Part shown: positions 1 to 6,600 of the stretch, in pieces | How the letters are laid out: each line of letters opens with the position of its first letter | How positions within the stretch are numbered: the stretch's first letter is position 1 | Source: an uncultured Muribaculaceae bacterium | Lineage (GTDB): Bacteria; Bacillota_I; Bacilli_A; RF39; UBA660 | Assembly (NCBI GenBank): GCA_964465245.1 | Contig: CAYXHQ010000057.1 | Location: 1 to 6,600, forward strand | Length of the DNA: 6,600 nucleotides | Reading direction: 5' to 3' | The notes under the pieces: model-generated | Seen by the model: the letters and a program-made list of their open reading frames with translations, nothing else | Database searches by the model: none | What the model was told of the DNA's origin: nothing | Made by a program: the position numbers and the translations under genes

Positions 1-80
1 TAGTATGATAAAGAAAAAAATCCGTAAAAAACGGACTTTAGTCTAAAAATTTACGAATTACTTTGTCAACAGTCTGTAAA

Positions 81-107
81 GACTATAATAAATTATAGTC
101 TTTTTTT
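81..107 (+). terminator. Rho-independent terminator for an upstream, off-window + strand gene
   Basis: A perfect 8-bp stem gactataa (81-88) / ttatagtc (93-100) with a 4-nt loop taaa is followed immediately by T7 (101-107). Confidence 0.6.
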
Positions 108-108
108 G

Positions 109-167
109 TGACTAATTTAAAATACATTCTTTGACTAATTTAAAGTGATGCTATTGACTTATTTAAA
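109..167 (+). repeat. Three direct 13-nt repeats TGACTAATTTAAA with an exact 23-bp period
   Basis: tgactaatttaaa occurs at 109-121 and 132-144 (identical copies). tgacttatttaaa occurs at 155-167 (1 mismatch). The starts at 109, 132 and 155 are spaced exactly 23 bp apart. A fourth, interrupted copy, tgac-cggggggg-ttaaa, lies at 202-218 and overlaps the -35 box. Confidence 0.7.
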
Positions 168-200
168 TCAATCTTAAGAAATTATAATATTCGTTAAGTA

Positions 201-229
201 TTGACCGGGGGGGTTAAATAAGATATAAT
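201..229 (+). promoter_or_regulatory. Sigma70-type promoter of the DGR target gene/operon
   Basis: TTGACC (201-206), a 17-nt spacer (207-223) and TATAAT (224-229). This lies 21 nt upstream of the ATG at 251, with an aaggtaggaaag Shine-Dalgarno region at 236-247. Confidence 0.65.
207..213 (+). repeat. G7 homopolymer inside the promoter spacer (candidate slipped-strand phase-variation tract)
   Basis: ccgggggggtt: seven consecutive G at 207-213, the only long G/C run seen in an otherwise extremely AT-rich window. It lies exactly between the -35 and -10 hexamers. Confidence 0.6.
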
Positions 230-250
230 CTACTTAAGGTAGGAAAGTAT

Positions 251-1858
251 ATGAAGAATAAAAAATTAAACATATTGTTTATTGCTATAATTACATGTTC
301 TATATTTATTTCGAGTGTTTTACTTCAAGCGATAAGTTATAATACAGTAACATTCAATGAAAAAGACACCCTAATAGATAGATACTATAGCGACGTACTT
401 GAACCAAGAAAGAGCGTATTGGTAGAAAGTGCTCCTTTTACATGCACAGGTACTACTAAAATAAGTTGTACTGGCAGTGATAATATTTCTTCAATTTCAG
501 CATCAGAATATAATGCAATCGGAAGAAGGTCTTATCTAACAACGGATGACCCATATTGGGTAACTGGAGATGAAACTGGGACTACTGCAAATAGTGTTAC
601 TATTGATGGATTAAAAGAATTAGCAAAAGAAAATTTATCTGGTGCAAGAGCATCTGTTTATATAAAAGAAAGTACTAAACTTACTGGAAGTGGCACTAGA
701 AGAGACCCTTATAGAATAGAAGAATACATTCCTCCTGTTCCAGAACAAGATGTTAATATTTTAGCAATATATATTGATTGGAATAGTGATGGAGACTATG
801 AAGATAGAGTTGGAGCAGAAGACGAGTCAGTTGCCAGAACTTCTATTCCATCAGATAAAAGTTATGTATTAGATGAGTCTATGACAAATTGTACTAATGG
901 AGAAACTGTTAAATGGAATACGGTATCTAAGTCAATTACTATATCACCCTTAGAAGGACAAACAAGTTGTAGAGTATATCTAAAAAATGTTACAAATTAT
1001 CTAGTAAATGCAATCGCAGAACCTTATAAAACAAATACTGCACAAGGTTCACTGTATAATGAATTTGTAGGCAAATATGTAATAATGGATCCAAGCGTAT
1101 GTAATAGTGCAGGTGTATGTGGACTAATACCTGATCCATACAATAATTTAGCTGTTGCAAATCCACAGTCTGCTTGTAGCTTAAATACTACGGGAGGATT
1201 AACCGATGAATCCACTGGTAACTGTAATGTCAACATAACATATTGTAATTCCTATCCTTCATATCAATCATCCCTTAGAAATTGGAGAATAGTATATGTA
1301 GAAGATTTATACGAACCAACTGATATAACATACAGTAATAAAAATTTAGAAGCAAATATATATATAGTCTCATCTAGAAGTGTAGAATGTAACACTTACA
1401 AAACAAATCCTGCAAATACTATAAGTAATCTTAATAATGCAGCAAAAAAATACTGTAATAATGCAATAGTAGATGGAGGAACTTGCAATAGTACAAACGT
1501 ATATGCATTTAATGGAACAGATTTTGAAAGAATATCAAAGTATACAAGAGGAAGACTAAATTTAGCATCTAACACATTCATCACACTTACTAGTTGCCGG
1601 GATGCCTCAAGCGCTCAATGTTTTAATAGTTCAAAAGATGCAAATAATTTTAATTCGATAGTAAACAATGGCGAATATTATTGGTTTGCTAGTGCAATTG
1701 GCTCTTACGCTGTCTATACCTGGATTCCGGACGCCATGCGTGTGACCAGCAACAACACAAACCCGTTTGGTCTTCGCCCTGTCCTAAAGCTAAAATCTGG
1801 TATCAAATATACGGGTGGAACAGGTACTGCGGAAGATCCGTATAAAATAATACCTTAA
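251..1858 (+). CDS. DGR target (variable) protein; secreted or surface Cys-rich protein with a diversified C-terminal ligand-binding domain
   Basis: A 535-aa ORF with an RBS. The N-terminus MKNKKLNILFIAIITCSIFISSVLL looks like a signal peptide or membrane anchor (a possible non-canonical lipobox at IIT-C). There are many Cys residues. The C-terminal codons 480-505 form the VR matching the TR at 3058-3146. The ...NPFGLRPVLKLK ending resembles the last strand of C-type-lectin-fold DGR variable domains, but the family cannot be assigned by eye. Confidence 0.9.
   Translation: MKNKKLNILFIAIITCSIFISSVLLQAISYNTVTFNEKDTLIDRYYSDVLEPRKSVLVESAPFTCTGTTKISCTGSDNISSISASEYNAIGRRSYLTTDDPYWVTGDETGTTANSVTIDGLKELAKENLSGARASVYIKESTKLTGSGTRRDPYRIEEYIPPVPEQDVNILAIYIDWNSDGDYEDRVGAEDESVARTSIPSDKSYVLDESMTNCTNGETVKWNTVSKSITISPLEGQTSCRVYLKNVTNYLVNAIAEPYKTNTAQGSLYNEFVGKYVIMDPSVCNSAGVCGLIPDPYNNLAVANPQSACSLNTTGGLTDESTGNCNVNITYCNSYPSYQSSLRNWRIVYVEDLYEPTDITYSNKNLEANIYIVSSRSVECNTYKTNPANTISNLNNAAKKYCNNAIVDGGTCNSTNVYAFNGTDFERISKYTRGRLNLASNTFITLTSCRDASSAQCFNSSKDANNFNSIVNNGEYYWFASAIGSYAVYTWIPDAMRVTSNNTNPFGLRPVLKLKSGIKYTGGTGTAEDPYKIIP
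1686..1777 (+). other. DGR variable region (VR)
   Basis: Aligns with the TR at 3058-3146. Every substitution is at a TR adenine and non-A positions are 100% identical. It ends in a shared 14-nt A-free block, cgtttggtcttcgc (1764-1777). Confidence 0.92.
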
Positions 1859-1870
1859 TGGAAAAAAGGA

Positions 1871-1904
1871 ATTCACTAAGTGGGCTTTTAGTCCACTAGT
1901 GAAT
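1871..1904 (+). other. Inverted repeat/hairpin just after the target-gene stop codon (candidate DGR target-site cruciform or attenuator)
   Basis: attcactaagtgg (1871-1883) pairs with ccactagtgaat (1893-1904): a 12-bp stem with one bulged A and a 9-nt loop gcttttagt. No T-run follows on the + strand. An A6 run precedes it, which would be a T-run on the - strand. Confidence 0.5.
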
Positions 1905-1912
1905 GAGTAAAA

Positions 1913-2314
1913 ATGATTGATGATATAAAAAAAGTGGAAAATAATAGTTTGATAATTATACTAGATTTAGATAAATATATTGTTTATTATAATGATATAT
2001 ATATTCTATACTATTTCTTTAACTATAAATATTTTGTTAATAAAAAAGGCAAGTATTTAACAAATAGTTTAAAATACTTAAATAGAGTAATAAAAATATT
2101 AAATGAATATAAAATTAATTATTTAGTATTAGAAAAAAGAAATAATTATAACACTTTAATGAATAAAAAATTTGATGATAATTTTTATAAATATTATATA
2201 AAAAAAGGAAAGACAAAATATAAAAGAAAAAAAATAATTAATAATATGTATAAATCTCTTAAGAAAATTGATAATGTGAGAATACTAAAGATAATAGAGG
2301 AATGTAATTTATGA
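1913..2314 (+). CDS. Small MutS N-terminal-domain-like DGR accessory protein, divergent copy 1
   Basis: A 133-aa ORF paralogous to the next ORF. DKYIVYYN-DIYILYYFFNYK...TNSLKYLNRVIKILNEYKINYLV aligns with GKFYITFNKDAYIVGGIFNYK...INSLAKVINKLENMKINYIV. Its stop overlaps the next start (ATGA at 2311-2314). Confidence 0.6.
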   Translation: MIDDIKKVENNSLIIILDLDKYIVYYNDIYILYYFFNYKYFVNKKGKYLTNSLKYLNRVIKILNEYKINYLVLEKRNNYNTLMNKKFDDNFYKYYIKKGKTKYKRKKIINNMYKSLKKIDNVRILKIIEECNL

Positions 2315-2706
2315 AAGAAAAATATGAAAAAATTAAAAATGAGTATTTAGAATATGTTGTTTTTATTAAAAGCGGAAAATTTTATATAACTTTTAATAAA
2401 GATGCATATATTGTTGGTGGGATTTTTAATTATAAAATAATAAATTCTAAAGTTGGATTTCCTATTAATTCTTTAGCAAAGGTAATTAATAAATTGGAAA
2501 ATATGAAAATCAATTATATAGTTGATAATGATGAAAAGAAAAATTTTAAAAATTTAAATAATTATAATGATTGTTATAAAAGATGTTGTGAATTACAAGA
2601 GAAAAGAAAAAATATTGAAAATATAGTTAAGTGTTTAAATAAATCTATAAATAGTGATGAATTTAATATAATTATTAAAAAAATAAATGGTATTATTAAT
2701 GAATAA
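2311..2706 (+). CDS. Small MutS N-terminal (mismatch-binding domain I)-like DGR accessory protein, copy 2
   Basis: A 131-aa ORF with a gagga RBS about 11 nt upstream. KYEKIKNEYLEYVVFIKSGKFYITFNKDAYIVGGIFNYKII..KVGFPINSLAKVINKLENMKINYIV parallels E. coli MutS [68 protein letters not shown]. It has no ATPase or other MutS domains. Confidence 0.65.
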   Translation: MKEKYEKIKNEYLEYVVFIKSGKFYITFNKDAYIVGGIFNYKIINSKVGFPINSLAKVINKLENMKINYIVDNDEKKNFKNLNNYNDCYKRCCELQEKRKNIENIVKCLNKSINSDEFNIIIKKINGIINE

Positions 2707-3052
2707 TGAAGATAATTTTAAAATTTTTTATTATATCAAAAGATTAATTAAATATTATGATAAAATATTGATTAATTTTCCACATAAAGAATTAGAATTA
2801 AAAAAAATATTAGTTAATGAATTACATTTAATACTTAAATTAAGTTACTTGGCAAATGAATCTAAAAATGATATCAGATATAATTATCAATGTGAAATGG
2901 TTGCTTCTATTAAGTTTGTATGTTTTATAACAGATGAATGTGAAGAAAAGTGTATTATATCTAAAAAACAATATTTATTGATAGGAGAGAATCTCAACAA
3001 TATTTTGAAGTATTTAAAAGGATGGATGAAATCCTGTTTAAAGAAGGTGTAG
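2699..3052 (+). CDS. avd: Avd (accessory variability determinant), four-helix-bundle protein
   Basis: About 117-121 aa and predicted all-helical. LINFPHKELELKKILVNELHLILKLSYLANESKN and IGENLNNILKYLKGWMKS parallel Bordetella-phage bAvd IAQSIPRKHGVAREMFLKCLLGQVELFIVAGKSN and IAEVGRILGSWIAR. It sits immediately upstream of the TR, the canonical avd position. The start is either ATG 2699 (overlapping the upstream stop at 2704-2706) or ATG 2687. Confidence 0.8.
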   Translation: MNNEDNFKIFYYIKRLIKYYDKILINFPHKELELKKILVNELHLILKLSYLANESKNDIRYNYQCEMVASIKFVCFITDECEEKCIISKKQYLLIGENLNNILKYLKGWMKSCLKKV

Positions 3053-3057
3053 AATTG

Positions 3058-3146
3058 TAAATAGTGCAAATGACTCAAACAATGTCTATAACTGGAATCC
3101 GAACAACATGAATGTGAACAACAACACAAACACGTTTGGTCTTCGC
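3058..3146 (+). other. DGR template repeat (TR)
   Basis: Begins 6 nt after the avd stop. Read in the VR frame it is aat agt gca aat gac tca aac aat gtc tat aac tgg aat ccg aac aac atg aat gtg aac aac aac aca aac acg ttt ggt ctt cgc. That gives 13 AAY codons out of 29, and a TGA stop follows immediately. It is non-coding, and the - strand ORF 2887-3231 over it is spurious. Confidence 0.92.
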
Positions 3147-3294
3147 TGATTTCAAATATATGTTTGAATATAATAACTATGTGTTTTATATGAATACGTA
3201 TTTGAACAAATTTTATTCCTTGATTTATCAAAAATTAAAAAAGCAAATTATGGTGTTAGTAAATTAATTTGAAAAGGCTAATAATTTAAAAATC

Positions 3295-3333
3295 TTTTTT
3301 ATTAAAAAGTATTAGGTACTTTTTAATAAGGAA
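3295..3333 (+). promoter_or_regulatory. Long hairpin in the TR-RT spacer that overlaps the RT Shine-Dalgarno sequence
   Basis: The perfect 11-bp core attaaaaagta (3301-3311) / tactttttaat (3317-3327) has a loop ttagg. It can be extended by tttttt (3295-3300) pairing with aaggaa (3328-3333), including G-U pairs, which covers the aagga RBS 8 nt upstream of ATG 3341. Confidence 0.5.
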
Positions 3334-3340
3334 TATTTTT

Positions 3341-4276
3341 ATGAAAAGAATCAACAATATTTATGAAAATTGTTATAATATAAATAATATTTTATTATCT
3401 TTTGATGAAGTTATCTATAAAACTAAAAATAAAAAAGAAGTAAATAAAGCATTATCATTAAAACCAATATATATTTATAATGCATATAATGTTTTGAAAA
3501 ATAGAATATATGCTCCTGGAGATTATATCCATAAAATAATATATGAGCCTAAAAAAAGAGATATTTATTATCAAAATATATTTGATAAACTAATTAATAA
3601 TATAGTATGTAGGAATATACTTATACCTTGTTTAGAACCCTCTTTAATCAATACTTCTGTAGCAAGCAGAAAAAACATGGGTACTCATAAAGGATTAAAA
3701 TTATATTTTGAATATAGAAGGATAATGAATAAAAAATATAAAAAGTATTATATTTTAAAACTTGATATTAAAGGTTATTATAAACACATATCAAAAGAAG
3801 TATTATATAAAAAAGTGTGTAATAAAATTAAAGATAAAGAAGCATTAAAAATAATTTATAACATTATTTTTTCTTTTAAAGAAAGTGGGATTTCTATTGG
3901 AAATATGTCTAGTCAAATATTTGCGTTATATTATCTAAATGAAATTGATCATATGATAAAAGAGGAGTTTAAAATAAAGTATTATATAAGATATCAAGAT
4001 GATTTTATTTTAATGCATAATAATTTAGAAAATTTAAAAAAAGTATTAAATGTTTTAAAAAAAGAATTATTAAATATAAATTTAGAAATAAATAATAAAA
4101 CTAAAATATATTCAAACAAAGATAATATGATTTTTTTGGGTGTAAACAAGTTTGGAAAAAGAAAAATTAAATTTAACAAAATAAAGAATATTAAAAAATC
4201 TTATATGAATGAAAATCTAAATTTAAATCATTACATATTTTTAAAAAAATATTACAAAGAAAAATTGTTTTATTGA
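3341..4276 (+). CDS. DGR reverse transcriptase
   Basis: A 311-aa ORF. RT motifs present are IYEPKKRDIY (1), SVASRKNMGTHKGL (2a), YILKLDIKGYYKHIS (3), GISIGNMSSQIFALYYLNEIDH (4, with the DGR-diagnostic GxxxSQ at nt 3896-3916), YIRYQDDFIL (5, YQDD at 3992-4003) and MIFLG (7). It has no maturase/X, endonuclease or retron-type features. Confidence 0.93.
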   Translation: MKRINNIYENCYNINNILLSFDEVIYKTKNKKEVNKALSLKPIYIYNAYNVLKNRIYAPGDYIHKIIYEPKKRDIYYQNIFDKLINNIVCRNILIPCLEPSLINTSVASRKNMGTHKGLKLYFEYRRIMNKKYKKYYILKLDIKGYYKHISKEVLYKKVCNKIKDKEALKIIYNIIFSFKESGISIGNMSSQIFALYYLNEIDHMIKEEFKIKYYIRYQDDFILMHNNLENLKKVLNVLKKELLNINLEINNKTKIYSNKDNMIFLGVNKFGKRKIKFNKIKNIKKSYMNENLNLNHYIFLKKYYKEKLFY

Positions 4277-4301
4277 TAGAATAATATTTAAATGTTAAAA
4301 T
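4273..4301 (+). promoter_or_regulatory. Possible ffh promoter (extended -10)
   Basis: TTGATA (4273-4278), a 17-nt spacer and TAAAAT (4296-4301) preceded by TGT (4293-4295). Such matches are easy to get by chance in AT-rich DNA. Confidence 0.3.
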
Positions 4302-4325
4302 AAGATATAGAAAAAAGGTGAATAT

Positions 4326-5633
4326 ATGTTTGAGAATTTAAGTGATAAGTTAAGTGGAATACTTAGTAAAGTTAAAGGGTATGGTGTAATTACTGAGGAA
4401 AATATTAGTGAAAGTTTAAGAGAGATTAGACTTTGTTTATTAGGCGCGGACGTTAACTATACTATTGTTAAAGAGTTTGTTGAGAATATTAAAAATAAAG
4501 CTTTGGGAGAAGAAGTTAAAAAAAGTTTAAGACCTGGAGACTTATTTGTTAAAATTGTTAAAGATGAACTTGTTAGTTTGCTTGGAGGTGACTCTAGTCC
4601 TTTAGAAGTAACTAAGAAACCCACCATTGTTATGCTTGCTGGTCTTCAAGGAAGTGGCAAAACTACTACTATTGGTAAACTTGGTGCGATGGTTCGCAAG
4701 AAACATTATAAGAAACCAATCTTTATTGCATGTGATATTTATAGACCAGCTGCGGTGAACCAACTTAAAGATATTGGTAGAAGTCTAGATATTGAAGTAT
4801 ACTCAGAAGACTCTAAAGACGCAGTGCAAATTGCTAAGAATGGAGTGGAGTACGCTAAAAACAATGGATTTGATTATATACTAATAGATACTGCTGGTAG
4901 ACTTCAAATAGATGATACTCTTATGCGAGAGTTAGTAGATATAGAAAGTAGTGTAAGTATAAATGAAACATTACTTGTAATAGATGCAACTATGGGACAA
5001 GATGCAATTAATGTTATAAATGGATTTAATGATAAAATTAAACTTACTGGGTGTATTTTAACAAAGATGGACGGGGACACTAAAGGTGGAGTTGCTTTGT
5101 CTCTACGCTATTTAACACATGTTCCAATTAAGTTTATAGGTGACTCTGAAAAATTAGATGGATTAAGTGAATTTGATCCTACTAGAATGGCATCAAGAAT
5201 AATAGGAGAGGGTGACTTAATGTCTATTATAGAAAAAACTGAATCTGTAATAGATATGGATGAAGCAGCAAAAACAGCTAAAAACTTTGAAAAAGGAAAA
5301 TTTGATTTAGAAGACTTTTTAATTACTATGAAGCAAATAAAGAAAATGGGACCACTTGAGAATTTGTTAAAAATGGTTCCTGGTGCTTCTAAGATGGGTT
5401 TAAACAATGTAAACATAGACCCAAAAATGATGGCGAGAACTGAAGCAATAGTTTTATCAATGACACCATATGAAAGAAGAAACCCTAATGTTTTAAAAGC
5501 TACTAGAAAGATAAGAATATCTGCGGGTTCTGGTGCCTCTGTTGAAGAAGTTAATAGATTACTTAAGCAATTTGAAATGATGCAAGGTATGATGAAAAAA
5601 GTTAAATCTGGTAATTTTAAGATGCCTTTTTAA
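4326..5633 (+). CDS. ffh: Signal recognition particle protein Ffh (SRP54)
   Basis: A 435-aa ORF with an aaggtga RBS. It has an N domain, GTPase motifs GLQGSGKTTT, DTAGR and TKMDGD, and a Met-rich M domain (LENLLKMVPG..., FEMMQGMMKK). Confidence 0.97.
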   Translation: MFENLSDKLSGILSKVKGYGVITEENISESLREIRLCLLGADVNYTIVKEFVENIKNKALGEEVKKSLRPGDLFVKIVKDELVSLLGGDSSPLEVTKKPTIVMLAGLQGSGKTTTIGKLGAMVRKKHYKKPIFIACDIYRPAAVNQLKDIGRSLDIEVYSEDSKDAVQIAKNGVEYAKNNGFDYILIDTAGRLQIDDTLMRELVDIESSVSINETLLVIDATMGQDAINVINGFNDKIKLTGCILTKMDGDTKGGVALSLRYLTHVPIKFIGDSEKLDGLSEFDPTRMASRIIGEGDLMSIIEKTESVIDMDEAAKTAKNFEKGKFDLEDFLITMKQIKKMGPLENLLKMVPGASKMGLNNVNIDPKMMARTEAIVLSMTPYERRNPNVLKATRKIRISAGSGASVEEVNRLLKQFEMMQGMMKKVKSGNFKMPF

Positions 5634-5707
5634 AAAATAATTAAAAAACTTTCATTAAAAAAAAGCGTTTTAAGGAAAAAATGGCGATAATATATATAGA
5701 GGGATAT

Positions 5708-5739
5708 AAAGAAACTCGAAAAAAGTTTCTTTTTATTTT
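5708..5739 (+). terminator. Probable rho-independent terminator downstream of ffh
   Basis: A 9-bp stem aaagaaact (5708-5716) / agtttcttt (5724-5732) with a 7-nt loop is followed by ttatttt. The stem is AT-rich and therefore weak. Confidence 0.5.
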
Positions 5740-5760
5740 GAAAGAAAGGAATCGTTATTT

Positions 5761-6600
5761 ATGGAAAATTTAAAATCAAAAAATTTTAGTGAAAGCATAT
5801 TTGATAATATTAAGCATATCGATGAGTATGGAAATGAGTATTGGTCTGCAAGAGAATTGCAAAAAGTGTTGGAGTATGCTCAATGGAGAAGGTTTGAGAG
5901 TGTTATCAATCGAGCAAAAGAAGCGTGTACGAATAGTAAAAATACTAAAATTGACCATTTTGCCAAGGTTGGCAAAATGGTTCAAATAGGTTCAAATGCT
6001 AAAAAGGAAATTATAGACTATAATTTGTCAAGATATGCATGCTATCTTATTGTGCAAAATGGAGACCCAAAAAAAGATGTAATAGCTTTAGGACAAACTT
6101 ACTTTGCTATTCAAACAAGACGTCAAGAATTGAATGAAATGGAATATAAGAGTTTATCAGAAGATGAAAAAAGATTATATAGAAGAAAGCAAACAAAAGA
6201 CGGAAATAAAATATTATACTCTACTGCTTTAAAAAAAGGGGTAAAAAACTTTGATAAGTTTACTAATTATGGATATAAGGGACTGTATGGTGGTGAGACT
6301 GCTGCAGATATAGCGAAAAGAAAAAAACTTAGATATAGAGAAGACATTCTTGATAATATGGGAAGTACAGAATTAGGTGCTAATATATTTAGAATTACGC
6401 AAACTGAAGAACTATTAAAAACACAAAAAGAAATAAGTGAGAAGATTTCAAATGATACACATTATAAAGTTGGAACTGCTATAAGAAATACAATAAAAAA
6501 GTTAGGCGGTACTATGCCAGAAAAGTTACCTACGCCAAATAAAAGTATAAAAGAATTAGAAAAAGTAAGAACTAACAATAAAATTATAAAAAATAAATAA
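5761..6600 (+). CDS. dinD: DNA-damage-inducible protein D (DinD) family protein
   Basis: A 279-aa ORF with an aaagga RBS. EYWSARELQKVLEYAQWRRFESVINRAKEAC...DHF...IGSNAKKEIIDYNLSRYACYLIVQNGDPKKDVIALGQTYFAIQTRRQE matches the conserved DinD N-terminal pattern. The stop TAA falls at 6598-6600. Confidence 0.8.
   Translation: MENLKSKNFSESIFDNIKHIDEYGNEYWSARELQKVLEYAQWRRFESVINRAKEACTNSKNTKIDHFAKVGKMVQIGSNAKKEIIDYNLSRYACYLIVQNGDPKKDVIALGQTYFAIQTRRQELNEMEYKSLSEDEKRLYRRKQTKDGNKILYSTALKKGVKNFDKFTNYGYKGLYGGETAADIAKRKKLRYREDILDNMGSTELGANIFRITQTEELLKTQKEISEKISNDTHYKVGTAIRNTIKKLGGTMPEKLPTPNKSIKELEKVRTNNKIIKNK

Follow-up and report, generated by a model that had tools for sequence, protein, structure and literature searches.

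A probable chromosomal DGR of the MSL-plus-Avd class with two tandem MutS-like genes

The window analyzed in this work, a stretch of DNA of 6,600 nt, contains the following elements in co-directional order on the + strand, on which all parts of the cassette are located: a promoter, a target gene with a variable repeat (VR), two genes for MutS-like proteins (ORF-A or MSLa and ORF-B or MSLb), avd, a template repeat (TR), a spacer of 194 nt and a gene for a reverse transcriptase (RT). The initial annotation had interpreted this arrangement as a complete DGR cassette with a spacer of ~190 nt and with the core order target/VR, avd, TR, RT that is canonical for BPP-1. This reading is supported on every testable point by ORF calls, profile matches, TR/VR statistics and RT comparison, and the features named at the time are all present, with coordinates that are right or off by a few bases according to ORF calls, sequence and TR/VR alignment.

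The cassette is preceded by a sigma-70-type promoter (TTGACC-17-TATAAT, 201-229) that agrees with the consensus at 11 of 12 positions and is the best such site in the window. Its spacer harbors a run of seven G residues (207-213), the only run of six or more G in the window. As promoter-like sites are not enriched as a class (53 found versus 50.2 expected in the window), the match alone is weak evidence. Upstream, three 14-nt direct repeats (G/TTGACTWATTTAAA) starting at 108, 131 and 154 are spaced by 23 nt (108-167); only 0.07 matches are expected and three were reached in none of 200 shuffles. These repeats are possibly regulator binding sites. The target gene (251-1858) encodes a protein of 535 aa whose homologues include the paralog P0126 as well as the target proteins of related DGR loci. 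It has a hydrophobic N-terminal signal or anchor, while its relatives possess N-termini of the type IV pilin or SipW type, and the VR is borne by a C-terminal domain of about 290 aa with a G[LV]RP motif at its end. Modelling of the VR domain of the protein itself gave no reliable fold (pLDDT 44.6). A representative of the target family yielded a confident model that resembles a DUF6273 protein (Foldseek E=2.8e-5, with a TM score of only 0.33); in sequence, 3 of 93 family members are similar to DUF6273, and marginally so (best value 0.002). The diversified region may therefore be assigned, indirectly via the family representative, to a C-type-lectin-like or DUF6273-like fold. The sequence suggests that the element, carried by a gut-type Firmicute with very AT-rich DNA, diversifies the tip of a secreted or surface protein.

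The VR (92 nt, 1686-1777) ends 27 codons before the stop of the target gene and the TR (89 nt, 3058-3146) begins 6 nt after the avd stop. The similarity between the two is real and adenine-specific: all 18 substitutions fall on TR adenines and none on the 53 non-A positions (hypergeometric P=3e-9). The TR contains 36 adenines and 13 AAY codons, and not one of its codons can turn into a stop through an adenine change. A 14-nt segment, CGTTTGGTCTTCGC (1764-1777), is the same in TR and VR, carries no variable position and marks an IMH-like boundary after which the homology stops; in a second allele, contig L001 from SRR8925823, its first base is G. A canonical GC-rich hairpin with a GRNA loop was not found 4-34 bp after the VR, where it was sought; the only strong hairpin downstream of the VR lies 93 nt away and has a TTT loop. 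A single in-frame insertion of 3 nt makes the VR one codon longer than the TR. At the (AAC)3 run, three AAC-derived codons are present in the TR shared by both alleles, four in the VR of the window and seven in that of L001, and similar indels of 3n nucleotides occur at AAC runs in five further loci (L002, L005, L046, L051 and L063). The length change at this run is RT slippage as described before in other DGRs.

Between target gene and TR, three small genes are encoded. MSLb (2311-2706, 131 aa) consists of MutS domain I and a C-terminal helical tail, and MSLa (1913-2314, 133 aa, pI 9.7) precedes it. Avd (2687-3052) comprises 121 aa when translated from ATG 2687 or 117 aa from the in-frame ATG 2699 and is basic (pI 9.0). 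Profile searches, proposed in the initial annotation as a check, yielded RVT_1 for the RT (5e-17), MutS_I for ORF-B (2.8e-8, above the Pfam cut-off) and bAvd for Avd (2.8e-4), whereas ORF-A had no Pfam match of its own. Avd is also matched by NCBIfam DivGenRetAVD (6e-6); both of its matches span the full length, both are under the curated cut-offs, and pairwise comparison with bAvd gave no detectable similarity, but DivGenRetAVD is matched by all 23 avd orthologues. The calls of avd and ORF-A thus rest on family-level evidence, as each is individually under curated cut-offs. The profile of the MSL family matches domain I of MutS, MSH6 and MSH3 in the PDB. As judged from sequence, ORF-B is an MSL protein and ORF-A a diverged MSL paralog. 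The claim that two MutS-domain-I-like ORFs exceed the minimal system holds, but the supposed extended accessory set is not new: it belongs to the MSL family of DGR accessory proteins described in 2018 (Wu et al., PMC5758913, 'Architecture D'). Most of 80 related loci show synteny of MSL and avd with the RT, and MSL-avd-TR-RT is the standard layout of the RT clade, which is represented by gut and rumen MAGs of at least 588 species. The arrangement of MSLa and MSLb in tandem is the mark of a rare sub-lineage; other two-MSL layouts in the clade retain the Phe of the mismatch-binding motif in both copies.

The spacer (3147-3340) contains several elements that are conserved across the clade, namely ACA[AG]A, TCCTT together with a small hairpin (3220-3231), GTGTTAGTAA (3253-3262) and GAAAAGGC (3271-3278), the latter two being flanked by a pairing of 3245-3251 with 3281-3287. 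Furthermore, the 3' flank of the TR (3151-3158, TTCAAATA) pairs with spacer positions 3199-3206 (TATTTGAA) in a stem that encloses a hairpin (3151-3206). At least ten covarying Watson-Crick versions of this duplex exist in relatives, always followed by (A)CA(A/G)A, and the fold is the same in six loci. By analogy with the priming duplex of BPP-1 (bioRxiv 10.1101/2023.10.23.563531), we propose that the stem is a template:primer duplex in which A3206, at spacer position 60, would serve for priming.

The gene junctions from ORF-A to avd are tight, as stated in the initial annotation: the stop of ORF-A (TGA, 2312-2314) and the ATG of ORF-B at 2311 are read from the sequence ATGA (2311-2314), and the overlap of avd with the ORF-B stop (2704-2706) amounts to 8 nt or 20 nt for the two possible avd starts. 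The same does not apply to target gene and ORF-A, which are separated by 54 nt. This gap encloses a strong hairpin predicted by folding (1871-1903, 8+7 bp) with no T-run 3' of it; region 1764-1915 folded as DNA has a z-score of -3.6, and none of 200 shuffles folds equally well. A second hairpin, A/U-rich and of 25 bp (3287-3341), extends to the A of the RT start codon and has the Shine-Dalgarno sequence of the RT gene (AAGGAA, 3330-3335) buried within it; the position of this hairpin is kept with a different sequence in L002, L061, L017 and L049. The two hairpins could break the picture of a single operon.

The RT (3341-4276, 311 aa) might in principle be of the group II intron, retron, Abi or DRT type, with the repeat being coincidental. 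Its best NCBIfam models are indeed group_II_RT_mat (2e-22) and Drt3a (1.4e-14), both far under cut-offs, and no DGR RT model appears among the NCBIfam matches at E<=0.1. In direct comparison, however, the protein is far closer to BPP-1 bRT (30% identity over 190 aa, BLASTP E=9e-28; top PDB match 8ub7 at 9e-21, with an RT of 328 aa that matches bRT of the Bordetella phage) than to group II RTs (3.5e-7 and 1e-6) or Drt3a (3e-6). It bears YQDD (residues 218-221), R73 as the equivalent of bRT R74 and IGNMSSQ (residues 186-192), which conforms to the DGR RT signature [I/V/L]GxxxSQ (PMC7826257) and not to QGxxxSP. Intron RNA domains and Rfam matches are lacking, Avd and an adenine-specific TR/VR pair flank the gene, and the TR/VR statistics rule out a chance repeat, so that this explanation can practically be dismissed. 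A different concern is that the cassette is a fossil whose TR/VR pattern is a historical trace, the target being no longer diversified. Such a view could invoke K at RT position 65, where the clade nearly invariantly has F, the RT ribosome-binding site buried in a hairpin, and the fact that the comparison with L001 rests on two alleles. These alleles are 99.3% identical over 4.8 kb with identical TRs; 23 of the 27 point differences are concentrated in the VR (1696-1764), at sites that derive from adenines of the TR, together with a 9-nt insertion in L001, as against only 4 differing positions outside the VR over 4.7 kb. Within L001 itself, 20 of 21 TR/VR substitutions fall on adenines of the TR (P=3e-9) and the VR is four codons longer than the TR. 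Because the TRs are identical while the VRs differ and only 4 differences lie elsewhere, homing after divergence of the strains is required. With all five ORFs intact and YQDD and IGNMSSQ kept, a fossil is extremely unlikely, and the two alleles indicate that the DGR was probably active in the recent past.

It is also conceivable that ORF-A is not a working part of the DGR but either a copy of MSLb in decay or a small basic protein of other origin, which would leave one functional MSL. In line with this, ORF-A is not alone in lacking a Pfam match (of 10 MSLa-type proteins, 9 show no MutS_I match), at 13.8% its GC content is extremely low, and the MutS mismatch-binding motif 'GxFYE' reads LDKYI with the key Gly and Phe replaced, while MSLb (GKFYI) has kept Phe and lost Glu. 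On the other hand, ORF-A and ORF-B share 43% identity over 51 aa (E=6e-6), the homology of the MSLa and MSL families spans the whole length (hhalign probability 99.5%, E=3e-23), the gene is translationally coupled to MSLb via ATGA, and full-length orthologues with the motif D.DKYY occupy the same position in L002, L017, L061, L023 and L049, with about 10 further representatives being known. We therefore regard a non-working MSLa as rather unlikely. Carriage by a prophage or mobile element, with the target serving as phage receptor-binding protein as in BPP-1, is very unlikely. The initial annotation had considered the cassette chromosomal, which is plausible since ffh is located just 50 nt downstream and viral RT relatives reach at most 36% identity compared with 43-53% in the at least 588 MAG species; no RT of more than 40% identity was found in viral contigs or phage records. 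The claim is weakened by the contig, which comprises just 6.6 kb with 200 nt upstream of the cassette and has a Bro-N domain in its last ORF, although this ORF matches DinD as an equivalog over its full length (354 bits versus a cut-off of 242). The low GC content of the machinery genes (14-20% versus 32% in ffh) could likewise mean foreign origin. The N-terminal signal or anchor of the target and its pilin- or SipW-type relatives speak against a phage protein, as does the coding sequence preceding the cassette in the closest loci, L002, L061 and L017, which, to judge from a reading of its translated 3' end, resembles a housekeeping gene for endonuclease IV. For the prophage alternative it can be added that gut phages commonly carry DUF6273-type targets (PMC10743442, PMC11792537).

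In our view, the locus is very probably a functional, chromosomally located DGR of the MSL-plus-Avd class. A transcript starting at about 236 would span target gene, MSLa, MSLb, avd, TR and spacer, with the RT probably reached by read-through. The RNA of the avd 3' end, TR and spacer would fold through pairing of 3151-3158 with 3199-3206, as suggested by the BPP-1 analogy and supported by covariation, and the duplex may position an unpaired-adjacent adenosine, about A3206, for priming of cDNA synthesis by an RT-Avd complex. The RT copies the TR faithfully except opposite adenines, as the pattern of differences shows, and at the (AAC)3 run it occasionally slips by one or more complete codons. 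In homing, to which the two strains with the same TR and different VRs testify, the cDNA would replace the VR through the invariant 14-nt 3' homology. The outcome would be about 6e18 variants, plus length variants, of a C-terminal DUF6273-like (C-type-lectin-like) surface for ligand binding. In Bacteroides ovatus, host MutS limits retrohoming 5- to 10-fold (bioRxiv 10.1101/2024.11.15.621889), which provides a rationale for a MutS-like accessory protein. MSLa and MSLb might have as their substrate the cDNA:VR heteroduplex with its many mismatches, and protection of this duplex from host MutS would be their likeliest role, with MSLb as the mismatch-contacting and MSLa, devoid of Gly and Phe, as the non-contacting partner.

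The cassette is a good example of an already described class with MutS-like helper genes and as such not surprising. With the BPP-1 DGR (mtd-avd-TR-Sp-brt) it shares the order of elements on one strand, a TR that begins directly after avd, the related RT with its IGxxxSQ signature and a pairing of the TR 3' end with a spacer strand whose last residue is an adenosine, located at similar spacer positions in the two systems (Sp60 in the window and Sp A56 in BPP-1). It differs in its cellular instead of phage context, two MSL genes inserted between target and avd, a TR of 89 instead of 134 nt, the lack of a GC-rich GRNA hairpin right after the VR, a target that is not Mtd-like and an Avd that pairwise comparison does not relate to bAvd. 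A small MutS-domain-I protein encoded with avd inside the cassette is typical of 'Architecture D', including the Legionella DGR (PMC5758913), and Msl is likewise carried by the Bacteroides Bfr, Bth and Bun DGRs (bioRxiv 10.1101/2024.11.15.621889). Indels of multiples of 3 bp beside AAC repeats, reported for part of the DGR tree, are also shared. In contrast to these systems, two MSLs stand in tandem, one of them without the Gly and Phe of the mismatch motif, and both are basic (pI 9.2-9.7), whereas published MSL proteins are described as roughly neutral. The MSL profile aligns to MutS residues ~13-102, including the motif around Phe36, but connector, clamp and ATPase domains are absent and Glu38 is not conserved; MSLa without Phe may be likened to the non-contacting subunit of asymmetric MutS dimers. 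Finally, a globular domain carries the VR at its C-terminal end, just as in the DUF6273 targets of phages nd4 and nd12 (tentaclins, PMC10743442) and of Faecalibacterium prophages (PMC11792537), with the difference that in the present family this domain belongs to cellular proteins, whose N-termini are of the pilin or signal-peptide type, and not to phage tail proteins.

The diversity-generating retroelement (DGR) recognized in the initial annotation is real and was interpreted correctly. Seven genes, all on the plus strand, were delineated in the window from the ORF list and the sequence, and the cassette, 4.1 kb in size, has the proposed co-directional order of target gene with variable repeat (VR), two small MutS-like genes, avd, template repeat (TR), spacer and reverse transcriptase (RT) gene, as borne out by ORF list, sequence, repeat alignment and profile searches. 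The target gene occupies positions 251-1858 (535 aa) and is followed by ORF-A (1913-2314, 133 aa) and ORF-B (2311-2706, 131 aa), here termed MSLa and MSLb after the MutS-like DGR accessory family (MSL), by avd (2687-3052, 121 aa, with an alternative in-frame start at 2699) and by the RT gene (3341-4276, 311 aa; RVT_1, 5e-17). The overlapping gene junctions can be read directly in the sequence: an ATGA at 2311-2314 couples ORF-A to ORF-B, and the start of avd overlaps the stop of ORF-B by 8 or 20 nt, depending on the start chosen. Downstream lie ffh (4326-5633; SRP54 domains in Pfam/NCBIfam) and a truncated gene for a homologue of the DNA-damage-inducible protein D, which carries a Bro-N domain (5761-6600; NCBIfam DinD, 5e-106, 354 bits versus a cut-off of 242) and runs past the contig end. 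The GC content of the window is 26%; it amounts to 13.8% for MSLa, 16.0% for MSLb, 16.8% for the RT gene and 19.6% for avd, and to 32% for ffh and 33% for the target gene outside of the machinery. The low GC content of the machinery genes may point to foreign origin or to weak constraint. The Mycoplasma-type genetic code 4 was rejected because all eight Trp codons counted in the target gene and dinD are TGG; it is also ruled out by the lack of in-frame TGA in the four genes checked (target, ffh, RT and dinD).

The RT shares 30% identity over 190 aa with bRT, the reverse transcriptase from the DGR of Bordetella phage BPP-1 (E=9e-28), and the closest relative with a solved structure is the 328-aa RT in PDB 8ub7-8ube (9e-21), while group II RTs (3.5e-7 and 1e-6) and Drt3a (3e-6) scored less well in the PDB search. 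Residues 186-192 read IGNMSSQ, a stretch invariant in 30 clade members, and DGR RTs are characterized by the signature [I/V/L]GxxxSQ as opposed to QGxxxSP in group II and retroviral RTs (PMC7826257). Judged by motif and similarity to bRT, the enzyme therefore belongs to the DGR clade and not to another class of RTs, the alternative that the initial annotation had named as fatal to its reading. Furthermore, R73 is the counterpart of R74 in bRT, where positions 74 and 181 promote adenine mutagenesis. The 746 RT relatives found at E<1e-5 include none with more than 56% identity.

Repeat search and local alignment matched the TR (3058-3146) with the VR (1686-1777). All 18 substitutions between the two fall on TR adenines, and the 53 aligned non-A positions are free of them (hypergeometric P=3e-9), so that the similarity claimed initially holds up computationally and the differences are restricted to TR adenines. 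The VR sits near the 3' end of a coding gene, its end being 27 codons short of the target stop, while the non-coding, RT-adjacent TR starts 6 nt past the avd stop and ends 194 nt upstream of the RT gene. Read in the frame of the target, the TR presents 13 AAY codons among conserved scaffold codons; adenine changes cannot turn any of its codons into a stop, and at fixed length it could encode about 6e18 proteins. The higher GC content of the VR (52% versus 37% for the TR) is expected if adenines are replaced. No further TR-like repeat is present in the window. In DGRs, an IMH is accompanied by a hairpin/cruciform that is GC-rich, has a GRNA loop and lies 4-34 bp downstream of the VR (PMC3240598). 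Here, TR and VR share 14 nt of invariant homology at the VR 3' end and then diverge, and a weak imperfect inverted repeat connects 1768-1783 with 1819-1841. The sole strong hairpin past the VR has 15 bp and no T-run and is situated in the intergenic gap that precedes MSLa (1871-1903); it lies too distant from the VR (93 nt) to be the canonical DGR cruciform, and its loop (TTT) is not the expected one. It might act on the RNA, as a 3'-end or stability element separating the target mRNA from the machinery genes.

An exact-protein look-up of the RT led to one other contig, L001, from Logan sample SRR8925823, which matches window positions 80-4911 with 99.3% identity. The two differ at four positions in the 4.7 kb outside the VR; within VR positions 1696-1764 there are 23 substitutions and a length difference of 9 nt. 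The TR is identical in both, and relative to this shared TR 20 of the 21 substitutions in the L001 VR are at adenines. Since two near-identical strains combine the same TR with unrelated VRs, homing has occurred since their divergence, and mutagenic retrohoming in nature is thus documented by two contigs with one TR and different VRs; judging from these sequences the locus is apparently active. Close relatives were not found in JGI metagenome contigs, neither by exact-pattern scan nor by RT scan, and the proteins of the window occur only on one NCBI contig and in the one Logan sample.

The length difference originates after a GTG codon, where the TR carries (AAC)3 and the AAC-derived codons number four in the window VR and seven in the L001 VR, each of them mutated independently. 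In-frame TR/VR indels at AAC runs were also encountered in the related loci L002, L005, L046, L051 and L063. Length differences between TR and VR have been described for 7% of DGRs, mostly beside AAC repeats, and RT slippage has been proposed as their cause (Wu et al. 2018, PMC5758913), a model repeated in a 2026 paper. VR length variation is therefore a published phenomenon, of which the window is a clean natural illustration: by means of two alleles, the locus shows naturally how one TR gives rise to VRs of different lengths. The one non-A change in L001, around its position 1693 (window VR codon ACG/CCG), converts TR ACG into VR AGG, a C-to-G change that adjoins the slipped AAC tract and agrees with reports of low-level non-A errors in some DGR lineages.

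In a scan of one genome per species at least 588 RT relatives were detected, and 80 loci were kept and annotated by HMM, almost all from gut or rumen MAGs labelled Clostridia, Clostridium, Bacilli, Firmicutes or Tenericutes. The standard layout among these 80 loci is MSL-avd-(TR)-RT. In a second layout one MSL gene is located right before the RT gene while avd and another MSL gene reside on the opposite strand. The tandem arrangement MSLa-MSLb-avd-TR-RT is confined to the closest relatives of the window, which carry the labels Bacilli or Firmicutes and, in one case, Clostridium sp.

The 121-aa avd product is covered over its full length by the models DivGenRetAVD (6e-6) and Pfam bAvd (2.8e-4), in both cases below the cut-offs. 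When 23 orthologues were aligned, all of them matched NCBIfam DivGenRetAVD (best 2e-15) and 21 matched Pfam bAvd. Avd is a basic four-helix-bundle protein, and the window protein has a pI of 9.0. Neither BLASTP nor hhalign revealed similarity to bAvd, the Avd of BPP-1; the family profile gave no significant match in the PDB, and single-sequence PDB searches with Avd, as well as with MSLb, returned nothing meaningful. As the PDB and hhalign searches were negative, the assignment is based on the Pfam and NCBIfam profiles, by which the ORF is accepted as the Avd of this DGR.

The MSL family was named in 2018 for proteins that 16 of 372 DGRs encode, in each instance along with avd ("Architecture D") and including the Legionella DGR (PMC5758913); Msl has also been noted in Bacteroides DGRs (bioRxiv 10.1101/2024.11.15.621889). 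An RT relative of 448 aa, P0032, is fused to MutS_I, and such a fusion was likewise noted by Wu et al. 2018 (PMC5758913). By its Pfam MutS_I match above the cut-off (2.8e-8), MSLb is a clear member of the family, whose profile matches domain I of MutS, MSH6 and MSH3 in the PDB. MSLa has no Pfam match and can be assigned only indirectly, through the hhalign alignment of its own family with the MSL family (146 columns, probability 99.5%, E=3e-23) and through BLASTP similarity to MSLb (43% identity over 51 aa, E=6e-6). Both genes lie inside the cassette beside avd, in the order MSLa-MSLb-avd, and the same synteny is found in most of the 80 loci. The initial description of the two small ORFs as MutS-domain-I-like can thus be upheld. 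The profile search yielded no HRDC match among the window proteins.

For analysis of the MSL motif, sequences were aligned to E. coli MutS, with Phe36 and Glu38 as reference positions. Nearly all MSLs retain the Gly and the mismatch-stacking Phe of "GDFYE" and not the Glu; published definitions of the family do not include retention of this Phe. MSLb conforms to this pattern (GKFYI; Gly and Phe kept, Glu lost), while in MSLa both Gly and Phe are lost (LDKYI); its positional orthologues in L002, L017, L061, L023 and L049 read D.DKYY. MSLa-type proteins are rare: a search of 1.84 billion representatives gave 18 matches at E<=1e-3, several of which are ordinary MSLs. A third MSL subtype, LFKSGIF[FY]I, is encoded directly beside the RT in loci L016, L021, L025, L027, L029, L064, L065, L068 and L070, where avd and a regular MSL are located on the opposite strand.

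Deletion of host mutS in B. ovatus increases retrohoming 5- to 10-fold, with an all-or-nothing pattern (bioRxiv 10.1101/2024.11.15.621889). Taken together with the occurrence of MutS domain I alone in the cassette, this effect means that MSL is most simply read as a protector of the mismatched cDNA:VR intermediate. The asymmetry between MSLa and MSLb suggests, by analogy with MSH6/MSH2, a heterodimer in which a single subunit touches mismatches: MSLb, with Gly and Phe kept, would make the contact and its partner MSLa, lacking both, would not. Such a pair might mimic the mismatch-binding face of MutS and cover the cDNA:VR heteroduplex with its dense mismatches and occasional loops, whereby the all-or-nothing repair by host MutS would be blocked and adenine mutagenesis as well as whole-codon length changes would be permitted. 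We regard this scheme, the heterodimer included, as unlikely; Phe is retained in both copies in the other two-MSL layouts, which limits the heterodimer idea at most to the sub-lineage of the window. If true, it would assign a first function to the MSL family and describe a dedicated anti-mismatch-repair device within a retroelement, and the asymmetry of the rare MSL pair suggests a testable role in evading mismatch repair.

In BPP-1, TR positions 118-129 pair with spacer positions 47-56 and cDNA is primed from Sp A56 (bioRxiv 10.1101/2023.10.23.563531); a stem-loop just past the TR binds Avd. The spacer RNA region of the window (3147-3340) can form an 8-bp duplex of TTCAAATA (3151-3158) with TATTTGAA (3199-3206) that encloses a hairpin and is followed by unpaired CAAAT. 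Relatives possess at least ten covarying versions, scored per sequence, each followed by (A)CA(A/G)A; among them are TCCTAAAT/ATTTAGGA, TTCTGTTAA/TTAACAGAA, TTCTATA/TATAGAA, TTCTACA/TGTAGAA, TTCTAAAA/TTTTAGAA, TTCTTTAAA/TTTAAAGAA and TTCTCTAAA/TTTAGAGAA. Six loci folded independently gave the same outer stem and inner hairpin. When 27 spacers were aligned by MAFFT and folded with RNAalifold, no more than seven pairs emerged, since MAFFT set the duplex arms out of register, and the duplex was therefore scored per sequence by script. By analogy with BPP-1, the spacer would pair with the TR 3' end and place a putative priming adenosine at a similar position: A3206 (spacer position 60) or a neighbour would serve as the priming nucleotide, and cDNA synthesis would begin near T3150. 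Pairing of the avd 3' end with the spacer, as in the "cPRT stop" duplex of BPP-1, was sought as well, and nothing convincing was found. Farther downstream, TCCTT with a small hairpin, TGTTAGTA, and GAAA(A/G)GG within a covarying stem are conserved in the clade, as is the hairpin right before the RT start. An Rfam scan of the window at E<=1 gave no match, so the spacer RNA fits no curated family.

The hairpin preceding the RT gene is long (3287-3341), abuts the RT start and buries its Shine-Dalgarno sequence. An equivalent element, a GC stem followed by a T-run and resembling an intrinsic terminator, is present between spacer RNA and RT gene in at least 18 of 31 relatives. It may determine where the DGR RNA ends at its 3' side and hold expression of the RT at a low level. 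Upstream of the cassette, two terminator-like hairpins (17-39, flagged on both strands and followed by a T-run, and 70-105) suggest that the cassette is insulated from the upstream gene. The best sigma-70-like site of the window, TTGACC-17-TATAAT at 201-229, agrees at 11 of 12 positions with the consensus, although in DNA of 26% GC promoter-like sites are no commoner than in shuffled sequence. Its 17-nt spacer contains a G7 run (207-213), the only run of six or more G in the window, which is G7 in both contigs and absent from the related loci L002, L061, L017 and L049. Slipped-strand lengthening or shortening of this run would shift the -35 and -10 elements relative to each other, and phase variation of the target/DGR operon could be the result. 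Upstream of the promoter, the 14-nt direct repeat TTGACTWATTTAAA occurs in three copies within 108-167, 23 nt apart (0.07 copies expected), with which the TTGACC at 201 is nearly in register (154+47); judging from this arrangement, the repeats may constitute an array of regulator binding sites.

The C-terminal 290 aa or so of the target protein are 51% identical to P0126, a protein encoded on contig L163 (945-2324) from the same sample as L001. At its N-terminus P0126 has a type IV pilin N-methylation motif (Pfam N_methyl, 1.5e-5). A search for a second VR gave no TR match in P0126, a non-diversified paralog of the target C-terminal domain on a pilin N-terminus. The domain is common to targets of related DGRs, and 21 of 93 family members carry the pilin motif. 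The window target itself has no N_methyl match in Pfam; N-termini read by eye indicate for its subgroup a putative signal peptide resembling the SipW/TasA type, for which family searches gave a weak Peptidase_M73 match in L049 only. No Pfam family covers the C-terminal domain, and an AlphaFold2 model of the window domain (67 sequences) was unusable (pLDDT 44.6). For a representative of the domain, P0128 (BLASTP E=5e-7 to the window domain), a model with a pLDDT of 83.9 was obtained, exceeding 90 over most of residues 110-338. Foldseek against the PDB returned nothing at E<=1e-3 for this model, hence no direct tie to the BPP-1 target Mtd, to TvpA or to other solved variable proteins. The model does match a phage DUF6273 protein (E=2.8e-5, probability 1.0, TM 0.33), and DUF6273 is a known DGR-target domain described as C-type-lectin-like with the VR at the C-terminus (PMC10743442). 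We conclude, indirectly as regards the fold, that the target is probably a ligand-binding protein, secreted or at the surface, whose variable domain is DUF6273-like. Many DGR targets of the clade resemble pilin-like proteins that bear a lectin-like variable head; a description of pilin-like DGR targets in Firmicutes was not found in the literature searched.

A second target gene with its own VR is located directly downstream of the RT gene in the closest related loci (L002, 6986-8950; L061, 5461-7428; L017, 7939-10332; L049, 7939-8943), and in L002 a 3-nt insertion against the TR distinguishes one VR from the other, which has none. In the window, ffh takes the place of this gene. The usual neighbour of ffh is rpsP, which is not present beside it here. 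Of the chromosomal location next to ffh proposed initially, the adjacency stands; viral RT relatives are distant (at most 36% identity in IMG/VR, below 40% in phage records), which together with the adjacent ffh makes a cellular location likely on a contig too short for proof.

To our knowledge, no prokaryotic system other than DGRs is known to hypermutate proteins in a targeted way, and DGRs are under development as directed-evolution tools. The locus is a compact example from a very AT-rich, little-sampled gut-type Firmicute that does not overturn current understanding. The cassette is of an already described kind and belongs to a large MSL-plus-Avd clade, mostly from Firmicute MAGs, across which it allows priming duplex and spacer RNA to be compared cleanly. 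What is particular to the window, compared with these known systems, is the rare tandem MSL pair, the evidence for recent activity in nature and the length variants arising by codon slippage.

Follow-up and report, generated by a model that had tools for sequence, protein, structure and literature searches.

Introduction

Homopolymers lying in promoter spacers are an established means of controlling two Neisseria meningitidis surface-protein genes, porA through a poly-G tract and opc through a poly-C tract, in the references cited in PMC5084427, where the effect of spacing at porA is credited to van der Ende 1995; both genes were invoked as precedents by an earlier, sequence-only reading of the DNA studied here. 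The window, by which is meant the whole 6600-base stretch of DNA that was analysed, resembles porA and opc in having a G/C homopolymer between the hexamers of a surface-protein gene, since a run of seven G (G7, positions 207-213) separates the -35 and -10 elements, and in that a change of one repeat would shift the spacing around the 17-nt optimum, with graded expression expected. The porA and opc tracts are ~9-15 nt long and of proven variability, whereas the tract in the window is G7 and was invariant in the two known copies. The hosts also differ, being Neisseria in one case and Gram-positive-derived, RF39-like Bacilli in the other, and the window is known from its sequence alone.

The poly-G/C loci of Campylobacter and Helicobacter are like the window in that an isolated G run, in an AT-rich genome, stands upstream of a gene for a surface-exposed protein. 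G/C runs of at least 7 are the cut-off applied by PhasomeIt in predicting phase-variable tracts, which the G7 of the window reaches as the Campylobacter and Helicobacter tracts do, while direct evidence of variability in C. jejuni NCTC 11168 covers all tracts of at least 8, and the authors of that work caution that mutation rates of <1e-5 are possible for tracts no longer than the cut-off (PMC6321876). Unlike the lineage studied here, for which two such tracts were found in ~1 Mb of related DNA, these organisms carry dozens of tracts per genome, most of them intragenic, and Campylobacter is without mismatch repair.

A further parallel is Mycoplasma hyorhinis, of a wall-less or low-GC lineage, in which a homopolymer in the promoter spacer of the vlp genes switches variable surface proteins that are subject to a second layer of protein variation. 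The vlp tract is poly-A and that of the window is poly-G, and the second layer is repeat-number size variation in vlp as against DGR mutagenesis in the window.

DGRs with MSL accessory genes form a known class, architecture D (Wu et al. 2018, PMC5758913), and Msl DGRs have been described from Bacteroides (bioRxiv 10.1101/2024.11.15.621889). The window shares with the MSL DGRs its components (target, MSL, avd, TR and RT), adenine-specific differences between TR and VR, and the C-terminal location of the VR; it is unlike the published examples in having two tandem MSL-like genes and an RF39-like Bacilli host. In culture, most of the DGRs studied so far show weak activity or none and, to our knowledge, the regulation of DGR activity and of target expression is largely unknown. 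A published DGR with an SSR in its target promoter was not found, and a literature search on DGRs together with SSR phase variation returned no report. Homopolymer promoter spacers and MSL-type DGRs are each known, and their combination was not found described.

The DGR locus

The DGR of the window is encoded on the + strand. It begins with a target gene (251-1858) whose product of 535 aa has a hydrophobic signal or anchor at its N terminus and the C-terminal part of which contains the variable region (VR, 1690-1777). This is followed by a 133-aa ORF identified as an MSL paralogue (1913-2314), which is 34% identical to the MSL of locus L029 and is conserved in homologous cassettes; by an MSL (MutS-like, MutS_I domain) accessory gene (2311-2706; PF01624, E = 2.8e-8); by an Avd-like accessory gene (2699-3052), for which the bAvd match (E = 2.8e-4) is below the Pfam cut-off and the position and homologues fit; by the template repeat (TR, 3062-3146); and by the gene for a DGR reverse transcriptase (RT) of 311 aa (3341-4276; RVT_1, E = 5e-17). 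Alignment of the TR with the VR showed substitutions at TR adenines exclusively, plus a 3-nt insertion. A search with the RT gave 727 homologues at E <= 1e-20, and Avd and MSL genes were present beside the RT in every locus examined.

A second copy of the locus was recovered on a Logan contig from sample SRR8925823 (L001), which spans positions 80-4911 of the window; no mention of SRR8925823 or SRP192927 was found in the papers searched. Over ~4.8 kb there were 36 aligned differences between the two, of which 32 were in the VR (1696-1764), including a 9-nt length difference, and this concentration of differences in the VR is indicative of a DGR that is active in nature. The locus is an active MSL-type DGR, belonging to the MSL-containing class (architecture D), and the DGR setting that had been claimed for the promoter is borne out by the RT, the adenine pattern of TR and VR, the MSL and Avd genes, and the divergence of the VR from that of L001.

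The window makes up nearly all of a 6605-nt NCBI metagenome contig. Its Ffh protein was found to be 75% identical to that of MAGs carrying the labels uncultured Bacilli or Tenericutes, CAG:302 and CAG:321, and the host is accordingly assigned to an RF39-like gut lineage. No DGR was found beside ffh in at least 20 related MAGs. The cassette would therefore be a lineage-specific insertion, and for the same reason these relatives offer no orthologous promoter for comparison.

Other features of the cassette were observed. The two MSL genes stand in tandem (1913-2314 and 2311-2706) and Pfam fails to recognise the first, while in relatives the MutS_I domain is fused to the C terminus of the RT (P0029 and L124:4665-6137). 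The DGR clade of gut Bacilli is large, with hundreds of clusters, and MSL is universal in it. The VR is longer than the TR, by 3 nt in the window and by 12 nt in L001, with the extra VR codons all located where the TR has its (AAC)n stretch (window 1739-1757 vs TR 3116-3124; L001:1660-1690), and the TR is identical in the window and L001 although the VR lengths differ. This suggests slippage of the RT or the template on the AAC repeat during mutagenic retrohoming and, if so, the DGR would generate length variation too. Four differences between the window and L001 lie outside the VR, three of them within 25 nt of ffh (4697-4721), a cluster that recombination over a short patch, or a mistake in the assembly, could explain.

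The target-gene promoter

Upstream of the target gene, on the + strand, the hexamer TTGACC (201-206), matching the -35 consensus TTGACA at 5/6 positions, and the hexamer TATAAT (224-229), a 6/6 match to the -10 consensus without a TG extension, were found to be separated by the 17-nt spacer GGGGGGGTTAAATAAGA (207-223). The spacer opens with the homopolymer GGGGGGG (207-213), which takes up 7 of its 17 nucleotides and is a candidate slipped-strand site; the sequences flanking the tract are AAGTATTGACC ... TTAAATAAGATATAAT. Of the 53 promoter-like sites given by a consensus scan of the window, this one ranked first, agreeing with the consensus at 11 of 12 positions, and the near-ideal promoter sequence with a 17-nt spacer that had been described at these exact coordinates is thereby confirmed. 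Shuffled sequences gave 50.2 +/- 7.5 promoter-like sites and, because the observed number is no higher than this, the argument is one of the quality and position of the site at 201-229 and not of the count. A stricter pattern, TTGAC-N18-TATAAT, was present in only 7 of the 61 loci scanned.

The hexamers are near-consensus, their spacing lies within 16-18 nt and they stand upstream of a gene start, as in sigma-70/sigma-A promoters, and the placing of this predicted promoter in the sigma-A/sigma-70-type class is well supported. The ATG of the target starts 21 nt past the end of the -10 element and an SD-like sequence, AAGGTAGGAAAG, is present at 236-247 (+), so that the predicted leader would be very short, ~15 nt. 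On the upstream side, a terminator-like hairpin at 17-39, readable on both strands with a stem of 9 pairs on the - strand and 5 pairs on the + strand, closes the gene that lies upstream of the window. It is followed on the + strand by an AT-rich 11-bp hairpin (78-103) that runs into a T run ending at 107 and resembles an intrinsic terminator. This second hairpin was missed by a first terminator scan because its stem has few G-C pairs, and the fold of positions 1-130, which covers it, scored z = -3.99; it looks as though it insulates the target promoter from upstream transcription. Taken with the equivalents found in homologous cassettes, the 21-nt distance from the -10 element to the ATG, the SD-like sequence and the upstream hairpins uphold the earlier assignment, and the element at 201-229 very probably serves the DGR target gene as its promoter, with the TSS predicted. 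A riboswitch or structured leader was also considered and was ruled out, since no Rfam family was matched in the window and the fold of positions 100-270 was no better than that of shuffles (z = -0.64).

Rarity of the G7 tract

The G7 tract was the only G/C run of at least 5 in the 6600-base window, in agreement with the claim that it is the sole run of its kind there. The remaining G runs comprised two G4 (5073 and 6238), no C run of at least 4 was seen, and the number of G7 runs expected per window was 0.017 with independent bases and 0.034 under a first-order Markov model. Related RF39-like genome DNA, 350 kb in all, held 303, 66 and 7 G/C runs of length 4, 5 and 6, respectively, and none of at least 7, while 557 kb around 80 further related DGR loci contained one such run. 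These run statistics, in the window and in related DNA, indicate that the tract exceeds chance; the portion of the rarity argument that concerns its location in the spacer is post hoc. The same G7 is present in the independent Logan assembly, L001, and the tract is thus no artefact of assembly. Where the genome has 24% GC, an uninterrupted G7 outside coding sequence should tend to decay, unless it arose recently or selection maintains it.

The related genomes showed no general use of poly-G contingency loci across the 350 kb. Several of the G6 runs in relatives lie 5-8 nt before an ATG (L003:2681, L015:10460, L027:8973), and the G6 runs of these genomes would thus serve mostly as Shine-Dalgarno sequences, a role that accounts for most of the longer G runs in the lineage. 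The same role was ruled out for the G7 of the window, which has no start codon at a suitable distance downstream.

Tract length and the promoters of homologous cassettes

The tract is G7 in both known copies, the window and L001 (n=2), and both therefore have the 17-nt optimum; this identity holds despite 32 differing positions in the VR of the same two copies. For all six proteins of the window, the clusters to which they belong, drawn from ~15 billion proteins, hold only the NCBI contig and one Logan contig. Exact-protein look-ups with Ffh, RT and target, together with the cluster look-ups, gave no copy beyond L001. A DNA pattern allowing 3-13 nt at the position of the tract had no match in JGI metagenomes or IMG/VR, and megablast against phage records gave no match to the locus. 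Note that assemblies are consensus sequences, so that two G7 copies neither show nor exclude minority variants. The length of the tract equals the prediction cut-off of 7 and is below the documented range of at least 8.

Cassettes homologous to that of the window, with the order target, MSL-like, MSL, Avd, TR, RT and with RTs ~50% identical, were found as families P0027, P0009 and P0080. In these families, sigma-70-type promoters occur directly upstream of the targets, in a relative position matching that in the window, some with short leaders. The promoters compared were those of P0027 (8 samples), P0009 and P0080 (4 of 10 loci read), together with the stretch upstream of the P0056 target. 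Across these four homologous cassette families and ~30 samples, neither a G/C tract nor a length polymorphism was found upstream of the targets, and no run of at least 6 was present near the P0027, P0009, P0080 or P0056 targets. Judged from these predicted promoters, the G tract is not conserved among the targets of homologous cassettes.

One homologue of the target itself was found in 5.8 billion clusters (P0002), and no poly-G was present upstream of it. It comes from the same sample as the Logan copy, SRR8925823 (L002:945-2324), and is a paralogue of the C-terminal variable domain of the target, with 51% identity. Its N terminus is type IV pilin-like (KKGFTLMELLAVIGI...), and its VR-like end retains GGTCTTCGCCC, with no A-only match to the TR of the window. 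It could be a pilin-displayed target of the DGR mechanism, either a remote one or one from the past.

A G tract upstream of another DGR target

The sole other G/C run of at least 7 in ~1 Mb of related DNA was a G10 tract at L124:1692-1701 (OIYS01001118.1), located in a small leader ORF, 108 nt upstream of the DGR target gene of that locus. Two further loci, L143 and L144, encode RTs that are 88% identical to the L124 RT. The three sequences have a common leader layout, in which a promoter is followed by an SD and small ORF, then by a conserved hairpin with a T run, and then by an SD and the target ATG (L124:1650-1810, L143:3040-3222, L144:195-371; n=3). The leader hairpin has two compensatory pair changes (ACTATGAC/GTCATAGT vs ACTACGAT/ATCGTAGT). 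The tract in the small leader ORF reads G10 in L124, G5TG5 in L143 and G6 in L144. The leader ORFs of L143 (40 aa) and L144 (38 aa) are in frame and run into the hairpin. In L124, the G10 tract cuts the ORF short, and its full length would return with G9 or G12. One interpretation of these three sequences is that the L124-type leader looks like a phase-variable, translation-coupled attenuator of the DGR target. The RTs of this lineage were also seen to be RT-MutS_I fusions.

The L124 leader tract is not homologous to the promoter of the window. Both G/C runs of at least 7 in the ~1 Mb of related DNA nevertheless lie a short way upstream of DGR target genes. Positions of this kind account for ~1% of the related DNA, from which the probability of a second case by chance was estimated at ~0.01-0.02. 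That a G tract precedes a DGR target in a second lineage counts in favour of the slippage idea.

Discussion

The mechanism proposed for the window begins with the promoter. Without a TG extension, it is expected to rely on its -35 box and would need an exact spacing between the -35 and -10 elements, and both known copies, at the optimal 17 nt, would be at full strength. The G7 tract would by its nature tend to gain or lose one G through strand slippage, and rare G6 or G8 variants, with spacers of 16 or 18 nt, would transcribe the gene for the variable surface protein more weakly. On this mechanism the tract would behave as a low-frequency dimmer and not as a high-frequency on/off switch. We infer that slippage occurs at a useful rate and with an effect on expression, and the reading of the element as a real promoter whose G7 acts as such a dimmer is tentatively preferred, at a probability not far short of even.

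The sequence-only reading had gone further. It had taken the gain or loss of one G to switch the promoter on and off or between strengths; the change of spacing to 16 or 18 nt stands, whereas by analogy with porA a dimming is expected, in which a one-G change would reduce and not abolish expression. It had also suggested phase variation of the target, against which stand the unchanged length in the two copies and a tract no longer than the cut-off. Phase variation at G7 is a plausible hypothesis, cheaply testable, and not a finding.

A rival reading is that this is an ordinary fixed promoter, with G7 as incidental, stable filler of no regulatory role, arising for example by a one-off slippage or insertion that gave the 17-nt spacing, and with the target expressed constitutively or controlled in some other way. 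This is a serious contender, although it too is given somewhat less than an even chance. It fits the identical G7 in both known copies, a tract of the minimum length for predicted variability (PMC6321876), the absence of the tract from all homologous target promoters examined, a lineage otherwise without poly-G tracts, and the general freedom of spacer sequence to vary. It has to accommodate a run expected by chance only ~0.02-0.03 times per window, and more rarely still within a 17-nt spacer, as well as an AT-biased mutation that should erode G7, and the sole other long G run in ~1 Mb, which also precedes a DGR target and varies among homologues. If the tract is static, the locus has an ordinary strong promoter and little is added.

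A different role for the G block is raised by three near-perfect copies of TTGACTWATTTAAA, repeated directly every 23 nt (108-121, 131-144 and 154-167, +), which lie between the terminator and the promoter and which may be sites for a regulator or duplications of a -35-like box. It could be that the G block is a protein-binding or structural element that forms an operator array with these repeats and the -35 region, the G:C block then tuning the binding of a regulator or RNA polymerase by its sequence and rigidity and not by its length. The repeats are clustered just upstream, the -35 element (201) is 47 nt from the third repeat and roughly in phase, the -35 region of the promoter resembles a fourth repeat copy in which TAAT is replaced by CGGGGGGG, and a similar box, AAGTATTGACAATTTAAA, occurs at a P0080-family target promoter. 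However, the window contains no regulator gene, the TTGACTWATTTAAA motif is short and AT-rich, a G block in such a motif is absent from related loci, and the fold (z = -0.64) and Rfam searches gave no structural signal, and we regard the operator array as improbable. The likeness to a fourth copy may mean that insertion of the G residues created the 17-nt spacing, or that the repeats are operators. Finally, poly-G artefacts of two-colour Illumina chemistry exist in metagenome data, and the run could in principle be such an artefact or a homopolymer length error of sequencing or assembly. Yet it is short and internal to the contig, coherent promoter elements flank it, and exactly G7 is found in a second assembly, distinct from the first in its VR and at 4 sites elsewhere, which leaves an artefact with only a very slight probability.

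Returning to the slippage dimmer, a broader version of it would have RF39-like gut Bacilli repeatedly placing slippage-prone poly-G upstream of DGR targets, as a switch on top of hypermutation, with the tract of the window in a promoter spacer and that of the L124 lineage in a terminator-coupled leader ORF. This broader version is considered doubtful, rather less likely than the dimmer in the window. A stochastic switch of this kind would gate display of the variable protein and perhaps the making of the DGR machinery. If true, it would provide a simple, heritable and reversible form of bet-hedging, in which a hypervariable ligand-binding protein is either displayed or hidden, and two classic strategies of localized hypermutation would be joined in one locus.

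Whether the machinery would be included turns on the reach of the promoter. There is no T-run terminator between the DGR genes and several of the ORFs overlap, which permits co-transcription from 201-229, and transcription from this promoter may extend to the accessory genes that follow the target; dependence of the RT and TR on it is something we infer from this arrangement. A stable hairpin of -18.8 kcal/mol, without a T run, follows the stop codon of the target and precedes the next ORF (1871-1904, +) and could be an attenuator, a partial terminator or a DGR target-recognition hairpin. Internal promoters are possible in DNA of 16-25% GC, and together with this hairpin they call for caution on transcription of the whole DGR from one promoter. 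On the 3' side of the RT lie ffh and then a Bro-N gene (5761-6600), directly 3' of ffh. Another Bro-N gene adjoins a P0080-family DGR in one sample (L048:10176-10958), and these neighbours hint at mobile or phage-derived DNA near the cassettes.

Follow-up and report, generated by a model that had tools for sequence, protein, structure and literature searches.

The window (the whole 6,600-nt stretch of DNA analyzed here) contains two related repeats, one at the 3′ end of a protein-coding gene and the other in front of a reverse transcriptase (RT) gene, and the locus raises the question of whether these are the VR and TR of a DGR and, if so, whether that DGR is active. The initial annotation had proposed that the two repeats differ by 17 to 19 substitutions, all at TR adenines and none at TR C, G or T. 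Pairwise alignment of the VR (1686-1777, + strand, 92 nt) with the TR (3058-3146, + strand, 89 nt) fixed the count at 18 mismatches. When these were tabulated by TR base, 18/18 paired a TR adenine with a different base in the VR (7 C, 6 G and 5 T), while mismatches opposite TR C, G or T were found at 0/53 aligned positions. Given 36 adenines among 89 aligned positions, the hypergeometric probability of this outcome is approximately 3e-9. The TR/VR differences thus fall exclusively at TR adenines, as is (almost) always the case in a DGR. The codon lists first drawn up for the VR and TR, and both translations, were also correct.

The TR is non-coding and 40% A, and in the frame of the VR it contains the 13 AAY codons that had been counted previously, including an (AAC)3 tract; 32/36 of its adenines occupy codon position 1 or 2. 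The diversified core of the VR spans approximately 1690-1763, and TR/VR homology ends sharply after ...CGTTTGGTCTTCGC (1777/3146). Of the pair, only the 28-nt 3′ block was picked up by a generic repeat finder, since the remainder is too divergent for ungapped extension. The 5′-most three mismatches (1687-1689, TGC, against TR 3059-3061, AAA) lie at the edge of homology and are the same in a second VR allele; they may fall outside the truly exchanged region, which would leave 15 secure substitutions. Relative to the TR, the VR also carries one 3-nt insertion.

The gene that contains the VR (251-1858, + strand) encodes a protein of 535 aa with 15 Cys, a pI of 5.0 and an N-terminal hydrophobic signal or anchor. 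The VR corresponds to aa 480-509, within a C-terminal DUF6273-like variable domain. This DGR target is a near-orphan: a word-indexed search of 5.8 billion clustered proteins returned 1 homologue, and the full target sequence had no match in the PDB. It is homologous to both targets (E 4e-22 and 1e-23) of a sister DGR, L006, with which it shares the conserved frame YW[LF]AS...G[LF]RPV..L.S.I..G.G...PY.I. The match of its C terminus to Pfam DUF6273 (PF19789) scored 14.4 bits (E 0.035) against a gathering threshold of 23.5, and the domain is therefore termed DUF6273-like rather than filed as a member; weak DUF6273 matches were found in 7/37 members of the target family. Modeling of the C-terminal 141 aa with a 37-sequence alignment gave an unusable model (pLDDT 50), and the fold was taken instead from a typical family member, P0148. 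The model of P0148 (pLDDT 92) matched DUF6273 phage proteins and the DUF6273 N-terminal domain of 9qa6 by Foldseek (E 4e-4 to 3e-3, TM 0.3-0.44). Judged from this homologue, the target may adopt a DUF6273-like (C-type-lectin-like) fold, and DUF6273 is a documented C-lec-like target domain of DGRs (PMC10743442, PMC11792537).

Two further proposals concerning the target were rejected. A pilin-type N terminus was discarded, as the protein starts with MKNKKLNILFIAIITCSIF... and lacks both the Gly at -1 and the Glu at +5 of the prepilin cleavage and methylation motif, G/FTLxE; a KKGFTLMELL sequence and a Pfam N_methyl match occur in its paralogue P0123. P0123, which comes from the same sequencing run, was itself considered as a second, remote target of the TR and had only a 10-nt match, TGGTCTTCGC, in common with it.

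An independent assembly of the same locus (L002, corresponding to window positions 80-4911) provided the second VR allele. Outside the VR, L002 differed from the window by 4 substitutions in about 4.7 kb, and its TR was identical to that of the window. Within the unambiguous 57-nt block of the VR, the two alleles differed at 17/24 positions opposite TR adenines and at 0/33 non-A positions. The VR of L002 was 9 nt longer than that of the window (101 nt versus 92 nt), and its comparison with the TR revealed 1 apparent non-A change (ACG to AGG) among about 24. The VR therefore varies while the TR stays constant among close genomes, another defining property of DGRs. The same behavior was observed in the sister element, of which two copies, L006 and L009, were 99% identical and had an identical TR, with 15 and 27 VR differences. 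With an identical TR and so few substitutions in the flanks (4 in about 4.7 kb), the rewriting of the VR has to be very recent when measured against background divergence.

Cluster look-up identified only these two VR alleles at the locus, one in each of the two assemblies compared, and exact-flank searches for further alleles found no copies in JGI metagenome contigs or IMG/VR. Activity had originally been deduced from the heavy divergence of the VR from the TR. That argument is weak on its own, but the activity it claimed is now backed by the L002 assembly, in which the same TR accompanies a different VR. The DGR is genuine and recently active.

The alleles also differ in length. The VR insertion in the window is best read as the conversion of the TR (AAC)3 into four AAC-derived codons (ACC AGC AAC AAC), the extra codon lying within 1745-1756. 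As read from the VR tails, both length changes fit expansion of the TR (AAC)3: a tract of 4 units accounts for the window with 0 non-A changes, and one of 7 units accounts for L002 with 1. We infer that they most likely arose by RT slippage on this tract. In-frame VR indels adjoining AAC repeats have already been described for part of the survey of Wu et al. 2018 (PMC5758913), which places 74% of DGR indels in this type of tract.

A different origin of the length differences would leave the DGR itself intact: the additional 3 and 12 nt could be assembly chimeras or the result of replication slippage on the chromosome. Short-read assemblers collapse or mix polymorphic regions, and a VR assembled from a polymorphic population can be a chimera, which renders the exact indel alleles less certain than the A-specific pattern. 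Further, the sole non-A change sits in the L002 tail, and although (AAC)3 is also present in the TR of the sister DGR, indels occur there in 0/4 VR alleles. However, both assemblies retain the reading frame and the conserved frame downstream, and both insertions consist of whole AAC-derived codons placed exactly in the type of tract that holds most of the indels in the survey of Wu et al. Slippage on the chromosome is less likely than slippage on the template, since A-mutagenesis leaves an imperfect repeat in the VR, while the template (AAC)3 is perfect. We therefore consider this origin unlikely and retain RT slippage. On that reading, the two alleles illustrate (AAC)n expansion compactly, the 3 units of the TR having become 4 in one and 7 in the other against a background of 4 substitutions, and the RT-slippage idea of Wu et al. 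would be supported by an allele pair and not by a single TR/VR comparison.

The genes around the repeats make up a complete DGR cassette on the + strand, in the order target, two MutS-domain-I-like genes, avd, TR, 194-nt spacer and RT. The VR lies inside the target gene, and the non-coding TR is intergenic and close to the RT gene, 6 nt past avd and 194 nt ahead of the RT; this is the arrangement expected of a DGR. The DGR reading first given to the locus is borne out by the A-specific TR/VR relation, by the A-rich, non-coding TR between avd and an RT with DGR motifs, and by the 3′-terminal position of the VR in a gene for a surface protein. The GC content of the accessory and RT block is 17%. 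The DGR is chromosomal and adjoins ffh. The best sigma-70-like consensus match ahead of the target gene (201-229, + strand; TTGACC-17-TATAAT; 11/12) is its putative promoter and might drive the whole cassette; the total number of promoter-like sites did not exceed the shuffle expectation. No tRNAs were found in the window.

Between the target gene and avd lie two genes for MutS-like (MSL) proteins. MSL-A (2311-2706, + strand; 131 aa, pI 9.2) matched Pfam MutS_I with 34.4 bits (cut-off 20.6) and keeps the Phe, but not the Glu, of the MutS mismatch-binding GxFYE motif. A profile of the MSL proteins of the clade matched domain I of Taq and E. coli MutS in the PDB, and MSL-A-like proteins formed 573 clusters, mostly of stand-alone proteins. 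MSL-B (1913-2314, + strand; 133 aa, pI 9.7) is a diverged MutS-domain-I-like paralogue (BLASTP E 6e-6 to MSL-A) that is devoid of the G-x-F-Y and GFP motifs and had no Pfam match on its own; it paired best (52-54 bits) with the 149-aa ORF that takes its place in L006. A MutS domain I protein is thus combined with avd, and no HRDC match was found in the window, which is the composition of the MSL-containing DGRs described as Architecture D by Wu et al. 2018 (PMC5758913). Two MutS-domain-I units were present throughout the sampled RT clade. In the window and L006 the second unit is provided by the tandem of MSL-B and MSL-A, whereas L001, L003 and L007 have one unit beside avd and one beside, or fused to, the N terminus of the RT. 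A-specific TR/VR pairs accompanied by MSL and Avd were found in L001, L003, L006 and L007.

The product of avd (accessory variability determinant; 2699-3052, + strand, alternative start 2687) has 117 aa and a pI of 9.0. Avd is present in about 74% of DGRs. By the window sequence alone the protein scored below the curated cut-offs, with 21.9 bits over the full Pfam bAvd profile (cut-off 40) and 26.5 against an NCBIfam cut-off of 80, although the PHROG family "Avd protein of DGR" matched it with an E value of 1.7e-6. It was 35-40% identical to four Avd-like ORFs of the clade and 30% identical to two L006 ORFs, and 5/7 Avd-like ORFs of the clade passed bAvd, with E values down to 8e-12. A search of the PDB with the clade Avd profile gave no match. 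Homology to its relatives thus identifies the protein as the Avd of this DGR.

The RT gene (3341-4276, + strand) is intact and encodes 311 aa. The protein contains D142, the motif IGNMSSQ (aa 186-192, nt 3896-3916), which has the [ILV]GxxxSQ form of DGR RTs in RT domain 4, and the YxDD box as YQDD (aa 218-221, nt 3992-4003). It matched Pfam RVT_1 and a PHROG RT family (210 bits), and its best match in the PDB was the Bordetella phage bRT (8ub7, E 9e-21), compared with 3.5e-7 or weaker for group II intron RTs. Both the motifs and the structure-database match identify it as a DGR RT. Searches with PADLOC did not assign it to defense: the best model was the generic "RT" (96.6 bits), DRT models reached at most 72 bits with partial coverage, and no defense RT partner genes were found.

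These findings bear on the possibility that the cassette is decayed or currently silent, with the VR/TR divergence and the two alleles persisting as relics of ancestral activity. In its favor are the small number of known alleles (two), the extreme composition of the accessory and RT block and the loss of conserved motifs from MSL-B. Against silence, all ORFs are intact, the catalytic and DGR motifs of the RT are present, the TR is the same in both assemblies with near-identical flanks, and the pattern recurs in the sister element; we regard silence as very improbable. The suggestion that the repeats are an ordinary partial duplication or pseudogene fragment beside an unrelated RT (group II intron, retron or defense), with a coincidental adenine bias, draws on the best named NCBIfam matches (group II intron RT and Drt3a, neither of them anywhere near its cut-off) and the weak DRT matches in PADLOC, but it is effectively refuted by the improbability of 18/18 mismatches on A, the repetition of the pattern in the second allele, the [ILV]GxxxSQ motif, the much better match to bRT than to group II RTs, the position of Avd and MSL between target and TR as in catalogued DGRs, and the finding of no intron or retron RNA family, or any other match at E≤1, in an Rfam scan of the whole window.

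Several candidate RNA and DNA elements accompany the repeats of the DGR. At the 3′ boundary of the VR (1764-1797, + strand), VR and TR agree completely over CGTTTGGTCTTCGC, a 14-nt stretch of relatively high GC content, and the flank that follows it in the VR, CCTGTCCTAAAG..., is related to but diverged from the TR flank TGATTTCAAAT... (3133-3165, IMH*-like). By analogy with the Bordetella phage model, this boundary may function as an IMH. Past the target stop codon, 94 nt beyond the end of the VR, lies a hairpin (1871-1904, + strand; DNA fold of 1760-1910, z -2.85) that could be a putative transcription attenuator or a cruciform-type element of the kind found 3′ of some VRs.

On the other side of the TR, the spacer that separates it from the RT gene (3147-3340, + strand) presumably forms the 3′ non-coding portion of the DGR RNA. 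Within it lie a small hairpin (3151-3168), a candidate downstream duplex arm (3208-3223), a terminal hairpin with 25-bp arms (3287-3341) and the conserved blocks GTTTTATATGAATA, GTGTTAGTAA and TGAAAAGGCTAA. The candidate upstream arm of an RNA duplex bracketing the TR is the conserved block AAGAAGGTGTAGAATT (3041-3056, + strand), which lies just 5′ of the TR, pairs with 3208-3223 over 12 bp (-9.5 kcal/mol) and is kept in L006 irrespective of the avd reading frame. The spacer is 70% identical to that of L006; the coding genes reach 59-66%, and shuffled sequences 56±1.7%. As candidate RNA features, the duplex (p 0.07 and 0.02) and the small hairpin (z -1.1) are only suggestive. The hairpin at 3151-3168 was rejected as a feature in its own right because it is not significant alone and its L006 equivalent is not the MFE fold, and a consensus fold of the spacer across subclades was set aside because the alignment of such AT-rich sequence is unreliable.

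Collectively, these data make it very likely that the window holds a complete chromosomal DGR that works by mutagenic retrohoming. In the proposed model, a transcript comprising the end of avd, the TR and the 194-nt spacer would be bound by the RT together with Avd. The RT would copy the TR into cDNA, placing random nucleotides opposite template adenines, with synthesis presumably primed in cis within an Avd-RT-RNA complex. Guided by the IMH-like block at the 3′ end of the VR, the cDNA would then take the place of the 3′-terminal VR of the target gene (about 1690-1777), and the TR would remain unchanged through retrohoming. Up to about 20 codons could be recoded in this way, in a predicted loop of the C-terminal DUF6273-like (C-type-lectin-like) domain of a secreted or membrane-anchored protein. 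The length of the loop would be altered too, most likely by RT slippage on (AAC)3.

The two MutS-domain-I proteins presumably also have a role in this process. We hypothesize that by binding to the cDNA:VR heteroduplex, with its many mismatches, MSL proteins protect it from host MutS. A broader proposal, possible but doubtful, is that the core of this RT clade is a four-protein machine of RT, Avd and two different MutS-domain-I proteins, with the second MutS unit supplied differently by lineage, and that the MSL pair acts as a MutS-like asymmetric dimer on the mismatched, looped heteroduplex to hide it from host mismatch repair. If this were true, dense substitutions and (AAC)n slippage products would be fixed, and a binding loop would be diversified in both length and sequence. 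That two MutS-domain-I proteins repeatedly accompany Avd and the RT raises an experimentally tractable question, namely what Msl does, given the 5-10-fold suppression of retrohoming by host MutS in Bacteroides (bioRxiv 2024.11.15.621889).

DGRs are well documented, and the mechanism here is canonical and the architecture already catalogued. This locus, correctly recognized from its sequence alone, contributes a DGR of demonstrable activity. The host is an uncultured, little-known and very AT-rich bacterium, and records of its relatives carry the names Bacilli and Clostridia. The particulars of the DGR are the near-orphan target and the two MutS-like helper genes.

Compared with the prototype DGR of Bordetella phage BPP-1 (mtd-avd-TR-brt), the window has the same order of target, avd, TR and RT, a 3′-terminal VR in the target gene and adenine-specific substitutions. 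Both have a GC-rich block at the 3′ end of VR and TR followed by diverging flanks (IMH/IMH*, IMH-like in the window), a long non-coding spacer 3′ of the TR and a candidate duplex bracketing the TR, and the window RT retains the equivalents of bRT D138, I181/G182/Q187 and D215/D216. In contrast to the phage-borne BPP-1 element, the window DGR sits in a chromosome next to ffh, has two MutS-domain-I genes between target and avd, acts on a target that is not Mtd-like, encodes an RT only distantly related to bRT and has a VR that differs in length from its TR.

The window also resembles the MSL-containing DGRs. Architecture D of Wu et al. 2018 (PMC5758913; for example, the Legionella DGR) likewise combines a small stand-alone MutS-like protein with avd and has no HRDC gene, and part of the survey reports in-frame VR indels adjoining AAC repeats; the Bacteroides Bfr, Bth and Bun DGRs also have Msl (bioRxiv 2024.11.15.621889). 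The window and the sampled RT clade differ from Architecture D, as described by Wu et al., in having two MutS-domain-I units; for RTs, that survey notes no more than a weak C-terminal resemblance to MutS_I, in three of them. The target resembles the DUF6273 targets of gut Firmicutes phages (tentaclins and Faecalibacterium prophage targets; PMC10743442, PMC11792537) in the position of the VR at the C-terminal end of the domain, in its weak, below-threshold Pfam similarity and in the match of the family-member model to DUF6273 proteins. Unlike those targets, it is a cellular, cysteine-rich protein with an N-terminal anchor and without Ig or fn3 domains, and its variable insert is much shorter than in most of its relatives.

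A further comparison is with the L006/L009 DGR of an uncultured Bacilli bacterium from gut metagenomes (RT P0025), which has the same order of target, MSL-B, MSL-A, avd, TR, ~194-nt spacer and RT. The two systems share homologous targets, a similar TR design, the conserved spacer blocks and the terminal hairpin, and in both the VRs differ between near-identical copies. The L006 element differs from the window in that another target gene follows its RT gene, an additional short Avd-like ORF is present and its VR alleles are free of indels, and the two RTs are only about 53% identical.

Pairwise alignment of the variable repeat (VR; 1686-1777, 92 nt) with the template repeat (TR; 3058-3146, 89 nt) revealed 18 substitutions in 89 aligned positions. 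All of them changed a TR adenine to C (7), G (6) or T (5) in the VR, and none of the 53 positions with C, G or T in the TR was altered. With 36 adenines among the 89 positions, the probability of 18 of 18 substitutions falling on A by chance was 3e-9 (hypergeometric). The VR (52% GC) carried a single 3-nt insertion relative to the TR, and homology stopped sharply past CGTTTGGTCTTCGC (1777/3146). In the VR reading frame, 13 TR codons were AAY, and 32 of the 36 adenines occupied codon position 1 or 2. These results agree with the initial annotation, which had placed mismatches exclusively at template adenines and had correctly given both codon lists, both translations and the AAY count. Its range of 17-19 substitutions included the aligned value of 18, but the three outermost 5' mismatches (1687-1689) lie at the edge of homology and were unchanged in a second allele, so that 15 to 18 substitutions can be defended.

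This second allele was found on L002, a Logan assembly of run SRR8925823 that contains an exact match to the reverse transcriptase (RT) protein and corresponds to window positions 80-4911. Outside the VR, the assemblies differed by four substitutions, one in the target gene (1253) and three in ffh. The TR of L002 was identical to that of the window, while its VR was rewritten and its target protein, at 538 aa, exceeded the 535 aa of the window's. Across 1688-1744, a block of 57 nt that aligns unambiguously, the VRs differed from each other at 17 of 24 positions opposite a TR adenine, as against 0 of the remaining 33. The VR 3' tails, whose TR counterpart is (AAC)3-ACA-AAC-ACG, were of unequal length. 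Modeled as four AAC-derived codons, the window tail contained 3 A-changes and no other change; the L002 tail, with seven such codons, contained 9 A-changes plus a single non-A change (ACG to AGG), and the length changes in both alleles were whole AAC units. The non-A change, at ~1690-1695 of L002 and opposite the ACG codon in the TR 3144-3146 region, could reflect an assembly chimera; non-adenine VR changes were reported in 23% of DGRs by Wu et al. (PMC5758913). Collectively, the identical TR, adenine-confined VR differences and near-identical flanks indicate that the VR was overwritten from an unchanged TR while the flanks diverged by ~0.08%, bearing out the earlier proposal that the element is or was recently active.

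The sister element of gut Bacilli showed the same behavior: its two assemblies, L006 and L009, were 99% identical overall with identical TRs, and differed at 15 positions in VR1 and 27 in VR2. In this element, which belongs to a gut Bacilli MAG (L006 2773-8909, and L009), one target lies upstream and another directly downstream of the RT; both match one TR, and a second short Avd-like ORF is present at 5435-5695. At L008, the locus of another RT relative, two ~350-nt copies (137-486 and 2531-2885; 82% identical) each comprised a TR-like segment and the conserved spacer. Their differences were not adenine-specific; one DGR may contain both copies as separate TR-spacer units.

By ORF listing and family scans, all parts of the cassette lay on one strand. 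The target gene (251-1858; 535 aa) encodes an N-terminal hydrophobic segment and had no Pfam match above threshold. It is followed by two ORFs for MutS-like (MSL) proteins, MSL-B (1913-2314; 133 aa; no match in family scans) and MSL-A (2311-2706; 131 aa; Pfam MutS_I, 34.4 bits against a cut-off of 20.6), and by an Avd-like ORF (2699/2687-3052; 117-121 aa). The TR begins 6 nt past the avd stop codon, and a 194-nt spacer separates it from the RT gene (3341-4276; 311 aa).

The RT contains IGNMSSQ and a YQDD box; [ILV]GxxxSQ is the signature that sets DGR RTs apart. Its best solved-structure match was 8ub7 chain A (E 9e-21), as against E 3.5e-7 at best for group II intron RTs. Since the alignment numbering coincides with the Bordetella phage RT (bRT) numbering of Handa et al. 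(bioRxiv 2023.10.23.563531), chain A is bRT, and its residues D138, I181, G182, Q187 and D215/216 are conserved in the window RT. A PADLOC scan of the RT returned generic RT matches only, and Rfam detected no intron or retron RNA. The Avd alone scored under curated cut-offs, yet spanned the full bAvd profile and matched the PHROG family "Avd protein of DGR" (E 1.7e-6). It was 35-40% identical to four Avd-like ORFs of the clade and 30% to both L006 ORFs; five of the seven clade ORFs compared matched bAvd, with E down to 8e-12. Together with the adenine-specific repeat pair, this cassette of DGR-type RT, Avd and MSL supports the original DGR interpretation.

The window and L006 spacers shared 70% identity, with long identical blocks; coding genes reached 59-66%, and shuffles 56±1.7%. 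A block adjoining the TR on its 5' side (3041-3056) was conserved whatever the avd reading frame. Its best predicted spacer partner was 3208-3223, where spacer conservation is highest (12 bp, -9.5 kcal/mol); L006 is predicted to form this duplex too (-9.8 kcal/mol), with shuffle fractions of 0.07 and 0.02. A different 13-bp upstream/downstream duplex was predicted at similar distance in L001, an RT relative's locus (z -2.4). These TR-bracketing duplexes resemble the "cPRT Stop" duplex, predicted by Handa et al. in 207 of 278 Avd-containing DGRs, but the likeness is suggestive only. The spacer ends in a hairpin with 25-bp arms (3287-3341); in divergent-strand relatives, the equivalent hairpin has a T-run and is terminator-like.

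Word-indexed search for target homologues returned only P0123 (L005 945-2324, run SRR8925823), a paralogue with 51% identity over the C-terminal half. Its gene neighbors that of an Asp/Glu racemase and does not match the window TR. P0123 carries the canonical prepilin N-terminal methylation motif KKGFTLMELL, which suggests that the target family descends from pilin-like surface proteins. With a profile of C-terminal domains from the window and related DGR targets, 38 proteins were retrieved that share the frame YW[LF]AS...(variable)...G[LF]RP[VI]..L.S.I..G.G...PY.I; none had a Pfam domain in this region, and P0140 carries fn3 elsewhere. The window target matched both L006 targets by BLASTP (E 4e-22 and 1e-23). 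Sub-threshold DUF6273 matches, mapping to the C-terminal end of the profile, occurred in 7 of 37 family members including the window target. Modeling of the window domain failed (pLDDT 50), while the 243-aa member P0148 was modeled at pLDDT 92; it matched DUF6273 proteins of phages as well as 9qa6, an IgA peptidase of T. ramosa with an N-terminal DUF6273 domain. The literature describes DUF6273 as a C-type-lectin-like domain of DGR targets, the VR lying at its C-terminal end (PMC10743442, PMC11792537). The window domain is termed DUF6273-like and is not filed as a DUF6273 member. In BLASTP side matches, PYWVTGDE...GARASVYIKESTKLTGSGTRRDPYRI in the N-terminal part of the target (~548-721, aa ~100-157) echoed the C-terminal frame YWFAS...GLRPVLKLKSG...GTGTAEDPYKI, and may represent a second, non-variable, degenerate copy of the domain.

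MSL-B is a diverged paralogue of the neighboring MSL-A (BLASTP E 6e-6; 51 aa aligned at 43% identity) in which the G-x-F-Y and GFP motifs are no longer present. RT relatives were only ~50% identical and all from uncultured bacteria, the named records being Clostridia or Bacilli. L006 reproduced the window gene order exactly, with a 149-aa MSL-B homologue. In L001, L003 and L007, which represent a sister subclade, target, MSL, avd and TR lay together on one strand; on the other, a second MutS_I unit was either just upstream of the RT and overlapping its start (L001 5582-6001, L007 5574-6017) or fused to the RT N-terminus (P0027, L003 296-1642, 448 aa). The only MutS_I similarity of RTs mentioned by Wu et al. 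(PMC5758913) is weak, C-terminal and confined to three of them. L008 had one MSL, on a contig ending at that place. MSL-B scored 33-48 bits against the avd-adjacent type and 18 or less against the RT-adjacent type; by these scores, a second MSL seems to have arisen at least twice. Exhaustive phmmer with MSL-A yielded 573 clusters at 50% identity, mostly stand-alone proteins of 110-150 aa. Aligned to MutS domain I, the MSL clade profile retained the Phe of GxFYE and had lost the Glu.

Downstream of the RT, the window contains ffh (4326-5633), which scored above the cut-off of TIGR00959, and then a dinD-like gene that reaches the last nucleotide (5761-6600); these neighbors indicate that the DGR is chromosomal. 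The DinD-like/Bro-N protein matched NCBIfam DNA damage-inducible protein D (354 bits) and the PADLOC candidate defence family PDC-S13 (336 bits). The accessory-gene and RT block (1913-4276) had 17% GC, compared with 33% for the target gene, 32% for ffh and 29% for dinD. Horizontal acquisition of the core might account for this step, as might codon use that is relaxed or biased. Upstream, a hairpin at 17-39 (core TCCGTAAAAAACGGA) has A and T runs on its sides and resembles a bidirectional terminator, one that would end the upstream gene ahead of the DGR locus. TGACT[AT]ATTTAAA occurs three times within 109-167 (starts 109, 132 and 155; exact 23-nt phase), directly upstream of the best promoter-like site (201-229); 0.29 copies were expected by chance, and at least three occurred in 0 of 200 shuffles. 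The motif was absent from related loci, and outside the window only L002, the same locus, had it. The triplet may be a putative regulator-binding array for the target or the DGR operon.

The element is an MSL-type DGR with the canonical mechanism. Three of its aspects are worth recording: the pair of alleles, the varying length of the (AAC)n tract and the recurrence of the double-MSL arrangement. Msl has been described in Bacteroides DGRs by Macadangdang et al. (bioRxiv 2024.11.15.621889), who found that the MutS of the host reduces retrohoming by a factor of 5-10, an all-or-nothing effect; we infer that MSL may shield the heteroduplex from MutS. The definition of MSL accessory genes goes back to Wu et al. 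2018 (PMC5758913): they were present in 16 of 372 DGRs and never without avd ("Architecture D"). The same study found TR/VR length differences in 7% of DGRs, 74% of them adjoining AAC, and proposed RT slippage as their cause. Given these descriptions, the two unusual-looking features of the window are catalogued variants of DGRs rather than new classes.

Follow-up and report, generated by a model that had tools for sequence, protein, structure and literature searches.

What role might two tandem ORFs that resemble the mismatch-binding domain of MutS play within a DGR? The question touches on the principal open step in the biology of DGRs, the replacement of the variable repeat (VR) by cDNA and its escape from mismatch repair (MMR). 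It is also a bottleneck for mutagenesis with engineered DGRs and retrons, which requires that mutS or mutL be inactivated. Among the DGR accessory families, only the MSL proteins have an evident connection to mismatches; they were described by Wu et al. 2018 ('Architecture D') as small proteins of 112-283 aa with MutS homology in DGR cassettes (PMC5758913). That study catalogued 16 MSL DGRs, found MSL in each case accompanied by avd and never by HRDC, and reported three DGR reverse transcriptases (RTs) with a C-terminal MutS_I-like extension (PMC5758913). The co-occurrence with avd and the RT extensions support a physical association of MSL with the RT complex. MSL is mentioned again in later work (10.1101/2024.11.15.621889, PMC8632793, 10.64898/2026.07.21.739853), and Bacteroides DGRs include Msl (10.1101/2024.11.15.621889). 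In the literature searched, we found no binding, interaction or genetic data on MSL proteins.

Here, we analyzed a stretch of 6,600 nucleotides, referred to as the window, for which an initial annotation had proposed a pair of stand-alone MutS-like proteins inside a DGR.

The DGR cassette and its activity

The window contains a complete DGR in the order target gene with VR, hairpin, ORF-A, ORF-B, avd, template repeat (TR) and RT gene, all on the plus strand. The target gene (251..1858) is an ORF of 535 aa with an N-terminal hydrophobic segment and the VR at its C-terminal end; no family was found for it in Pfam, PHROGs or NCBIfam. Alignment of the TR (3062..3146) with the VR (1690..1777) at the 3' end of the target gene revealed that 15 of 15 substitutions are located at TR adenines, in addition to a 3-nt insertion. 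Avd (accessory variability determinant; 2687..3052) was recognized by Pfam bAvd (E 2.8e-4) and by the PHROG 'Avd protein of DGR' (E 1.7e-6), while its match to NCBIfam DivGenRetAVD (E 6e-6) is under the cut-off. The RT (3341..4276, 311 aa) matches Pfam RVT_1 with 62.6 bits, and its closest relatives are RTs from MSL-containing DGR loci. The adenine-specific TR/VR differences, Avd and the RT thus bear out the initial annotation in that the two ORFs are embedded in a DGR. HRDC had no Pfam match in the seven large window ORFs scanned, and the window was without a match to Rfam at gathering thresholds. A Bro-N gene is located downstream.

We compared the window with another assembly of this locus from the same strain (L001). 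Both are identical over 4.8 kb except for four SNPs and the VR, which is the sole densely differing segment (differences at 1696-1764, including a 9-nt insertion). These changes sit at TR-adenine positions. Since the VR differs between the two assemblies at TR-adenine sites only, the DGR is active with these genes in place.

A hairpin (1871..1904) follows the target stop codon and precedes ORF-A, in the position of the DGR stem-loop downstream of the VR. Its predicted DNA fold has -10.1 kcal/mol (z = -4.9), and none of 200 shuffles folds equally well. When the hairpin sequence (CACTA...TAGTG) was searched at the sequence level in other loci, it was recovered from the window only; a similar stem (GTCACTAAGAAGG...CTTCTAGTGAC) is found in the same place in the related locus L084.

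The two ORFs are located exactly where the initial annotation had placed them, ORF-A at 1913..2314 (133 aa, pI 9.7) and ORF-B at 2311..2706 (131 aa, pI 9.2). They overlap by 4 nt (ATGA), so that the stop codon of ORF-A lies over the start codon of ORF-B. A start/stop codon overlap is also present between ORF-B and avd; an alternative ATG of avd at 2699 is the start chosen by the gene call in L001. Judging from this arrangement of codons, ORF-B is translationally coupled to avd, and ORF-A is a translationally coupled ORF as well. Homologues of ORF-B adjoin avd in other DGRs, and we use the name MSL1 for this Avd-adjacent MSL type.

ORF-A and ORF-B as homologues of MutS domain I

ORF-B matched Pfam MutS_I (PF01624) with 34.4 bits (E 2.8e-8), above the gathering score of 20.6 bits. 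Its AlphaFold model (pLDDT 84) had MutS/MSH chains as the best 50 of 50 Foldseek matches in the PDB (best E 1e-4), with an rmsd of 1.3-1.5 Å over 69-80 columns. According to the model, residues 1-72 form a MutS domain I and residues 85-130 a C-terminal helical hairpin. A family profile searched against PDB chain sequences gave no match at E ≤ 0.01, the MutS chains appearing at E 0.3-0.8 in the correct register, and the N-terminal 75 aa alone recovered zero MutS chains from the PDB sequences. The fold assignment therefore rests on Pfam and the predicted structure. No MutS-family Pfam profile other than MutS_I gave a match, and with 131 and 133 aa the two ORFs have no room for domains II-V, so that the clamp and the ABC ATPase are absent; the score for the NCBIfam MutS equivalog is 15.7 bits, where the cut-off is 480. 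Neither ORF-A nor ORF-B has a family in PHROGs or NCBIfam. The profile match and the predicted fold place ORF-B in the already described MSL family, and the proposal of a stand-alone MutS domain I homologue without clamp, lever and ATPase is supported in its case. A relationship between the C-terminal helical hairpin of MSL and Avd was considered and rejected (hhalign probability 0.2%).

ORF-B resembles the described MSL proteins in size, MutS domain I homology, DGR location, the presence of avd and the absence of HRDC (PMC5758913). Both window ORFs, located between the target gene and avd, fit the MSL definition. The pI reported for MSL is near-neutral (7.2 ± 1.7) and lower than that of either of the two basic ORF products, although pI describes the family and does not define it. 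The statement in the initial annotation that a MutS-like accessory ORF of uncharacterized function had been noted in a large DGR survey was correct and refers to MSL (Wu et al. 2018, PMC5758913). The novelty, on the other hand, was overstated, as the family is known and comprises 1537 clusters at 50% identity.

For ORF-A, the profile check failed where that of ORF-B succeeded: it gave no match to MutS_I at E ≤ 1, whereas 29 of 29 MSL1 proteins do match. Other comparisons revealed its relationship. BLASTP aligned ORF-A with ORF-B at 43% identity over 51 aa (E 6e-6), and hhalign aligned it with the family profile over 117 columns (probability 97.4%, E 1e-11). ORF-A scored 43.9 bits against a family HMM from which window sequences had been left out, while 2000 ORF-A shuffles reached at most 3.4 bits and the other window ORFs, among them Avd and RT with their equally high A+T content, at most 1.1 bits. 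The ORF-A model reached a pLDDT of 93, a confidence that leans on the MSL1 family sequences dominating its alignment. Among the PDB matches listed by Foldseek all were MutS/MSH (best E 1.2e-3), with an rmsd of ~1.4 Å over ~72 aa for most of the best matches. The structure predictions of both ORFs thus match MutS/MSH domain I, and the view of ORF-A as a degenerate paralogue of ORF-B was substantiated. Profile matches of ORF-A were obtained to MSL1 (43.9 bits) and, weakly, to MSL3 (27.6 bits). We rejected the idea that ORF-A is an orthologue of the RT-adjacent MSL2, since the MSL2 profile gave no match, these other profiles did, and ORF-A has the RNNY segment of MSL1.

ORF-A has lost residues that are invariant in the family (G34 to L, F36 to K, GFP to TNS, and the Glu(LE) position). 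Close homologues or orthologues were absent among 5.8 billion proteins, and none of the other surveyed loci has a copy at the same position. Together with the missing Pfam match, this would be expected of a decaying tandem MSL duplicate without a function of its own, in which case ORF-B alone would matter to the DGR. We consider such decay unlikely, as a relic so diverged should be broken. Instead, ORF-A is open over 133 codons at 14% G+C, where a stop is expected about every 8 codons (chance ~1e-8), and its codon-position base signature is the same as that of ORF-B and the RT. Its stop codon overlaps the start of ORF-B, and its sequence is identical in L001. Despite an identity of at most ~33% to any relative, it retains the hydrophobic pattern, the C-terminal helices and the RNNY segment of MSL1, the last of which is lost from ORF-B. 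On the basis of sequence comparison and the predicted fold, we regard ORF-A as a real, very divergent, lineage-specific extra paralogue of the Avd-adjacent MSL subfamily.

The wedge motif and paralogues in related DGRs

In MutS, Gly34, Phe36 and the G-F/I-P turn form the DNA wedge, and Glu38 is needed to authorize repair rather than for binding as such. The motifs quoted in the initial annotation are present, namely GKFYITF, GFPINSL and KINYIV in ORF-B, and DKYIVYY, FNYK, NSL and KINY in ORF-A. We aligned MSL sequences using hand-entered E. coli and Taq MutS reference sequences as anchors. In this alignment, Phe36 is kept in 71 of 72 MSL1, 29 of 29 MSL2 and 6 of 6 MSL3 sequences. Gly34 is kept in MSL1 and MSL2 and is Lys in 6 of 6 MSL3 sequences, and Asp43 and the G-F-P turn are near-invariant. 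In contrast, zero MSL1, MSL2 or MSL3 sequences have Glu at column 38, which is occupied by Y/N/H/Q/K in MSL1 and by I/L/V in MSL2. The Phe-x-Glu motif (F36 and E38 of E. coli) is accordingly missing from both window proteins: ORF-B combines Phe with Ile, as had been read from the sequence by eye, and ORF-A combines Lys at the Phe position with Ile. The ORF-B fold matches include structures of MutS Glu38 mutants (1wb9, 1wbb and 1wbd). What appears to be new from these alignments is that MSL proteins near-invariantly keep the wedge Phe of MutS and never the Glu of Phe-x-Glu.

Compared with MutS/MSH proteins (E. coli and Taq MutS; human MSH2-MSH6 and MSH2-MSH3), the window proteins have the same predicted domain I fold (1.3-1.5 Å over ~70 residues), and ORF-B shares the G-x-F-Y wedge loop, Asp43 and the G-I/F-P turn. 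They differ in the absence of the connector, lever, clamp, ATPase and the Glu of Phe-x-Glu and in the addition of the C-terminal helical hairpin. Unlike MutS/MSH, they are not repair enzymes.

We surveyed related DGRs from gut Bacillota genomes, using 57 loci for paralogue counts and 71 genome loci for gene order. The order MSL1-Avd-TR-RT is conserved in most of the 71 loci, and the relatives, like the window, have MSL with avd and without HRDC. The MSL1/avd overlap recurs in relatives, and in one of them (L005) there is a 4-nt overlap of MSL2 with the start of the RT gene. The paralogues fall into an Avd-adjacent class (MSL1), an RT-adjacent class (MSL2) and a pre-Avd long form; the pI is 9.0 ± 0.7 in the Avd-adjacent and 7.4 ± 1.4 in the RT-adjacent subfamily. 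Two or three MutS domain I paralogues per DGR were found in 29 of the 57 loci in at least four different layouts, which argues that a second module has been repeatedly selected. Within the flanks examined, about half of the related DGRs have a single MSL, and a second subunit is therefore not obligatory. The strand of the RT gene relative to MSL1-Avd-TR varies among relatives. Flanking inverted repeats were sought and none were found, and the idea of an invertible switch was rejected. L084, which joins MSL1 residues 1 to ~77 to the C-terminal part of Avd and has a split RT, was considered as a natural MSL::Avd fusion; we rejected this in favor of an in-frame deletion, i.e. decay, which is not evidence for an interaction.

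These counts qualify the presumed uniqueness of the pair. Multiple paralogues as such are common, but the tandem layout with a Phe-less copy was found in none of the 29 multi-copy related loci. ORF-A is the sole copy in which Phe, Gly and the GFP motif are all lost from an ORF that is still intact and translationally coupled. In those parts of the literature searched that were accessible, MSL figures as a single accessory gene without paralogue classes, unlike the two tandem copies of the window, the upstream one of which differs from described MSL in that it is without the wedge Phe and is missed by Pfam. Thus, while the MSL family is known, the Phe/Glu pattern, the paralogue multiplicity and the Phe-less, intact tandem ORF-A would be new.

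Possible roles of MSL proteins and comparison with known systems

MMR suppression raises the recovery of cDNA-templated mutations (10.64898/2026.07.21.739853; PMC12875486; PMC8632793). In a Bacteroides DGR without Msl, deletion of the host mutS increased VR mutagenesis 5- to 10-fold with an all-or-nothing pattern (10.1101/2024.11.15.621889), which shows that MMR sees the VR heteroduplex. Dominant-negative MutL (E32K) and mutS deletion in engineered DGR and retron editing are laboratory manipulations rather than element-encoded and offer a functional analogy only. By this analogy we infer that MSL may act like laboratory MMR suppression, and a role in shielding or resolving mismatches, as put forward in the initial annotation, is plausible.

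As the best reading we tentatively propose, and would rate the chances as somewhat below even, that MSL proteins on the DGR ribonucleoprotein act as a mismatch-binding shield in which ORF-A is a non-wedging partner. MSL proteins would travel with the particle of Avd, RT and TR RNA, and their Phe wedge would bind the densely mismatched duplex of adenine-mutagenized cDNA paired with the parental VR or, alternatively, a mismatched RNA/cDNA hybrid. MSL has neither clamp nor ATPase nor the Glu of Phe-x-Glu and could therefore sit on mismatches without licensing MutL-dependent repair, which would protect new VR alleles from being reverted by host MutS in its all-or-nothing manner.

In MutS dimers and MSH heterodimers, as a rule only one domain I carries the wedge. 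ORF-A might follow the same logic as a structural partner of ORF-B, in the way that one MutS subunit, or MSH2, keeps its domain I off the mismatch; alternatively, it may substitute for the RT-adjacent MSL2, which is absent at the window locus. The MutS dimer is held by its ATPase and C-terminal domains and not by domain I, so pairing of ORF-A and ORF-B would need the family-specific helical hairpin. A heterodimer of the two is a conjecture, and the loss of every family-invariant surface residue from ORF-A, which fits a decaying copy, speaks against a partner role. A more far-reaching version, which we regard as distinctly improbable, is that gut Bacillota DGRs use a modular, multi-subunit 'mini-MutS' of domain I paralogues, in which an asymmetric heterodimer of wedge-less ORF-A and wedge-bearing ORF-B clamps the heavily mismatched cDNA/VR heteroduplex and hides it from host MutS-MutL. 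Its subunits would be the Avd-coupled MSL1 and the RT-coupled MSL2, to which MSL3 or ORF-A would be added, and it would represent an element-encoded anti-MMR device deciding the survival of a diversification event.

The tight genetic coupling of MSL1 to avd and of MSL2 to the RT gene, the RT-MutS_I fusions (PMC5758913), the conserved Phe wedge and the basic pI of MSL1, which is like that of Avd, could also reflect positive cofactors of cDNA synthesis or integration rather than anti-repair shields. MSL might hold mismatched primer-template ends for extension by the RT after misincorporation opposite adenine, or stabilize the pairing of cDNA and VR in homing. However, such well-studied DGRs as that of Bordetella phage BPP-1 and the active element of Bacteroides ovatus work without MSL (PMC5758913; 10.1101/2024.11.15.621889). 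The sequence offers nothing that separates a cofactor from a shield, and we judge the cofactor reading to be rather improbable, with perhaps some chance of being correct.

The homology of MSL to a mismatch sensor and the all-or-nothing MutS outcome on VR heteroduplexes (10.1101/2024.11.15.621889) would also be compatible with the opposite role, in which MSL recruits host MMR and converts the cDNA/VR heteroduplex in favor of the cDNA strand. This is highly improbable, as MSL lacks the MutL-contacting connector and ATPase parts as well as Glu38, and in the one system examined DGR output goes up, not down, when mutS is lost.

The wedge Phe without Glu, the coupling to Avd and RT, and the copy number, with ORF-A as an extreme wedge-less case, provide testable predictions and residues to mutate. 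If the shield reading is true, a protein of 130 aa could take the place of knocking out host MMR in directed evolution with DGRs; if it is false, the locus would add a further member, along with an odd duplicate, to an accessory family that is already catalogued.

Relatives of the subfamily were detected in phages neither by tblastn (50,697 phage records) nor by an IMG/VR pattern scan. A phage origin of the element was dropped after these searches, the downstream Bro-N gene being insufficient evidence. At the level of the fold, the best viral matches are stand-alone MutS_I proteins of uncultured gut phages, which are small and single-domain like the window proteins (BFVD A0A8S5PL02, 'MutS domain I', 74 aa; A0A8S5PPT8, 153 aa; A0A8S5L9N2, 84 aa). 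They matched with E 6e-6 to 6e-5 and an rmsd of 1.3-4.5 Å over 74-81 columns, A0A8S5PL02 being the best of them (1.3 Å).

The ORF-A/ORF-B pair and its retroelement

The + strand of the window carries a compact diversity-generating retroelement (DGR). It begins with a target gene of 535 aa (251-1858, +), which has the variable repeat (VR; 1690-1777, +) at its 3' end. Two small genes follow on the same strand, ORF-A (1913-2314, 133 aa) and ORF-B (2311-2706, 131 aa), and then the genes for the accessory variability determinant Avd (2687-3052, +) and the reverse transcriptase (RT; 3341-4276, +), with the template repeat (TR; 3062-3146, +) between them. Avd and RT were identified with Pfam, PHROGs, and NCBIfam, and the two repeats by comparison with each other. 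Checking of the ORFs and their translations confirmed the coordinates and all motif strings that the initial annotation had quoted for the pair. The ffh gene (4326-5633; Ffh by the same three databases) lies 3' of the DGR, and just downstream of it a Bro-N-domain gene (5761-6600, E 2e-10) runs off the window end. Bro-N genes typically occur in prophages and mobile elements; we found no phage relatives of the window's DGR genes. The G+C content is 14-20% in ORF-A, ORF-B, avd, and the RT gene, compared to 32-33% in the target gene and the flanking ffh. The DGR cassette thus differs in composition even from its own target gene.

Two spacers hold potential secondary structures. A stable hairpin, whose 11-bp stem has a single bulged A, occupies 1871-1904 (-10.1 kcal/mol, z = -4.9), between the stop codon of the target gene and ORF-A. 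This is where DGRs have the stem-loop that they use downstream of the VR. The related locus L084 has a similar stem at the equivalent position (bases 74-105), and a simple sequence-pattern scan matched none in other loci. The TR-RT spacer contains a 25-nt inverted repeat (3287-3341) with 88% complementarity and a loop of 5 nt. It extends to the RT start codon and could be a terminator, an attenuator, or part of the 3' structure of the TR-RNA.

ORF-B had been read as MutS domain I, and this assignment is borne out by the Pfam MutS_I profile (34.4 bits, E 2.8e-8; curated cut-off 20.6 bits) and by the predicted fold. The AlphaFold model, built with 11 homologues (mean pLDDT 84, pTM 0.73), has an N-terminal beta-alpha domain (residues 1-72) and, after it, two long helices (85-112 and 116-130). 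In a Foldseek search of the PDB, the best 50 matches were all MutS, MSH3, or MSH6 chains, and the model superposes on domain I of MutS/MSH chains with an rmsd of 1.3-1.5 A across some 70 residues. A plain sequence-profile search returned PDB chains at E about 0.3 only; these were MutS chains, aligned in the right register. It is thus Pfam and the predicted fold that identify ORF-B as a MutS domain I protein.

ORF-A, described earlier as a degenerate paralogue, is not recognized as MutS_I by Pfam. It nevertheless matches ORF-B in BLASTP (E 6e-6) and the family profile in hhalign (probability 97.4%, E 1e-11, 117 columns). Against an HMM of the MSL1 class (see below) made without window sequences, it scored 43.9 bits, whereas the maximum for 2000 ORF-A shuffles was 3.4 bits and all other window ORFs, including the equally A+T-rich avd and RT genes, reached at most 1.1 bits. 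The match is therefore not an artefact of composition. The predicted structure (pLDDT 93), whose underlying alignment is made up of family members, gave only MutS/MSH chains among the Foldseek PDB matches listed. Judged by profiles and model, ORF-A is a genuine but divergent paralogue with a solid tie to the family. Domain I was recovered by the Pfam profile and the predicted fold for ORF-B, and by the predicted fold for ORF-A.

The MSL family and its paralogue classes

The statement in the initial annotation that a MutS-like accessory ORF had been noted in large DGR surveys was accurate. MSL (MutS-like) was defined by Wu et al. 2018 (PMC5758913) as one of four DGR accessory gene classes. It was present in 16 of 372 DGRs, encoded proteins of 112-283 aa, and occurred always with avd and never with HRDC ("Architecture D"); three RTs carried a C-terminal MutS_I-like extension (PMC5758913). 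Other mentions of Msl concern three Bacteroides DGRs (10.1101/2024.11.15.621889) or come from a review (PMC8632793), and a 2026 preprint cites "many MutS-like homologs" in DGRs (10.64898/2026.07.21.739853). The MSL family as such is not new, and a MutS-like gene is a catalogued DGR component; the DGR literature searched reports no function for it.

When 1.84 billion representative proteins were searched with the family profile, 1537 clusters passed E <= 1e-3, and 527 of these passed E <= 1e-10; the best 150 matches were all short (about 76-187 aa, mostly 130-155 aa). Scanning one genome per species gave 71 loci, nearly all from uncultured gut Clostridia, Bacilli, or "Clostridium sp. CAG" genomes. 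For each locus, we called ORFs and screened them using MSL, Avd, and RT HMMs. Nearly all loci are arranged as target/VR - MSL - Avd - TR - RT. In the gene calls of relatives, the start of avd overlaps with the stop codon of the MSL gene, and VR/TR pairs were confirmed in four loci.

We distinguished three paralogue classes. MSL1, to which ORF-B was assigned, adjoins avd and is basic (pI 9.0 +/- 0.7). MSL2 (about 140 aa, pI 7.4; 5/5 tested examples match Pfam MutS_I) lies on the far side of the RT gene, usually directly upstream of RT and on its strand, with a 4-nt overlap with the RT start in L005. MSL3 (185-240 aa, pI 9.7) is encoded directly upstream of avd in a sub-clade in which MSL1 and the TR come first; it was detected through the MSL1 profile only (46-58 bits) and had no Pfam match.

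Paralogues were counted in 57 species-level loci that have an RT and reach at least 700 bp past it. Of these, 27 carry one canonical MSL1, 21 MSL1 and MSL2, four MSL1, MSL3, and MSL2, and two MSL1 and MSL3; two have, besides MSL1, another MutS_I gene that lies upstream of the target, and one (L046) has a single weak MSL1-like match. At least two MutS-domain-I genes are thus present in 29/57 loci. DGRs of this clade commonly carry several such paralogues, and we found no description of this in the DGR literature searched. The suggestion that a duplicated pair is novel holds only in part: a second MutS-domain-I gene is commonplace among the relatives surveyed, but the tandem, translationally coupled arrangement with a specific loss of the DNA-wedge residues from one of the two members is distinctive. 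The window has no MSL2, because ffh directly follows the RT gene, and its nearest RT relatives, L057 and L064, are both single-MSL elements.

Additional observations concern individual loci. MSL2 lies beside the RT gene in L005, L011-L013, L020-L023, L038, L073, L075, L082, and others, often upstream of the RT and overlapping with the start of its gene; the RT strand is opposite to the TR in some loci, and MSL2 is on the far side either way. MSL3 (L045 2678-3268, L050 7227-7955, L066 2031-2654, L071 1597-2154, L077 1561-2169, L082 7120-7677) contains an insertion within its wedge loop, and a long insert precedes its G-x-P turn. The order in L082 is target/VR - MSL1 - TR - MSL3 - Avd - RT, and four of the MSL3-bearing loci have three MutS-domain-I genes. 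L084 (101-532 and 907-1864) is an example of a decaying element: MSL1, reduced to its N-terminal MutS domain I, has been joined by an in-frame deletion to a C-terminal portion of Avd, and the RT is split into two ORFs. L008/L033 (GCA_947631785.1) is probably a DGR remnant, with a truncated MSL1 of 112 aa (6001-6339) after a target-like 375-aa gene, a YhcG/DUF1016 nuclease gene in the place expected for avd, and no Avd or RT found within 6 kb.

Wedge-loop residues and the status of ORF-A

In MutS, Phe36 stacks on the mismatched base, and Glu38 together with the ATPase licenses repair. We aligned the key columns of the MSL family with E. coli and Thermus MutS, both reference sequences being entered by hand. 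The Phe36 column is Phe in 71/72 MSL1, 29/29 MSL2, and 6/6 MSL3 proteins, whereas the Glu38 column is never Glu (Y/N/H/Q/K in MSL1, I/L/V in MSL2, D/R/N in MSL3). As noted initially, ORF-B keeps Phe and has Ile in place of Glu. ORF-A has Lys and Ile in these two columns. The Gly34 column is Gly in 71/72 MSL1 and 29/29 MSL2 proteins and in ORF-B, Lys in 6/6 MSL3 proteins, and Leu in ORF-A. The G-I-P turn (70-72) reads G/A-F-P in MSL1, G-F-P in MSL2 and ORF-B, G-V/I-P in MSL3, and T-N-S in ORF-A. Among the sequences surveyed, joint loss of the wedge-loop positions occurs in ORF-A only; it retains the hydrophobic core, the C-terminal helices, and Asp43, which is near-invariant family-wide. The pattern of Phe kept and Glu never present, together with the paralogue classes, provides concrete handles on an unexplained accessory function.

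ORF-A belongs to the MSL1 lineage, since it matches the MSL3 profile weakly (27.6 bits, compared to 43.9 for MSL1) and the MSL2 profile not at all. It keeps an LxxRNNY segment, predicted to form two extra beta-strands, that is deleted from ORF-B. ORF-A is not more similar to ORF-B than to MSL1 proteins of other genomes, and no homologue of its own was found among 5.8 billion sequences, which makes it an old or fast-evolving duplicate. That it is a relic seems unlikely: the frame is open over 133 codons in 14% G+C DNA (chance probability about 1e-8), its codon-position base bias is the same as in ORF-B and RT, its stop overlaps the ORF-B start (ATGA), and its sequence is identical in L001, a second, independent assembly of the locus (Logan assembly, run SRR8925823). 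These features favour a functional, wedge-less paralogue.

Target diversification and a possible role of the pair

All 15 substitutions between TR and VR lie at TR adenines (15/15), and the VR has one extra codon. The window and L001 are identical across 4.8 kb save four scattered SNPs and a dense block at 1696-1764, in which changes occur at TR-adenine positions together with a further 9-nt insertion. The DGR is thus active and diversifies its target in a population whose ORF-A and ORF-B do not vary.

In a Bacteroides DGR without Msl, host MutS reduces VR diversification 5- to 10-fold, and the effect is all-or-nothing (10.1101/2024.11.15.621889). Engineered DGRs work better with mismatch repair (MMR) disabled (10.64898/2026.07.21.739853; PMC12875486; PMC8632793), and MutS_I is sometimes fused to RT (PMC5758913). 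It is established what the two proteins are and which fold they have, that they belong to an active DGR, which residues the family conserves, and that MSL is genetically coupled to Avd and RT. On this basis, we tentatively propose that MSL shields new alleles, a reading that we consider possible though short of probable as a whole. MSL proteins would ride with the Avd-RT particle, and their Phe wedge would engage the cDNA/VR duplex, or the RNA/cDNA duplex, with its dense mismatches. As they lack Glu38, clamp, and ATPase, the duplex would be occupied without triggering repair, and new alleles would be shielded from MutS-MutL. ORF-A might then serve as a non-wedging partner of ORF-B, perhaps in a heterodimer, or as a stand-in for the missing MSL2. 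MSL could instead be a positive cofactor in mismatch extension or cDNA pairing, which we regard as somewhat doubtful, and recruitment rather than blocking of MMR is highly improbable. Sequence alone separates none of these readings, nor that of ORF-A as a relic.

The VR is also variable in length (window 1690-1777 compared to TR 3062-3146; L001 1611-1707). In the TR run GTG AAC AAC AAC ACA AAC ACG, the window VR has one extra NNC codon, and the L001 VR has four extra codons (+12 nt compared to the TR, +9 nt compared to the window). All extra codons fall within the AAC-repeat run and are adenine-mutagenized. It looks as if the RT slips or re-primes at the AAC repeats, generating in-frame VR length variation besides substitutions.
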